A stretch of DNA of 64,000 bases from NCBI GenBank assembly GCA_965232515.1, contig CBDDPY010000002.1, positions 1,216,001 to 1,280,000 on the forward strand, given 5' to 3'. The notes under the pieces are model-generated. The model saw nothing but the letters and a program-made list of their open reading frames with translations. It ran no database searches and was not told the origin of the DNA. The stretch comes from Alphaproteobacteria bacterium. GTDB lineage: Bacteria; Pseudomonadota; Alphaproteobacteria; GCA-2731375. Below, piece by piece: positions 1 through 64,000 of the stretch. A program made the translations under genes and the position numbers. Positions within the stretch are counted from its first letter, which is position 1. Every line of letters begins with the position of its first letter.

Positions 1-2
1 TC

Positions 3-811
3 GGCGGCCGGGTCCGTCTCGAGGGCCGCGATCTGATGGCGCTGGACGAGACCGAGATGCGCGACATCCGCGGCAACGAGATCTCGATGATCTTCCAGGA
101 ACCGATGACCTCGCTCAATCCCGTCATCAGTATCGGCGAGCAGGTCTGCGAGGCTTTGCGCCTGCACCAGGACCTGTCCAAGGCCGACGCCATGGACAAG
201 TCGGTGGAGATGCTGCGGCTGGTGAAAATCCCGGAGGCGGCGCAGCGGGTGAAGGAATACCCGCATCAGCTCTCGGGCGGCATGCGCCAGCGGGTGATGA
301 TCGCCATGGCGCTGGCGTGCAATCCGAAGGTGCTGATCGCGGACGAGCCGACGACGGCCCTCGACGTTACGATCCAGGCGCAGATCCTGGACCTAATCGT
401 CGACCTGCAGGAGCAGCTCGGCACGGCGGTGATCCTGATCACGCACGATCTCGGCGTCGTCGCCGAGACCACGCGGCGGGTCGTGGTCATGTATGCCGGC
501 CGCAAGGTCGAGGAAGCGGACGTGCAGTCGCTGTTCGACACGCCGCTGCATCCCTACACCAGCGGCCTGCTGGCCTCGATCCCGCGGCTCGGCGTCATGA
601 GCGGCGAGGCGGAAGAGGCGGCCGGCCGGCTGCTGGAGATCCCGGGCATCGTGCCGGCGCTGAACAATCTGCCGCCGGGCTGTACGTTCGCGCCGCGCTG
701 TCCGTTCGCGGACGATCGCTGCCGGGCCGAATATCCGGCTTACGAGGAGAAGGCGCCGGGGCACTGGGCGGCCTGCTGGCGCAGCCACGAAATCGAGCTG
801 GGGCCGGGCGC

Positions 812-815
<4 letters not shown>
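3..815 (+). CDS. Dipeptide/oligopeptide ABC transporter ATP-binding subunit (DppD/OppD-like), 5'-truncated by window
   Basis: [12 protein letters not shown]-loop, LSGGMRQR signature, [11 protein letters not shown] Walker B, C-terminal HPYT...GCxFAPRC domain; frame open from window start. Confidence 0.95.
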
Positions 816-1819
<1,004 letters not shown>

Positions 1820-1984
1820 GAAAGTCGACGGATCTGATGAGCAAGGGCCGGATTGACTCCGCTCGCCCGCGTGTGCGTCCATTGGGCCAGCGAGGTCCCG
1901 CCTTAACCAGTTGTTAACTGGAATCGACGAAGCCTCGGATCGACCTAGATGTAGGTGTCGGTGACGTTGCTTCCGAGGAAGTCG

Positions 1985-3274
1985 ATGCCAATGAACTCCA
2001 AGCTGGCCTGCATCGCCGGCGCGGCCATCTGCGCGCTGGGCACGGAGGCGGGCGCGCTGACATTAACGGCGGGCTCGGCCTGGCCGTCACCGACGATCGC
2101 GGTCTGCTGGGACGGACCGCGCAAAGCGCACAAGCAGGAACGCCGGATGGTCCGCAAGGCCATCGCCGCGACATGGGAGCGGGAAAGCGCCGTCCGGTTC
2201 ACCGGCTGGCGCGCCTGTCACGACGACTCGGCCGGCATTCGCATCGCCTTTGAAAACTCACACCCCCGAACCAACGGGCGGGGAACCGGGATCGACGGAC
2301 TGTCGAAAGGCGTGATCCTGCCACCGCTGTGGAGCGTGGCGGCGCTGTCGATCAACCTGAAGGCCACGGTGCACGAATTCGGCCACGCGCTCGGCTTCGG
2401 CCATGAGCATGCCCGCAGCGACGCGCCCGAGCCCAAGCGCTGCGGCGCCTTCGACGGCACCGGCAAGCGCCATATCGAGCCGGATGTGGCGATCACGCCG
2501 TTCGACGTGGACTCGATCATGGTCGCCTGCGTGTCGATGGCGACGGTTCGGTTTTCGCGCGGCACGCCGAGCCTGAGCGCGCTCGACATTTTCGGACTGA
2601 TCCGCACCTACGGCTCGAATCCGAAGAACGTTTTGGATCGGGACGAGACCGGCGACCGTTTCGGCGCCGCCTTGCTGGTGCGCGACATGGACGGCGACGG
2701 AGTCGCCGATCTGATGGTCGGCGCGCCGGGCGAAGACGGCGGCAGCGGCGCCGTCTATCTCTACAGGGGCGATCGCAAACGCGGCTTCCGGCCGCTGGCG
2801 CGATACACGCCGGCCGACTTCGGCATCGGCGACGCCGACGGCTACCGGTTCGGGTCGGCGATGACCTGGCGGACGGCGACCGGCGCCGCGCCGGCCCGGC
2901 TGATCGTACATGCCAACCATCCGACCGATGGGGCCGGCTTCCAACTGGCCGTCGCCGCCGGCAGCGCGCCTGACGTGGCGGGGCGGTCCGACATGCCGGT
3001 GCCGCCGCCACGTCCGAGGACCGCCGCCTTGATGCCGGATCTGGCCACGCCGCCGATGTTCGGTTTTCCCGACCTCTCCGGCCGCGGCGGGCGAGACCTG
3101 CGGGTGCAGTGGCACGACCTCGACGGCGACGGCATCGACGACGCCGTGATCGGGGCGCCGCACGCCGACGGCGCGGCGGAACGCTCCGGCGCCGTGGTGA
3201 TCCTGCGGGGTCAAACCGATACTGGGTCAAGTGCGAAGGCGGCAGCCTGGTACTGGTTCGGACAAGCTTACTAG
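1985..3274 (+). CDS. Secreted zinc metalloprotease (metzincin/M12-like) with C-terminal FG-GAP repeats
   Basis: Signal peptide; HEFGHALGFGHEH zinc motif; DSIM Met-turn; FGAAL..DMDGDGVADLMVGAP and DLDGDGIDDAVIGAP repeats; start 1985 or 1991. Confidence 0.8.
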   Translation: MPMNSKLACIAGAAICALGTEAGALTLTAGSAWPSPTIAVCWDGPRKAHKQERRMVRKAIAATWERESAVRFTGWRACHDDSAGIRIAFENSHPRTNGRGTGIDGLSKGVILPPLWSVAALSINLKATVHEFGHALGFGHEHARSDAPEPKRCGAFDGTGKRHIEPDVAITPFDVDSIMVACVSMATVRFSRGTPSLSALDIFGLIRTYGSNPKNVLDRDETGDRFGAALLVRDMDGDGVADLMVGAPGEDGGSGAVYLYRGDRKRGFRPLARYTPADFGIGDADGYRFGSAMTWRTATGAAPARLIVHANHPTDGAGFQLAVAAGSAPDVAGRSDMPVPPPRPRTAALMPDLATPPMFGFPDLSGRGGRDLRVQWHDLDGDGIDDAVIGAPHADGAAERSGAVVILRGQTDTGSSAKAAAWYWFGQAY

Positions 3275-3440
3275 CACTTACGCCTACTCGAACACGCACT
3301 CCATACCATCAGCCGGCCGTCCGCCTTTTCCTCGGGGTGACGTCGCAGCCGGCCGCGTGCTGTATCATGGTGGTTCAATGACGGTCTTTCGTTCGTGTAT
3401 GCCAGCGGGAAGGCAGCATCTGAGAGCGCTCGGGAACCCG

Positions 3441-3938
3441 ATGAAGATCTGGACATTGGCCACATGGCTGGTCGCATTGTGTGCCTCGGTCATCATCGCA
3501 ATGGCGGTGTTCACGGAGAAGACGTTCCATGTCGAAATCGTCATACCGGCGCCGCCAGCCGCCGTGTGGTCGGTACTGACGGATTCGACGGCCTACAAGG
3601 AATGGAACCCGGTCTTCGTCCGTGTCGAGGGCGAGTTCCGCGAGGGAGAAGAGGTTGAGAGCCTCGTTCGGGAACCCGACGGCGACGAGACCGCGATCAC
3701 CTCGACGATCGTCAGGCTGATCCCGGAAAGGGAGATAAACCAATATGGCGGGCTTCCCGGGTTCATTACCTTCGATCACAAATGGCTGCTGGAGCCGGTC
3801 GACGGCGGAACCAAGGTCATTCAGCACGAGGTCGATCGCGGCTTCTGGATCTGGTTCTGGGACTCAAGCTGGGTCGAGCCCGCCTACGCCAGCGCGAACG
3901 AGGCCTTGAGAGAACGTGTGCTCCAGCTTGCTGAATGA
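3441..3938 (+). CDS. SRPBCC/polyketide cyclase family protein
   Basis: IVIPAPPAAVWSVLTDSTAYKEWNP SRPBCC signature after an N-terminal hydrophobic segment. Confidence 0.8.
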   Translation: MKIWTLATWLVALCASVIIAMAVFTEKTFHVEIVIPAPPAAVWSVLTDSTAYKEWNPVFVRVEGEFREGEEVESLVREPDGDETAITSTIVRLIPEREINQYGGLPGFITFDHKWLLEPVDGGTKVIQHEVDRGFWIWFWDSSWVEPAYASANEALRERVLQLAE

Positions 3939-3982
3939 ACGCCGCTGACCGCCCAGTTCAGCTGCCCGCATTCAGTCGTCGC

Positions 3983-4474
3983 TCAATCGTCGTCGTCGTC
4001 CTTGCCGGGTTTGCGGACCACGAGGCCGATCCGGTAGACGTCGTCGATCTTGCCGACGAGGAAGACCGAGGTCGGCAGCTTGCCGGTGCTGTTGATCGGC
4101 GCCTCGTCATAGACGACGCGGACGCGGTTGGTCATCTTCATGTTGGGCACCAGCTTGCCCGTGGCGAGCGCGCCGTCGAGGCCGTTCTCGGGGAAGTCCT
4201 CGAAGGTGATCGAGAGGATCGGCCGGCCCAGGCCGCGGCGGATCTGAAAGGCGACGATCCGGCGTTTGATCTTGCCGGCGTCCTTCCAGTAGACGAGCTC
4301 TTCGAAACGACCGTAATCGCGATTTTCGATCGCTTCTTGGATGGTCGCCACGAGCGTGTCCGGGTCGCGCGGCAATTCCGCGGCGGCGGCGACCGGGGCC
4401 GCCAACGCGACGAAGAACAGGCCGGGGGCAACGAGCCCCCGGCCGAACAGTTTCGTCACAAGACGCGTAAACAA
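3983..4474 (-). CDS. Hypothetical exported protein, last gene of the PQQ cluster
   Basis: Signal-peptide-like N-terminus (...APVAAAA/E), starts 5 bp after PQQ gene stop, C-terminal KDDDDD. Confidence 0.7.
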   Translation of the reverse strand: MFTRLVTKLFGRGLVAPGLFFVALAAPVAAAAELPRDPDTLVATIQEAIENRDYGRFEELVYWKDAGKIKRRIVAFQIRRGLGRPILSITFEDFPENGLDGALATGKLVPNMKMTNRVRVVYDEAPINSTGKLPTSVFLVGKIDDVYRIGLVVRKPGKDDDDD

Positions 4475-4479
4475 GACGT

Positions 4480-6234
4480 CTATTCCTTCAACGCGAAGAC
4501 CCAGATGACGCCGCCCTGGGGCACGTCAGGAATGCGGCCGGCCGGCAGCATGTCCTTCAGGAGCCCCTGCATCCGCTCGGCGTCGACGCCCCAACCGGAC
4601 TGCACGGCGATGTACTGCACGCCGTCGACCTCGTAGGAGGCCGGCACCGCGGTTACGCCCGAGTTGGTCGGGAATTCCCACAGCATCTCGCCGTTGGTCG
4701 CGTTGAACGCGCGGAACATGCGATCGTTGGTGCCGCCGGTGAAGATCAGGTTGCCGCCGGTCGACAGCAACGGACCCCAGTAGGGCGTGTCGTTGAAGGC
4801 GTGCTCCCAGACCATCTCGCCCTTGTCGAGGTCCCAGGCCTGCAGCTTGCCGATCGGCACGGGCTTCGACACATCCACGCTCTCATGGAAGCGCAGCGAC
4901 GACAGGATCACGTCGATCGGCACGCCGATATAGAGCTCGCCGGGCTCCCGCTCACCGATGGGTGCGCCGCCGAATTCCGAGCACAGGTTCTCGTGCGCCG
5001 GAATGTAGAACAGCTTGGTGTCGGGGTTGTACGCCTCCGGCGGCCAGTCCTTGCCGCCCCACAGGCTGGGGCAGAAGAATGCCGACTTGTTCGTGCCCGG
5101 CGTGCGCGCTTCGACATAGGTCGGCCGTCCGGTCTCCGGATCGATCGACTCGAAGGCGTTCTGGATCACGTACTTGTCGGCGGCGATGAAGTTGATCGGA
5201 CCTTCCGGCGTCCGCTCCATCGACCAGATAAAGCCGTTGCGGCCGGCATGCACCAGGCCCTTCACCTTCTGGCCGTCACGCTCGAAGTCGATCAGCAACG
5301 GCGCGGAGACTTCGTCCCAGTCCCAGGCATCGTTCCAGTGATACTGGTGATGGCCCTTGATCTCGCCGCTGTCGATGTCGAGCGCGATCACCGACGTGGT
5401 GTAGAGGTTGTCGCCGGGACGCGTGTCGGGCATCCACGGACCGCCGTTGCCGGTGCCGAAATAGGCCAGGCCGGCTTCGGCGTCGTAGTTGCCCTGCATC
5501 CAGACGGAACCGCCGCCGGTCTTCCAGCTGTCGCCCTTCCAAGTGTCGTGGCCGGGCTCGCCCGGTCCCGGAATGGTGTAGGTCTTCCAGGCCTCGGCGC
5601 CGGTCTCGGCATCGAGCGCGACGACATAGCCGCGGATGCCGTATTCGCCGCCGGAGACACCGGTGACGACCTTGCCGCGGGCGACGAGCAGCGACAGCGT
5701 CGAATAGTAGCCGTCGGTGTAGTCGCCGATGAGGACGTCCCAGACGACCTCGCCGGTCTTGGCGTCGAGCGCGACCACGCCCGCGTCAACCGTGGCCATA
5801 TAGACCTTGTCGCCGTAAAGGGCGGCGCCGCGATTGGTCGGGTGCAGCTGGAACAGATCCTCCGGCAGCTCACGGACGTAACGCCAGATCTCGGTGCCGG
5901 TCTTGGCGTCGAGCGCAATCACCTGGTTCTGCGGCGTCGACACGAACATCATGCCGTCGTTGACCATCGGCGGCGACTGGTGACCTTCGGTAACCCCGGT
6001 CGAGTAGCTCCAGACCGGGACCAGGTTCTTGACGTTATCGGCCGTGATCTGGTTCAGCGGGCTGTGACCCCAACCCTCGTAGTTGCCGCGCCACTGCAGC
6101 CAGTTTTCCGGCTCCGGATTGGTCAGACGTGCGTCCGTCACCGCGTTGTAGTCGGCGGCATTCGCGAGCCCAACGCCGCCGACGCCCAGCGCCAGGAGCG
6201 TTGCACATAGTGATCTCGTACAGCGTGATCTCAT
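4480..6234 (-). CDS. PQQ-dependent dehydrogenase, methanol/ethanol family, atypical
   Basis: Signal peptide; AVTDARL, Trp-docking repeats ALDAKTGxxxW, GGEYGIRG, YFGTGNGGPW, RPGDNLYT, WDWDEV, CPSLWGGKDW; GGAGG RBS. Confidence 0.93.
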   Translation of the reverse strand: MRSRCTRSLCATLLALGVGGVGLANAADYNAVTDARLTNPEPENWLQWRGNYEGWGHSPLNQITADNVKNLVPVWSYSTGVTEGHQSPPMVNDGMMFVSTPQNQVIALDAKTGTEIWRYVRELPEDLFQLHPTNRGAALYGDKVYMATVDAGVVALDAKTGEVVWDVLIGDYTDGYYSTLSLLVARGKVVTGVSGGEYGIRGYVVALDAETGAEAWKTYTIPGPGEPGHDTWKGDSWKTGGGSVWMQGNYDAEAGLAYFGTGNGGPWMPDTRPGDNLYTTSVIALDIDSGEIKGHHQYHWNDAWDWDEVSAPLLIDFERDGQKVKGLVHAGRNGFIWSMERTPEGPINFIAADKYVIQNAFESIDPETGRPTYVEARTPGTNKSAFFCPSLWGGKDWPPEAYNPDTKLFYIPAHENLCSEFGGAPIGEREPGELYIGVPIDVILSSLRFHESVDVSKPVPIGKLQAWDLDKGEMVWEHAFNDTPYWGPLLSTGGNLIFTGGTNDRMFRAFNATNGEMLWEFPTNSGVTAVPASYEVDGVQYIAVQSGWGVDAERMQGLLKDMLPAGRIPDVPQGGVIWVFALKE

Positions 6235-6298
6235 TCCATCCCTCCTTCTGCCGACCTTCACCGACCGCGTTGTTGCGGCCGGCGGCACCCCAAGGCCG

Positions 6299-6925
6299 TT
6301 ATTTTTTCGCGCCGCCGGGCTTCCGGGTGAAGCCCTTAAGAGCGACGACGAAACCCTCATCGTCCAGACCGACGGGCACCATCGGTAACTGCCGCCGTGC
6401 CGGACCGCTCATCACGGTGCCCTCGGACAGGGCGTCGAATTCGGACAAATGGCAGTGGCAGCGTAAGTGCCGTTCCTCGGCTTTCCAGGATTTGATCGTG
6501 CAGCTTCGATGCGTGCAGAGCGCCGAATAGATCAACACGCCATCGACGCTGCGCTCGCGCGTCGGCTCGTCCATCTCGTTCGTGTCGAGCCGCAGCATCA
6601 GCACGCGGTTCAGCCGGTTGCGGCGGCGGATGACGCCGACCTCGGGATCGAACGGAAAGCCCTCGATGGGCCTCGCGCCGACCTCGAGCAGCTCCGGCCT
6701 CAAGAACTCGTTCTTCAGACTGCCCTTGATGATCTGAAAGCGATCGCCCGGCTGTGTCGGGCTCTTCTCCGGCTTGGTCGCGGCATCGGCGTCATCCAGG
6801 CCGAGTCCGACCCCAGCGGCGACGACCGCGCCACCGATCAAAAGATCCCGGCGGACAATTTCGACAGGGCCGGACGACTGTTTCCGACCCTTGGGACGCT
6901 CTACAGGCGTGTCACGATCATTCAA
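6299..6925 (-). CDS. Tat-exported Rieske [2Fe-2S] protein
   Basis: RRDLLIGG twin-arginine plus hydrophobic helix; CTHRSC...CHCHLS Rieske boxes; TTG start with GGAGGAGG RBS. Confidence 0.88.
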   Translation of the reverse strand: MNDRDTPVERPKGRKQSSGPVEIVRRDLLIGGAVVAAGVGLGLDDADAATKPEKSPTQPGDRFQIIKGSLKNEFLRPELLEVGARPIEGFPFDPEVGVIRRRNRLNRVLMLRLDTNEMDEPTRERSVDGVLIYSALCTHRSCTIKSWKAEERHLRCHCHLSEFDALSEGTVMSGPARRQLPMVPVGLDDEGFVVALKGFTRKPGGAKK

Positions 6926-7102
6926 ACGACTGTTGCCTCCTCCCGACCCGCGCGCCTTTTCGGCGTCGCGGTTATGTGTCTTATTTTTCGACGGGGCGCT
7001 TCCCTAACCCCCGTCGAGATGACGCAACTTGAGAAAACGGTAACGGAAACGTTAATGCGCGCCAAACAAAAACTTGCCGGCGCGCGCCCCGCGCAATGGC
7101 GA

Positions 7103-8428
7103 TCAGGCGCCGCGGCGGCCGGCCGGACGCGACGCGTCGCCGATATCGAGCTCGGTGCGCGGCCCGAGCAGCCATGTCAGCCAACCGACAATGCGTGCGC
7201 CAAGGCCGCGCAACCGCTGCCGGCGGGAGTGTCGCGTCAACGCCTTGACCAGGCGGACGTGGTCGACCGGCGACGTTCCTTCGGCAAAGACGGCCCGCAC
7301 CACATGCCCGTAGTCGTCGGGCGCCGGCATGTCCGTCAATGACAAGCCGGAGGCGTCGGCCCAGCGGCGCACCGCGGCGTAGATTTCGCGCGTCGCGTCG
7401 GCCCGCGCGCAGTCGCGGGCCAGCCGCCGGTCCGCCGGCGTCGGCAGCGCCAGCCAAAACGCTACGGCCCCCAGAACCGAGAAGGGAAACAGCACCAAGC
7501 CCAGCAGCGAGGCGGCCACCAGACCGTCGCGTTCATGCCGGTCCCGGGCGTCGTTCAACAACCGTTCAGCCACGGCCGCCCGGTCGACGGGCAGAGGCTC
7601 GATGCGCTTGCCCGATACCGCGACTTTCTTTCGCACGCGTTCGCGCGGATCCCAGTAGGCCAGGTTGACCGGGCTGATATAGGCGACGCCGTTCGTCTCG
7701 ATCTTCAGGTCCCAGGCCTGCGTGACGGTGGCGATGACGCCGTCGCGCGTCACCTCGGTCGTGGACGTCACGCCGACGTCCGCGACGGTGACACCGCGGG
7801 TCCGGCCATGCTCGATCGCCGGCATGCGCTCGGCGGTGACGGCAAAGGCCTTCACGGTGACCTCGCGCCGGACAATGTCGTGCACGCGCAGTTCTTCGAG
7901 CGGCTTCGACCAGGTCTCGCTGATCTCGATCCGATCGCTGACCAGCCACCAGGAATCGGCGTAGCTGTCGTCGATACCCAAAACGTCCAGGCGGAGGTCG
8001 GCGCTGCGGTCGGCAAACGGACGCTCATCGCCGGACCGGGGCGACACGGCGCCGCGCACTTCGACGCCCGGGATCTCGAGCGGACCGCTCTGGTTCGGAA
8101 AGATCGCCAGCGCGGTTTCGAAGACATAGCCATCGCCGGCATAGGAGCGCACGCGTTCGGTGCGCGGCCGCTGCAGGCGGATCACTTGCGCGTTGGGGAT
8201 CTCGGGCAGGGTGAGATCGAGCTCCTCGAACGGATAGCGCGAGGCGACCTGCACGCCCAGGACCAGCTGACCGTGCAGGTAGACGCCATCGACCACGGCG
8301 TCGGCCGGCCTCAGGGTCACGGTGAGCTGGGGAACCTCGGGCATGGTGAGCGCGCGTTCATTGTCCTGAGCCGCGGCCAGCGTCGGCGGCAGCGCGATCA
8401 GCAACGACATCAGCAGCCGGCGCATCAT
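7103..8428 (-). CDS. BatD-like exported/membrane-anchored protein
   Basis: Signal peptide, beta-rich body with FPNQSGPLEIP and YWDP motifs, C-terminal TM helix; terminal position of MoxR operon. Confidence 0.72.
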   Translation of the reverse strand: MMRRLLMSLLIALPPTLAAAQDNERALTMPEVPQLTVTLRPADAVVDGVYLHGQLVLGVQVASRYPFEELDLTLPEIPNAQVIRLQRPRTERVRSYAGDGYVFETALAIFPNQSGPLEIPGVEVRGAVSPRSGDERPFADRSADLRLDVLGIDDSYADSWWLVSDRIEISETWSKPLEELRVHDIVRREVTVKAFAVTAERMPAIEHGRTRGVTVADVGVTSTTEVTRDGVIATVTQAWDLKIETNGVAYISPVNLAYWDPRERVRKKVAVSGKRIEPLPVDRAAVAERLLNDARDRHERDGLVAASLLGLVLFPFSVLGAVAFWLALPTPADRRLARDCARADATREIYAAVRRWADASGLSLTDMPAPDDYGHVVRAVFAEGTSPVDHVRLVKALTRHSRRQRLRGLGARIVGWLTWLLGPRTELDIGDASRPAGRRGA

Positions 8429-9231
8429 TCCGTCCGGCTCGCCAGCAGGCGCTTGTAGGCGGCATAGAGGCGGGCCGCCAGGACCCGCGCCGGGTCGTCC
8501 TTGATTTCCCGCAGCAGGATCTCGGCGGCCTGCGCGCTCTCGCGCCGGACGGCGGCCGACTGCCCGCCGGACAGGCCCTCGACCTCGCGCGCCTCGGCGA
8601 CGGCACCTTGCGCCGGGCTGCCCTGCGGATCGTCTGACATGCGCTGTTCGCCCGGCTGCCCGGGCCGGTCGCTGCGCCCGCCTTCGCTGGTCGCCTGGTT
8701 CGCCTGTCGGGTCTGACCGTCCTGGGCCTTGCCCTGCTCGATCTCTTCGCTGTCGCCGGTTGACGGGTCCGGACGTTCGCGGTCGCCATCCCGCCAGCTT
8801 CCGAGCCTTCGTTCGGACCGGCTTTCGGCGAGCATCTGCTGCTCAAGGCTCTCGGCGCGCAGCACCAGATCGAGATTGAACTGCGCATCCTGGTGCGCGG
8901 GATCGAGCTGCAAGGCCTTGCGGTAGGCGGCTTTGGCGCCGTCCCATTCCTGCAGCCGGGCATAGGCATTGCCGGTGTTGTAGAGGGCCAGCACGCTCTC
9001 CTGCAAAAAGAACTCGCCGACCGCGCGCCGGTAGCGGCCGGCGCGATATTCGGCGACGCCCCGCCAGTGCGCGTCTTCGAACAGATGCACCGCCTCGTGC
9101 GGCCGGCCGTTCTGCAGCAGATCCATGGCGACGTCGAACGCCTCAGGCGGCCGATCCAGCCGCGGCAGCAAAACCGCAATCGCGGTGGCGAGCGCCAGCA
9201 GGACGGACAGAACGGCGAGCCGCACGATCAT
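8425..9231 (-). CDS. TPR protein (BatC/MxaK-like)
   Basis: WRGVAEYRAG, YNTGNAYARL, AYRKALQLDPAHQDAQFNL TPR; low-complexity linker; I-D-DP C-terminal motif; ATGA coupling. Confidence 0.8.
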   Translation of the reverse strand: MIVRLAVLSVLLALATAIAVLLPRLDRPPEAFDVAMDLLQNGRPHEAVHLFEDAHWRGVAEYRAGRYRRAVGEFFLQESVLALYNTGNAYARLQEWDGAKAAYRKALQLDPAHQDAQFNLDLVLRAESLEQQMLAESRSERRLGSWRDGDRERPDPSTGDSEEIEQGKAQDGQTRQANQATSEGGRSDRPGQPGEQRMSDDPQGSPAQGAVAEAREVEGLSGGQSAAVRRESAQAAEILLREIKDDPARVLAARLYAAYKRLLASRTE

Positions 9232-10088
9232 CGCGCCACCCGCCGGCGAAACAGGCCGAGCCACAACAGCATGGCGAGACCGATCAGCCATGGCGTGAGA
9301 TCGAGCCGCTGATCTTTCGTGCGCGTCCGTTTCAGCTCGTCGACCGCGTCGTTAAGCTCCGCGACGATCCGCGGCACGTCGGACAGACCGTCGAGGCTGG
9401 CGCCGCTGGCCGCGGCGTATTCCGTCCAGGCCGCCAGGCGATTGCCCGGCACCACGATGTCGCGCAGCGCCTGCATCGCCGGCGCGATCGGGCTGTTGCG
9501 CGGTGGCTCACCGCCGCTGACCAGGACGACCTGTCCGGCGACGATGCCGGCCGCCGTCAACACGGACTGCGCATGCGCCAATCCGAGGTTGAGCGCGCGG
9601 CCTGTCCGCGGCATCAGCTCCGGCTCGACGACCTGCAGGTAACGCAACAGATAGGCATGGTCGGTGGTCAGCGGGACAACATCGAATGCATCGGCGGCGA
9701 CGGCGACCAGCGCCGTCGGCACCTCGGGCGACTCCTCGATCAGTCGCTGCACGAACAGGCGTTCGTCCGTGACGTTGGCGGCGCCACTCAGATCCAGAAC
9801 GACGACGCGGCCGGTAAGGTTGCCGTAATCCGGCGCCTGCGCCGAATCCAGGGCCGGCCGCGCCAGGGCGACGACGAGAACCACCAGCACCGCGAGGCAG
9901 AGCGTCAGCTGCGGATTTCGTCCCTCGGCAATGCCCCGGCCGAGATAGGCGCGCAGCCGCGGCTCGACCACGCGCCGCCAATGGCCGGGCAGGGCGGCGA
10001 CCGCGACATCGCCGCGATGCCAGATCAGCACGCCGGCCGCAGTCAGCGGCAGCAGCAGCAACAGGGCGATCGGCAGTCCGAAGCTCAT
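9228..10088 (-). CDS. VWA domain protein (BatB/MxaL-like), degenerate MIDAS
   Basis: VALARP, VVLDLSG, VVPLTTD, PELMP..G motifs; N- and C-terminal TM segments. Confidence 0.8.
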   Translation of the reverse strand: MSFGLPIALLLLLPLTAAGVLIWHRGDVAVAALPGHWRRVVEPRLRAYLGRGIAEGRNPQLTLCLAVLVVLVVALARPALDSAQAPDYGNLTGRVVVLDLSGAANVTDERLFVQRLIEESPEVPTALVAVAADAFDVVPLTTDHAYLLRYLQVVEPELMPRTGRALNLGLAHAQSVLTAAGIVAGQVVLVSGGEPPRNSPIAPAMQALRDIVVPGNRLAAWTEYAAASGASLDGLSDVPRIVAELNDAVDELKRTRTKDQRLDLTPWLIGLAMLLWLGLFRRRVAR

Positions 10089-11020
10089 GCGCCCACCTCC
10101 CGCCAGCCGACGAGGAGCAGCATGCCGAGCGCCAGCGTCAACGGCGCCCAGGTCCAATCGTCGATCAGGTGTGGCTGGTCGGCATCGACGGCCGTCGGCG
10201 CGATGCGGTCAATCTCGGCATAGACCTGCCCGAGCGTCTCTGGCGAGGTCGCGGCAAAATAGCGGCCGCCCGTGCGCTCGGCGACGTCGCGCATCGCGGC
10301 CGCGTTCTCCGCGTCGATGACGCCGGCAAAGCCGACGACGTGAACGCGGATATCGGTTTCGGCCGCCAGCGCCGCGGCGTCGAGCGCCGACAACGCACCG
10401 GTATTGGTTTCACCGTCGGACAGCACGACCAGCAGGCGGTCGGCGGGCGGCTCCTTGCGCAGGACCTGAACGGCCAGGCCGATAGCGCGGCCGAGATCGG
10501 TCTTGCGGCCGGGCAGGCCAATGGCGACCTCGTTCAACATACGGGCGACGGCACGGGTATCGAAGGTCAGCGGCGCAATCATGTAGGCGTCGCTGGCGAA
10601 GGTAATCAGACCCACACGGTCGCCGGTGCGGTCCTTGACGAAGGCGCCGAGCAGGTCGCGGACCACGTCGATGCGCTCGACCTTGTCGGCGCCGCGACGC
10701 ATGTCCGTGTTGGCCATGCTGGCCGACAGATCGACGGCGACGAGCAGATCGCGGCCCGTCGGCGACAGCAGCACATCACCGCGTATGTGCGGGCCGGCCA
10801 ATGCGACAACCAGGGCCAGCCAGCCGACGATGCGCGGGACGAGGCCGCGCGGCAGCGACACAAACGCACCGCCGCCGGTTCGGGAGACCGCCATCAGCCA
10901 ATGGCCGACGCCGGCCGGCACCCGCACCGCGGCCCGGGCCGGCAGCATCGGCAGCAGATACCAGGCAAGCAGCGGCAACGGCAGCAGGAGAAAGGCCCAG
11001 ATCCGCGCGAACTCGATCAT
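10085..11020 (-). CDS. VWA domain protein (BatA/MxaC-like)
   Basis: MIEFARIWAFLLLPLP N-terminus, DLSASM MIDAS, GDRVGLITF, APLTFD, LSDGETN, TGGRYF. Confidence 0.9.
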   Translation of the reverse strand: MIEFARIWAFLLLPLPLLAWYLLPMLPARAAVRVPAGVGHWLMAVSRTGGGAFVSLPRGLVPRIVGWLALVVALAGPHIRGDVLLSPTGRDLLVAVDLSASMANTDMRRGADKVERIDVVRDLLGAFVKDRTGDRVGLITFASDAYMIAPLTFDTRAVARMLNEVAIGLPGRKTDLGRAIGLAVQVLRKEPPADRLLVVLSDGETNTGALSALDAAALAAETDIRVHVVGFAGVIDAENAAAMRDVAERTGGRYFAATSPETLGQVYAEIDRIAPTAVDADQPHLIDDWTWAPLTLALGMLLLVGWREVGA

Positions 11021-11385
11021 TGCCGCAACGCCGCCCTCACGAACTGTTGCACCTTGGCGACGTCATCGGGTCCGACCCGCTCGACGGGGAGATAGACGCA
11101 GTCCGGCGGCGGACCGGCGCGCGACCGCCGGCTGGCCGCGGCGGCGAGCCTGATCAGGCGCGACCATCGTTCTGCGGAATTCGGCTCTCGCTCGACCTCC
11201 TCGAGACGGGCGCGGGCCTGCGCGCGCCATAGCCGCCGGCGGCGGTAGGCAATGATGACGGCGATCAGAACGAGAATGCCGACGACGACGAACGGCTCGA
11301 AGGCGATGTCGAACCGCGCAACGTCCTGGGGCGGCACGGGCAGGTGGATGTCGCGCAGGTCCTTCAGAAGTTCCTCGGGCGTCAC
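11017..11385 (-). CDS. DUF4381-like small membrane protein
   Basis: LKDLRDIHLP motif followed by TM helix and Arg run; GTGA overlap with DUF58 stop. Confidence 0.75.
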   Translation of the reverse strand: MTPEELLKDLRDIHLPVPPQDVARFDIAFEPFVVVGILVLIAVIIAYRRRRLWRAQARARLEEVEREPNSAERWSRLIRLAAAASRRSRAGPPPDCVYLPVERVGPDDVAKVQQFVRAALRQ

Positions 11386-12284
11386 GGCCGTCGTTCCCGT
11401 GGCAGGATGTCGAGCGCGTCTTCGACGAACCAACCGCAATTCTGCAATCTACGCCGGCGCTCCTGTCGCAGGCGCGCGATCGTGTCGCGCGTCATCTCGG
11501 ATCCATCGGCGCGGACAACGGCGGTGTCGCGCCGGCGGCGCGCGGCGTTGCGCAACGGATAGCGGCCAGAGGGAATGGCGTCGCGAAACATCGCATCCTC
11601 GACCACGATCGCGCGCAAGGTGCGGCGTTCGGCCAGCACGGCGGAGCGTTTCTCGAACACCGGGTCGATCGTGCCGAAGTCGCTGATCAGACAGATCTCG
11701 TCCCGCTCGCGCAACAGCGGCGACACGCGTTCCAAAACGATCGGCAAGTCCGGATCGTCGGCGCCGTCCCGGACGGCCGCGTAATGCGCCTGCAATCGTT
11801 CCAGCAGCCGCATGACATGTTGACGACCGCGGCGTGGCGCCAGAACGGTCGCATCGGCGCCGGCGACGAGGCCGACGGGTTCCTGCGTCGCGAAGGCTTC
11901 CCAGGACAACCGCGCCGCCACCAGCGCGGCCGTCTTGGCCATCAGCCGATCGCGGGTGCCGAAATAGAGGGCCGGGTGGAGGTCGACGACCAGCATGCGG
12001 GCCCGATGCGATTCAGCGGCAAAGCGCCGCATCTGCACGCTACCGCTGCGCGCGGTCGCCAGCCAATGGATCCAGCGCACGTCGTCGCCGGTCTGATAGG
12101 GACTGATGCCGTCGAAGTCGAGCGTCTGCGCCCAGCCGCGCCCGGTGCGCTCGCCGCTGCCAAATCGCGTGCCGGCGCCGCCGGGCCGGCGGGTATGACG
12201 CGGCTGGACGGCGACCAGCTCGGCCAGATCGAGGCCGATGGCCTGCGCTTCCAGGGTTCGGTCGGGACGCCGCTCAAACCACAC
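11382..12284 (-). CDS. DUF58 (MxaS-like) protein
   Basis: DFDGISPYQTGDDVRWIHWLATAR signature; ISDF; follows MoxR. Confidence 0.88.
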   Translation of the reverse strand: MWFERRPDRTLEAQAIGLDLAELVAVQPRHTRRPGGAGTRFGSGERTGRGWAQTLDFDGISPYQTGDDVRWIHWLATARSGSVQMRRFAAESHRARMLVVDLHPALYFGTRDRLMAKTAALVAARLSWEAFATQEPVGLVAGADATVLAPRRGRQHVMRLLERLQAHYAAVRDGADDPDLPIVLERVSPLLRERDEICLISDFGTIDPVFEKRSAVLAERRTLRAIVVEDAMFRDAIPSGRYPLRNAARRRRDTAVVRADGSEMTRDTIARLRQERRRRLQNCGWFVEDALDILPRERRP

Positions 12285-13275
12285 GAACCTGATCCAGTAG
12301 CGCGCCGATGATGGAACCGGGTGGAACGCCGTCGGCCTCGGCCCGATAGTTCAGGCCAATGCGATGCCGCAGCACCGGCGGCGCCAGGGATTCGACATCC
12401 TCGGGCAGGACATGATCTCGGCCGGCGAGCCAGGCCCGGGCCTGGGCCGCGCGGACCAGCATGATGGAGCCGCGCGGCGAGATGGGATGCGACAGATGCT
12501 CAGCCACACCGTCGAGCGGCGCGGGTTCGCCGCGAGTGCCGGCGACCAGGCGCACGACGAAATCCTTGATCAGCTCGGAGGCATGCACGCGGACGACGGC
12601 GCGCCGGGCGGCGTGGACGTCGGCCTTCGACACCAGATCGGCCACGGCGCCATCGTCTTCGTCAAGAACCTCGCCCATGACCAGATCGAGGATCTCGCGC
12701 TCGACCGTCATGGCGGGATAGTCCATCTCCACATGCACGAAGAAACGGTCGAGCTGGGCCTGCGGGAGGTCCCAAGTGCCGTCATGCTCGATGGGGTTCT
12801 GGGTCGCGATGACGAAAAACGGCTGCTCGAGCGGATGGCTGGTGTCGCCGACCGTGATCTGGCGCTCCTCCATGGCCTCCAGCAGCGCCGACTGCACCTT
12901 GGCCGGGGCCCGGTTGATCTCGTCGGCGAGGATGAAGTTGGCAAACAGCGGCCCGCGCTGGAATTCGAAGCGATGCTCGTGCGGATGGTAGATCGGCGCG
13001 CCGGTCAGATCGCTCGGCAGCAGGTCCGGCGTGAACTGGATACGGTTGAAGCTGCCCTCGATGGCGTGGGCGAGCACTCGCGCGAGCCGCGTCTTGGCGA
13101 GGCCCGGCGCGCCCTCCAACAACACGTGCCCGTCTCCCAGCAGGGCGACGAGAAGATGCTCGGCGGCATCGTTCTGACCGACCACCGAAGCGCGCAGCCG
13201 GTCGCGCAAACCGGCAAACCGCCGCCAGACCGGTTGCGCTTCAATGGCTTCGTTCTCGACCAGCACGCCGTCCAT
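12274..13275 (-). CDS. moxR: MoxR family AAA+ ATPase
   Basis: GHVLLEGAPGLAKT, RIQFTPDLLPSD, DEINRAPAKVQSALLEAMEE, ATQNPIE. Confidence 0.95.
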   Translation of the reverse strand: MDGVLVENEAIEAQPVWRRFAGLRDRLRASVVGQNDAAEHLLVALLGDGHVLLEGAPGLAKTRLARVLAHAIEGSFNRIQFTPDLLPSDLTGAPIYHPHEHRFEFQRGPLFANFILADEINRAPAKVQSALLEAMEERQITVGDTSHPLEQPFFVIATQNPIEHDGTWDLPQAQLDRFFVHVEMDYPAMTVEREILDLVMGEVLDEDDGAVADLVSKADVHAARRAVVRVHASELIKDFVVRLVAGTRGEPAPLDGVAEHLSHPISPRGSIMLVRAAQARAWLAGRDHVLPEDVESLAPPVLRHRIGLNYRAEADGVPPGSIIGALLDQVRVV

Positions 13276-13390
13276 CAAATTGCCACCTTTCGAGAAAAAG
13301 CAGCGTAACGATATCGCCCGATCCCGGTTCGCGCCAGCGCTGTTGTGTGACGCGAGCCCGGACCGGGCAAAGCCGAGAAAAGCACTTGGC

Positions 13391-13414
13391 AAATTAATAC
13401 AACTGTATTAATTT
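13391..13414. promoter_or_regulatory. Perfect AT-rich palindrome, probable TetR operator
   Basis: AAATTAATACA-AC-TGTATTAATTT (11-bp arms) 22 bp upstream of tetR, between divergent tetR and moxR. Confidence 0.7.
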
Positions 13415-13436
13415 CTGCCGGTACAAGGTCGGATCA

Positions 13437-14255
13437 ATGCAACGACCGGGCACGGGAGGCGGCGTGGACACGCGCGAGAAGTTCCTGCTGACGGCGGAAC
13501 GACTGTTCGGAGAACGCGGGATCAACGGCGTCTCGCTGCGCGAGATCAGCCGCGCCGTCGGGCAGCGCAATCCCTCGGCGCTGCAATACCATTTCGGCAG
13601 CCGCGACGCGCTGATCGAGGCGATCCTGGCCAAGCGCATGGGCGTGCTCGACAAGCAGCGGCACGCTTTCCTCGAGGATCTGGCACGCAATGACGGCAAG
13701 GTCAACGTTCGCAACATCGTCCGTGCCATCAAGCAGCCGCTGATCGATCTGCTGCAGGCCGAGGATGGCCCGGTGCAATACCTGCACTTCCTGGTCGAGG
13801 TGTATCTGAACGACGAGATCGACGTGAACGAGCTGGTGTCGGACAAGTATGACGCCGGCCTGCGCCTGGGCTACCGCCTGTATCGGCAGGCCTTGCCGGA
13901 TCTGCCCGAACCGATCGCACGCCAGCGCTATCGCTGGCTCGTACGCTCCGGTCCGTTTCTGTTCGCCGACCTGCACGGAACGATCAAGCGGCGACGCAAG
14001 ACGGGCCGGCCCTTCGATATCGAGCGGGCGCTCGAAAGCACCATCGACATGCTGGTCGGCGCGCTGACCGCGCCGGTCTCCAACGAAACGAAAACGCGGC
14101 TCGCCGCCTCGACGCGGAACGAGCAACGGGAGGAGGACCCCAATGAGCGAGAACGAGATCCAGGTGAAGCCGGTCGCCGGCGCACTCGGCGCGGAAATCC
14201 GGGGCGTCGACATGGCACGGCCGCTCGGCAACCAGACCTTCAAGGAGATTCATGA
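13437..14255 (+). CDS. TetR/AcrR family transcriptional regulator
   Basis: AERLFGERGINGVSLREISRAVGQRNPSALQYHFGSRDAL HTH; ORF overlaps tauD start by 113 nt. Confidence 0.88.
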   Translation: MQRPGTGGGVDTREKFLLTAERLFGERGINGVSLREISRAVGQRNPSALQYHFGSRDALIEAILAKRMGVLDKQRHAFLEDLARNDGKVNVRNIVRAIKQPLIDLLQAEDGPVQYLHFLVEVYLNDEIDVNELVSDKYDAGLRLGYRLYRQALPDLPEPIARQRYRWLVRSGPFLFADLHGTIKRRRKTGRPFDIERALESTIDMLVGALTAPVSNETKTRLAASTRNEQREEDPNERERDPGEAGRRRTRRGNPGRRHGTAARQPDLQGDS

Positions 14256-14991
14256 TGCGCTGATGGCGCATCAGGTGATCTTCTTCCGCGACCAGGAGAT
14301 CACGCCGGCCGAGCACGTCGCCTTCGCGCGCCAGTTCGGCGAACTTCACATCCATCCCTACGCGCCGAGCCTCGAAGACCAGCCCGAGGTGTTGATCCTG
14401 AAGAGCAGCAAGGCGAACCGCTCGGCCGCCAATGCCTGGCATTCCGACGTGACGTTCCAGGAGAAGCCGCCGCTGGGCTCTATCCTGCTGGCGCGCGAGG
14501 TGCCGGATCATGGCGGTGACACCATGTGGGCCGACATGTACGCCGCCTACGAGACGCTGTCGGCGCCGATGAAGCGCTATCTCGACGGCATGACGGCGAT
14601 CCATACCGCCGGCCGGGCCAGCTTCGAGAAGGCCTACGACGATCAGATCGACGATGACCGCAAGCGGGAGATCCGCAGCCAGCGCCTGGCCGAGCCGGCC
14701 GTCGAGCATCCGGTCGTGCGCACGCATCCAGTGACCGGTCGCAAGGCGCTGTTCGTCAACTCGATCTTCACCCAGCGGCTGAGGGGCGTGCCGCGCAAGG
14801 AATCGCAGGCCGTGCTCGACTATCTGTTCGAACATCTGCGCACGCTCGAATTCACCTGCCGCTTTCGCTGGGAACCGGGGTCGGTGGCGTTCTGGGACAA
14901 CCGCTGCACCCAGCACTACGCCATTGCCGACTATGGCGACGCCACCCGAATCATGCATCGCGTCACCGTGAACGGCGACCGGCCCGTGTAG
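14143..14991 (+). CDS. TauD/TfdA family Fe(II)/2-oxoglutarate dioxygenase
   Basis: WHSDVTF, GGDTMW, HPVVRTHP, WDNRCTQHYA, MHR; GGAGGAGG RBS. Confidence 0.95.
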   Translation: MSENEIQVKPVAGALGAEIRGVDMARPLGNQTFKEIHDALMAHQVIFFRDQEITPAEHVAFARQFGELHIHPYAPSLEDQPEVLILKSSKANRSAANAWHSDVTFQEKPPLGSILLAREVPDHGGDTMWADMYAAYETLSAPMKRYLDGMTAIHTAGRASFEKAYDDQIDDDRKREIRSQRLAEPAVEHPVVRTHPVTGRKALFVNSIFTQRLRGVPRKESQAVLDYLFEHLRTLEFTCRFRWEPGSVAFWDNRCTQHYAIADYGDATRIMHRVTVNGDRPV

Positions 14992-15002
14992 GGCCGGCAC
15001 CC

Positions 15003-16964
15003 ATGGCGAACGGCACGCACGCCGGCGGACGCTTCGCCTCGGCGATCCACGGCATCGGGCTGACGATCGCCGCCGCGCTGGCGCTGCATGCCATCTACGT
15101 GGCGCTCGAAGGCCAATACACCCGGCCGGAGCTGATCCGGGCGGCCGTGCTGCTGGTCTGCGCCGTCATCGTCGTCGCCACCTCGCCGCTGGCGGGACGG
15201 CTGCCGGCCGCGTTCGACTCGCCGGCCGGGCGGACGTTGGCCTGGCTGATCGACGCCGCGATGCTGGGCGTGCTGGCCTTCGCCTGCTGGAACTTCGTCG
15301 CCAAGCTCGACGACATGGAGAACCTGGTCGTCAGCTTCAGCACCTGGGATCAGGTCTCGGCGCTGCTGGCGATCCTGGTGCTGCTGGAGCTGACGCGGCG
15401 CGCCTTCGGCCCGATCCTGGCGTCCGTCGGCGTGATCGCGCTGGTCTATTGCCTGTTCGGCGCCGACCTGCCGTGGATCTTCCGCCATTCCGGTTTCAGC
15501 CTCGAGCTGTCCATGGAGATCATCTGGTTCGGGCTGCGGGGCGTGTTCGGATTCGCCACCGGCATCGTCGTGCTGCTGATCCTGGTGTTCATCGTGTTCG
15601 GCGCGCTGCTGGAGGGCACAGGGGCCGGCGCCGTGATGATCCGCATGGCGCTGGCGGCCACCGGCCGCACGCGCGGCGGTCCGGCGCACGCGGCGATCAT
15701 CGCGTCCAGCGTCTTCGGCATGTCGTCGGGCAGCGTCACGGCCAATGTCGTCGGCACCGGCGTCGTCACCATTCCGCTGATCAAGCGCAAAGGCTTCAAG
15801 GGACCGTTCGCCGGCGCCGTCGAGGCCGCGGCGTCAACTGGCGGGCAGTTGATGCCGCCGGTGATGGGCGCGGCGGCATTTCTGATGACGCAACTCGCCG
15901 GCCAGCCCTATCAACTGATCGCGCTCGCCGCCCTGGTGCCGGCGCTGTTCTATTACGGCAGCCTGTTTGTCGCCGTCGGGCAGGAAGCGCGGCGCCTCGG
16001 GATCGAACCGACGCCGCCCGACAAGCGGCAGAAGCTGGAGCCGGGCGACAAGCTGAAGTCACTGATGTTCTTTCTGCCGGTCGCCGCGATCATCACCGTC
16101 CTGGCGCTGGGCCGGTCGCCCTCAATGGCCGGGTTCTGGGCCTGCATTGTCACGATCGTTTCGGCCTTCGCCCTGAATCCGGCCCTGCGCGAAGACCCGA
16201 TGATGCTGTTGAAGGCACTGGCCAAAGGCGGTGTCGCCGGCGCACGCATCATGATGGCGGTGGGCGCGATCGGCGTGCTGATCGCAGTCTTCGAGTTGAC
16301 CGGCCTCGGCCTCAAGTTCGCGACGCAGGTGGCGCTGATCGGCGAGACCACCTTGTTCATGGCGCTGGTCCTGGCCGCGGCGTCCTGCCTGGTCCTGGGC
16401 ATGGGCATGCCGACGCTGCCGGCCTACCTGATCATCGTGCTGGTGCTGGGCCTCGGCATGAAGAAGCTCGGACTGCCGGACCTCGCGATCCACATGTTCG
16501 TGTTCTATTTCGGCGTCCTGTCGGCGATCACGCCACCGGTCGCGCTGGCGGCGGTGGCCGCCGCGCCAATTGCCGGCGCCGAACCGGTGCGAACCGGCCT
16601 CGCCGCCCTGCGTCTGTCGATGGTCGGCTTCATCGTGCCGTTCGTCTTCGTTTACGAACCAAGCCTGCTGCTGGTCGTCGACGGCTTCACTTGGCAGGCC
16701 TTCATCTGGATCGCGCTGCGGCTGGCGTTCGCGGTCTGGCTGCTGACCTCGGCGGCCAGCGGATACGAGCTGCACAAACTGGCAGCATGGTCACGGCTGG
16801 CCCGTTTCAGCGCCGGCATCGCGATTCTGGTCCCCGTTGCGCCGGTGCATTTGGCGGCGGTCGGCGTCGGCATCGCCGTGATCCTGGTCGACCGTGCCAT
16901 CGCCCGCCGCAATCGGCAGGCCGGCGGCACGAACGAGGTCTTGGAGGAGAAGGCGGCATCGTGA
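15003..16964 (+). CDS. TRAP transporter fused 4TM/12TM permease (TAXI type)
   Basis: GGPA, SGSVTANV, EAAASTGGQLMPPVMGAAAF, LGMGMPT, ITPPVA. Confidence 0.93.
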   Translation: MANGTHAGGRFASAIHGIGLTIAAALALHAIYVALEGQYTRPELIRAAVLLVCAVIVVATSPLAGRLPAAFDSPAGRTLAWLIDAAMLGVLAFACWNFVAKLDDMENLVVSFSTWDQVSALLAILVLLELTRRAFGPILASVGVIALVYCLFGADLPWIFRHSGFSLELSMEIIWFGLRGVFGFATGIVVLLILVFIVFGALLEGTGAGAVMIRMALAATGRTRGGPAHAAIIASSVFGMSSGSVTANVVGTGVVTIPLIKRKGFKGPFAGAVEAAASTGGQLMPPVMGAAAFLMTQLAGQPYQLIALAALVPALFYYGSLFVAVGQEARRLGIEPTPPDKRQKLEPGDKLKSLMFFLPVAAIITVLALGRSPSMAGFWACIVTIVSAFALNPALREDPMMLLKALAKGGVAGARIMMAVGAIGVLIAVFELTGLGLKFATQVALIGETTLFMALVLAAASCLVLGMGMPTLPAYLIIVLVLGLGMKKLGLPDLAIHMFVFYFGVLSAITPPVALAAVAAAPIAGAEPVRTGLAALRLSMVGFIVPFVFVYEPSLLLVVDGFTWQAFIWIALRLAFAVWLLTSAASGYELHKLAAWSRLARFSAGIAILVPVAPVHLAAVGVGIAVILVDRAIARRNRQAGGTNEVLEEKAAS

Positions 16965-17023
16965 CATCGGGCCGCGGATCTACGCGTCAGGGCAAAGAAC
17001 CAATGATGGGAGGTAAACGGACA

Positions 17024-18058
17024 ATGTCACAGACAAGCAAGTTGCTGACGACGGCCATGGCGGCCGCCGCGATCGGATTGGCGCTGGGCGGCGCGGCCGC
17101 GGCGCAGGACAAGACCTTTTTGACCATGGACAGCTTTCCGGCCGGCACCACGACCGGGCAGTTCGGCATCGCCTTCACCCAGATCGTGCAGAAGCACCTG
17201 CCGATCGACATTCAGGTCTCGACGGGCAAGCCGGCGACCAAGTCGGCCGTCGACGCGGCGAAACGTAAAGTCGACCTGTTCACGACGGCGCCGTCGATCA
17301 ATCACTTCATGCAGACAAATACGGCGATGTTCGCGAAGGTCGCCGACGCGCCCGCGCTGAACAAGGAGCTGCGCAACATCCTGAACTTCGCGCTCGGGCC
17401 TTATCACATCGTCGTCTACGAGGAGTCCGGCATCCGGTCGCTGAGCGACCTCAAGGGCAAGAAGGTGTTCCTCGGGCCGCCGGCCGGCGCGGCGACCAAG
17501 GTCGCGACCCAGATCGTCGAGGCGGCGACCGACCTAAAGCCCAGCGAGGACTTCGAGGTCATGCGCTATGACTGGAGCTCGGCAGAGACGGCCTTCATCG
17601 ACCGCCAGATGGACGTCCATATCGGGCCGACGACCATGCCGAGCCCGCAGATCCAGCAGTTCGCCCTGGTCTCCAAGATCCGGATTCTCGGCATTCCCGA
17701 CCATGCCTGGGAGCAACCGACGTTGAAGGCGGCGCTGGCGCTGCCAGGCCGGACGATCCACACGATTCCGACCGGTCTCTATGAAAACCAGGTCAACGAG
17801 GCGCCGGTAAAGACGATCGGCTCTTGGGTCGGCATCGGCACGCACAAGGAGCTCGACCCGGAGATCGTCTACCAGATGACCAAGACCTTCTGGGAGAACA
17901 TTGACGATGTCTATCAGACGGCCGCGTGGATGAAGACGATCACGCCGGAAACGATCTTCAACGAATCCAATATCCCGCTGCATGTCGGCGCCTACCGCTA
18001 CTACAAGGAAGCGGGCTTTGCCGTGCCGGCGGACCAGATCCCGCCGGAAGCCAAATGA
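17024..18058 (+). CDS. TAXI family TRAP solute-binding protein
   Basis: Signal peptide; SLSDLKGKKVFLG, VYQMTKTFWEN, IPLHVGAYRYYKE; GGAGG RBS. Confidence 0.92.
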   Translation: MSQTSKLLTTAMAAAAIGLALGGAAAAQDKTFLTMDSFPAGTTTGQFGIAFTQIVQKHLPIDIQVSTGKPATKSAVDAAKRKVDLFTTAPSINHFMQTNTAMFAKVADAPALNKELRNILNFALGPYHIVVYEESGIRSLSDLKGKKVFLGPPAGAATKVATQIVEAATDLKPSEDFEVMRYDWSSAETAFIDRQMDVHIGPTTMPSPQIQQFALVSKIRILGIPDHAWEQPTLKAALALPGRTIHTIPTGLYENQVNEAPVKTIGSWVGIGTHKELDPEIVYQMTKTFWENIDDVYQTAAWMKTITPETIFNESNIPLHVGAYRYYKEAGFAVPADQIPPEAK

Positions 18059-18063
18059 GTCGA

Positions 18064-18104
18064 CGGGCCGCGGCGGCCAAAAACGCCGCGGCCCGCTCTT
18101 CGTT
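18064..18104 (+). terminator. Stem-loop after TAXI gene
   Basis: CGGGCCGCGGCG-8 nt-CGCCGCGGCCCG followed by CTCTTCGTT. Confidence 0.6.
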
Positions 18105-18127
18105 CCAATAACTGTCAGGAAAGCGAC

Positions 18128-20227
18128 ATGGGCAAGGACAGCCTGCGCCGCGTCTTCGAGGCCGGCTCCGTCGCCGTCATTGGGGCGTCCAGCGATCCGA
18201 CCCGCATCGGCGGCCGGCCGGTGGCCATGCTGAAGGCGCATGGTTTCGACGGGCCGGTCTATCCGATCAACCCGAACCGCGACGAGATACAGGGCCTGCC
18301 GGCCTATGCCGCGATCGGCGACGTGCCGGGTCCCGTGGATCTGGCGATCTGCGCGGTGCCGGGCGCGATGGTCGAAGACGTGCTGGGCCAGTGCGCCGCG
18401 AAGGGCGTCGGCGGGGTCGTGGTCTTCGCCGGCGGCTTCGCCGAGGTCGGCGGCGAGGGTGTGGAACAGCAGGCGCGGCTGACAGCCATCGCCCGCGAGA
18501 CCGGCCTGCGCCTGATCGGTCCGAACTGCATGGGTTTCGCCAATTTCGGCCGCCACCTGATGGCGAGCTTCCATCCGGCCTTCGCGCTCGAAATGCCGAC
18601 GGGGCGGATCGGCCTGGTCAGCCAGTCCGGCGCGTTTGGCGGCCTGTCGAGCATGATGGCGGTCGAGCGCGGCGTCGGTTTCAGCCACGCGCTGACCACC
18701 GGTAACGAGGCCGACGTCGACGCCGCCGACTGCCTGGCGTTTCTGGCCGAGGACCGGGCGACGGACGTGATCCTGCTGTATCTCGAGGGCGTCCGCAACG
18801 GCCCGGCCATGCTCGACGCGCTGGCGCTGGCCCGCGCGAACCGCAAGCCGGTCATCGTCGTCAAGCTGGGCCGTACCGAGGCGGGCGCCCGAGCGGCGCA
18901 GTCGCATACCTCGGCGCTGGCCGGGACCGACCGGGTGTTCGAGGCGGTGTTCCGGCAGTTCGGGGCCTATCGCGCCAACTCGATCGAAGAATTCTACGGC
19001 ATCGCCGCGGCACTGGCCGTCGGCGGGTTGCCGAAGGGAAATCGGGTTGGCCTGGTCACCGTCTCGGGCGGCGTCGGCGTGCTGATGGCGGACGACGCGG
19101 CCGCCCGCGGCCTCGACGTGGCGCCGATGCCCGCGGCGACACAGCGGACGTTCAAGGAGATCGTGCCCTATGCCGGCGTCAACAACCCGCTGGACGTCAC
19201 CGGCCAGATCATCAATCAGCCGGAATTGATGAACACGGCGCTGCGGCTGGTGCTGGACGAGGCGGACTACGACGCCATCGTCGGCTTTCAAGGCGCCACG
19301 CTGGCGGCCGGCGACGCCGTCATCGACGAAAAGCTCGACATGTGGCGCGGCCTGAAGCGGGATTATCCCGACAAGTTCCTCTGCGTCGCCGGTCTGGCCA
19401 GACCGGACGTGCAAGCAAGGTTCGAGGCGGCAGGCCTGCCGCTCTGCGTCGAGCCGACGCACGCGACCCGCGCCGCCGCGGCCGGCGCGCATTTCGCCGA
19501 CGCCTTCGCGCGTCCGCCGGGCTGGACCGGCCGACCGAGCACCGGCGGTGCATCGACGCTGCCCAGCGGGCCGCTGACCGAAGTCCAGGCCATGCAGATC
19601 CTTGGCGCCGCCGGCCTGCCGATGACGCCGCACCGGCTTGCCGTGACGGCCGATGAAGCGGTCGCGGCGGCGGAAGCGCTGGGGCTGCCGGTGGCGATGA
19701 AGATCGTTTCGCCCGACATCCTGCACAAAACCGAGATCGGCGGCGTGCGCCTGAACCTCGCCTCGGCGGATGCCGTCCGCAGCGCATTCGCCGAGATCAC
19801 GGATGCGGCCAGGAACCGCGCGCCCCGCGCCGCGATCGCCGGCTGCCTGGTCGCCCCGATGCTGACCGGCGGTGTCGAGACCATTCTCGGCATCCACATG
19901 GACCCGGTGTTCGGGCCGCTGGTGATGTTCGGTCTCGGCGGCGTCCTGGTGGAAGTGCTGGAGGACGTGAGCTTCCGCGTCGCGCCCTTCGACGACGGCG
20001 AGGCGCATCGCATGATCGACGAAATCAAGGGCCGCGCGGTGCTGGACGGCGTGCGCGGTGCGCCGGCCGCCGATATCGACGCATTGGCGGCGGCGCTGGC
20101 GACGCTGTCGCGGTTTGCCGCCGCGCAGGCCGACCGGCTGCTGTCGGTGGATCTCAATCCGTTCGTCGTATTGCCGAGCGGCGAGGGGGCGGTGGCGCTG
20201 GACGCGGTGCTGGAGGTGCGGAGTTGA
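18128..20227 (+). CDS. Acyl-CoA synthetase (NDP-forming), acetate-CoA ligase family
   Basis: VAVIGAS, GPNCMG, SQSG, SHTSALAG phospho-His, NPLD, KIVSPDILHKTEIGGV, DLNP. Confidence 0.93.
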   Translation: MGKDSLRRVFEAGSVAVIGASSDPTRIGGRPVAMLKAHGFDGPVYPINPNRDEIQGLPAYAAIGDVPGPVDLAICAVPGAMVEDVLGQCAAKGVGGVVVFAGGFAEVGGEGVEQQARLTAIARETGLRLIGPNCMGFANFGRHLMASFHPAFALEMPTGRIGLVSQSGAFGGLSSMMAVERGVGFSHALTTGNEADVDAADCLAFLAEDRATDVILLYLEGVRNGPAMLDALALARANRKPVIVVKLGRTEAGARAAQSHTSALAGTDRVFEAVFRQFGAYRANSIEEFYGIAAALAVGGLPKGNRVGLVTVSGGVGVLMADDAAARGLDVAPMPAATQRTFKEIVPYAGVNNPLDVTGQIINQPELMNTALRLVLDEADYDAIVGFQGATLAAGDAVIDEKLDMWRGLKRDYPDKFLCVAGLARPDVQARFEAAGLPLCVEPTHATRAAAAGAHFADAFARPPGWTGRPSTGGASTLPSGPLTEVQAMQILGAAGLPMTPHRLAVTADEAVAAAEALGLPVAMKIVSPDILHKTEIGGVRLNLASADAVRSAFAEITDAARNRAPRAAIAGCLVAPMLTGGVETILGIHMDPVFGPLVMFGLGGVLVEVLEDVSFRVAPFDDGEAHRMIDEIKGRAVLDGVRGAPAADIDALAAALATLSRFAAAQADRLLSVDLNPFVVLPSGEGAVALDAVLEVRS

Positions 20228-21300
20228 CTGACAATACGTTGATGGCGCGGCTGGGACTGCGCCATCCGATCTTTGGCTTCGCCCATTCGGTGGACGTGGT
20301 CTGTGCGCTGGCCGAGGCGGGATGTATCGGCATCTACGGCGCGACGCGAGACACGCCGGAAGAGATCGCCGAGCGGCTGGCGCTGATCCGCCGACGCGTG
20401 GGCGACAAACCGTTTGGCGTCGACCTGGTGTTGCCGCGCGGCATGCCGGCGACCGCCGACAAGCGCGCGGTCGAGGCCGAACTGCCGGATGGGCACAAGG
20501 CCTTCGTCCAGCACCTCTATGACAAGTACCAGGTGCCGCCGGCGAGCGGACCCGGCATGCGCTCGCGTTTCCTACGCTCCGAGGAAATCGCCGAGCGCCA
20601 GATCGCCGCGGTGCTGGCCTCCGACGTCGACCTGTTCGCCTGCGGCATCGGCGCGCCGGCCGACGTGGTGGCCAAGGCCAGGGCCGACGGCAAGCTGACC
20701 GCCGCGCTGATCGGCAGCCCGCGGCATGCGCGCATGGCGCTCGACGCGGGCGTCGACATGATCGTCGCCCAGGGCTATGACGCCGGCGGTCATACCGGTC
20801 CGATCGGCACCTTCACCCTGGTGCCGCAGATCGTCGACCTCGCCGGCGAGGTGCCCGTGCTGGCGGCGGGCGGCGTGGCGACGGGCCAGCATATCGCCGC
20901 GGCGCTGGCCATGGGAGCGCAGGGCGTCTGGACCGGCTCGCTGTGGCTGGGCACGGCCGAGCACGAGATGGGCCCGATGCTGCGCGCCAAGCTGCTGGCC
21001 GCCGGCAGCGAGGACACCGTCATCAGCCGGTCCGATTCCGGCAAGACCATGCGCATGATCCGCTCGGCCTGGTCCGACGAATGGGATGCGCCGGACGCGC
21101 CGAAGCCGCTGTCGATGCCGCACCACGACATCCTGATCGGCGACCTGCTGGGCGCCGTCACCGAGCACGAGGTCGAGCCGCTGCTGCATTACCCGGCCGG
21201 CCAGTCGATCGCCTTCGTCAACGAGCTGCGCCCGGTCGCCGCCGTCGTCGCCGAGCTTGTCACCGAAACCGAGCGGGCCATGCGGCGGCTACGCCGCTGA
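20224..21300 (+). CDS. Nitronate monooxygenase/FabK-like flavoprotein
   Basis: VAQGYDAGGHTG, VLAAGGVATG, LAMGAQGVWTG; TTG start coupled to upstream stop. Confidence 0.88.
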   Translation: MTDNTLMARLGLRHPIFGFAHSVDVVCALAEAGCIGIYGATRDTPEEIAERLALIRRRVGDKPFGVDLVLPRGMPATADKRAVEAELPDGHKAFVQHLYDKYQVPPASGPGMRSRFLRSEEIAERQIAAVLASDVDLFACGIGAPADVVAKARADGKLTAALIGSPRHARMALDAGVDMIVAQGYDAGGHTGPIGTFTLVPQIVDLAGEVPVLAAGGVATGQHIAAALAMGAQGVWTGSLWLGTAEHEMGPMLRAKLLAAGSEDTVISRSDSGKTMRMIRSAWSDEWDAPDAPKPLSMPHHDILIGDLLGAVTEHEVEPLLHYPAGQSIAFVNELRPVAAVVAELVTETERAMRRLRR

Positions 21301-21330
21301 CGCCGCCGCGCGAGAGGAGAGAGAACACCT

Positions 21331-23607
21331 ATGAGCTACAAGCACCCCGCCGAGCCGGAATTCGGCGGCCATATCGGCCGCACGCACGCGGAATCGGAGC
21401 CCTGGTGGCCGGCGCCGACGCTGCCCGAGAATGCCCCCAACATCGTCGTTGTCGTCCTGGACGACACGGGCTTCGCCCATTTCGGTTGCTATGGCTCCGA
21501 TATCGAGACGCCGAACGTGGACCGCCTGGCCGCCAACGGCCTGCGCTATACCGGCTTCCATACCACGGCGCTCTGCTCGCCGACCCGGGCCTGCCTGCTG
21601 ACCGGGCGCAACCATCACGCCGTGCGCATGCGCGCGATCTCGAACATGGACACCGGCTTTCCGCACATGCGCGGGGCCATTCCGCGCTCGGCGGCGACGC
21701 TGGCCGAGGTGCTGCGCGACCAAGGCTACGCCACCTTCGCGGCCGGCAAGTGGCACCTGGCGCCGATGGCCGAGTGCTCGGCCGCCGGGCCGTTCCGCAA
21801 CTGGCCGCTGCAGCGCGGCTTCGACCGCTATTACGGCTTCATGCAGGGCGAGACCGATCAGTTCCGGCCGGAGCTGACCATCGATAATCACTTCGCCGAT
21901 CCGCCGGGCGGCCCCGCGGACGGCTACCACGTGTCGGAAGACATCACCGACCGGGCCATCGGCATGATGCGCGACGTCATCTCGCTGGTGCCGGAACGGC
22001 CGTTTTTCCTCTACCTCGCCTACGGCGCCACCCATTCGCCGCACCAGGTGCCGGCGGACTGGCTGGCGAAGTACCGCGGGCGCTTCGATACGGGCTGGGA
22101 CGCGGCGCGCGAGACCTGGTTCGCGCGCCAGCTGGAGATGGGCGTGGTGCCGGACGGCACCCGCCTGGCGGGACGTAATCCGGGCGTCAAACCCTGGGAC
22201 GATCTGAGCGACAACGAGCGCGCCTTCGCCGCCCGCCTGCAGGAAGCCTTCGCCGCCATGCTCGACCATACCGACCATCAGATCGGTCGGCTCGTGACCT
22301 TCCTGGAGGCGACGGGGCAGTTGGACAACACGCTGCTGCTAGTGATGTCGGACAACGGCGCCAGCCAGGAGGGCGGCCAGACCGGCGTGCTGGACGAGAT
22401 GCGCTATTTCAATGGCCTGAAGGAAGACGTCGACGCCGCCGTGGCGCAGCTCGACGATATCGGCGGCCCGAAGAGCCACAGCAACATCCCGTGGGGCTGG
22501 GCCCAGGCCGGCAACACGCCGTTGAAATGGTACAAGCAGAACACCCATGGCGGCGGCGTCCGGGACCCGCTGGTGGTGCACTGGCCGGCCCGCCTGAAAG
22601 AACCGGGCGGCCTGCGGCACGGCTTCTGTCATGCCATCGACATCATGCCGACGGTGCTCGACCTGCTCGGCACCGCGCTGCCCGACAGCGTCGCCGGCGT
22701 GCCGCAGATGCCGCTGCACGGCGCCAGCCTGACGCCGACCTTCGACGACGCGGACGCCCGGCCGGCCCGCGACACACAGTATTTCGAGATGCTGGGCCAC
22801 CGGGGCATCTGGCACAAAGGTTGGAAGGCGGTGACCCGCCACAAGCATGGCACACCGTTCGACGACGATGCCTGGGAGCTCTATCGCCTGGACGACGATT
22901 TCTCGGAATGCAACGACCTGGCCGCGGCCGAGCCGGCGCGGCTGAAGGAGATGACGGACCTGTGGTGGTCGGAGGCCGAGCGCCACGGCGTGCTGCCGCT
23001 CGACGACCGCGGCGCCGCCCTGCTGTTCCGCGCCTCGCGTCGGCCCGGCATGCCGACGGCACGGCACCGCTTCGTCTATCACCCGCCGGTCAGCCACATC
23101 GTCGCCGATGCCTGCCCGTCGACGGCGCGCGGCTGGACCACCATCGTCGAGCTGGAACATGTCGCCGACGCCGAGAACGGCGCGCTGATCGCCCGCGGCA
23201 CCATCAACAGCGGCTTCGTGCTGTATCTCGCCGACGGCCGGCTGCATTTCGACTACAACCTGTTCCGCGAACATGTCGTCGTCGCGGCATCCGAACCGCT
23301 GACGCCCGGCCGGCACACGATCCGCCTCGACGTCGTTCGCGGCGACGACGGCGCGGCCGATATGCATCTGTCGGTCGACGGCGAGCGGGTCGGGTCCGGT
23401 CAAGCACCGATGCTGCTACGGATCCTGTCGAGCACCGGCATGGACATTGGCCGGAGCTGGGCGCCGATCAACGAATCCTACGAGGCGCCGTTCGCCTATG
23501 GCGGCCAGATTACGAAAGTGATCTTCGAACTGCCGCGCAGCGTCTCGCCCGCCGACGCCGCGGCGGACGCGGCCGCCGAGGGCCGGGCGGCCATGACGCG
23601 CCAATAG
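21331..23607 (+). CDS. Arylsulfatase (Cys-type, no signal peptide)
   Basis: PNIVVVVLDD, CSPTRACLLTGR formylglycine motif, GKWH, SDNG. Confidence 0.94.
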   Translation: MSYKHPAEPEFGGHIGRTHAESEPWWPAPTLPENAPNIVVVVLDDTGFAHFGCYGSDIETPNVDRLAANGLRYTGFHTTALCSPTRACLLTGRNHHAVRMRAISNMDTGFPHMRGAIPRSAATLAEVLRDQGYATFAAGKWHLAPMAECSAAGPFRNWPLQRGFDRYYGFMQGETDQFRPELTIDNHFADPPGGPADGYHVSEDITDRAIGMMRDVISLVPERPFFLYLAYGATHSPHQVPADWLAKYRGRFDTGWDAARETWFARQLEMGVVPDGTRLAGRNPGVKPWDDLSDNERAFAARLQEAFAAMLDHTDHQIGRLVTFLEATGQLDNTLLLVMSDNGASQEGGQTGVLDEMRYFNGLKEDVDAAVAQLDDIGGPKSHSNIPWGWAQAGNTPLKWYKQNTHGGGVRDPLVVHWPARLKEPGGLRHGFCHAIDIMPTVLDLLGTALPDSVAGVPQMPLHGASLTPTFDDADARPARDTQYFEMLGHRGIWHKGWKAVTRHKHGTPFDDDAWELYRLDDDFSECNDLAAAEPARLKEMTDLWWSEAERHGVLPLDDRGAALLFRASRRPGMPTARHRFVYHPPVSHIVADACPSTARGWTTIVELEHVADAENGALIARGTINSGFVLYLADGRLHFDYNLFREHVVVAASEPLTPGRHTIRLDVVRGDDGAADMHLSVDGERVGSGQAPMLLRILSSTGMDIGRSWAPINESYEAPFAYGGQITKVIFELPRSVSPADAAADAAAEGRAAMTRQ

Positions 23608-23615
23608 GCGCGCGG

Positions 23616-25364
<1,749 letters not shown>

Positions 25365-25632
25365 ATCCGCCTCCCAAACGAGCTTTGTGTCGCCGGACGC
25401 GCCGGCGTTTGTCAGCAATATAGTGTGCCCGCCGGGCGCGTGCAGCGCGTTTTACCGATCCTCGAACGCCATGCTAGGATTCGCCGGTCTGTGGGATGTC
25501 GACGAATAGCGGCGCCTGGCAGGCCGAGGCAGATTGATAGTCACGTCTCGAAAGCGCCATCGCGGCGGTCGAGACGGCCATCGGGGGTCAACGCACGCCA
25601 ATTTCCAGCCATCACTAACCGGGAGGACTGCA

Positions 25633-27210
25633 ATGCATAGAACAATGAAAGCATTGGTCGGCACGTCGATAGCCATGTTGCTGTCGATGTCGGCCCACGC
25701 GGAGTCGGTACTCAAGGTGTCGGTGCACGCCGACCTGAAGAACATCGATCCGATCTGGACCACCGCCCTGATTACGCAGAACCATGGCGCGGCGATCTAC
25801 GACACGCTGTTCGCGCCGGATGAAAACTTCCAGATCCAGCCGCAGATGGCCGAGAGCTACAGCGTCGTCGACGACGGACTGACCTACATCATCAAGCTGC
25901 GCGAGGGATTGAAGTGGCATGACGGCAGCCCGGTGACGGCGGCCGACTGCATCGCCTCGCTGGAACGCTGGGGCCAGCGTGACGGCATGGGCCAGATCCT
26001 GATGCAGAAGCTGGAGAAGATGGAGGCGGTGGACGACGGCACCATCAAGCTGACGCTGAAAGAGCCTTGGGCGATGACAATCACCGCACTGGGCAAGGAC
26101 ACGGCCAACGTGCCGTTCATGATGCCGGCGCACATCGCCAAGACGGACGCCTTCTCGCAGATCGAGGACATGACCGGCTCGGGTCCGTTCAAGATCATCA
26201 AGGACGAGTGGGTGCCCGGCGTCCGGGTCATCTACACCAAGAATGAGGATTATGTGCCGCGCAACGAGGCCGCCAGCAACATGGCCGGCGGCAAGGCCGT
26301 CCATGTCGACCGGCTGGAATGGCACTATATCCCGGATGCGGCGACGGCGATGAACGCGCTGCAGGCCGGCGAGATCGATCTGATCGAGAACCTGGCCGCC
26401 GACCTGGTGCCGATCGCCCAGGAAGCCGAGGGTGTGACGGTCGAGACCACGGACAAGCTCGGCTGGCAGGCCTGGATGGTGATCAACCACCTGCACCCGC
26501 CGTTCGACAACGTGAAGGCGCGCCAGGCGCTGCAGCACATGGTCGACCAGGCGACCTATCAGCAGGCCAACAGCTCGATCCCGAATTCGTGGCGGACCTG
26601 TCCGGCATTCTTCGTCTGCGAGACGCCGTACGCCGACGATTCCGGCTCGGAGCGCCTGATGAACCAGGACTTCGAGGCCGCCAAGCGGCTGATGAAGGAG
26701 TCGGGCTATGCCGGCGAGCCGGTCGTGCTGCTGCACCCGACCGACATCCCGCAGCTGCATTCGGCGACGCTGGTGACCGCCAACCTTCTGCGCAAGATCG
26801 ACGTCAACGTGGACGTGCAGGCGATGGACTGGTCGACGCTGACCTCGCGGCGGGCCGAGAAGAAGAGCCCGGAGGACGGCGGCTGGAACCTGTTCCACAC
26901 GGCCTGGCCGGCGACGGCGCTGATGAACCCGCTGGTGCATAACGGCGTGTCGGGCAGCTGCGACAAGGCCTGGTTCGGCTGGCCCTGCGATCAGGAGCTG
27001 CAGGACCTGCGTTCGAAGTTCTCCAGCGAGTCCAATCCCGACAACCTGGTGGTGCTGGCGAAGCAGATGCAGGCCCGGGCCATGGACCAAGTCACCTACG
27101 TGCCGGTGGGCCAGTACTTCTTCTTCCGCGCCTACCGGGACAACGTCTCCGGCGTGATTCCGTCGGTGGTGTCCTATTTCTGGAACATCGAAATGGGCGC
27201 CAAGAAGTAG
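25633..27210 (+). CDS. ABC transporter substrate-binding protein, family 5
   Basis: Signal peptide; IYDTLF, LREGLKWHDGSPVTAADC, GSGPF, HPPFDN. Confidence 0.93.
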   Translation: MHRTMKALVGTSIAMLLSMSAHAESVLKVSVHADLKNIDPIWTTALITQNHGAAIYDTLFAPDENFQIQPQMAESYSVVDDGLTYIIKLREGLKWHDGSPVTAADCIASLERWGQRDGMGQILMQKLEKMEAVDDGTIKLTLKEPWAMTITALGKDTANVPFMMPAHIAKTDAFSQIEDMTGSGPFKIIKDEWVPGVRVIYTKNEDYVPRNEAASNMAGGKAVHVDRLEWHYIPDAATAMNALQAGEIDLIENLAADLVPIAQEAEGVTVETTDKLGWQAWMVINHLHPPFDNVKARQALQHMVDQATYQQANSSIPNSWRTCPAFFVCETPYADDSGSERLMNQDFEAAKRLMKESGYAGEPVVLLHPTDIPQLHSATLVTANLLRKIDVNVDVQAMDWSTLTSRRAEKKSPEDGGWNLFHTAWPATALMNPLVHNGVSGSCDKAWFGWPCDQELQDLRSKFSSESNPDNLVVLAKQMQARAMDQVTYVPVGQYFFFRAYRDNVSGVIPSVVSYFWNIEMGAKK

Positions 27211-27224
27211 ACGCCTTCCACGAA

Positions 27225-27262
27225 CCGCCGCCATCTCCTTGCGAGATGGCGGCGGCGCCTTT
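27225..27262 (+). terminator. Intergenic stem-loop
   Basis: CCGCCGCCATCTC-5 nt-GAGATGGCGGCGG immediately after SBP stop. Confidence 0.6.
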
Positions 27263-27274
27263 GATGAGGTTCCG

Positions 27275-28687
27275 ATGAGCGCTGAAGAGCTTTGCTTCCA
27301 GCCGGCGTCCGAGCTCGCCGCCGATATCCGCAGCCGTCGCCTGTCGCCGGTCGAGCTGACCCAGGCCGTACTCGACCGGATCGAGGCGCTGAACCCCGTA
27401 CTGAACTGCTTCTGCCTGCCGACGCCGGATATTGCACTGGATCAGGCCAAGGCCGCCGAGCAGGCGGTGATGGACGGCCAGGCGCTGGGCGCCCTGCACG
27501 GCGTGCCGTATTCGATCAAGGACCTGCAGCCCACAAAGGGCGTCCGGACCATGCGCGGCTCGAAGATCTTCGAGAACGACGTGCCGGATTTCGATACTCC
27601 GCTGTCGCGCCGCATGCAGGCCGCGGGCGGGATTTTCCTGGGCAAGACCACGACGCCGGAATTCGGCTGGAAGGGTACCACCGACAGCCCGGTCACCGGC
27701 ATCACCCGCAATCCCTGGAATACCGATCGCACGCCGGGCGGCTCCAGCGGCGGCGCCGCGGCGCAGGTGGCGGCCGGCCTCGGCCCGCTGGCCCAGGGCG
27801 GCGACGGCGGCGGCTCGATCCGCATTCCGGCGGCGTTCAGCGGCATTTTCGGCATCAAGCCGACCCACGGCACGGTGCCGTACTACCCCATGCCGCACAA
27901 TGACCTGCTGTCGCACCTCGGCCCAATGACCCGGACGGTGACGGACGCGGCGCTGATGCTGGGCGCGATGGCCGGCTTCGATCCCGCTGACCGGTTCAGC
28001 CAGCCGCGACAGCGGACGGACTATCTCACCGACCTGCAGGCCGGCATCGCCGGCAAGAAGGTGTTCTGGAGCCCGACCATGGGTTACGCCAAGGTCGATC
28101 CTGAAGTTGCCGCCGCGACCGAACGGGCCGCGAAACGGTTCGCCGAACTGGGCGCCGAGGTGGACGAGGGCGATCCCGGATTCGGCGATCCGACAGCGTT
28201 CTTCCTGGTGATCTATGCCAGCGCCTTCGCCGCCGACCTCGGCCACCAGCTACCTGAATGGGAAGCCGAGATGGATCCCGGGCTGGTCGGTGTCGTGCGG
28301 CGCGGCATGGACTATTCCGCCGTGGATTTCATCCAGGCGCGAAACGAGCGGCTCGAGTTCTATGAAAAGGTCCGCCGGTTCTTCGAACGCTACGACCTGC
28401 TGCTGACGCCGGCGACGGCGGTACCGGCCTTCGCGGTCGGCCAGGTGGCGCCGGACCCGGGGGCGATGGATCTCGCCGACATGCTCGCCTGGACACCGTT
28501 CAGCTATCCGTTCAATGCGACCGGGCATCCGGCCGCCAGCGTGCCCTGCGGCTTTACGGACGACGGCCTGCCGGTCGGCCTGCAGATCGTCGGCCGGCTG
28601 CACGAGGACCAGCTTGTTTTGCAAGCGGCCGCGGCCTACGAACGGCTGGCCCCCTGGGCCGACAAACGGCCGGAATTGACCGCATAA
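27275..28687 (+). CDS. Amidase signature family protein
   Basis: GVPYSIKD, TPGGSSGG, DGGGSIRIPA. Confidence 0.94.
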   Translation: MSAEELCFQPASELAADIRSRRLSPVELTQAVLDRIEALNPVLNCFCLPTPDIALDQAKAAEQAVMDGQALGALHGVPYSIKDLQPTKGVRTMRGSKIFENDVPDFDTPLSRRMQAAGGIFLGKTTTPEFGWKGTTDSPVTGITRNPWNTDRTPGGSSGGAAAQVAAGLGPLAQGGDGGGSIRIPAAFSGIFGIKPTHGTVPYYPMPHNDLLSHLGPMTRTVTDAALMLGAMAGFDPADRFSQPRQRTDYLTDLQAGIAGKKVFWSPTMGYAKVDPEVAAATERAAKRFAELGAEVDEGDPGFGDPTAFFLVIYASAFAADLGHQLPEWEAEMDPGLVGVVRRGMDYSAVDFIQARNERLEFYEKVRRFFERYDLLLTPATAVPAFAVGQVAPDPGAMDLADMLAWTPFSYPFNATGHPAASVPCGFTDDGLPVGLQIVGRLHEDQLVLQAAAAYERLAPWADKRPELTA

Positions 28688-28861
28688 ATCTGGCCGATAC
28701 AACCGCTTTTAAGCGAACGCGCCACCGGCGCGGTCACATCCGGTCACGCTTGCGTCAGAAGTAACGAATGTCACTCGGACCGTCGCGGTCCGGCCACCAT
28801 CTCCTGGTCAACACGCCAACGACGCGCCGCCGCCAGCGCGGCGCATGACCGGAGATGAACC

Positions 28862-29068
28862 ATGTCGACACATCGCAATCATGCCATTCGCCTTGGTCTT
28901 CTGGGCACCGCTCTGGCGCTCGCCATCGTCGCCGCGTCCGGCGGCATCGCGCCGGCCGCCGCGGCAATGCCCCAGTCCGAGACCGTCGGCGCCGGGCAGG
29001 AAAGCACGCCGTCAATCACCCGGACGGCCCGCGAGAACGGCTTCGGACGCCGCGGCGGCGACCGGTAA
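28862..29068 (+). CDS. Small putative secreted peptide (68 aa)
   Basis: GGAGA RBS; Sec-type signal ending in an Ala-rich cleavage region; fills intergenic gap. Confidence 0.55.
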   Translation: MSTHRNHAIRLGLLGTALALAIVAASGGIAPAAAAMPQSETVGAGQESTPSITRTARENGFGRRGGDR

Positions 29069-29089
29069 AACCGGCGCCTTGATCGCCGG

Positions 29090-29503
29090 TCATGCCGGAC
29101 CGGCGGTCGGCGCGAAGAAGGTGACGAGGTTGTTGTCAGGATCGAGGATCGCGAACTCGGTGAGGCCGTAGTCCTTGTCGGCGAGATGGCCGTTGGGGTG
29201 AACGATGCCGACGGCTTTCAGTTCATCGTAAAGGGCGTGGATATCGTCCACCAGGACGCGGCAGCTTGCCGTGCCGGCGAGGAATGACTCGGCGCCGCTG
29301 TCGATCGGCGTGCCGGGCGGACGTTGCTTCCAACTCTCGTCCGTCGCCGCCCACAGGTGCAGCTCGATCCGGTCGCGTTCCAGCACCGCATATTCGTCGT
29401 CCGCATGGGCGACGGTGAAGCCAACCTTGTCGGCATAGAAGGCGGCAAGCCGGCGGCAGTCGCTGACCGGCAGCACGGGTATGGCAGACCTGAACGTTGT
29501 CAT
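29090..29503 (-). CDS. Bleomycin-binding protein-like VOC protein (BleO-like)
   Basis: IPVLPV..FYADKVGF..LHLWAATDESW..GAESFLAGTASCR..HPN..DPDNNL pattern recalls pUB110 BleO. Confidence 0.82.
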   Translation of the reverse strand: MTTFRSAIPVLPVSDCRRLAAFYADKVGFTVAHADDEYAVLERDRIELHLWAATDESWKQRPPGTPIDSGAESFLAGTASCRVLVDDIHALYDELKAVGIVHPNGHLADKDYGLTEFAILDPDNNLVTFFAPTAGPA

Positions 29504-29507
29504 GCCC

Positions 29508-30716
29508 TTACAGCAACTTCCTTAGCGAGATCTCGGGATCGGCAAGTTGCTCAGGCTCGACGGCGATGCCGCGGGCCATCAGGCGCTTGGCGACCTTGAT
29601 GTCATTGGCGCTGTCGACGGCGACCGCGGCGGCGAGCCGGCCGCCGTCGAGCCAGAACAGGCTGAAGGGTTCGTCGTCGGACTCCCTGCGCCGGACCGGC
29701 GCCCGGTCGGCCGGCGGCAGGCCGAGGATCTGGATGTTGCGGCCGTACTGGTCGGACCAGAACCAGGGGACTTCGTCATAGGCCGCGTCCCGGCCCAGCA
29801 CCGCCTTGGCGCAGGCGATGGCCTGGTTCTGGGCGTTGGCCCAGGATTCGAGCCGCATGGGCCGGCCGGCGCCGGGCACGTCGAACACGGCGACGTCGCC
29901 GCAGGCGAAGATGTCGGGATCGTCGGTGCGGCCGCAGGGATCGGTCAGCACGCCGTCGTCGCAGGCGAGGCCGGCGGTGCGGGCCAGCTCGTCGCTGGCC
30001 ACGAGCCCGGCGCCGACGACGATCATGTCGGCGGCGATTTCTTCGCCGGATGTCAGCCGCGCCGTCATGCCGTCCGCCGACCGCGCAATCTGGGCGACGG
30101 ACTCGCCGAGCCTGACGTCGACGCCCTGGCCACGATGGAGTCGCAGCAGCCACTCAGAAAGCGCGGTCGGCGCGGCGCGGTGGCAGAGACGGTCGGCGAC
30201 TTCGATCAGGGTGACGCCGACATTCCTGGCGCGCGCGGCCGCGGCGATCTCGAGCCCAATCCAGCCGCCGCCGAGAATGAGCGCCGTTTCCGCCGTGTCG
30301 AACGCCGCGCCGATGGCGGCCGAGTCCTCGAGCGTACGCAGCGTGAAGACGCCGTCGCCGGTCAGGTTGTCCATTGGCAGGGTCCGGGCGCGGCCGCCGG
30401 TGGCAATGACGAGTTTGTCATAGGCGATGAGCGCGCCGTCCGCGAGTTGCACGGACCTGCCGACCCGGTCAATCGCCACGACGCGCGCGCCGGCGCGGAA
30501 ATCGACATCGAGGCCGTCGAACACATCCGTGCCGAAAAGGTGCGTCGACTCCGGCGCGGCCTCGCCGAGCAGCACCGCCTTCGACAGTGGCGGGCGTTCA
30601 TAGGGCGGGTGCTGTTCATCGCCGATCAGGACGAGGACGCCATCATAGCCCTCGCTCCGCAGCGTCCGGGCGGCCCAGCCGCCTGCCTGACCAGCGCCGA
30701 CGATGACGATCGGCAC
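29508..30716 (-). CDS. Ferredoxin-NAD(+) reductase (GR-type FAD oxidoreductase)
   Basis: GAGQAG, PYERPPLSK, ATG, GGGWIGLE, GD, RLESWANA, PWFWSDQY; GTG start overlapping upstream stop. Confidence 0.93.
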   Translation of the reverse strand: MPIVIVGAGQAGGWAARTLRSEGYDGVLVLIGDEQHPPYERPPLSKAVLLGEAAPESTHLFGTDVFDGLDVDFRAGARVVAIDRVGRSVQLADGALIAYDKLVIATGGRARTLPMDNLTGDGVFTLRTLEDSAAIGAAFDTAETALILGGGWIGLEIAAAARARNVGVTLIEVADRLCHRAAPTALSEWLLRLHRGQGVDVRLGESVAQIARSADGMTARLTSGEEIAADMIVVGAGLVASDELARTAGLACDDGVLTDPCGRTDDPDIFACGDVAVFDVPGAGRPMRLESWANAQNQAIACAKAVLGRDAAYDEVPWFWSDQYGRNIQILGLPPADRAPVRRRESDDEPFSLFWLDGGRLAAAVAVDSANDIKVAKRLMARGIAVEPEQLADPEISLRKLL

Positions 30717-31645
30717 TAGGCCTCCTTCGCCTGCCGCCGGGTCTTGCCGTCGATGCCGCCGGCGATGGCCCATTCGGCGAAGTGCTCGGGCGTGCGCTCC
30801 CAGGCCTTCGGCTGCCAGGCCTCGGTGCACCAGTCCTCGTCGGCGTAATATTCGAACAGGCCGCCCGTGGGACTGTGCAGATACCAGAAATAGGCCGCCG
30901 AGATCGGATGCCGGCCGGGTCCGATCTGGGTCTGCCAACCCCGGCGGGAGACGTGCAGACCGCCGCCGAAGACCTCGTGGATGTCGCGCACGGTGAAGGC
31001 GACGTGGTTCAGGCCGCATTTGCGGTCCGGCGTCTGCAGCAGGAACAGTTGGTGATGCCCGCCGGTCGGTGCGCAGCGCAGAAAGTAGCCAGCGTCGGGA
31101 TAGTAGTCCGAGACGACGAAGCCGAGCGTCTCGGTGTAGTAGGCGACGGCGGCGGTGACATCAGGCGCGAACAGCACGAGGTGGCCGATCTTCACGGGCT
31201 CGGCATGGTCGTAGACGACGCCGCGCCGGTCCTGCCGGGCCGTCGGGTTGTCGTAGGTGTTGGCCGGCGTGCCAACGACTTCGACGGATCGCCGACGGCT
31301 GACGCAGAACGACAGGCGCAGGCCGTTCGGATCGGTGATCGACGGCAATCCATCGTCTTCGCCGTAGGTCGGCTCGTTCGACAGCTTGTCACGTAGAGCA
31401 ACGAGATCGGCCTCGGTGGCGACGCCCCAGATCGCGCGGCGCACGGTGGGCCCGTCCTCCATGGCCGGCGGCAGGGTGGCGGACGATGCCGGCTCGGCAA
31501 TGACTTCACCGCCGTCGAGCGTTTCGAAGCGCAGGCGGCTGTCGCCGGCCTCGCGTTCCTGCAATCCCCAATCGGTGAAGAACTGCCGGCAGCGCGGCAT
31601 GTCCTCGACCCCGAAGACAAGCGCATCGATGCCCGTGATCGTCAT
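30716..31645 (-). CDS. VOC family extradiol ring-cleavage dioxygenase
   Basis: IGHLVL, HHQLF, LNHVAF, GPGRHPISAAYFWY..P.GGLFEY. Confidence 0.88.
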   Translation of the reverse strand: MTITGIDALVFGVEDMPRCRQFFTDWGLQEREAGDSRLRFETLDGGEVIAEPASSATLPPAMEDGPTVRRAIWGVATEADLVALRDKLSNEPTYGEDDGLPSITDPNGLRLSFCVSRRRSVEVVGTPANTYDNPTARQDRRGVVYDHAEPVKIGHLVLFAPDVTAAVAYYTETLGFVVSDYYPDAGYFLRCAPTGGHHQLFLLQTPDRKCGLNHVAFTVRDIHEVFGGGLHVSRRGWQTQIGPGRHPISAAYFWYLHSPTGGLFEYYADEDWCTEAWQPKAWERTPEHFAEWAIAGGIDGKTRRQAKEA

Positions 31646-31660
31646 GTCGCAATCCTCACA

Positions 31661-33322
31661 TCACTTCGCCGGTTCCAGCACCTTGGCGCGCACGGGCGGA
31701 CCGGCGAACGGCCGGGCGAAGTCGCCGACCGCGGCCATGTCGACCTCGACCAGGGCCGGCCCGTCGACGGCGGCCGCGTCCGAGAGCGTCCCGGCGGCAT
31801 TGTCGAGCGTCTCAAGTCGCATATAGGGCACGCCGACGGCGGCGCAAACTTCAGCGAATTCGGGTGTCAGCAGATCGGCATAGTATTGCCGGCCGCCGAA
31901 GCGCGCGTCCTGGATGTTCTTGATGACGCCGTAGCCGCGGCTGTTCATGACCAGGAGCACGATGTCGGCGCGTTCCTGCGCCGCCGTCGCCAGCTCGCCC
32001 ATGCTGAGCTGGAAGCCGCCGTCGCCGACCAGACAGAAGGTCTTGCGGCCCTTGGCGGCGAGCGCCGCACCGATGCCCATGGGCAGGCACTGGCCGATGC
32101 CGCCGCCGAGCGCGTGCACGCCGTCGCGCGGGCCGGAGATGCGCAAGGCCCGGTTGCCCCAGGTCGAGTTCGAGATGGTGACATCGCGCACCCAGACGAA
32201 GCTGCGGCCCGCGACGCCTTGCAGCGCATCGACGAGCTGGGCGTAGGGGCCGAGGGTTTCGCGCAGGCCCTGCTCGGCCTGGCGGCGGGCGGCGGCGAGA
32301 TCGTCGCCGAATGCGGGATCGACATCGAGCCGGCCGGCGAGGCGGTCAGCGAGGCCGTTCAGCGCCAGCACGCTGTCGCCGTGCACGAACTGGGCGTTCG
32401 GATAGCAGCGGCCGTCGGAACGCGGATCGGCGTCGATCTGATAGAGCGGCTGCGGCAGTTTGAGGGTGTATTTCAGCGTTTCGTTGCCGCGCAGCCGCGA
32501 GCCCGCGACCAGCATGGCATCCGCCGTCCGGTAGAAGGCTTCGATGGGCGGGGCCATGGTGAAGGCGCCGAGGCTGCGCGGATGGTCTTCCGGCAGGATG
32601 CCGCGGCCCTGCGTGCTGGTAACGATGCCGAAGCCCATATCGGCGAGGCGCGCCGCGGCACTGCCGGCATGCCGGCTGCCGCCACCGAGCCAGAGCAGGG
32701 GGCGCCTCGCCTGTGCAAGGTTGTCGGCCAAGCGGTCGAGCGCGGCCGACGTGGGCGCCGGCGCTTCGACACCGTGCGGGTCCAGATCCTGGGGCCAGGA
32801 GATTTTCGCTTCCTGGATGTCGATGGGGATTTCGACGCTGACCGGACCAGTTGGCGCCGCGAAGGCGGTGCGCACGGCGTCCTTCAGCGTGCCCAACGCT
32901 GTTTCGGCCGAGCGAACGCGGAAGGCCGCTTTCGAGACCGACGTCAGCATGCCGAGCTGGTCGCGCGCCTCGTGGATGTAGGCGCGGTCGCGGTCGAGAT
33001 GAGCGGTCTCGATCTGGCCGGTGAGATGCAGGAGCGGCGTGCCCGCGGTCTGGGCCTCGACCATGGCGCCGGCCGCATTGCCGGCGCCGGTGCCGGTGCT
33101 GGTGACGAAGACGCCGAGGCCGCCGCCGACGCGGGCATGGGCGTCGGCCATGTTGCCGGCGCCGGCCTCGCCGCGGGCCGGCACGAAGCGAATGTTGCCG
33201 CGCCGGCCGATGGCGTCGAGGATCGGCATGTTGTGGATCGAGATCACGCCGAAGGCGGTCTCGACGCCGCAGCGCTCGAGGAAAGCGGCGACGATATCGC
33301 CGACGGCGGCTTGATCAGACAT
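31661..33322 (-). CDS. Thiamine pyrophosphate-binding enzyme
   Basis: FGVISIHN, RGEAGAGNMADA, GDGG...MN TPP motif. Confidence 0.9.
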   Translation of the reverse strand: MSDQAAVGDIVAAFLERCGVETAFGVISIHNMPILDAIGRRGNIRFVPARGEAGAGNMADAHARVGGGLGVFVTSTGTGAGNAAGAMVEAQTAGTPLLHLTGQIETAHLDRDRAYIHEARDQLGMLTSVSKAAFRVRSAETALGTLKDAVRTAFAAPTGPVSVEIPIDIQEAKISWPQDLDPHGVEAPAPTSAALDRLADNLAQARRPLLWLGGGSRHAGSAAARLADMGFGIVTSTQGRGILPEDHPRSLGAFTMAPPIEAFYRTADAMLVAGSRLRGNETLKYTLKLPQPLYQIDADPRSDGRCYPNAQFVHGDSVLALNGLADRLAGRLDVDPAFGDDLAAARRQAEQGLRETLGPYAQLVDALQGVAGRSFVWVRDVTISNSTWGNRALRISGPRDGVHALGGGIGQCLPMGIGAALAAKGRKTFCLVGDGGFQLSMGELATAAQERADIVLLVMNSRGYGVIKNIQDARFGGRQYYADLLTPEFAEVCAAVGVPYMRLETLDNAAGTLSDAAAVDGPALVEVDMAAVGDFARPFAGPPVRAKVLEPAK

Positions 33323-34106
33323 GGCGTGACAATCCTCCGGAAACGTCGATGGCGGCGCCCGTGATGTAGGACGCGCAGGGCGAGGCCAGGAACACGATGG
33401 CGCGGGCCGGCTCATCCGGCCGGCCGAGCCGGCCAAGCGGGATCTTCTTCTGACGCGCCAGTTCGGCGGTCCAATCCTCGTAGCTTTGGCCCGCCTCGGC
33501 ATGGGCTTCGTAGCGGCGGCGCCACTGGCCCGAGTCGATCAGGCCCAGCAGGATCGAATTGACGCGGATGCTCTGTGGCGCCAGTTCGGTGGCGAGCGAG
33601 CGCACGAAGTTCAGCAATCCGGCGCGGGCGGCCGAGGTCGCGACCATGTGCGGTTCCGGCTGTTTCGCCAGCAGCGAGTTGACGCAGACGATAGACGCCG
33701 CGTCGGCCTCGGCCAGCATGTCCTGGAAGGCACGCACGGGGTGGATCACGGAAAAGAACTTGAGATCGAGTTCCTCGCGCCAGGCCGTATCCGTCGTGTC
33801 GGCAAAGGTCGATGTGCGGCCCTGGCCGGCATTGCAGATCAGCATGTCAAGGCGGCCGAAGCGGTCGCGCACCGCACGGCCGAACGTCGCGACCTGGGCC
33901 GCGTCGAGGACGTCGCAGGTCTCGGCCAGCAGACGGTCGGCGGCGACATCGGCCAGCGACGCCGTCGCCGCCGACAGCCGGTCGGCGTCGCGGCCGCAGA
34001 TGGCAACCTCGGCGCCGGTCTCCAGCAGCAGGCGGGCGGTCTCGAGGCCGATGCCGGAGCTGCCGCCGGTGACGACGGCGACCATGCCGGTATGGTCAAT
34101 CTGCAT
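33315..34106 (-). CDS. SDR family oxidoreductase (atypical catalytic motif)
   Basis: TGGSSGIG, NAG, TSAAR instead of YxxxK. Confidence 0.9.
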   Translation of the reverse strand: MQIDHTGMVAVVTGGSSGIGLETARLLLETGAEVAICGRDADRLSAATASLADVAADRLLAETCDVLDAAQVATFGRAVRDRFGRLDMLICNAGQGRTSTFADTTDTAWREELDLKFFSVIHPVRAFQDMLAEADAASIVCVNSLLAKQPEPHMVATSAARAGLLNFVRSLATELAPQSIRVNSILLGLIDSGQWRRRYEAHAEAGQSYEDWTAELARQKKIPLGRLGRPDEPARAIVFLASPCASYITGAAIDVSGGLSRHV

Positions 34107-34113
34107 GCCGGGC

Positions 34114-34908
34114 CTACAGTCCCGCGGCCGCCGCAGCCGGCCGATAGTGCAGCGCGCGGGAGATCCGGTCCGCCGTGCTGCAAACGGCGTTGATAACGTC
34201 CGTCCCGATATCGTCGCCGCCGGCCACCGTCACGTTGATTGCCGCGACGGCGCGGCCGGTATGGTCGCGGACCGGCGCCGCCACCGACGAAATGCCGCTT
34301 TCGAAGAAGGCGTTGCTGACGGCGTGGCCGCGGGCGCGGTCCTGGGCCAGGAGATTCGTCAGATCGGACATCGTTCGTGGTGTCTGGTCGGAAAACCGCG
34401 GCAGCTTGGCGTCGCCATAGAGCTGCCAGATCTCGATATCGTCGAGGTCAATGAGGAGCATGCGGCCGAGCACCGTGGCATGCGCCGGCAGCCTCGTGCC
34501 GACGTTCAGGCTGCCGGAAAACGCCGAGCGGCCCGAGACCTTCAGCACCACCACCACGTCCGTGCCGTCGCGCACGACCATGTGCACCGAACAGCCCGTG
34601 GTCTCGCGCAACGCTTCCAGCTCGGCCCGGCCGATCTCGGTGACGTCGAGGCTGGCGATGTATTCGAAACCGAGGCCCAGCAGGCCGGCGCCGAGACGAT
34701 AAGCCGTGCCGCCGTCATCGCGGGCCAGCAGGTTCAGGTGCTCGAGCGTCTGCGCGATGCGGAACACGGTGGTGCGCGGGATGCCGAGCTCGCGCGCCAT
34801 CTCCGGCGCCGTGATGGCGCGGCGTTCGGCGTTGAACAGACGCAGGATCTCGATACCCCGCGCCAGGCCGGGGACGAGATAGCGCTCGATGTCCTTGGGC
34901 TCGCTCAT
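34114..34908 (-). CDS. IclR family transcriptional regulator
   Basis: VPGLARGIEIL HTH; GTRLPAHATVLGR; SVAAPV. Confidence 0.93.
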   Translation of the reverse strand: MSEPKDIERYLVPGLARGIEILRLFNAERRAITAPEMARELGIPRTTVFRIAQTLEHLNLLARDDGGTAYRLGAGLLGLGFEYIASLDVTEIGRAELEALRETTGCSVHMVVRDGTDVVVVLKVSGRSAFSGSLNVGTRLPAHATVLGRMLLIDLDDIEIWQLYGDAKLPRFSDQTPRTMSDLTNLLAQDRARGHAVSNAFFESGISSVAAPVRDHTGRAVAAINVTVAGGDDIGTDVINAVCSTADRISRALHYRPAAAAAGL

Positions 34909-35753
34909 GACAGGGTGTCGATGAAATCAATGAGGTGCTGGTTGAACAGATCGGGCGCCTCGACATGTGGCAGATGTCCGGCCGCCGGGATCTCCACATA
35001 TTGCCGGCCGCCGGGAAACGCGACGGCCACCTGCCGAGCGCCCTCGGGCGGCGTCGTCGTGTCCTCGGCGCCGCAGAAGACCACGGCGGGATGGTCGAGC
35101 CGCGCCACGTCGGTCAACAGATCGCCGTCGGCCAGCAGATCGGCGGCGGCGGCAAAACCTTCGAGCCGCAACTGACTCAAATTGCGTTGGACCAGCGCGC
35201 GCTGCGCCTCGCTTGGATGCGGGCCGAGCAGCCGCGGCGCGCGTTCGGCCGCGTAGGCTTCGGCGCCGAGTGTCCGGAACGGATCGAGCCGGCCGGAACG
35301 GCGCTCGGCTCGCTCATCGGCCGTCAGCCGGGCATGGCCCTGTGCCGGATCGGCCAGCACCAGCGCCCGCACGCGATTGGGCCGGCGGCATGCGAACTGC
35401 GCCGCCATCAGGGCGCCCAGAGAATTGCCGACAAGCACCGGCCGCTCGATCGACAGCGCGTCGAGCAGGGCGGCCAGCGCGTCGACATAGGCGTCGGCGG
35501 TGGGCGCGGACACCGGGTCCGAGCCGCCGTAGCCCGGCGCGTCCCAGGCGCTGAGCCGGTAGGCGCCGGCCAGCGCGTCGAGCTGATAGGACCAGGAGCC
35601 GGAGCCCGAACCGATGCCGTGCAACAACACGACATCCGGACCGTCACCGGCGCGGCGGCAGGTAATCGTGCCGGCAGCGGTGGAAACCGGTTCCGCCGGA
35701 TGCGCCGACAGAACCGTTTCCCAGGGCCAGGACATGCGCTCGGGCGCCAGCAT
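34905..35753 (-). CDS. Alpha/beta fold hydrolase
   Basis: LLHGIG, WDAPGYG, GNSLG nucleophile, AGHLP. Confidence 0.9.
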   Translation of the reverse strand: MLAPERMSWPWETVLSAHPAEPVSTAAGTITCRRAGDGPDVVLLHGIGSGSGSWSYQLDALAGAYRLSAWDAPGYGGSDPVSAPTADAYVDALAALLDALSIERPVLVGNSLGALMAAQFACRRPNRVRALVLADPAQGHARLTADERAERRSGRLDPFRTLGAEAYAAERAPRLLGPHPSEAQRALVQRNLSQLRLEGFAAAADLLADGDLLTDVARLDHPAVVFCGAEDTTTPPEGARQVAVAFPGGRQYVEIPAAGHLPHVEAPDLFNQHLIDFIDTLS

Positions 35754-36307
35754 CAGTCGCGCTTGATCTTGGCCAGCGGATGGTCCGGCGGATAGGTCGG
35801 CAGCTTCGGCTTCGGCGTGCCGAGCATGACGCACATCAGGGACTCCTCCTGGCCGATGTTCAAGAGCCCGCGATAGATGCCGGGCGGCACGGAGACGACG
35901 TCGCGCTCCTCCAGAATGGTCTCGGCGGTCTCGCCGTTATGCTCGAGGAACAGCTTGATGCGGCCGCGCAGCATGAAGAAGACTTCCTCGACGTCGTCAT
36001 GGACGTGGATCGGACCCTCGCAACCGGCCGGCAGCACCATGGTCGAGAAGGTGAAGTGCTCGGACGGAATGACGTTCGCGTCGGACTTGGCGCCGGCGGC
36101 GCCGAGGCCCATGTAGCGCATCTGCGCGCGCTTGTATTTCGGATCGAAGTCGGCCTGGAACTTCAGCGCGTTCCAGTCGTAGGTACGGCTTTCGAAGCGA
36201 GCGATGCGCTCGCTCTCGATCCATTCGCCGAGCGACTTGTCCGCCGGCTTTTGCCAGGTCGGCACGTCCTCGCGCTCACTCTCATGCAGTCTTGCGGTTT
36301 CCGCCAT
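35753..36307 (-). CDS. Cupin domain protein
   Basis: GPIHVHDDVEEVF, SVPPGIYR. Confidence 0.87.
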   Translation of the reverse strand: MAETARLHESEREDVPTWQKPADKSLGEWIESERIARFESRTYDWNALKFQADFDPKYKRAQMRYMGLGAAGAKSDANVIPSEHFTFSTMVLPAGCEGPIHVHDDVEEVFFMLRGRIKLFLEHNGETAETILEERDVVSVPPGIYRGLLNIGQEESLMCVMLGTPKPKLPTYPPDHPLAKIKRD

Positions 36308-36325
36308 CCTCAGGGTCCCTCCAGG

Positions 36326-37078
36326 TTAGTTCAGGGTAAATCCGCCATTCACCGGCAGCGTCTGGCCGGTGACGAAATCGGCCGCGTCCGAGGCCAGGAA
36401 CAGCACCGCGCCGACGACATCGTCGGGGTGCTGCGACCGCGGCATGGCGCGGCCGTCGACGTAAAGCTCCTTGCGGTCCTCGGGCACGTATTCGGTTGCT
36501 TCGACCAAGGTCAGGCCCGGCGCCACGGCGTTGACGGCAATGCCGTCTGGGCCGAGCTCGCGCGCCATGGATTTGGTCATGGCGATCACGGCGCCCTTGG
36601 AGGCGACGTAGTGCATCAGGCGCGGCGCGCCCCAGAGCGCGGTGTCGGAAGCGATGTTCACGACCTTGCCGTTGCCGGCGGCGCGGAGCGCCGGCAGACA
36701 CGCCCGCGTCATCAGCCAGGTGCCGCGCACGTTTACGGTCATCACTCGATCCCAGGTCTCGACCTCGATCTCTTCCATGGTCTTGCCGCCGATGCCGGTG
36801 GCGATGGCGCCGTTGTTGACCAGACCGTCGATGCCGCCCATCTCCGTGCCGGCGGCCACGGCGCAAGCCGCCACCGACTCCGGATCGGCGAGGTCGAGCG
36901 GCAGGGCATTGGCCGATGGCAGCCGCGCGGCGGTCCGTTCCGCTTCGTCGGCCAGCACGTCGGCGACGATGACCCGCGCGCCGGCGGCGCAGGCCGCCTC
37001 GGCAAAGGCCGCGCCCAGACCGCGGGCGCCGCCCGTGATCAGCAGGCGCTTGCCATCGAGACGTACGGGCGAGGTCAT
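36326..37078 (-). CDS. SDR family oxidoreductase
   Basis: TGGARGLG, NNGA, YVASK. Confidence 0.92.
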   Translation of the reverse strand: MTSPVRLDGKRLLITGGARGLGAAFAEAACAAGARVIVADVLADEAERTAARLPSANALPLDLADPESVAACAVAAGTEMGGIDGLVNNGAIATGIGGKTMEEIEVETWDRVMTVNVRGTWLMTRACLPALRAAGNGKVVNIASDTALWGAPRLMHYVASKGAVIAMTKSMARELGPDGIAVNAVAPGLTLVEATEYVPEDRKELYVDGRAMPRSQHPDDVVGAVLFLASDAADFVTGQTLPVNGGFTLN

Positions 37079-37087
37079 GGCGCCTGA

Positions 37088-38125
37088 CTACTCCGCCGCC
37101 TGGGCCGTGGATTTCGCTTGCGCCTCGACCTGCGCCCGGGCCTTCTTTTCGAGCAGGCGGCGGACGCGGCTGAGGCCGACATCGTGCTGGTAGAGATACT
37201 CGTGCTCGCGGGCATCGGGCGCCATCTGCTCCAGCACCACGCGGTCCTGCTCCAGCACGTTCCAATGCAGCTGTTCCAGCCGCGTGCGGTAGAGGAAGCG
37301 CCAGACATCGCGCTGCCAGCCAGTGACCTTGCGCACGCGCCAGAAGAAGACCTGCGTGTGCTTGTCGTCGATGGGCGTCGCGAAGCCGACGATGAAGAAC
37401 TCGCCGCCCGGGCCGTATTTTTGCTGATAGGGGATCGACAGGCGCATCCACAGCGCGTTGGTCTCGCCCCATTCGACCCAGTCGAAATTGACGCCCTGCT
37501 GGCCGGTCTTCTCCCAGATGAAGCCGTGCTCGGTCTTGCGCGCGCGCATCTCGGCGGCGCGGTCGCCCTCGGCCATGGAATGCGAGGTGGCGTGCAGATA
37601 GGCGCCGTGCATGGGGTCCATGACGTTATCGACGGCGTAGCGGTAGTTGCAGGCCCAGTGCGCGGTGCAGAGGAAGCTGGAATAGGCGTCGCTCGTCAGC
37701 TCCTCCGGCAGCGCCAGCGGTTCCGGCGTTTCGCCGGCTTCGGCGAAGTAGAGGAAGATCGCGCCGTTGCGTTCCTCGACCGGGTAGCTGCGCACCTGGC
37801 GCTCGTCCTTCATCGGGCAGTCGGTGACGGCCGGCACGTCGACGACCTTGCCGCCGCCGTCGACCTCGACGCCGTGATACCAGCAGGCGACCCGGTCGCC
37901 CAGGTTCCAGCCCAGCGACAGGCGGGCGCCGCGGTGCGGACAGCGGTCTTCCAGCGCCTGGACGTCGCCGTCGGCATCGCGCCAGAGCACGATGTTCTGA
38001 CCGAGCCGGGTGATGCCGGTCGGCGCGTCCGACAACGACCAGCTCGGCAGCACCGGATACCAGTAGCCCAGCAGGCCCAGGTTGAGACGCGACGTCACCG
38101 CGTTGTCGATCTCGGTTGCGGTCAT
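37088..38125 (-). CDS. Rieske non-heme iron oxygenase, alpha subunit (VanA/alpha3-like)
   Basis: CPHRGA...CWYHG Rieske motif; DNVMDPMHGAYLH mononuclear Fe motif; EQD. Confidence 0.92.
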   Translation of the reverse strand: MTATEIDNAVTSRLNLGLLGYWYPVLPSWSLSDAPTGITRLGQNIVLWRDADGDVQALEDRCPHRGARLSLGWNLGDRVACWYHGVEVDGGGKVVDVPAVTDCPMKDERQVRSYPVEERNGAIFLYFAEAGETPEPLALPEELTSDAYSSFLCTAHWACNYRYAVDNVMDPMHGAYLHATSHSMAEGDRAAEMRARKTEHGFIWEKTGQQGVNFDWVEWGETNALWMRLSIPYQQKYGPGGEFFIVGFATPIDDKHTQVFFWRVRKVTGWQRDVWRFLYRTRLEQLHWNVLEQDRVVLEQMAPDAREHEYLYQHDVGLSRVRRLLEKKARAQVEAQAKSTAQAAE

Positions 38126-38146
38126 GTCCAGGTCCTCTTCAATGCG

Positions 38147-38932
38147 CTAGGCCGCATGCGTGGCGCTGCGCGGCAGGTAGTGCAGCACGCGGGCCTCCAA
38201 CAGCACGACCAGCAAATAGGCGACGATGCCGATCACGGTCAGCATGATGATGGCGACAAAGACCAGCGCCGTGTTGCCAGCGCCCTCGCCGAAAGTGAGC
38301 AGATAACCGAGGCCGACATTGCCGCCGACAAGCTCGCCGACGACGACGCCGATCACCGCCAGCGTCGCGCCGATACGCAGGCCCGAGAACAACGGCGGCA
38401 TGGCGGCATGCGCCTCGATCATGCGGAAGATCTGCCAGCGCGAGGCCGAAAACGAGCGCGCCAAGTTGATCATATCCGGATCGACCGTGCGGATCGCCGC
38501 CATGACGTTGACCAGCACGGGGAAGAACACGATCAGGATCGCGACCAAGATCTTCGGATAGACGGTGTAGCCGAACCAGAGCACGAACAGCGGCGCGAAG
38601 GCGACCTTGGGCGCGATCTGCAGCGCCAGAATGTACGGCGACAGCATGACCTCGGCCGTGCGCGACACGCCCAGCACATAGCCAACGAAAATGCCCAACA
38701 GCGAGCCGAGCAGGAAGCCGACGCCGACGGACCAAGCCGTCATGCCGGTGTGATAGAACAGCCGCTCGCGCTCGACGGCAATCACGAACTCGGCCGCCAC
38801 GGCGGAGACGGGGGGCACGATAAAGGGCGGGATACCGAGCGCTGCCGGGCCCCATTCCCAGGCCGCGAGGAAGATTACCAGCAGCGCGAGACTGCCGGCG
38901 ATCTCCCTCGGTCCGAACTGGCTGACCCCCAT
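38147..38932 (-). CDS. ABC transporter permease (NitT/TauT family)
   Basis: PKVAFAPL, FFP, AVIGVVVGELVGG..GLG. Confidence 0.92.
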   Translation of the reverse strand: MGVSQFGPREIAGSLALLVIFLAAWEWGPAALGIPPFIVPPVSAVAAEFVIAVERERLFYHTGMTAWSVGVGFLLGSLLGIFVGYVLGVSRTAEVMLSPYILALQIAPKVAFAPLFVLWFGYTVYPKILVAILIVFFPVLVNVMAAIRTVDPDMINLARSFSASRWQIFRMIEAHAAMPPLFSGLRIGATLAVIGVVVGELVGGNVGLGYLLTFGEGAGNTALVFVAIIMLTVIGIVAYLLVVLLEARVLHYLPRSATHAA

Positions 38933-38957
38933 GGCGTCGTCCTTTCGCTATCGCGAC

Positions 38958-39947
38958 CTACTGGGTCACGAAGGCGTTGGTGTAGAGATCGTCGAGCGGC
39001 GCGGCCTGCCGCACGGCGCCCTGCGCCAGATAGAAATCCTGCACCGTCTTCAGCCGGTCCGGGTCCATGGCGCCGAGCGTGGCCTGGCCGGGATAGACAT
39101 ATTCGTTGTAGAGCTTGAACACCGCTTCCATGGCCTTTTCCTTGCCCTGGTGCTGCGGCACGGCCTTGACGTAATCGGCGGCGGCGCCGGCGGGATCGTC
39201 CATGATGTCGCGCATGCCCTTCAGCGTCGCGCGCACCAACTTGCCGATCAGCTCGGGCTGCTCAGCGATGGTCTTGTCGGAGGCGAGGATCGCCTGGGCC
39301 ATGGACGGGAAGTAATCCTCGACCGGCATGATGCGCAGCTTCTTGCCCTGGGCCCGGGTCAGACCGATCCAGTCCGGCACCGCGGCCATGGCGTCGGCCT
39401 CGCCGGCGGCGAACAGCTTCCAGACGCCGGCCGGGCCGGCGGCCTGGATGTTGAGGTCGTTCTTGGTCAGGTCGGCCGTCGAGAGCGCGCCGAGCAGCGC
39501 ATAGAACGTGGTGTCCTGATACGACATGGTGGTGACGGTCTTGCCCTTGAGGTCTGCCGGACCCTTGATGTCGCTGTCTTCCATGGCGACCAACTGGGTC
39601 AGCGCCCGGCCGCCGAGCACGGCGACGGCCTTAACCGGAATGCCGTTCGCGCGCACGATGATCGGCGTATCGCCGATGCCGCCGCCGATCACGGCGTTGC
39701 CGGCGCCGACCTGCTTAGCGACGTCGACGCCGCCCTTGGCCGACTGGAAGGTCACGTCGAGGCCCTCGTCGGCGTAATAACCGCGCGCCTGCGCCAGCAT
39801 CCAGGGCCCGAAGGCCGGCAGGAAGGTGGGCGCCGGCAGCAGGTAGGTCACCTTCTGCATATCGGCGGCAGGCGCCGCGGTTGGCGCGGCCAAAGCGAGG
39901 GCAACGGCCGTTGCCGCCGCTGCGTTGCGAATTGTCCGTCCCAGCAT
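38958..39947 (-). CDS. ABC transporter substrate-binding protein (NMT1/THI5-like)
   Basis: Signal peptide; GYYADEGLDV, DLKGKTV. Confidence 0.88.
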   Translation of the reverse strand: MLGRTIRNAAAATAVALALAAPTAAPAADMQKVTYLLPAPTFLPAFGPWMLAQARGYYADEGLDVTFQSAKGGVDVAKQVGAGNAVIGGGIGDTPIIVRANGIPVKAVAVLGGRALTQLVAMEDSDIKGPADLKGKTVTTMSYQDTTFYALLGALSTADLTKNDLNIQAAGPAGVWKLFAAGEADAMAAVPDWIGLTRAQGKKLRIMPVEDYFPSMAQAILASDKTIAEQPELIGKLVRATLKGMRDIMDDPAGAAADYVKAVPQHQGKEKAMEAVFKLYNEYVYPGQATLGAMDPDRLKTVQDFYLAQGAVRQAAPLDDLYTNAFVTQ

Positions 39948-40005
39948 TCTTAGCCTCCAGTTGTCATGCCCGGTTTTTCCCGGGCGGTTGGTTCAGGTCC
40001 GTTCG

Positions 40006-40839
40006 TCAGATCAGCTCGTCGGCCGCGTGCTCGCTGACATGCAGGAGCGACATCAGGTGCGCGACATAGTCGCCGACCCGGCGGTGTTTACGCCGGTTGA
40101 TGGGATCGTCGCGGTGCGCGATGTCGACGACGATCTCCTCGATAATGGTGCCGGGCCGCTCGCTCATCACCAGGATGCGGTCGGAAAGCGCGATCGACTC
40201 GACGAGGTCATGGGTGATGAAGACGGCGGTGCGGCCGTCGGCGGCGAGCGTCTGGGCCAGATCCTGCTGCAGGATCATCTTGGTCTGGGCGTCAAGCGCC
40301 GAGAACGGCTCGTCCATCAGCAGCACCGCCGGATCGACGGCGAGGGTGCGGGCGAGCGCCGCGCGCTGGCGCATGCCGCCCGACAATTGATGCGGATAGT
40401 GATCGGCAAACTGCGTGAGACGACAGCGGGCGAGCAGCGCGAGTGCACGTTCCTTGCGATTGCCAGCCGAAAGGCCCTGGATCTCGAGGCCGAATTCGAC
40501 GTTGCGCCGGATCGTGCGCCAAGGCAGCAACAGGTCCTTCTGCAGCATGAAGACGACATGCCGGTTCGGCCCGGTGACGCGCACGCCATCGACGAAGACC
40601 TCGCCGGCACTGGGCGCATAGAGGCCGGAGCCCATGTTCAACAGCGTGCTCTTGCCGCAGCCGGACGGGCCGATCAGCGAGACGACCTCGCCGTCGGCGA
40701 CCTCGAGGTCGACGGCGCGCACGGCCTCGATGGCCGCATCCTTGCCGGGCTGCCGAAACTGCTTGGAGACATTGCGAAAGGCGATGCGCGCCGTTCCGGC
40801 GGCGGCATTGGGCGCGTCGACTGTCGCCGCCATCGCCAT
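40006..40839 (-). CDS. ABC transporter ATP-binding protein (NitT/TauT family)
   Basis: [26 protein letters not shown]. Confidence 0.94.
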   Translation of the reverse strand: MAMAATVDAPNAAAGTARIAFRNVSKQFRQPGKDAAIEAVRAVDLEVADGEVVSLIGPSGCGKSTLLNMGSGLYAPSAGEVFVDGVRVTGPNRHVVFMLQKDLLLPWRTIRRNVEFGLEIQGLSAGNRKERALALLARCRLTQFADHYPHQLSGGMRQRAALARTLAVDPAVLLMDEPFSALDAQTKMILQQDLAQTLAADGRTAVFITHDLVESIALSDRILVMSERPGTIIEEIVVDIAHRDDPINRRKHRRVGDYVAHLMSLLHVSEHAADELI

Positions 40840-40843
40840 GCGC

Positions 40844-41140
40844 TCAGAGACCCAGCCGGGCGATCTCGCGCCCGAACGACTCCTCGGTCCAGGCCGTGCC
40901 GTCGGGCGCCAGCACGCCCCGGTCGTTCAGCGCCGCGACCAGCGCCGGCAGCTCGTCGATGCCGGTCTCGAAGCATGAGATCAGCGCATCGGCGAGGTCG
41001 TTCTCGTACGACGTCGGCGCGGCGGCGCGGTTCTGCCAGACGATGTTCTCGGCGACATCGGGCGCCTCGATGCGGCCCTTGCCGGCAACCGCATTCGGCT
41101 GCGGCCGGCGCCAGTTCTTCAGGAACGGGTTGTGGTCCAT
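40844..41140 (-). CDS. Small recombinase-like HTH domain protein
   Basis: YENDLADAL..GIDELPALVAALN..GVLAPDG..WT pattern; 98 aa within catabolic operon. Confidence 0.75.
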   Translation of the reverse strand: MDHNPFLKNWRRPQPNAVAGKGRIEAPDVAENIVWQNRAAAPTSYENDLADALISCFETGIDELPALVAALNDRGVLAPDGTAWTEESFGREIARLGL

Positions 41141-41166
41141 GGCGATCCGCCTTGTCCGGGTCGGTG

Positions 41167-41475
41167 TCAGAGGCGCACGTAGACGTCGCCGTCTTCGACC
41201 TTGACCTCGTAGGTCTTGAGGTCGCGGTCGGCGGGCTCGCGCAGGCATTTGCCGGTGGGGATGTGGAAGAGCGCCTCGTGCAGCGGGCATTCGACCTGAT
41301 CGCCCTCGACGAAGCCCTCGCTCAACAATGCATAAGCGTGCGGGCAGATGTCTTCCATGGCGTAGAGCTTGCCGTCGACCCGGAAGACGCCGATCTGCGC
41401 CTCCGCGATCTTGGCGGTTGCCGGCTCATCCTCGGTCACATCGGCATCCGCCGCCACTTTGTGCCAGTTGCCCAT
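41167..41475 (-). CDS. Rieske-type ferredoxin
   Basis: CPHAYA...CPLHEA, no signal peptide. Confidence 0.92.
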   Translation of the reverse strand: MGNWHKVAADADVTEDEPATAKIAEAQIGVFRVDGKLYAMEDICPHAYALLSEGFVEGDQVECPLHEALFHIPTGKCLREPADRDLKTYEVKVEDGDVYVRL

Positions 41476-41496
41476 CCCACTCCGCGCGCCCACACT

Positions 41497-41558
41497 GTTC
41501 CATATTTGGAACGTTGATCTTTATATGGATCATAGGAAACGAGTATCTGTATTGTCAA
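41497..41558 (-). promoter_or_regulatory. Sigma70-like promoter and palindromic operator for the Rieske oxygenase operon
   Basis: Minus strand TTGACA (41558-41553) N18 TATGAT (41534-41529); GTTCCA-TATT-TGGAAC palindrome at 41497-41512, plausible IclR site. Confidence 0.6.
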
Positions 41559-41918
41559 GCCGCGCCGGACGCCGTCAGCCAGGGTTCATGCGCATCGTCC
41601 CGACCGATCGTCTTGCCCGAGTGCCCGCCCCTACCTGCCAAAAACCCAGAAACGGCCATCTCGCCGCAATCCGTCGGCTTCAACCCAATCACCACGACAT
41701 GGTCAACGAATTGCAGCGCCATAATGATCGAAAAATGAGGCATGACAGGCACCCGGCGCATAAAAACAGGTCCTTTTGGCAGCCATGCTCATCAAAAGTT
41801 GTATTTTGCTACCCTGAGGTGGATACAACGCAATTCATAAATACCATTATTTAGTATTTTGGCTGCACTACAGGTCAGTGGCTTTATCTGACTGAGGGGG
41901 TCAGAATTTGGATATGGG

Positions 41919-42365
41919 ATGCCGAATGACACTGCTGACGCGAATTCCGTCCTGCAAATGCAGGTTTGCGAACGCTTGAAGGTCGACTTCGTCGGATCGC
42001 CCGCAGAAAACATGATCGGGCTCGGCGAACCATTCGACGCCGCATGCGGTTCGGTTCACGGATTGCGGCGGCAGATCAATGCAAATGAAACGGGCTGGTA
42101 CATCTGGACAGGCGATTACGTCCAGGAGGATGTCGGATTCTTCTACTTCGTTCGCGTGGAAGAATTCAGCTCGCTCTGTCCCGCCGCCGTGCCTTATCTC
42201 GGATTGGCGCCGGGTTGGCGCTTCACCATCAAACCCGGGAAACTGGATGTGAGGTTCGACCGCACATTGGTCAGCGGCGGCGATGCGAGTGCCAGCGACG
42301 GCCAACAGTCAGCCCTTGCGAACCAGAGCAACGCCCCGGCAGGACGCAGCCAAGCGACGACCTGA
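41919..42365 (+). CDS. Imm33-like immunity domain protein
   Basis: HGLR...TGWYIWTGD...FF...CP...YLGLAPGWRF pattern. Confidence 0.65.
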   Translation: MPNDTADANSVLQMQVCERLKVDFVGSPAENMIGLGEPFDAACGSVHGLRRQINANETGWYIWTGDYVQEDVGFFYFVRVEEFSSLCPAAVPYLGLAPGWRFTIKPGKLDVRFDRTLVSGGDASASDGQQSALANQSNAPAGRSQATT

Positions 42366-42367
42366 CA

Positions 42368-43015
42368 TCAGGCCCGAGGTTCGGGGAACCGCGGCCTGGT
42401 CTCGATGAATGCCGGTCGCGCTGAGATCGCCGTCCACCAGGTATTCAGCCGCTGGCGTTGCGCCAGCAGCGCCATGCCGCCGTCGTCGGTGGTGAAATAG
42501 GACATCATTGGCGCGAGGTGGATATCGGCGAGGGTGAGGGTGTCGCCGACCAGAAAATCACTGCCGCCGGCGAGGCGGTCGAGGGCGTCGAGGACGCGTG
42601 GGGCGGCGGCGAGGCCGTTTTCGTATTCGGCCCGGTCGGCGGGTTCGCCCATGCGGGCGGCGAAGACGCCGTGGGAGAAGACCTGTCGGACCAGCGGCCA
42701 ATAGACGTAGCTGTCGACGATCGAGAGGATCTGGCTGACGCGGGCTCTCGCTTCGGGCGCGGCCGGTTGCAGCGCCAGGCCGTCGAACTTGTCGTCGAGA
42801 TAGCGGGTGATGGCGCCGGTCTCGTAAAGCACGAAATCTCCATCGACCAGCGTCGGCACGCGACAGAAGGGGTGCAGGGCGAGATAGGCCGCCGGCACAT
42901 CTTCGGCGAACGGGTTCACCTCGACCCAGGCATAGTCGACGCCCTTTTCGCGAAGCGCGAAGCGGGCGATCCAGGCGTAGACGCTGTACTTGAAGCCGTG
43001 GAGTTCGAGCGGCAT
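42368..43015 (-). CDS. Glutathione S-transferase family protein
   Basis: SVY, HPFCRVPTL, LYETGAITRYL, LTLADIHLAP. Confidence 0.92.
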   Translation of the reverse strand: MPLELHGFKYSVYAWIARFALREKGVDYAWVEVNPFAEDVPAAYLALHPFCRVPTLVDGDFVLYETGAITRYLDDKFDGLALQPAAPEARARVSQILSIVDSYVYWPLVRQVFSHGVFAARMGEPADRAEYENGLAAAPRVLDALDRLAGGSDFLVGDTLTLADIHLAPMMSYFTTDDGGMALLAQRQRLNTWWTAISARPAFIETRPRFPEPRA

Positions 43016-43046
43016 GGCGCGGCTCCTTCCTGTCGTGCGGTCGAGG

Positions 43047-44564
43047 TCAATCGCTCGGGATACGCCGGCCTTCCTGGTCGAGGACGGCGATGGTCTTGTC
43101 GTAGAGCTGTTTCGCCGCGTCAACGGAATCGGCGACACACAGCACGCCGAGCTTGCCGAACTCGGACAGCGCGCCGATCAGGTGGAAGACCACGCCCTGC
43201 TGGCTGGCGCCGTGGAAATGCAGCCGGTTCTCGACCGCGATGTCGATCAGGTCTTCCGGGGTCAGGCCCTCGTAGTGCGGCGCTTCCAGGTTGTCGGACG
43301 CATAGTAGAAGCAGGGCCGGCCGGCCGGCGTGTAATAGAGGCCGGTGGCCGGATCGTAGCGGCCGTCGGTCAGGAACTGCAGCATCAGGAAGGGATGCGT
43401 CGTGCCGCCCTTGCGCAAGTTGACCTCGAGCGCGTAGTGGCGCCAGCGATCCTGCTCGCGCACGGAGACGAAGTCGATGGCGAAGCGGCCGAGCACGCCG
43501 CGCTGGCGCAGCACCTCGGCCGCCTTCATGCCCTCGGCCTGGATCTCGAGGCGATAGGCCGCGTCGGCGGGGAAACGGCAGCCGAGGAAGATCTGGCCGG
43601 AATTGCCGCCGGTGACCTGATCGTGGGTCGAGATCACCTCGAGACCGCCCAGCGGATCGATGCGGAACTGCGCCGACGGCGACTGCTTGTCGGCGCCTTC
43701 GACGAAACTCTCGACGATGCCGCCCATCTCGCCGATCTTGGCCTCAAAGGCGGGCCAGGTCATGTCACGCGCCTCGAAGGCGAGCTTGGGCAGGCGCGCG
43801 GCGATCCAGGACTTGAGCCCGGCGCCCGTGGGCGCGTCGTCATCAAATGCGAAGATCGCGTTGCCCTCGCCGGAGAACCCCTCGTTCAGCTTGACGACGG
43901 CGCGCCGCAATGCCGGCGTCCGGCCTTTCAGCTCGGCCAGCGCGTCGGCGATCTGATTGGCGTCGGCGAGATTTTCGTAGCCTTCCGGCATGGCGACGCC
44001 GGCCTCGCGGAAAATTTCGCGCGAGCCGCTCTTCGAGCCGAGCGGCAGCAGGTCGGGATCGCAGCCATAGATCGGGATGCCAAGGCGAACGGCCAGGCGG
44101 CGTTCCAGGTCCGAGACATTGAAGCAGGTGATGTGCGCGCTGTCGGGATCGCCGATGGCCTCGCGAATGCGCGCGATCAGGCGCGGCCGGGCGAGGATCT
44201 TCGCCGTCAGCGGCGCGGGCCCGCCGTCATGGCAACACAGCAGGGTCAGGCGGCGACGGGCATGGTCGCGCGGGATGCCCGGCAGCAGGTGCAGGTAATA
44301 ATCGACAATGGCCTCGGGGATCGGCGCGCTGCTGACATAGACGATGCGGGTGCGCGGCATGCGCAACAGCATCAGCAGGCAGAGCATGCGTTCCTCGTAA
44401 TGGGTGACGCCGGAGATCTTGGCCATGACCTCCTGGTCGAGCGTCAGGCTCGGCAGAATCACCACCGTGCGCGGCGCGGCTTCGTCGGGAAAGACGCGGC
44501 GAAACTGTTCCGCCAGGCGCGCTTGCAACTGCCGGAAACGTTCGGCTTCGGCCGCGGGGATCAT
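43047..44564 (-). CDS. PGM1-related ATP-grasp peptide ligase
   Basis: HYEERMLCLL, GSKSGSR, VVKLNEGFSGEGN, SPSAQ, STHDQ, FLGCRFPA, EVNLRKGGTTHP. Confidence 0.85.
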   Translation of the reverse strand: MIPAAEAERFRQLQARLAEQFRRVFPDEAAPRTVVILPSLTLDQEVMAKISGVTHYEERMLCLLMLLRMPRTRIVYVSSAPIPEAIVDYYLHLLPGIPRDHARRRLTLLCCHDGGPAPLTAKILARPRLIARIREAIGDPDSAHITCFNVSDLERRLAVRLGIPIYGCDPDLLPLGSKSGSREIFREAGVAMPEGYENLADANQIADALAELKGRTPALRRAVVKLNEGFSGEGNAIFAFDDDAPTGAGLKSWIAARLPKLAFEARDMTWPAFEAKIGEMGGIVESFVEGADKQSPSAQFRIDPLGGLEVISTHDQVTGGNSGQIFLGCRFPADAAYRLEIQAEGMKAAEVLRQRGVLGRFAIDFVSVREQDRWRHYALEVNLRKGGTTHPFLMLQFLTDGRYDPATGLYYTPAGRPCFYYASDNLEAPHYEGLTPEDLIDIAVENRLHFHGASQQGVVFHLIGALSEFGKLGVLCVADSVDAAKQLYDKTIAVLDQEGRRIPSD

Positions 44565-46174
44565 TCCTTCAGGCCGGCTTTGCGCAGGCCGTCCAGGATG
44601 TGTTCGAGATCATCGGGCGCGGCGTTCCATTTCCGCAATTCGTCGCGGGCGGAGAATTCGGGCTTGAGTTCGTAGATCCGGGCGAACGAGACGCCGGCCT
44701 CGGGCCGTCCGAGCTGGCCAAGCGCGGCCGCCTCCAAAAGGCGGGTCCAATAGAAGTTCGGCAGGCTGATCCGCTGCAGGTCGGCCAGCGTGGCTTCGTA
44801 GTCGCGGGCGTTGAAGTGATAGCGGGCGAAGCTGAAATGGTACCAGCCGGGGTGCAGCGGGTTCAGTTGTTGCGCCCGCCGGGACAGCTCGACGCCGCGT
44901 TCGAACTCGCCCATGAAGGCCAGGTAGTGACCGATGTCGGCGAGCGTTTCGGGATCGTTGGGATTGAGGGCGAGGGCGCGCTCGGCCTCGACCTCGAACT
45001 TGTCGTTTTCGCCGCGAAAGAAATGCACGATCGCCAGCCAGCAATGGGCATAGGCGTTCTGCGGATCGAGCCGGATGGCGGCCTGGGCCATGTTCAAGGC
45101 GCGGCCGATCGGATCGGGACGCGGATTCATATCGAAGCGGTGCTCGGCCAGATAGACATTGGCCAAAAGCGCATGCGCATCGGCATAGTTGGGATCGAGC
45201 TTGACGGCCTGCTCGAGCAGGTCCCGCGCCTCGGCGTGCATCTCGGCGCTGAGCAGCGCGGTGTAGGGCCGCGCGCGCAGCACGCAATCATAGGCGTCGA
45301 GCTCGGCCGGCCGCTTCCTGAGCGCCCGCGACAGCCCGGCATCCTGCAACTTCACGCCAAGCGTCGCCGCGATGGTCTGGGTCACCTCGTCCTGGAGCGC
45401 GAAGATATCCTCCATCTCGCGGTCGTAGTGCTCGGCCCACAGGGACACGCCCGTCGCCGCGTCGGTCAGCTGCGCGGTGATCCGCACGCGGCCGCCGGCG
45501 CGCCGCACGCTGCCTTCGACGACATATCCGGCATTCAGGTCGGTCGCGAGCTGCGGCGCCGCGACGGCGCGGCCCTTGTACCGGAACGTCGAGCGGCGGC
45601 CGATGACATGCAGGTCGCGGAACCGCGACAGGTTGGTGATGATGTCCTCGCTCAAACCGTCGGCGAAATACTCGTCGACATCGGCGCTGAGATTCTCGAA
45701 CGGCAGAACCGCCAAGACGGGTTTCTCGGACACGGCCGCGCGCTGCCCGGAAGCGGCCGGCCGCCGCCTGGCATCGAGCGGGACGACGGTGGCACCGGCG
45801 TCGTCATCGTCATCGTTTGCCGCAATTCTGGGACGGGCCGGCCGATCGTCCGGCGCCGGCTCGTCCGCCATCGACACATCGCCGACAAACCTGAAGCCGC
45901 GGCGTTGCACGGTGCGGATCACGGACTGGGCCTCGCCGGTGTCGCCGACCGCGCGCCGGGCCGCGGACACCCGGCTGCTCAAGGTTGCCTCCGAGACGAT
46001 GCGGCCCTGCCAGACGGCGGCGATCAGATCGTCTTTTGAGACGACCTGGTCGCGATGCTCGATCAGATACTGCAGCAGGCTGAACACCTGGGGCTCGATC
46101 GCCACGGCGTCACCGTCGCGCCGCAACTCGTAAACCGTGGTGTCGAGCGTGAAGCTGCCGAAGCGATAGATCAT
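44561..46174 (-). CDS. OmpR-type winged-helix regulator with TolB-like and TPR domains
   Basis: FGSFTLD..IEPQVF..VSKDDL..VW..IRTVQRRGFRF; AVLPFENLS, FADGLSEDII; TPR repeats ALALNPN. Confidence 0.9.
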   Translation of the reverse strand: MIYRFGSFTLDTTVYELRRDGDAVAIEPQVFSLLQYLIEHRDQVVSKDDLIAAVWQGRIVSEATLSSRVSAARRAVGDTGEAQSVIRTVQRRGFRFVGDVSMADEPAPDDRPARPRIAANDDDDDAGATVVPLDARRRPAASGQRAAVSEKPVLAVLPFENLSADVDEYFADGLSEDIITNLSRFRDLHVIGRRSTFRYKGRAVAAPQLATDLNAGYVVEGSVRRAGGRVRITAQLTDAATGVSLWAEHYDREMEDIFALQDEVTQTIAATLGVKLQDAGLSRALRKRPAELDAYDCVLRARPYTALLSAEMHAEARDLLEQAVKLDPNYADAHALLANVYLAEHRFDMNPRPDPIGRALNMAQAAIRLDPQNAYAHCWLAIVHFFRGENDKFEVEAERALALNPNDPETLADIGHYLAFMGEFERGVELSRRAQQLNPLHPGWYHFSFARYHFNARDYEATLADLQRISLPNFYWTRLLEAAALGQLGRPEAGVSFARIYELKPEFSARDELRKWNAAPDDLEHILDGLRKAGLKE

Positions 46175-46211
46175 TCAAGCCTACTCAGATGCCGGCCAAT
46201 CCCAGCGGAAA

Positions 46212-46240
46212 CTCCAGGTCATCTCAAGCTGACCTCCAAG
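46212..46240. promoter_or_regulatory. Three 11-bp-phased heptamer repeats, candidate wHTH binding sites
   Basis: CTCCAGG (46212), CTCAAGC (46223), CTCCAAG (46234) between divergent regulator and DUF1326. Confidence 0.5.
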
Positions 46241-46410
46241 CAATGCCGATCCGGCTCCCCTACAATCGCGAATACTAATCGGCGATGCGGGCGTTGGAAC
46301 AGTCAATCCTGAGGCCCGCCATGTCGGACGGCCGGCCGCCAACGCGGCGGATCGGGCCGAGGCCGCGTTTTTCAGGCCGTGGAACGAAGCAATCAGACGA
46401 GGAGACGGAT

Positions 46411-47010
46411 ATGTCGTGGCGCCTGAAGGGAACCTATTTCGAGAGCTGCAACTGCGATGTCGCCTGTCCTTGCGTGTTTCTCAGCCCGCCGACGGACGGC
46501 GACTGCACGGTGCTGGTCGGCTGGCATATCGATGAGGGCGCGGACGGCGAGGTCGCGCTGAACGACCTGAATGTCGCCCTGGCGGTGCATTCGCCCGGCC
46601 ATATGATGACGACGAAATGGACGGCCGCCGCCTATGTCGATGCCCGCGCGAGCGGGGACCAGCAGAACGCCCTGTTGAAGATCTTCGGCGGCCAGGCCGG
46701 CGGGCACCCGGCGAGACTGGCGAGCCATATCGGCGAACTGGTCGGCGCGCGGCCGGCGCCGATCACGTTCGAGGCCGACGGCGGCACCTACAGCCTGAAG
46801 ATCGACGATGTCGCCGAGGTTAAAGTCACTCAGATGGCCGGGCAGGGGGAGGGGCCGATTACCGTCACCGGCCACCCGTTGTGCATCTCGACCGGATTCC
46901 CGGCGACCGTCGCGAAGTCGACATCGCTGACCTACAACGATCACGGCATGTCCTGGAACCTGTCGGACAAGACCGGCTTTTTCGCGCCGTTCGCCTATGC
47001 CAGCGACTAA
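46411..47010 (+). CDS. DUF1326 domain protein
   Basis: WRLKGTYFESCNCDVACPC...C; GAGGAG RBS. Confidence 0.88.
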   Translation: MSWRLKGTYFESCNCDVACPCVFLSPPTDGDCTVLVGWHIDEGADGEVALNDLNVALAVHSPGHMMTTKWTAAAYVDARASGDQQNALLKIFGGQAGGHPARLASHIGELVGARPAPITFEADGGTYSLKIDDVAEVKVTQMAGQGEGPITVTGHPLCISTGFPATVAKSTSLTYNDHGMSWNLSDKTGFFAPFAYASD

Positions 47011-47034
47011 TTGGGCCATTCGGGGACCGGCGCG

Positions 47035-47799
47035 ATGACGATCGCCTTCGCCGACCGGCGGCTGTCCGTTCCGGAACGGCTGGCGCTCTATGCCGGGCTC
47101 GGCACCGTCGGCCTCGGCGCGTGGGGTTATCTGGCATTGATGATGCGGGACATGTCGGCGATGGCCGGCATGCCGCCGATGGCGGTCAGCCCCGCTTACG
47201 TCGCCGGCCTGTTCGTGATGTGGCTGGTGATGCAGGCGGCGATGATGTTGCCGTCGGCCGTGCCGATGATCCAGACCTATGGCCGCATGCAGGCGGCGGG
47301 CGCGACCGGCCCGCGTCTGGCGCTCCACGTCGCATTGTTCAGCGGCGGCTATCTCGCGGCCTGGTCGGCGTTCAGCCTTGGCGCGGCACTGCTGCAGGCC
47401 GGATTGGTCGCGACCGATCTGCTGGGGCATATGGGCATGCGGGTGACGTCAGGGCCGCTGGCCGGCGGCATCCTGATCGGCGCCGGCCTGTATCAGTGGC
47501 TGCCGCTGAAACATGCCTGCCTGCGCCGCTGCCGGACGCCGATCGGTTTCCTGATGACCGAATGGCGCGACGGGCCTTTGGGCGCGTTCAACATGGGCGT
47601 CCGGCACGGCCTGTTCTGCATCGGCTGCTGCTGGGCGCTGATGTGCCTGCTGTTCGCGTTCGGCGTCATGAACGCCATCTGGATCGCGGTCATCACGGTC
47701 TACGTCATCGTCGAAAAGATCGCGCCGTTCGGCGAGGTCCTGACCAGACTGGTCGGTGCTGGACTGGTGCTTTGGGGCGCGGTGCTGTTGTTTGCCTGA
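47035..47799 (+). CDS. DUF2182 metal-binding membrane protein
   Basis: MWLVMQAAMMLPS, YQWLPLKHACLRRCR, GLFCIGCCWALM, EK; alternative TTG start at 47011. Confidence 0.88.
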   Translation: MTIAFADRRLSVPERLALYAGLGTVGLGAWGYLALMMRDMSAMAGMPPMAVSPAYVAGLFVMWLVMQAAMMLPSAVPMIQTYGRMQAAGATGPRLALHVALFSGGYLAAWSAFSLGAALLQAGLVATDLLGHMGMRVTSGPLAGGILIGAGLYQWLPLKHACLRRCRTPIGFLMTEWRDGPLGAFNMGVRHGLFCIGCCWALMCLLFAFGVMNAIWIAVITVYVIVEKIAPFGEVLTRLVGAGLVLWGAVLLFA

Positions 47800-47883
47800 C
47801 CGGCGGCTGGTCCAAGAGGCCATAATGTCGCCGCGATCCGCGTGCAGAACCATCCGCATCGTAAACGTCGAGCGGTGACGCGA

Positions 47884-48885
47884 ATGGCGATGCTGAACAG
47901 GCTCGCGGCCGGATGCCTGATCCTTGCCGGCCTCCACCTGACGCCGGCGGCCGGCAACGCCCAAACCGACGCGGTCGCCGGCCTGGCGGATGGCCGGGTC
48001 GGCGCGATCGCGTTTCGCAGTCTGGCCCGCGACGGGGCCACGGTAACGGGCACGCTGACCCTGCCCGCAGGCGCGGCCGGCCCGGTCGCCGCCATGCTGA
48101 TTGTGCACGGCAGCGCCGGCGTTCGCGACGTCCGGGAGGGCCGCTATGCGCGCCGGCTGGGCGATGCCGGCTATGCGACTTTCGTACTCGACAGCTTCGG
48201 CCCGCGGCGGGTGCGCTCGACGACCGAGGACCAGACCCGGGTGTCGACCAGCACGATGATCGGCGACGCCTTCGCGGCCCTCGACCTGCTGGCGACGCAT
48301 CCCGCCCTCGATACCGCGCGCATCGGCGTGATCGGGTTTTCCAAGGGCGGCACCGTCGCGCTGAACGCCAGCTTCGGCCCTTACCGGCGCCGGTTCTCCG
48401 GCGACGGCGACCGCCGGTTCGCCGTCCATGTCGCGGTCTATCCCTGGTGCAATCTGCAGTTCCGGCGGATCGATTCCAGCGGCGCGCCGCTGCTGTTCCT
48501 ACTCGGCGCCGACGACAACTACACGCCGGCGCAGCCATGTCTGGACTATGCCGATCGGCTGCGAAGCGCGGGCGGCGACATCACGGTCGAGGTCTACCCC
48601 AACGCCCACCACGGCTTCGACGGTCCGGACGGCCGCCCGCCGCGCCGGCTGAGTCGGGCGATGAACTACGGCGCCTGCTTCGCCGGGCTGGCCGACGATA
48701 CCCGGCTGATCCACCCGGACACCGGCGCCGTCATGCAGACCGCGGCCGAGACACGGGCGCATTTCAAACGATGCGTCAGCCGCGGCGCCACGGTCGGCGT
48801 CAACCCGGCCGCCAAGCGACAGTCCATGCACGACCTGCTGGCCTATCTGGCGCGTGTCATGCCGTCGACGCCGAACGCGCGCTGA
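47884..48885 (+). CDS. Exported dienelactone hydrolase family protein
   Basis: Signal peptide; HGSAG, GFSKGG, YPWC, GADD, YPNAHHGFD. Confidence 0.85.
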   Translation: MAMLNRLAAGCLILAGLHLTPAAGNAQTDAVAGLADGRVGAIAFRSLARDGATVTGTLTLPAGAAGPVAAMLIVHGSAGVRDVREGRYARRLGDAGYATFVLDSFGPRRVRSTTEDQTRVSTSTMIGDAFAALDLLATHPALDTARIGVIGFSKGGTVALNASFGPYRRRFSGDGDRRFAVHVAVYPWCNLQFRRIDSSGAPLLFLLGADDNYTPAQPCLDYADRLRSAGGDITVEVYPNAHHGFDGPDGRPPRRLSRAMNYGACFAGLADDTRLIHPDTGAVMQTAAETRAHFKRCVSRGATVGVNPAAKRQSMHDLLAYLARVMPSTPNAR

Positions 48886-48899
48886 AGCTGGCCGGTCGG

Positions 48900-49457
48900 T
48901 CAGCCGTCGGCGGGCGACTGACCGATCTGCTGGGCGAGGAAGAGCGTTCGCGCCTCTTTGGTCTTCAGCAGCTGCAGATAGGCCGGATCCTGTTGCATCG
49001 CCTGTTCGTCGAGCATCGCGCGCGGCCGTTCCAGGGCGTTGTACTGTCGTTGCGTGAGGGCGGTGGAGGATATGACCACCTCGCCGCCGAGCGATCGGGC
49101 AATTAGTGCCGCCCGCGCCTGCGCCAGAACCGGCCCGGTCTGGCCATCGATCATGCCGGGCAGCGTGTTGCCGATCTGCGAAGCCAGCGCGTTCGACATG
49201 CTGGCAAAGCCGTTGTTGTCGATCTCGGCGACCGTCTTGCCGTCGACCTGCACGGTGGCGAAATTCGCGTAGGCGGGATTCCCCGATGTGTCGGCCGGCT
49301 GCGAGTGCCGGAGTTTGAGAAACGCCTCCTGGGACTGGACGAACCGCCGGTAAACACCTTCCGGCGCCTCATGAATGCCGATCATCTTCAGCTTGTTGCT
49401 GTCGATCGGCGTCACGCCGGGATGATTGAGCGGAATGCCGGCTGCGATGGACGTCAT
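48900..49457 (-). CDS. Hypothetical protein
   Basis: ATG at 49457 with GGGGGT upstream; host-like codon usage; fills gap between convergent and divergent neighbours. Confidence 0.65.
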   Translation of the reverse strand: MTSIAAGIPLNHPGVTPIDSNKLKMIGIHEAPEGVYRRFVQSQEAFLKLRHSQPADTSGNPAYANFATVQVDGKTVAEIDNNGFASMSNALASQIGNTLPGMIDGQTGPVLAQARAALIARSLGGEVVISSTALTQRQYNALERPRAMLDEQAMQQDPAYLQLLKTKEARTLFLAQQIGQSPADG

Positions 49458-49574
49458 CTGACTACCCCCAATTTGAAAAGCGTACGATCGACGAAGCAAG
49501 CCGCGTACCAGTTGAGTGCAGTTAGGCCTTGTCAAGACTATCGGCAGGTGTCCCGGAACGGTATCGTCCCGGCC

Positions 49575-50474
49575 ATGGCCCATGGGGTTTTCATTCACCG
49601 CCCGGACTCGATCTATGACGACGTTCCGTCGGAGCGGTACCAGTTCCCGCCGCAGTATCTGAAGCGCGCCCAGACTTTCGTGGGAGACTGGATCGTTTAT
49701 TACGAGCCCCGCAAGGTCGCCGCCACGCGGGGTTACTTCGCGGTGGCCAAGGTTCAGGACATTATCCCCGATCCGACCATTCCTAAGATGTTCCTCGCCA
49801 TTATCGAGCCGGGAAGCTATCTGGATTTCGGAAGCCCGGTTCCGCTTCGAGGCCCCGATGGTGTCCGCGAACGTGGCATCTTGACAAGTGACGGCCGTAT
49901 GTCTGGACGCGCGCAGGCCGCAGTGCGACCGCTTTCTGGTGATGACTTCGACCGGATTCTGGCGCTTGGCCTTCTGACGGAAGACCCGACGTTCCCGCGG
50001 ACGGAAGTGCCGAAGCTCGCCCCGGGCTTCGAGGAGCCGCAAGCGCCGCTCCAATTGTCAGACGAGCGACGCCGGGCCGAGTATCTCGGTTCACGCCTCG
50101 TGCGTGATCGCAACTTCAGAGGGATCGTTCTCAAGGCTTATGGCAAACGCTGTGCCGTTACTGGACTGAGATTGATCAACGGTAGCGGGCGTGCCGAGGT
50201 GGAGGCGGCGCATATCCAGCCGGTTGAAGCAAAGGGACCAGACCTGCTTGCGAATGGTATGGCGCTTTCGGGCACGGCACACTGGATGTTCGACCGCGGC
50301 CTGATCAGCGTTGCCGACGATCTGAAAATCCTCGTCTCACGGCAGGTAAACGACCCTGACGCCGTTCATTCCATGATGAACGACAGCGGCTACATCATCG
50401 CGCCGCAACGGCCCACCGATCATCCGCATCCGCGTTTTCTTCGCTGGCACAGAGAGAACTGCTTCAAGTGCTGA
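49575..50474 (+). CDS. HNH endonuclease (putative restriction endonuclease)
   Basis: RDRNFRGIVLKAYGKRCAVTG, EAAHI, NGMAL..HWMFDRGL, FLRWHRE. Confidence 0.87.
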   Translation: MAHGVFIHRPDSIYDDVPSERYQFPPQYLKRAQTFVGDWIVYYEPRKVAATRGYFAVAKVQDIIPDPTIPKMFLAIIEPGSYLDFGSPVPLRGPDGVRERGILTSDGRMSGRAQAAVRPLSGDDFDRILALGLLTEDPTFPRTEVPKLAPGFEEPQAPLQLSDERRRAEYLGSRLVRDRNFRGIVLKAYGKRCAVTGLRLINGSGRAEVEAAHIQPVEAKGPDLLANGMALSGTAHWMFDRGLISVADDLKILVSRQVNDPDAVHSMMNDSGYIIAPQRPTDHPHPRFLRWHRENCFKC

Positions 50475-50565
50475 GCGCGAACTCTCTTTTTATGCGTTCG
50501 CGCCGTCCCCAAGCTCCGCCACACGCTCAAGCCACCTACCAGTTGGCCGGGGGCAATCCGTCCCG

Positions 50566-51420
50566 TTACGACTTGCAGATCGGCACGTAGATGTCGATTT
50601 CGCCGCGCATGGTCGCGGGGTCGAAGCGGTCGTCGTAGTACTCGAAGTCGGGCGTGCGGGCGAAGCTGTAGCCGGAGGCCGGCAGCCAGGTTCGCCAGAT
50701 GTAGCGGTTGGCGCGGCCGAGCTCCTGGCCGATCGGCGCCTTGCCGGTGATCGGCACGGTGAAGACGGCATAGGTCTGCGGGGCGATGTCGTAGCCGCTC
50801 AAGCCATCGGGCACGGTCTCGAGATTTTCGACCTCCACGGCGGCGGCGTAGGTGAAGCTGTCGTCCTCCATGCCGATGCAGAGGCCGAAACTGTGATCGC
50901 CGACAACCGATGCGATCTCGCTGTAGCGCGGTCGGAACGCGCGCCACAGATCCGGGATGCGGTCGTTGTTGGATTCATTGAATTCGCCGGCCAGGCCGAC
51001 GGCCTTGAAGCCGGGTTTCTCGATGATGCGTGGTTCCATGTCGCGTACGGTCTCCTCCAATTGCAGGTCATCCGCCGTGATGGCGGGGCGGTAGGCCCAT
51101 TGCCGCGCACGGCGGGATTTGCGGTAGGCGCCGGGCGGCACGCCGAACTGGCGCTTGAAGGCGCGTGAGAAGGCGGCCTGGCTGTCGAAGCCGTAGGTCA
51201 CCGCCAGCTCGATCACCCGGTCGTCGCGGTGCAGCAGGCGCCGGGCGGCTTCGGTCAGACGGCGACGGCGGATATAGGTCGTCACCGTCTCGCCGGTGAG
51301 CGCGCGGAACATGCGGCTGAAGTGATAGCTCGACAGGCCGGCGGCGCGGGCGACCAGCGACAGCGATAACTCGTCCGTCAGCCGCGCCTCAATGAAATCG
51401 ATCGCCCGCAACAGCTTCAT
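50566..51420 (-). CDS. AraC family regulator with GyrI-like effector domain
   Basis: LSSYHFSRMF, YGFDSQAAFSRAFK, WLPASGY..DFEYYD..IYVPI. Confidence 0.92.
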   Translation of the reverse strand: MKLLRAIDFIEARLTDELSLSLVARAAGLSSYHFSRMFRALTGETVTTYIRRRRLTEAARRLLHRDDRVIELAVTYGFDSQAAFSRAFKRQFGVPPGAYRKSRRARQWAYRPAITADDLQLEETVRDMEPRIIEKPGFKAVGLAGEFNESNNDRIPDLWRAFRPRYSEIASVVGDHSFGLCIGMEDDSFTYAAAVEVENLETVPDGLSGYDIAPQTYAVFTVPITGKAPIGQELGRANRYIWRTWLPASGYSFARTPDFEYYDDRFDPATMRGEIDIYVPICKS

Positions 51421-51584
51421 CCACCGCCTCCTTGGAGCCGCAGATTAGCAATTGCACTCGCGGTGGTTTTGATCCGGTTTGCGGCCGGGATGGCGGGTCG
51501 CTTGTGGCCGACTTCACAGGCCGTGCCGCGGATCGGATGCAGGCTTATGCTGGTCATCTTTCGATCAAATGGGAGCGTTGAACG

Positions 51585-52181
51585 ATGGCGTTCATCGATA
51601 CCGTCGACGAGGCCGACGCGACCGGACCGGTCAAGGCCATGTACGACCAGATGCGGGCGACGTTCGGCTACCTGCCGAACATGACACGCGTGTTCAGCCA
51701 CCGGCCCGAGGTGAACGCGGCCTGGGTGCAACTGCTGACGCGGGTGCGCGGCGCCTCGTTGGACGCGCGCCGGTATGAGCTGGCGACCATGGCGGCGGCC
51801 CGCGCACTGGGCAGCTCCTATTGCATGCTGGCGCACGGCTCGGTGCTGCTGAACGGGATTTACGATGCCGGGCAGGTTCGGGCGATCGCCGAGGACTACC
51901 GCGACGCCGGGCTGGATGCGGCCGATGTTGCCATGATGGCCTTCGCCGAAAAGATTGCCCGCGACGCCACCTCGGTCTCCGCGTCCGATATCGCGGGCCT
52001 GCGCGAAAACGGCTTCAGCGATCCCGAGATCTTCGACATCGCCGCCACGGCCGCCGCGCGCTGCTTCTTCGGCAAGCTGCTGGACGCACTCGGTGCCGAA
52101 CCGGACATGCAATACGGCGAGCTCGACGATGACTTGCAGCGCGTCCTGACCGTCGGGCGGCCGATCAGCCAGTCGCCCTAA
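51585..52181 (+). CDS. Carboxymuconolactone decarboxylase/AhpD-like protein
   Basis: GYLPN, SSYCMLAH, GFSDPEIFDI. Confidence 0.85.
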   Translation: MAFIDTVDEADATGPVKAMYDQMRATFGYLPNMTRVFSHRPEVNAAWVQLLTRVRGASLDARRYELATMAAARALGSSYCMLAHGSVLLNGIYDAGQVRAIAEDYRDAGLDAADVAMMAFAEKIARDATSVSASDIAGLRENGFSDPEIFDIAATAAARCFFGKLLDALGAEPDMQYGELDDDLQRVLTVGRPISQSP

Positions 52182-52327
52182 GCGACGCAATCAGACCGGA
52201 CGACCGGCGGATTAGCCATTTCGTTGGCGCAAGGCAGCCATGCGTCTGGGCGGGGGCGCTGTATTTGGCCGCGGCCGATACAACCGCTAGACTCCTCGAA
52301 ACGAAGAACAACGACGGAGGAGACGGG

Positions 52328-53155
52328 ATGGGCCAGGCGATCGAGGTTCAGCCGCTGACGCCGGTCATCGGGGCGGAAGTGTCGGGGGTCGACCTTGGCG
52401 ATCTCGACGACGATGCGTTCGCGGCGCTGCGACGGGCCTTTCAGGACCACCAAGTACTGTTCTTCCGCGACCAGGACATCACGGTCGAGCAGCACAAGGC
52501 CTTCGGCCGCCGGCTGGGCGAGTTGCATGTCCATCCCGGCGTCACCAGACACGGCGTGCCGGAGCATCCCGAGATCCTGGTGATCCACGCCGACGACAAG
52601 ACCACCCGAACGGCCGGCGACAGCTGGCATTCCGACGTGAGCTGCGAGCCGGCGCCGCCGATGGCCAGCATCCTGAAGCTGCACGTCGTGCCGGAGACCG
52701 GCGGCGATACGCTGTTCTCGAGCATGTACGCGGCTTACGACGCGCTGTCGGACGCCATGAAACGTTATCTGGACGGGATGACGGCAACCCACGACGGCGG
52801 GCCGAACTATCGCGACCGCGCCGCGCGCACGGGCCACAACGATCCGGAGCGCGCCTATCCGCATGCCTCGCATCCCGTCGTGCGAACGCATCCCGAGACC
52901 GGCCGCAAGGCGCTGTTCGTGAACCAGGCCTTTACCACCCACATCGACGGCGTCGCCAAGGACGAGAGCGAGGCTGTTTTACGTTACCTGTTCGCGCATA
53001 TCGCCAAGCCGCAGTTCCAGTGCCGGTTCCGCTGGCGGCAGAACTCGGTGGCGATGTGGGACAACCGCTGCACGCAACATCACGCCATGTGGGACTACTA
53101 CCCCCAGACCCGCAGCGGCTATCGCGTCACCATATGCGGCGACCAACCCTATTGA
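52328..53155 (+). CDS. TauD/TfdA family dioxygenase
   Basis: WHSDVSC, GGDTLF, HPVVRTHP, WDNRCTQH. Confidence 0.94.
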   Translation: MGQAIEVQPLTPVIGAEVSGVDLGDLDDDAFAALRRAFQDHQVLFFRDQDITVEQHKAFGRRLGELHVHPGVTRHGVPEHPEILVIHADDKTTRTAGDSWHSDVSCEPAPPMASILKLHVVPETGGDTLFSSMYAAYDALSDAMKRYLDGMTATHDGGPNYRDRAARTGHNDPERAYPHASHPVVRTHPETGRKALFVNQAFTTHIDGVAKDESEAVLRYLFAHIAKPQFQCRFRWRQNSVAMWDNRCTQHHAMWDYYPQTRSGYRVTICGDQPY

Positions 53156-53177
53156 AGCAGCAGCGAGGGCGGCGGCG

Positions 53178-54029
53178 ATGAACCAGCAAGCCAGCGATCG
53201 AAACATTCACGTGCAGAAGGTGACGCCGGTGCTGGGCGCCGAGGTCCGCGGCGTCGATCTGGCCAAGGGCCTGAGCGAACGCGAGTTCACCGAGGTGCAC
53301 CGGGCGTTCCTGGACAACCAGGTGCTGTTCTTCAAGGAGCAGTCGCCGATGACGCCGGAGCGGCAGATCGAGATCGGCCGCATGTTCGGCGGCCTGCACG
53401 TGCATCCGGCGGCGCCGCATCTGGACGGCCATCCCGAAATCTTCGTGATCCATGCCCACAAGGACTCGAAGATCGCCAACGGCACGGGCTGGCATTCCGA
53501 CGTGAGCTGCGACGAGACGCCGCCGGCGGCGACGATGCTGCAGCTGCACCTGCTGCCGTCGAGCGGCGGCGACACCATGTTCGCCAGCATGTACGCGGCC
53601 TATGAGGCGCTGTCGGCGCCGATGCGGACGTTCCTGGAAGGCCTGACGGCGCAGCACGAGTCGGAGCATATCTATCGCGGCCGCTACGCCGACCGCGGCG
53701 TCGACGATTCCGGCCGGGTCTATCCGTCGGCCGTGCATCCGGTAATCCGCACGCACCCCGAGACCGGCCGCAAGGCGCTCTACGTCAACAGCGCCTTCAC
53801 CATGCGCATCAACGAATTGGCGCCGGACGAGAGCCGGGCGCTCTTGGACTATCTGTTCCGCCATGTCGAGCGGCCGCAATTCATGATCCGCTTCCGCTGG
53901 TCGGTGAACGACGTGGCGCTGTGGGACAACCGCTGCGTCCAGCACCAGGCGATCTGGGACTACTGGCCGGAGGAGCGCAAGGGGCACCGGGTGACGATCG
54001 AGGGCGACAGGCCGTATCTCGACGCCTGA
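53178..54029 (+). CDS. TauD/TfdA family dioxygenase
   Basis: WHSDVSC, GGDTMF, HPVIRTHP, WDNRCVQH. Confidence 0.94.
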   Translation: MNQQASDRNIHVQKVTPVLGAEVRGVDLAKGLSEREFTEVHRAFLDNQVLFFKEQSPMTPERQIEIGRMFGGLHVHPAAPHLDGHPEIFVIHAHKDSKIANGTGWHSDVSCDETPPAATMLQLHLLPSSGGDTMFASMYAAYEALSAPMRTFLEGLTAQHESEHIYRGRYADRGVDDSGRVYPSAVHPVIRTHPETGRKALYVNSAFTMRINELAPDESRALLDYLFRHVERPQFMIRFRWSVNDVALWDNRCVQHQAIWDYWPEERKGHRVTIEGDRPYLDA

Positions 54030-54086
54030 CTCAGGCCGCAACACAACAAGCAATCAAAAGAACGTCCAGAATGGGGAGGATCTGAC

Positions 54087-55091
54087 ATGCTGAGATCGAT
54101 GGCGCTGGCGGCCGCGGCTGCCGTGGGCGTGACGCTGGCCGCGAGCGGGTACGCGGCCGCCGAAACGGTGGCGCGGCTGTCGTTTCACTGGGGGCCGACG
54201 CATCCATCGGCCGTGCATGCGACCAAGTTCGCCGAGCGGGTGAACGAACGCCTGGAAGGCAAGCTGAAAATCGAGCTGTTCCCGGCCGGCCAGTTGTTCG
54301 GCATTCGCGAGATCATGGGCGCGGTCGCCGCCGGATCGGTCGAGATGGGCGGCGTCGTCGGCATCGTCAGCTTTCCGCCGATAAACCGGAACTACAACGT
54401 CACCGCCTTTCCCGGCTATTTTGAGAGCTTCGCGCAGCAGCGCGCCTTCTTCGAGAAAGACGCCGTCGGCAACAAGGTCTGGTCGAATATCCTCACCAAG
54501 ACCCGTTCGACGCTGATCGCCTACAACCCGGTCGGGCCGACGGCGATCTACAGCGCCGGCAGCGATTTGAAAACCGTGGAGTCGATGGCCGGGCTGAAGA
54601 CCCGCGTGCTGGTGAAGTCCGACCGGGCACGCTGGACCGCGCTCGATGTCGGCAAAATGGTCTCGCTGCCGACGCGCGAGGTCTATACCTCACTGCAGAA
54701 CGGCACCATCGACACCGTATCGACCGTACCGGCGGCGCTCAGGGCCTATTCCTGGTGGGAGTTCCTGAAAGCCGGGCAGCTGCCGTGGCTGACCTTCGCC
54801 GACGCCTACCTGATGGCCAACCAGTCCTGGTTCGACGGCCTGCCGGCCGATGTGCAGGCGGTGCTGCTGGAAGAGGGCGCACGGACCAGCCAGGAAGCGA
54901 CGGACTCGATCATGGCCGCGTCCATGGAGGCGAACGAACAGTTCAAGGCGCGCGGCGGCACGATTACGACTCTCGCCGGCGACGAACTCGCCAAGCTGCG
55001 CAAGCTGGAAGACGAGAAGGTCGAGCCGGCATTGGCCGAGCTGGTCGACACAGACGTCCTGGACGCCGTCAAGCGCCACGTCGGCCGCTAG
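54087..55091 (+). CDS. dctP: TRAP transporter substrate-binding protein DctP
   Basis: Signal peptide; FAERVNE..IELFPAGQL; EVYTSLQNGTID. Confidence 0.9.
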   Translation: MLRSMALAAAAAVGVTLAASGYAAAETVARLSFHWGPTHPSAVHATKFAERVNERLEGKLKIELFPAGQLFGIREIMGAVAAGSVEMGGVVGIVSFPPINRNYNVTAFPGYFESFAQQRAFFEKDAVGNKVWSNILTKTRSTLIAYNPVGPTAIYSAGSDLKTVESMAGLKTRVLVKSDRARWTALDVGKMVSLPTREVYTSLQNGTIDTVSTVPAALRAYSWWEFLKAGQLPWLTFADAYLMANQSWFDGLPADVQAVLLEEGARTSQEATDSIMAASMEANEQFKARGGTITTLAGDELAKLRKLEDEKVEPALAELVDTDVLDAVKRHVGR

Positions 55092-55116
55092 CCGAACGCC
55101 CGCCGGGGCAACCGCC

Positions 55117-55623
55117 GTGCTGGGCGCGGTGCACGACGCGCTGCGGCGCGTCAACGACGTCATCGCGGTCGTGGCGATGGCGATCGCCATGACGGTGGTG
55201 GGCTTCGCCGTGCTGGCCGTGCTGGCCGGCGCCATCGAGCGGCACACCACCGGCATGGGCTATGCCTGGATGAACGACCTGCCGCCGTTCCTGATGCCGT
55301 GGTGTGTGTTTCCGCTGCTGGGCGTGCTGCTGCGGCGCGAGCGGCATATCGTCGTCGAGGTGGCGCCGTCGCTGCTGACGGGCGGGCGGCTGCGGCTGCT
55401 GCGGATCGTGGTGGCGACGATCTGCCTGCTGACCGGCATCGCCTTCTGCATCGCCGGCATCGAAGCCGTGAGCTTCTTCCAGATGCTGGGCGAGATCACC
55501 GAGACCGAGATCGAGATCCCGTTCTGGTGGCTCTATGCCGCGTTTCCCGTCGGCTTCGGCCTGTTCGCCCTGTTCGCGCTGGAGATGCTGCTGCGCGAGC
55601 TGACCCGGGACGCGATGCCGTGA
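55117..55623 (+). CDS. dctQ: TRAP transporter small permease DctQ
   Basis: Four TM helices, RHIVVE, IPFWWLYAAFPVG; start approximate. Confidence 0.85.
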   Translation: MLGAVHDALRRVNDVIAVVAMAIAMTVVGFAVLAVLAGAIERHTTGMGYAWMNDLPPFLMPWCVFPLLGVLLRRERHIVVEVAPSLLTGGRLRLLRIVVATICLLTGIAFCIAGIEAVSFFQMLGEITETEIEIPFWWLYAAFPVGFGLFALFALEMLLRELTRDAMP

Positions 55624-56885
55624 TCTGGCCGGCCAGCCTGCTGTCGCTGATCCTGCTGCTGCTGGCGGTGCCGATCTTCCTTGTGTTCGGCATCGGCAGC
55701 AGCCTGGTCGCGACGGTCGGCCTGAACCTGCCGTGGAGCACGCTGTTGCAGGTCTCGTTCGGCGCCATCACCAAGCATGTGCTGCTGGCGATCCCGCTGT
55801 TCATCTTCGCCGGCCTGGTGATGCTGCGGGCCGGCGTCGCCCGGCGCCTGGTCGACTTCTGCATCACGCTGGTCGGCCATTGGCCCGGCGGGCTCGGCAT
55901 CGCCATGGTCCTGGCCATGGGCTTCTTCGCCGCCTTCTGCGGCTCGATCCTGGCGGCGATCACGGCGGTCGGCTCGATCCTGATGCCGACCATGGTCGAG
56001 CGCGGCTATCCGAAGCCGTTCGTGGTCGTGCTGGCGGCGACGGCGGGGCTGCTGGAAGGCCTGATCCCGCCCAGCAACGCGGCCATCATCTTCTCGGCCC
56101 TAACCCAGGTGCCGGTGTCGAAAACCTTCGCGGCCGGCATGCTGCCGGGCTTGGTGTTCATGGCGCTGCTGATCGTTTTCGTGCTGTGGTCGTGCCGGCA
56201 CATGCCGCGCGACCGGAGGGCCGGCTGGGCCGAGCGCTGGCGCGCCTTCGTGGTCGCGATCCCGGGCCTGCTGACGCCGGTGATCATCCTGGGCGGCATC
56301 TATGCCGGCCTGTTGACGCCGTCGGAGGCGGCGAGCGTGGCGTCGGCCTGGGCTGTCCTCTTGGGCTTTTTCGTCTACCGCGAGCTGACCTGGCGCGGCC
56401 TGCTGGAGGCCCTGCAGGCGACCGCGGTGACGACGACGGTGATCTTCGCAATCATCGCCATGGCGACCTTCCTGTCGGTGATCCTGACCTATACGCGGGC
56501 GCCGCAGGGCATCGTCGAATACTTCACCGAATTCGGCGTGACGCCGCTGACCTTCCTGCTGATGGTCGGCGTGATCTGCCTAATCCTCGGCACCTTCATC
56601 GAGGCAGTGCCAGTGTTCTACCTGACGATCCCAGTGTTCTACGGCGTCGTCATCGCGCTCGATATCGAGATGACGCACTTCTATATCGTCTTCGGCGCCT
56701 TCGTCGGCCTGGGCCTGCTGACGCCGCCGGTCTGCGTCGGGGTCTACACGGCCGCCGCCGTGATCAAGGAAGCGCCCGAACGCGCCTTCCGCGCCGTCCC
56801 CGGCTTCTTCGCCGTCGGCCTGGTCTACGCCGCCATCATGATCGCCTTCCCCTGGTTCGCCACCTGGCTGCCGAGCAAGTTGTAG
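55620..56885 (+). CDS. dctM: TRAP transporter large permease DctM
   Basis: LAIPLFIFAG, LIPPS, TPSEA, LTPPV; GTGA coupling. Confidence 0.92.
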   Translation: MIWPASLLSLILLLLAVPIFLVFGIGSSLVATVGLNLPWSTLLQVSFGAITKHVLLAIPLFIFAGLVMLRAGVARRLVDFCITLVGHWPGGLGIAMVLAMGFFAAFCGSILAAITAVGSILMPTMVERGYPKPFVVVLAATAGLLEGLIPPSNAAIIFSALTQVPVSKTFAAGMLPGLVFMALLIVFVLWSCRHMPRDRRAGWAERWRAFVVAIPGLLTPVIILGGIYAGLLTPSEAASVASAWAVLLGFFVYRELTWRGLLEALQATAVTTTVIFAIIAMATFLSVILTYTRAPQGIVEYFTEFGVTPLTFLLMVGVICLILGTFIEAVPVFYLTIPVFYGVVIALDIEMTHFYIVFGAFVGLGLLTPPVCVGVYTAAAVIKEAPERAFRAVPGFFAVGLVYAAIMIAFPWFATWLPSKL

Positions 56886-56910
56886 CGGCTTATGGTTCGA
56901 CGGGGACAGC

Positions 56911-56967
56911 GAGCCCGACAGGGATCGAACCCGTGGCGACCCGGAATAGAGTGACCAGACTACGGGG
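56911..56967 (-). pseudogene. Degenerate tRNA-Lys fragment (att-like remnant)
   Basis: GAGCCCGACAGGGATCGAACC is identical (21 nt) to the 3' part of tRNA-Lys at 62447-62467, then diverges. Confidence 0.8.
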
Positions 56968-57008
56968 ACAGTACATTGAACGCGCAATTTAGTGCACTGT
57001 CACCGTAA
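56960..57008. repeat. Imperfect palindromic REP-like element
   Basis: CTACGGGGACAGTACATTGAA ... TTTAGTGCACTGTCACCGTAA; single arms recur at 59593-59613 and 61376-61390. Confidence 0.7.
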
Positions 57009-57415
57009 TGCCACGCGATGCGTTGGAGGATCAGTAGACCTTGGCGCGGCGGCTACGGTCGCCGTTTTGCTTTCGGCTTGTGAGCCAGCGCGACGCACCG
57101 GGTTTGCCCTCGCTACTACTATCGCAACCGTCGTGCCGGCGGTCCGCGAACACGTCGACCAACTGCGCCCGGGTCGGCAGCAATTGGCCGACGAATACCT
57201 GAACCGCGTCGACCAACTGCAAAGATTCCTACTTACAGAGGCTGACCGCGTCGGCGATCTGCGATGCAACGTGTCCTATCGCGCGTTGGCGCGCTGGTGC
57301 CTAGCAAAGCCGGCGCATGCCGAAATTTGCAACCGTGCCTGCTGCCTGTCAGTCACGCCCGGCGCGACTACGAAAATCCCGCAGCGGCTGCCGCCTGATA
57401 GCTAGTGTCGCTAGT

Positions 57416-57429
57416 CAGAATTGACTTTC
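57416..57429 (+). repeat. 14-bp direct repeat, left copy
   Basis: CAGAATTGACTTTC, identical at 59309-59322. Confidence 0.6.
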
Positions 57430-57485
57430 TCGCGCACCGGGTGTGGCATAGTGACGAGCGCAATTATCAACGGCCTTAAAAGACC

Positions 57486-58324
57486 ATGGAGAATCATCAC
57501 AATTGTTCAGCAGACGACCGTCACTGCGGCAACAAGCCGCCGGAAGATCGATCGAAACGCGCCGTAATTGTTGACGTGTTCAATATCGTCGCATCCAACT
57601 TCGTTTAAATTTTGTCAAGCAAGTTTCTAATAATTACAGGAAGCGGAATTTTTTTCTCTTTTATTTATTATTTTTGTTTTAATATTTACTGCTGAGTGTA
57701 TTCAAAATAGACTTTATCGATTATGCCAGTTCGGGGTTTTTTATCTTCATTTGGTGCAATCGCCTCCATACTGAAGAGCTGGTTACTTACTATATTTATA
57801 TTGTCATATTTTTTTGGGTTATTATTAGGCTCAGTAGCGATAAGTATTGTGGATTCTGTCATACAACGTGATTTAAAGAATCTTGATCCTGAAGACGAGA
57901 ATGAAAAAGCCGATTTAATTTCGAAGCAAAAAGATTTTGCAAAAAAAGAACCACTATTTATGCTCTGTCAATTATGTTATTCCTAGTTATTACGTTCTGT
58001 TTGAATGTGGCAGCACGCAACGCTTCAAGTGAAATTATCTGTAGTTCGGACAGTGTTCAAATGAGTTTAATAAGTCCAAATTCCGACATTGGTGATTTAA
58101 ATGGTATCTGGAAAGAAGATCAAAAACTTGAATATACGCTACATTATATAAGTCGAACTGGCTCGACGTATTTTCTAGCAAAGGTAGCTCGACTCCCAGA
58201 TGCGCCCTGCGAGGAATTTTCTTTTCAGGGCCGCTTAGTGCCTGCTCAATGGGTTGTTATTGAAACTTCAGTACAGAATTCGGCCCCAGGCGTGCCATTA
58301 CAACTTAATCCACTATTCGACTGA
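57486..58324 (+). pseudogene. Fragmented AT-rich membrane protein gene
   Basis: Consecutive hydrophobic ORF pieces (57486-57608, 57723-57986, 57974-58324) broken by stops and frameshifts near T/A runs. Confidence 0.45.
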
Positions 58325-58795
58325 AAATCTTCTTTCGCCCGGAGTTTCAGTGGAATGATCTCTTGTTGGCACGTAGAACCGCATTGCGAAGGCTGGCACC
58401 TATCAGACTATCGTCTCGGGAGTCACGTACCCGCATGTGGTGCGGACCGACTGCGTAAAGTCATCGGTCGTCGATGACGGTTCTTGAAAAGCCCGACCCG
58501 GGCGGGCCATTGGGCGCCTCAACGCAGCACTCAGATGTCTCAGCTCAGGCACAACTAGAACCCAGCAGCTCGATGGCTGGATCAAGTGCGGATGGTCGGT
58601 GAAGGAATCTGCCGCGAATTAAGAACAACTCCGTGCAACTCACGACATATGCGCATCCGAGTAGGCCCCTGTATCCTGGGCTGTAGGCTTGGCGCACCTT
58701 TCGGCTGTAAATCCACCCACTTCAGCACGCTAGCGAGGCGTGCATTTCTATGCATAATGACACTATCTCTATCATAGTTATTAAGGAGCGCAAAT

Positions 58796-59251
58796 ATGAG
58801 TACTCCAAAGGGTATTGTTGAACTGGACGCAGATGATCTAAAGCCTCTCGCATTTAGACCGGAAGACTTTGAAATTCCCCAAGGAGTGATAAAGGGTTGG
58901 GGGCGAATAGGCAATAATACTGGAGAGAAGTTGGCCGTGTATGGCCCTAAACACCCAAACGACAGTTCAAGTTTCGATAACAGTCTATACTTGCTACCAA
59001 ATGGTTATTGGACGCCAGATAATTGGGATTGTGATGGATTCTATGTGCCTAACGATAGAATCGCCGACCAACGACTAAGTGACGTAAACGGCCCACTTGC
59101 AATTAAGTATACGGATGCGCACCCACCTGTCTTAATACAAAAATCTTCGTCGAATGCCTATAGGTGCCACGACAATTTCGGGGCATTCCGGCCAGGCCAA
59201 ATAAACTGGCCTATCCCCAACGTCCCACAGTCCGTCATAGAGAATCAGTAG
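58796..59251 (+). CDS. Hypothetical protein (low GC)
   Basis: AAGGAG RBS, ATG, 151-aa open frame in AT-rich DNA. Confidence 0.7.
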   Translation: MSTPKGIVELDADDLKPLAFRPEDFEIPQGVIKGWGRIGNNTGEKLAVYGPKHPNDSSSFDNSLYLLPNGYWTPDNWDCDGFYVPNDRIADQRLSDVNGPLAIKYTDAHPPVLIQKSSSNAYRCHDNFGAFRPGQINWPIPNVPQSVIENQ

Positions 59252-59308
59252 CCGTAGAATTCTTGAGCAGTGGGGGTCGCTCAGGAACTACGTGCTGATC
59301 GCCTGTTA

Positions 59309-59322
59309 CAGAATTGACTTTC
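59309..59322 (+). repeat. 14-bp direct repeat, right copy
   Basis: CAGAATTGACTTTC, identical at 57416-57429. Confidence 0.6.
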
Positions 59323-59592
59323 CGTGAAAGGCAACGAGGGTAAGTGGGGACTGGAGAGTCAGAAATCCAACTTCGGATCTAGAGCGGGAATCTAGATGCT
59401 ACCCGAGCATCGTTGAGAACATAGGCCTTTGTTCGACACTATCTTCCCGCGATAGGTCACGGTCACATCGCAGCCGTGGCCACCGCAGGTCTTGCAGTCG
59501 ACGTAGCGATCAACCTGGTTGATGGCCATATTGCCGCCTAGCCGCTTGATCAGTGCCTCTCGATCGAGGAACGGCATCATGTTGAGGCACGT

Positions 59593-59613
59593 TTACGATG
59601 ACAGTGCACTGAA
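59593..59613. repeat. Single arm of REP-like palindrome
   Basis: TTACGATGACAGTGCACTGAA, 19/21 match to reverse complement of 56988-57008. Confidence 0.6.
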
Positions 59614-59645
59614 TATTGGCGCACCATAATTCGGCGAGAAGCCGG

Positions 59646-59720
59646 TGGTGAGCCCGGCAGGGGCCGAACCTGTGGCGACCCGCTCAACAGTCGGGTGCTC
59701 TGCCAACTGAGCCATGGCTT
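59646..59720 (-). pseudogene. Nearly full-length decayed tRNA-Lys-like copy
   Basis: Minus strand GCTCAGTTGGCAGAGCACCCGACTGTTGAGCGGGTCGCCACAGGTTCGGCCCCTGCCGGGCTCACCA aligns to tRNA-Lys; acceptor stem disrupted. Confidence 0.8.
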
Positions 59721-59822
59721 GACTTGCGTATTTTCTGCATGGGAGCCTTGACGGCAGGCGTCGTCGGAAAGCGGCTCCACGAAGACGGGTCGTCCCCGAG
59801 CGACGCATCGGGGAGGAGAACC

Positions 59823-60377
59823 GTGAAAACGTCACGCGCGATCGGCGTGCTCTGCGCCGTCGTATTGCTTGGCCTGACCGTTGCCGGACCGGCCGATGCG
59901 ATGTTCCTCACGCGCTTCAAGGCGAACAGCGCGGATCTGAGTTTCTCGGGAAAAATCGAGTTCAGCGGCCCCACCACGGCCACCGGCCAGGTGACGTCGT
60001 TCGACGTAAGCGGCATGACATTCGGTCACGAATGGACGTGCTCGGGTCTGAATTGCCTACAGTTAGCGGAATGGGAAATTCTGCCGGGCGGGGAACTCGA
60101 CCAGCTATTCTTCCGCACAATCGAGTTTCCGACCCAAACGGTGGGCGTGGATGTCGATCTGCTGTTCGATTTGTTTGGCTCATCGATAAGCGAGTGCGAA
60201 GACTTCCTGTCTTCTCGTTGTCCAATCACCGACCTCATTTTGTTTCGTAGCCAGGCATTCGCCCCGCGTTCGTTTGCGACCGTGCCCGAGCCGACCGGGC
60301 TCGTCCTGTTCACAACCGGGATGGTGGGTCTGCTGGTGTTTGGCGGGCGACGCCGCAAAGGATTGGCAACGCGCTAG
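59823..60377 (+). CDS. PEP-CTERM sorting domain protein
   Basis: GAGGAG RBS, GTG start, signal peptide, VPEPTGLVLFTTGMVGLLVFGGRRRK. Confidence 0.85.
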   Translation: MKTSRAIGVLCAVVLLGLTVAGPADAMFLTRFKANSADLSFSGKIEFSGPTTATGQVTSFDVSGMTFGHEWTCSGLNCLQLAEWEILPGGELDQLFFRTIEFPTQTVGVDVDLLFDLFGSSISECEDFLSSRCPITDLILFRSQAFAPRSFATVPEPTGLVLFTTGMVGLLVFGGRRRKGLATR

Positions 60378-60529
60378 GTCGTGTACTCATTAAGGGCGAA
60401 GTTTGCTCTCAATCGGTCACCGGACATATGTGGCGCGGCGGGCGACGTCTCGGTTGCGGACAAGGCGGCTGGTCAAGGTGGGGATCCGCTGGCGGATAGG
60501 TTTGTGCAGGCCGGAAGCGTTTGGTTGTC

Positions 60530-61069
60530 ATGAAGACCAGCCCAATCATAAAGACCGATCGTCTTCTTCTGCGCGCGCCCATACTCGGAGACTGGCCCAG
60601 TTTCGCAGCGGTGATGACATCAGATCGGGCAAAGTACATGGGCGGACCGTTTTCAATCGGGCACGCGTGGGGCGCCTTTTGCCATGGGGTCGCGCAATGG
60701 CAGCTTTTTGGCGTTGGTAATCTGTCAATTGAGCTTCGAGAGACCAAACAATGCCTGGGGCAAATTGAGATCAACCAAGGCCCACTTTTTCCGGAACCAG
60801 AACTTGGTTGGCAGCTGACATCTGAGGCCGAAGGCAAAGGGTATGCGTTCGAGGCCGCCATGGCGCTGCGCGATTGGGCCTTTCAAGATCGCAAACTGAA
60901 AACGCTGGTGAGTTACATCGATCCGGACAACGCGCGCTCGATCCGTCTCGCTGAACGCCTTGGTGCGACGATTGACGACCATGCTCGTAAGCAGGACCCG
61001 GATGATCTGGTCTATCGACATGTTTCGGGAAGTCTGCAAGGGGCTCATTTGAGACGATCGGCCTGCTGA
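60530..61069 (+). CDS. GNAT family N-acetyltransferase (RimJ/RimL-like)
   Basis: TDRLLLR, PELGW, EGKGYAFEAA, LVSYIDPDNARSIRLAERLG. Confidence 0.9.
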   Translation: MKTSPIIKTDRLLLRAPILGDWPSFAAVMTSDRAKYMGGPFSIGHAWGAFCHGVAQWQLFGVGNLSIELRETKQCLGQIEINQGPLFPEPELGWQLTSEAEGKGYAFEAAMALRDWAFQDRKLKTLVSYIDPDNARSIRLAERLGATIDDHARKQDPDDLVYRHVSGSLQGAHLRRSAC

Positions 61070-61098
61070 GCGAAGGTCGGGTTCTAACGGGGAAGCGG

Positions 61099-61372
61099 AT
61101 GGCCGACCAGGCATATGACGCGGATGCAATCAGGAAGCTCGTATCGTCACAAGGGTCTGGGCGAACATCCCGTCGCGACGCAACCGCCGAAACCCGATCT
61201 GCTTCAGCGCGTATCTCTATCGGGATCGCAACCCGGTCGAACGGTTCTTCAACACGATCAAGCACTGCCGCCGCATCGCAACGCGGTATGATAAGCGGGC
61301 GGCCAACTTCCTCGCCTTCATCAAGCTCGCAGCGATCCGGTTGTGGCTCAGCGCTTATGAGTCCACGGCCTG
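61099..61372 (+). pseudogene. IS5 family transposase C-terminal fragment (frameshifted)
   Basis: ADQAYDADAIR then, in a shifted frame, ANIPSRRNRRNPICFSAYLYRDRNPVERFFNTIKHCRRIATRYDKRAANFLAFIKLAAIRLWL. Confidence 0.85.
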
Positions 61373-61375
61373 GTC

Positions 61376-61390
61376 CACTGTCACCGTAAT
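61376..61390. repeat. Truncated arm of REP-like palindrome abutting the IS end
   Basis: CACTGTCACCGTAAT identical to 56995-57009. Confidence 0.65.
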
Positions 61391-61427
61391 CAGTTTTTCT
61401 GAGTGGCGAGGCGTCGGGGAATAACGC

Positions 61428-61448
61428 TATAACAATTGTAATGTTATA
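61428..61448. promoter_or_regulatory. AT-rich inverted repeat upstream of sorting-domain gene
   Basis: TATAACA-7 nt-TGTTATA. Confidence 0.4.
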
Positions 61449-61470
61449 ACGTTTTAGGGGTCGAACTCAG

Positions 61471-62295
61471 ATGTTGGTGCGCCTTGCCTTCCTTCTTGCC
61501 TTGATCACTCTCACGCCGGCCGCGGCCGGCGCGGTCGTCTTAACCAGTGGATCGAGCGAGCTGACCATCCAGGAGAGTAACGGCATCGTCACGGTGTGGC
61601 GCATCGAGCCCGGCGGCTCAGACAACGTCTTCCTGTCGTCGTACTACCTGCGCCTCGATGGGCAGAGCGGCGAGAGTTCCTTTCAGGATATCTTCGGCGA
61701 TCCGGTCGTCTCGCAACTCTCCCCTGACCGCCTGAGCCTGAGCTATAGCAACGGCTCGATCGAAGGACGCTTGGACTATGCGATCTTTGGCGGCCTGCCG
61801 TCCGGACGCTCGACGATGGCGCGCTCGGCGACCATCGTCAATCGGGGAACCGACCCACTGAGCTTCACGCTGTTCGACTATACCGATCTCGATATCCGCT
61901 TCGATCCGACCAACCAACGCGACACGGCGGCGCTGACGCAACCTGGCGTGATCGAGACGAACAGCGCATCGGCGCCCATATCGATCGTTACAACGGTGAC
62001 GCCGACGCCCGATCAGTACCAGATCAGCGATTTCATCACGCTGTACCTGGCATTTTTCCTCGACACCGATGGCGCGACGACGTTGCCGAACACACCGGCG
62101 CTCGGGGTGCCGTTCCCCGCTACGCCGGGGGACAATGCCTTTGCCTTCGGATGGGAGGTCTCGCTCGCACCGGGCGAGAGCTTCACGGCGTCTCACAGCA
62201 GCAGGCTCACCACCATTCCCATTCCGGCCACCGTCCTGCTGATGCTGACCGGTCTTGCCGCGCTCGCGTTCGGCCGGCGACGCCTGACGACTTGA
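61471..62295 (+). CDS. PEP-CTERM/VPLPA-CTERM-like surface protein
   Basis: Signal peptide; C-terminal IPIPATVLLMLTGLAALAFGRRR. Confidence 0.82.
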   Translation: MLVRLAFLLALITLTPAAAGAVVLTSGSSELTIQESNGIVTVWRIEPGGSDNVFLSSYYLRLDGQSGESSFQDIFGDPVVSQLSPDRLSLSYSNGSIEGRLDYAIFGGLPSGRSTMARSATIVNRGTDPLSFTLFDYTDLDIRFDPTNQRDTAALTQPGVIETNSASAPISIVTTVTPTPDQYQISDFITLYLAFFLDTDGATTLPNTPALGVPFPATPGDNAFAFGWEVSLAPGESFTASHSSRLTTIPIPATVLLMLTGLAALAFGRRRLTT

Positions 62296-62442
62296 TGGGA
62301 AATGAAATGCGATGGTTGGCCTATGCGCCGCGCGCTCCGTCGCGCCGCAGCTAGATTTCGACCAAATCGACGATTCTGCTACGCTGGTTGCTACCCCAGC
62401 GGTCGCTAAAACCGCGCTTCGTCATCTAAGTCATTGAAAATG

Positions 62443-62518
62443 TGGTGAGCCCGACAGGGATCGAACCTGTGACAACCTGATTAAAAGTCAGGTGCTCTAC
62501 CAACTGAGCTACGGGCCC
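62443..62518 (-). tRNA. tRNA-Lys (TTT)
   Basis: GGGCCCGTAGCTCAGTTGGTAGAGCACCTGACTTTTAATCAGGTTGTCACAGGTTCGATCCCTGTCGGGCTCACCA, 76-nt cloverleaf with CCA. Confidence 0.97.
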
Positions 62519-62540
62519 CCAAAGGGAATCGCAGCGGAAA

Positions 62541-63041
62541 CTAGGTCGCCGAGGGGCCGGGGTCAATAGGCCGCGGTACGCCCGTCTCGCGGCGCTGTTG
62601 CAGGTAGGCGCGGACATGCGGGGTCGGGTTGGCGGCGAGCGCGTCGTCGGCTGACATGAATGCCGCCCAGATGACCTCGCGGTTGTCGATGTGGACCGCG
62701 GGGCGGGTCGGCAGCGCCACCTCGAAAATCTCGCAACGGTCCTGGCGGCGGTCCCAGACGACGGTTCGGGCATAGGCGGGGCGGACGTCAGCGGCATCGA
62801 TGCGAACACCGGCCTCCTCGCGGAGCTCGCGCACCGCCGCCACGACGGCGCTCTCGCCCCTGCCGATGTGGCCACCGGGCAGCGTCAGCTGCCGCCGGTA
62901 GGAGTTGCGGATCATCAGCACCGCGCCATCGTGCCAGACCGCGACCGACGCGCCGGACGTCGTCGGCCGGCACACGAGCCACCAGATCCGCAGCAGACGG
63001 AAAGCGAGGCGGTAGGCGAGTTGGTAGAGACGGTCGGTCAT
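62541..63041 (-). CDS. NUDIX hydrolase
   Basis: GGHIGRGESAVVAAVRELREEAG Nudix box. Confidence 0.9.
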   Translation of the reverse strand: MTDRLYQLAYRLAFRLLRIWWLVCRPTTSGASVAVWHDGAVLMIRNSYRRQLTLPGGHIGRGESAVVAAVRELREEAGVRIDAADVRPAYARTVVWDRRQDRCEIFEVALPTRPAVHIDNREVIWAAFMSADDALAANPTPHVRAYLQQRRETGVPRPIDPGPSAT

Positions 63042-63083
63042 GGCTTGCAGATCGTCGCGAGTCGCTTCACGGCACCGCCCCTG

Positions 63084-63210
63084 GGTTGCCGGATCAAGTC
63101 CGGCGACGACGACTTCGGTTGTGGCATCGCAACCCCATCGTCATGCCGGCGCAGGCCGGCATCCACGGCTGATTCGGCAGTTGGATCCTGGCCGTCGCCA
63201 GGATGACGAT
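63084..63210. repeat. Alphaproteobacterial REP-type palindrome cluster
   Basis: GCCGGATCAAGTCCGGC, GTCATGCCGGCGCAGGCCGGCATCC, GGATCCTGGCCGTCGCCAGGATGAC hairpins. Confidence 0.7.
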
Positions 63211-63227
63211 TGGTGGCGGCGGCGATG

Positions 63228-64000
63228 TCAGTTCCCAAGGAAATCGAAGTCGACGCCGTGGTCGGCCTGGGTGACGTGGTCGGCGTAGAGCTTGGCGTAC
63301 CCGCGGGTGGGGGAGGTGGCGACGAGGGGGGTGTCGGCGCGGCGTTGGGCAAGTTCCGTCTCGTCCACTAAGAGGTCCAGGCGGCGGTCCTTGACGCTGA
63401 GGCGGATGCGGTCGTTGGTGCGTACATAGGCCAGCGGGCCGCCGATGGCGGCTTCGGGGGTGACATGCAGGACGATGGTGCCGAAGGCGGTGCCGGACAT
63501 GCGGGCGTCCGAGATGCGGACCATGTCTTTCAGACCGGTCTGCGCGAGTTTTTTTGGGATCGGCAGGTAGCCGGCCTCGGGCATGGCGGCGGCGCTGCGC
63601 GGGCCGGCGTTCTGCAGGACCATGACGTCGTCGGGTGCGATGTCGAGATCGGAGTCGTCGACGCGGGCGGCGAGGTCTTCGAGCGAGGTGAAGACGACGG
63701 CGCGGGCCTCCTTTTCGAACAGATTGGCGTCGGCGGCGGAGCGTTTCAGGATGGCGCCGCCGGGCGCCAGGCTGCCGAAGAGGGCGACGAGGCCGCCGAC
63801 GGGCTCATACGGTTCGGTCAGCGGGCGGATGACGTCGCGGTCGACCCAGGTGTCGGTCTCGGCCGCGAGGCGCTGTTCCAGGGTCTCGCCGGTGACGGTG
63901 AGGCAGTCGAGGTGCAGGAGCGGCTTCAGCTCGCGCAGGAGCGCGCCCATGCCGCCGGCGACGAAGAAGTCCTCCATGTAGTGGCTGCCCGACGGTTTGA
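63228..64000 (-). CDS. Dihydroxy-acid dehydratase (IlvD/Edd family), 5'-truncated by window
   Basis: MEDFFVAGG, GSLAPGGA, MPEAG, ISDARMSGTAFGTIVLHVTPE. Confidence 0.93.
   Translation of the reverse strand, partial: KPSGSHYMEDFFVAGGMGALLRELKPLLHLDCLTVTGETLEQRLAAETDTWVDRDVIRPLTEPYEPVGGLVALFGSLAPGGAILKRSAADANLFEKEARAVVFTSLEDLAARVDDSDLDIAPDDVMVLQNAGPRSAAAMPEAGYLPIPKKLAQTGLKDMVRISDARMSGTAFGTIVLHVTPEAAIGGPLAYVRTNDRIRLSVKDRRLDLLVDETELAQRRADTPLVATSPTRGYAKLYADHVTQADHGVDFDFLGN

Follow-up and report, generated by a model that had tools for sequence, protein, structure and literature searches.

PedH and ExaF, both lanthanide-dependent type I quinoprotein alcohol dehydrogenases, and XoxF are periplasmic PQQ enzymes of one family (TIGR03075) with cytochrome c partners, and among the other members of this family the usual electron acceptor is a cytochrome c, be it cL, c550 or a fused haem domain. 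In the MxaFI system, the dehydrogenase lies beside MoxR AAA+, DUF58 and VWA genes, and Ca2+ insertion into MxaFI requires MxaR, S, A, C, K and L, while MxaJ inserts PQQ (PMC12276312). A similar gene order, MoxR-DUF58-BatA-BatB-BatC-BatD, makes up the Bat (Bacteroides aerotolerance) operons. In the periplasmic arsenite oxidase AioAB, a Tat-signal Rieske protein, which carries off the electrons, is encoded beside a molybdopterin catalytic subunit and co-exported with it through Tat. The Rieske protein of bc complexes, in turn, is membrane-anchored and reacts with quinol in its parent complex.

The locus considered here is part of a 64,000-nt stretch of an alphaproteobacterial contig (henceforth the window), and its PQQ dehydrogenase shares family and periplasmic location with PedH, ExaF and XoxF, but a Rieske gene occupies the place of the cytochrome c. 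This layout is that of AioAB, although here a PQQ beta-propeller bearing a Sec-type signal of its own takes the place of the molybdopterin subunit. As in the MxaFI system, MoxR, DUF58 and VWA genes stand beside the dehydrogenase; nevertheless, no homologs of MxaI, MxaJ or MxaG (cytochrome cL) were seen, and the accessory set includes TPR and BatD-like genes, as Bat operons do.

Gene content of the block

Gene calls in the window place all ten genes of 3983-13275 on the minus strand, in agreement, as regards both strand and coordinates, with the ten co-oriented genes proposed by the sequence-only reading. Each was searched against Pfam and NCBIfam, with the following outcome:

13437-14255, plus strand: divergent TetR gene bordering the block
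12274..13275, minus strand: MoxR-class AAA+ ATPase, 333 aa (PF07726 AAA_3, 205.5 bits; AAA_lid_2, 77 bits)
11382..12284, minus strand: DUF58 protein, an MxaS-like VWA relative (PF01882, 86.6 bits; GTG start)
11017..11439, minus strand: small membrane protein, DUF4381-like (PF14316, 23.5 bits, under the 27.2 cut-off)
10085..11020, minus strand: VWA protein, BatA-like (PF00092, 66.8 bits; NF047508 BatA, 112.8 bits, under cut-off)
9228..10157, minus strand: second VWA protein, degenerate (PF13519 VWA_2, 24.7 bits, under the cut-off of 27)
8425..9291, minus strand: TPR protein, BatC-like (TPR_2, 48 bits; NF047507 BatC, 36 bits, under cut-off)
7103..8428, minus strand: 441-aa protein, exported or membrane-bound, at the BatD position (no Pfam match of its own)
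6926..7102, minus strand: intergenic gap of 177 nt separating the MoxR module from the Rieske gene
6299..6925, minus strand: Tat-signal bc-type Rieske [2Fe-2S] protein, 208 aa (PF00355, 32.9 bits)
4480..6234, minus strand: PQQ dehydrogenase, methanol/ethanol family (TIGR03075, 564 bits, cut-off 480)
3983..4474, minus strand: exported 163-aa protein with NTF2-like fold and poly-Asp C-terminus (no Pfam or NCBIfam match)
3231-3938, plus strand: convergent SRPBCC-like gene bordering the block
1955..3274, plus strand: astacin-like metalloprotease with FG-GAP repeats (FG-GAP, 55 bits; Astacin, 24.5 bits)

The last of these belongs to a family that recurs beside the Rieske, dehydrogenase and 163-aa genes (the trio), being found at 15 of 36 loci in addition to the window.

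Translational coupling of the seven MoxR-module genes, also proposed at the outset, holds: the DUF58 gene, with its GTG start, and the end of the MoxR gene share 11 nt, and the other five of the six junctions are 4-nt ATGA or GTGA overlaps. Probable starts are a GTG at 11385 for the DUF4381-like gene, whose GTGA overlaps the DUF58 stop, and ATG codons within ATGA overlaps at 10088 for the second VWA gene and at 9231 for the TPR gene, the BatA-like gene having an ATGA overlap at its junction as well. Past the module, spacing is 177 nt to the Rieske gene, 64 nt from there to the dehydrogenase and 5 nt to the 163-aa gene. The Rieske gene has a TTG start preceded by the Shine-Dalgarno sequence GGAGGAGG, and the dehydrogenase gene an AGGAGG ahead of its ATG at 6234. 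The trio's own promoter possibly lies in the 177-nt gap; a consensus scan of the gap found no sigma-70-like site, and the resemblance of a related strain's RNA-library contigs to the window ends within it, at 6977. The trio is covered by contigs from two studies' RNA-seq libraries, and in X5, X6 and X7 individual contigs reach across the complete trio; this shows presence in RNA libraries, something weaker than proof of transcription.

The Rieske protein and its dehydrogenase across genomes

An RR motif and the two cluster boxes (CTHRSC, CHCH) are present in the Rieske protein. In an alignment of 29 sequences C137, H139, C142, C156, C158 and H159 are invariant, and R25 and R26 are conserved at 90% or above. 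Its best solved relative, aligned over the full length at 105 bits, is the bc-complex Rieske protein 1NYK/3FOU of Thermus thermophilus; AioB chains match its profile far less closely (41-45 bits). By its cluster boxes and disulfide cysteines, both in common with bc-complex proteins, and by this relative, it is of the quinol-oxidising bc type. Nevertheless, no cytochrome b or c1 gene adjoins it and, unlike the anchored bc proteins, it probably loses its signal peptide, its RR motif and AxA site, as read by eye, fitting a cleaved Tat signal. Its identification as QcrA was ruled out (NF050121, 88.6 bits against a cut-off of 275).

The dehydrogenase has as its best solved relative 6zcv/6zcw (354 bits), a "quinoprotein ethanol dehydrogenase", PedH of Pseudomonas putida. 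Its metal ligands (Glu, Asn, Asp and Asp) align with those of 6zcv, as does the RNG arginine; the extra Asp stands in a WDWDE motif where 6zcv has WDFDG. However, the vicinal Cys-Cys is missing from every one of the 34 intact orthologs, which keep the lanthanide-type Asp-x-Asp (WDWDE) and show, in place of the cysteine pair, the invariant loop DLFQLHPTNRG; the loop over PQQ is 4 residues shorter than in the Cys-Cys enzymes PedH, ExaF and XoxF. The protein and its relatives form a clade of their own (support 1.0), apart from lanthanide type I enzymes and XoxF. From the TIGR03075 score, the metal ligands, the invariant motifs and pqqC, which is present here and in 4 of 5 further genomes with the trio, the enzyme looks active. 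It probably uses a lanthanide, a proposal resting on one motif: without the extra Asp, XoxF1 and ExaF cannot use lanthanides (bioRxiv 10.1101/2020.02.25.964783).

The third member of the trio was modelled with AlphaFold2 at a pLDDT of 86.2, and in Foldseek searches the model gave weak matches to NTF2-like proteins (best E 2.2e-3). Its gene has the place in which, by comparison with MxaFI, one would look for a chaperone or small subunit.

A genome survey with the Rieske profile yielded 36 loci, from several alphaproteobacterial families and the Granulosicoccaceae. In each of the 35 that reach beyond the Rieske gene, the dehydrogenase follows immediately and the 163-aa gene comes next (partial in L009; 35/36 overall). 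Farther out, among the best 80 metagenome loci with Cys-Cys-less relatives at 50-62% identity, 68 could be assessed: a Rieske gene (CTHxGC...CPCH) lies directly upstream in 30, 37 are without one there, and 1 has a cytochrome c in that position. These Rieske proteins are merely 30-44% identical, and the lineages linked to them are spread, in the tree, across the whole of the larger Cys-Cys-less clade to which the trio orthologs belong, as expected for an old pairing. The Cys-Cys loss, the lanthanide-type Asp, the pairing far outside this cluster type and an IorAB-type neighbour had not figured in the sequence-only reading.

Three other PQQ dehydrogenases of the same genome, to which it is about 35-37% identical, have a cytochrome c adjacent or fused: a XoxF-like paralog with a 154-aa CxxCH gene directly downstream, a quinohaemoprotein, and one with the gene of a 146-aa cytochrome c (PF13442) after it. 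The absence of any CxxCH protein from the cluster, noted from the start, is upheld for open reading frames of at least 90 aa across window positions 1-24000, and the trio neighbourhoods yielded no acceptor for the electrons of the Rieske protein, neither a cytochrome nor a cupredoxin nor a membrane partner being conserved there. However, in the clade relative P0121 (57% identical) a cytochrome c domain is fused to the dehydrogenase, and at 7.277 Mb the genome of the window encodes a Cys-Cys-less paralog with a cytochrome c adjacent. Cys-Cys-less dehydrogenases are evidently able to work with cytochromes, judging by these two, and thus the loss of the Cys-Cys alone does not demand a Rieske partner.

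The MoxR-VWA module

Of 32 assessable loci, 20 have the module next to the trio, upstream in 18 and downstream in 2, with MoxR orthologs 55-68% identical at 17 loci. The proposal of a dedicated MoxR-VWA module is less secure than that of the Rieske partner: it is weakened by the 12 of 32 loci without the module in the fetched flanks, by its location elsewhere in 3 of 5 tested genomes with such loci, by its absence from all of the best 80 wider-clade metagenome loci, by the lack of any BatD-like match in the two further genomes of the window's order that are Rieske-positive, and by the 177-nt gap. On that absence the link is to be regarded as clade-specific, and, in contrast to the MxaFI accessory set, as not universal even within its clade.

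The same observations favour a serious, if somewhat doubtful, alternative, in which the MoxR-VWA-TPR-BatD-like module would be a Bat-type operon of general function, for the envelope or aerotolerance, that accompanies the trio in some lineages with no specific maturation role. Gene order and domains resemble those of Bat operons, and the best NCBIfam matches are the Leptospira BatA, BatB and BatC models, though all under curated cut-offs. The label BatD is plausible from gene position and from weak PF13584 matches in 4 of 12 orthologs of the 441-aa protein (best E 0.0016), its own Pfam match being absent. Nevertheless, this gene is single-copy and, within the window's order, present in 1 of 33 genomes, that of the window itself, so that in this order the operon does not look like a housekeeping one. 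Moreover, adjacency to the trio recurs across families in two arrangements, and a second MoxR-DUF58-BatD/DUF4381-VWA-VWA-TPR module of the same genome lies about 4 kb from the paralog with the 146-aa cytochrome c, near pqq genes too. Since the homologous MxaRSACKL set is needed for metal insertion into MxaFI (PMC12276312), a dedicated role for the dehydrogenase may be proposed by analogy.

A candidate electron route

Prediction of a complex between dehydrogenase and Rieske protein gave a median ipSAE of 0.44 (runs of 0.13, 0.75 and 0.44), the best of three controls scoring 0.00; the runs share at least 82% of contacts, with partner pLDDT of at least 88. Of 80 solved complexes 58 reach the mark applied, as do 2 of 110 mismatched pairs; scores of 0.60 or less that reach it belong to 7 of the 80 solved complexes and to both passing mismatches, and the prediction gives the complex weak support. 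The positional replacement of the cytochrome by the Rieske protein, as proposed earlier, is well supported by synteny, by the cytochrome-linked paralogs and by P0121; electron transfer between dehydrogenase and Rieske protein is a proposal that goes a step further.

A heteromeric enzyme in which the Rieske protein would be permanently bound, as AioB is in arsenite oxidase, instead of diffusing freely as an acceptor, and in which the NTF2-like protein would be a third subunit, is in our view unlikely. Strict adjacency and order in 35/35 loci, the run at 0.75 with its shared contacts, and conserved tails of opposite charge (...RKPGGAKK in the Rieske protein, ...DDDDD in the NTF2-like protein) would agree with such an enzyme; against it stand the median score, the run at 0.13, and the best 80 wider-clade loci, which gave no match to the NTF2-like gene although Rieske genes are kept there. 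Furthermore, the export routes differ, Tat for the Rieske protein and Sec-type for the dehydrogenase as read by eye, and thus exclude AioAB-style co-export. It is very improbable that the Rieske protein serves another neighbour or an unrelated process while the dehydrogenase has its acceptor in a cytochrome c from another locus: IorAB-type molybdenum aldehyde oxidoreductase genes, likewise without a cytochrome subunit and with a twin-arginine signal on IorB, do flank 23 of 36 loci, and several periplasmic c-type cytochromes are encoded in the genome, but the dehydrogenase lies directly downstream of the Rieske gene in every assessable locus and their adjacency persists without IorAB in the window, in 13/36 genome loci and in 29 of 30 Rieske-linked metagenome loci.

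We therefore prefer, with a probability of roughly 0.6 for the whole scheme, to see the trio as a periplasmic quinoprotein-Rieske alcohol or diol dehydrogenase system. The dehydrogenase would be exported through Sec and loaded in the periplasm with PQQ and probably a lanthanide ion; oxidation of the alcohol would yield PQQH2, which the soluble, Tat-exported bc-type Rieske [2Fe-2S] protein would re-oxidise in one-electron steps before handing electrons on to a periplasmic or membrane acceptor. Loss of the vicinal Cys-Cys and the shorter loop over PQQ would accompany this change of partner. In this sub-clade the MoxR-DUF58-VWA-VWA-TPR-BatD-like module would most likely aid insertion of the metal cofactor, as MxaRSACKL do, and the NTF2-like protein with its acidic tail could be an accessory subunit or chaperone. 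Literature searches found no description of a PQQ dehydrogenase-Rieske pairing, and the locus suggests a previously undescribed electron exit for the PQQ dehydrogenase family, through a Rieske protein and not a cytochrome c.

The ten-gene cluster and its quinoprotein

The ten co-oriented genes that the sequence-only reading placed at window 3983-13275 are all encoded on the minus strand, and family scans assigned them as listed here.

Genes of the cluster (window coordinates, strand, product and family match)
12274-13275, minus: MoxR AAA+ ATPase (AAA_3, 205 bits, above cut-off)
11382-12284, minus: DUF58 protein (86.6 bits, above cut-off)
11017-11439, minus: DUF4381-like protein (below cut-off)
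10085-11020, minus: BatA-like VWA protein (VWA, 66.8 bits, above cut-off)
9228-10157, minus: second VWA protein, degenerate (below cut-off)
8425-9291, minus: TPR protein, BatC-like (TPR, above cut-off)
7103-8428, minus: 441-aa protein in the BatD position (no family match)
6299-6925, minus: Rieske protein (PF00355)
4480-6234, minus: PQQ dehydrogenase (TIGR03075, 564.3 bits, cut-off 480.05; PF01011, 249 bits)
3983-4474, minus: exported 163-aa protein (no family match)

A MoxR-VWA module is characterized by an operon in which a MoxR AAA+ ATPase gene precedes DUF58 and VWA genes. The window shows this order, and the translational coupling proposed for its genes is borne out: at each of the six junctions the end of one gene overlaps the start of the next (five ATGA/GTGA overlaps and one of 11 nt). 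The last three genes, hereafter the trio, are preceded by 177 nt and separated from each other by 64 nt and 5 nt, with good Shine-Dalgarno sequences in front of the Rieske TTG start and of the dehydrogenase ATG at 6234. The 441-aa protein of the window has no match to PF13584 (BatD) and is labeled BatD because of its position and of weak PF13584 matches in 4 of 12 orthologs (best E 0.0016). Consensus scans, which are uninformative for high-GC DNA, returned no promoter-like sites; they gave four terminator-like sites where 5.4 would be expected, with none in the gap that separates the MoxR module from the trio. Two studies with strains about 97% alike have RNA-seq libraries whose contigs cover the trio, though contigs do not by themselves prove transcription; in three runs all three genes lie on single contigs, which does not in itself establish a single transcript. 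Similarity to the window stops 52 nt upstream of the Rieske start in two of those three runs, and the parts of 3900-8500 lacking contig cover in runs X4-X7 (e.g., beyond 7918) are uninformative. The cluster is flanked by a PsrA-like TetR regulator (13437-14255, plus strand) and a taurine dioxygenase (TauD, NF007104, 351 bits; 14143-14991, plus strand), whose longest ORFs overlap by about 110 nt, so that one start probably lies further downstream.

The dehydrogenase passes the TIGR03075 family criterion, its whole-protein score exceeding the curated cut-off, and carries a signal that by eye is of Sec type. Its closest solved relative is 6zcv (354 bits), which we take to be the lanthanide enzyme PedH, and the metal and PQQ ligands (the Glu in GGE, the Asn in GTGN, the catalytic Asp and the Arg in RNG) align with those of 6zcv; E197, N263, D305 and R332 are invariant among 23 sequences. 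Furthermore, an extra Asp two residues after the catalytic one (WDWDE, aligned with WDFDG of 6zcv) is invariant in the 34 intact orthologs, and, as reported in 10.1101/2020.02.25.964783, XoxF1 and ExaF require this residue to use lanthanides. By these residues the dehydrogenase is probably lanthanide-dependent. The vicinal Cys-Cys over PQQ is missing, and a loop four residues shorter, DLFQLHPTNRG, stands instead in the window and in 34/34 orthologs. Among quinoproteins of the methanol/ethanol family this disulfide counts as a hallmark, although what it does is still debated. An "empty" propeller devoid of PQQ can be dismissed, TIGR04528 scoring 354 bits against a cut-off of 650 while all cofactor ligands are kept and pqq genes are present. 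pqqC was found in the window's own genome and in 4/5 other trio genomes. The literature on XoxF clades, supplementary trees lying outside the search, offered no clade name that matches this enzyme.

The own genome (7.39 Mb) encodes seven members of the PQQ dehydrogenase family, three of which, paralogs of the present enzyme, keep the Cys-Cys. A XoxF-like paralog has the gene of a 154-aa CxxCH protein directly downstream and another paralog is a quinohaemoprotein. A third one, Cys-Cys-less, lies beside pqqE, pqqC and pqqB, followed by a 146-aa cytochrome c (PF13442) and, some 4 kb beyond it, by a second module of MoxR, DUF58, DUF4381/BatD, BatA-VWA, VWA and TPR genes. This locus is built from the same components as the trio cluster, but with a cytochrome c in place of the Rieske protein. 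The same locus (L130, G000:C2:7272001-7291500) also holds DUF1800, DUF1501 and S8 peptidase genes. Two of the three MoxR paralogs of the genome are near a PQQ dehydrogenase. For the lanthanide-dependent alcohol dehydrogenases XoxF, ExaF and PedH, a dedicated cytochrome c partner (XoxG or PedF) is a further criterion. In the trio cluster, the absence of a CxxCH protein claimed from the sequence stood up to inspection, as window 1-24000 contains no ORF of at least 90 aa with CxxCH.

The Rieske protein and its pairing with the dehydrogenase

By eye, the Rieske protein has a twin-arginine signal with an Ala-x-Ala site after it. Box I (CTHxxC) and box II (CxCH), including the two disulfide cysteines, are invariant among 29 sequences (C137, T138, H139, C142, C156, C158, H159). 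Among solved structures, the bc-complex Rieske domain 1NYK/3FOU matches the Rieske profile from end to end (105 bits), ahead of actinobacterial QcrA at 55-72 bits and of AioB at 41-45 bits. Because the cluster boxes are invariant and the best solved relative is a bc-complex Rieske, the protein is, as judged from sequence, a bc-type Rieske domain standing alone. Membership in a bc complex as QcrA/PetA was rejected (NF050121, 88.6 bits against a cut-off of 275; TIGR01416, 26 against 97), and the neighbours of the gene are the dehydrogenase and the MoxR module, with no adjacent cytochrome b and c1. The arsenite oxidase small subunit AioB was likewise rejected (TIGR02694, 39 bits against 95.65), no AioA-like gene being adjacent. 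The 212 homologs in a large protein collection carry no specific name, and the gene is patchily distributed, occurring in 3/33 genomes of the window's order.

A Rieske profile scan, with one genome per species, yielded 36 loci in Paracoccaceae, Geminicoccaceae, Rhodobiaceae, Thalassobaculaceae, Minwuia, Kordiimonadales, Hyphomicrobiales and the gammaproteobacterial Granulosicoccaceae. The linkage anticipated from the window is conserved: in the 35 loci that continue past the Rieske gene (the sequence of the remaining one, L006, stops 143 nt beyond it), a dehydrogenase 73-84% identical to that of the window always follows, and the 163-aa gene comes after it in the same 35 loci, partial in L009. 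In L022, from a MAG, the dehydrogenase and MoxR matches each fall in two pieces, likely through assembly frameshifts rather than as pseudogenes.

The dehydrogenase has many relatives: a search of 1.84 billion cluster representatives returned 2,172 proteins at E <=1e-30. A FastTree phylogeny of 121 sequences unites the trio orthologs in one clade (support 1.0), nested in a 16-tip Cys-Cys-less group (xHPTNRG, WDWDE; support 1.0) whose sister, P0126 and P0127, keeps the Cys-Cys. A metagenome scan with three wider-clade relatives as queries matched at least 599 stretches, of which at least 486 were confirmed and 80 kept. Among these best 80 of at least 486 loci, 30 have a Rieske gene directly upstream (CTHxGC...CPCH, with an RR signal in most), 12 have too little upstream sequence, 37 have another gene there and one has a cytochrome c gene. 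In a further tree, Rieske-linked lineages are scattered through the entire Cys-Cys-less clade, and all members of the closest sister of the trio clade are Rieske-linked; the pairing therefore predates the ten-gene cluster and reaches far beyond it. In P0121, a metagenome protein of 1075 aa from the Cys-Cys-less group, a cytochrome c domain (CARCH) is fused to a dehydrogenase 57% identical to that of the window. Since Cys-Cys-less relatives with cytochromes exist, loss of the disulfide alone does not dictate the partner. The N-terminal region of P0121 resembles, by eye, an SMP-30/lactonase-type propeller and is followed by an acidic linker.

In the best 80 of the at least 486 loci, other neighbours are varied hydrolases such as epoxide hydrolase, lactonase and S9 peptidase. 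A Rieske-linked sub-clade with the motif HYTNRG (L063, L073, L074, L077, L087, L111) has an epoxide hydrolase gene directly after the dehydrogenase and, upstream of the Rieske gene, a divergent 451-aa CxxCH protein with no Pfam match. In several wider-clade Rieske proteins (L063, L073 and relatives) the twin-arginine signal ends in a lipobox-like Cys (...LTDC, ...IAGC), and these may be Tat-exported lipoproteins.

The sequence-only reading had cast the Rieske protein as acceptor or partner subunit of the dehydrogenase, and structure prediction lent this weak backing. Three runs of the mature dehydrogenase with the Rieske protein gave ipSAE values of 0.13, 0.75 and 0.44 (median 0.44), classed as "weak support" on a scale where 58/80 solved complexes and 2/110 mismatched pairs reach the mark, and where scores of 0.60 or less comprise 7 of the 80 solved complexes and both passing mismatches. 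The controls reached 0.00 at best of three, and the runs share at least 82% of contacts, with a partner pLDDT of at least 88. The PQQ couple lies near +90 mV and bc-type Rieske clusters at +150 to +300 mV, so that electron transfer from the dehydrogenase to the Rieske protein would be thermodynamically reasonable.

The MoxR module, the 163-aa protein and recurrent neighbours

Position of the MoxR module in the trio loci
Directly upstream of the Rieske gene: 18 loci (3 cut by contig ends)
Downstream of the trio: 2 loci (L022, L029)
Absent from the fetched flanks: 12 loci
Not assessable: 4 loci

That the MoxR module is dedicated to the dehydrogenase, as had been claimed, is less secure. It adjoins the trio in 20 of the 32 assessable genome loci, and its genes have no match within the 6-kb flanks of the best 80 of at least 486 wider-clade metagenome loci; these counts indicate a link that is real but limited to part of the clade. 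The BatD-like ortholog sits elsewhere in three of five genomes with a module-free trio locus, and the window's query did not find it in the other two, G004 and G005, which may be incomplete. Among 33 genomes of the window's order, the BatD-like gene is present in that of the window alone, the two other Rieske-positive genomes giving no match. According to PMC12276312, Ca2+ insertion into MxaFI depends on MxaR, S, A, C, K and L, while PQQ is inserted by MxaJ. By analogy, the MoxR-VWA module would assist the dehydrogenase as a metal-insertion module in the trio sub-clade.

The 163-aa protein carries a signal peptide, and its AlphaFold2 model, which is confident (pLDDT 86.2), places three helices on a six-stranded sheet. 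Foldseek found nothing in the PDB at E <=0.001, its weaker matches being NTF2-like structures (best 3k7c, E 2.2e-3, TM 0.38/0.54), and the ESM Atlas gave unnamed clusters, the nearest named families, DUF4864 and DUF4019, remaining below 0.9. On account of these weak matches and of the lack of a named family at 0.9 or above, the protein is called NTF2-like tentatively. No match to it was found within the 6-kb flanks of the best 80 of at least 486 wider-clade loci. The 163-aa protein ends in a conserved stretch of Asp residues, and the Rieske proteins of the trio clade have a conserved basic tail, RKPGGAKK, so that the two conserved C-termini are oppositely charged. The KK tail was seen only in the clade that also carries the 163-aa gene.

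Several other genes recur beside the trio. An IorAB/aldehyde oxidoreductase-type pair (2Fe-2S small subunit and molybdopterin large subunit with a Tat signal) is present in 23/36 loci; the trio of the window's genome has no such pair nearby. A protein that combines an astacin-like part and FG-GAP repeats occurs in 15/36 loci and at window 1955-3274 (plus strand), a GntR/FCD regulator recurs, and an acyl-CoA ligase and a 2-hydroxyacyl-CoA lyase (NF058623, 1043 bits) stand beside the trio in four loci. The window product at 1955-3274 is exported, has the astacin-like motif HEFGHALGFGHE and matches none of the NCBIfam models. In the four loci (L001, L008, L027, L031; e.g., L031:14447-18196), ligase, lyase and GntR/FCD regulator adjoin the trio and IorAB-type genes lie in the same flanks, which hints at a route from a diol over a 2-hydroxy acid to formyl-CoA. 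Taken together, the IorAB, astacin-like, GntR/FCD and ligase-lyase neighbours suggest that an alcohol, perhaps a 1,2-diol, would be oxidized in the periplasm as far as the acid, with activation and C1 cleavage as the next steps.

A proposed quinoprotein-Rieske pair

To our knowledge, all characterized methanol/ethanol quinoproteins pass electrons to a haem protein, azurin or ubiquinone. We found no description of a PQQ dehydrogenase-Rieske pair in a literature of which many subscription papers and all supplements were beyond reach; PMC11697101 is concerned with intracellular archaeal Rieske proteins and has no bearing on such a pair.

We favour, with a probability of roughly 0.6, a periplasmic, probably lanthanide-dependent quinoprotein alcohol dehydrogenase with a soluble bc-type Rieske protein as acceptor or partner, assisted in one sub-clade by the MoxR-VWA module and the NTF2-like accessory. 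Electrons from alcohol oxidation would then flow from the dehydrogenase to the Rieske protein. A bolder extension, which we regard as rather doubtful, would see a large, widespread and undescribed clade lacking the Cys-Cys "gate", in which a soluble Rieske [2Fe-2S] protein directly oxidizes bound PQQH2 by Qo-site-like chemistry outside any bc complex, and whose alpha- and gammaproteobacterial sub-clade uses the MoxR-VWA module and the acidic-tailed NTF2-like protein for dedicated lanthanide loading.

A whole clade without the hallmark disulfide, counting at least 486 relatives in the metagenome scan alone, is repeatedly paired with a bc-type Rieske protein. The IorAB aldehyde oxidoreductase, acyl-CoA ligase, 2-hydroxyacyl-CoA lyase and epoxide hydrolase neighbours point to diols, or other environmentally interesting alcohols, as the compounds oxidized. 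Should the Rieske protein prove to be the acceptor, the two proteins would constitute a new periplasmic electron-transfer pair, and the function of the disulfide could be tested directly by comparing natural enzymes that have it with those that lack it, and those that use one partner with those that use the other. Moreover, marine and soil bacteria would gain a new group of probable lanthanide enzymes.
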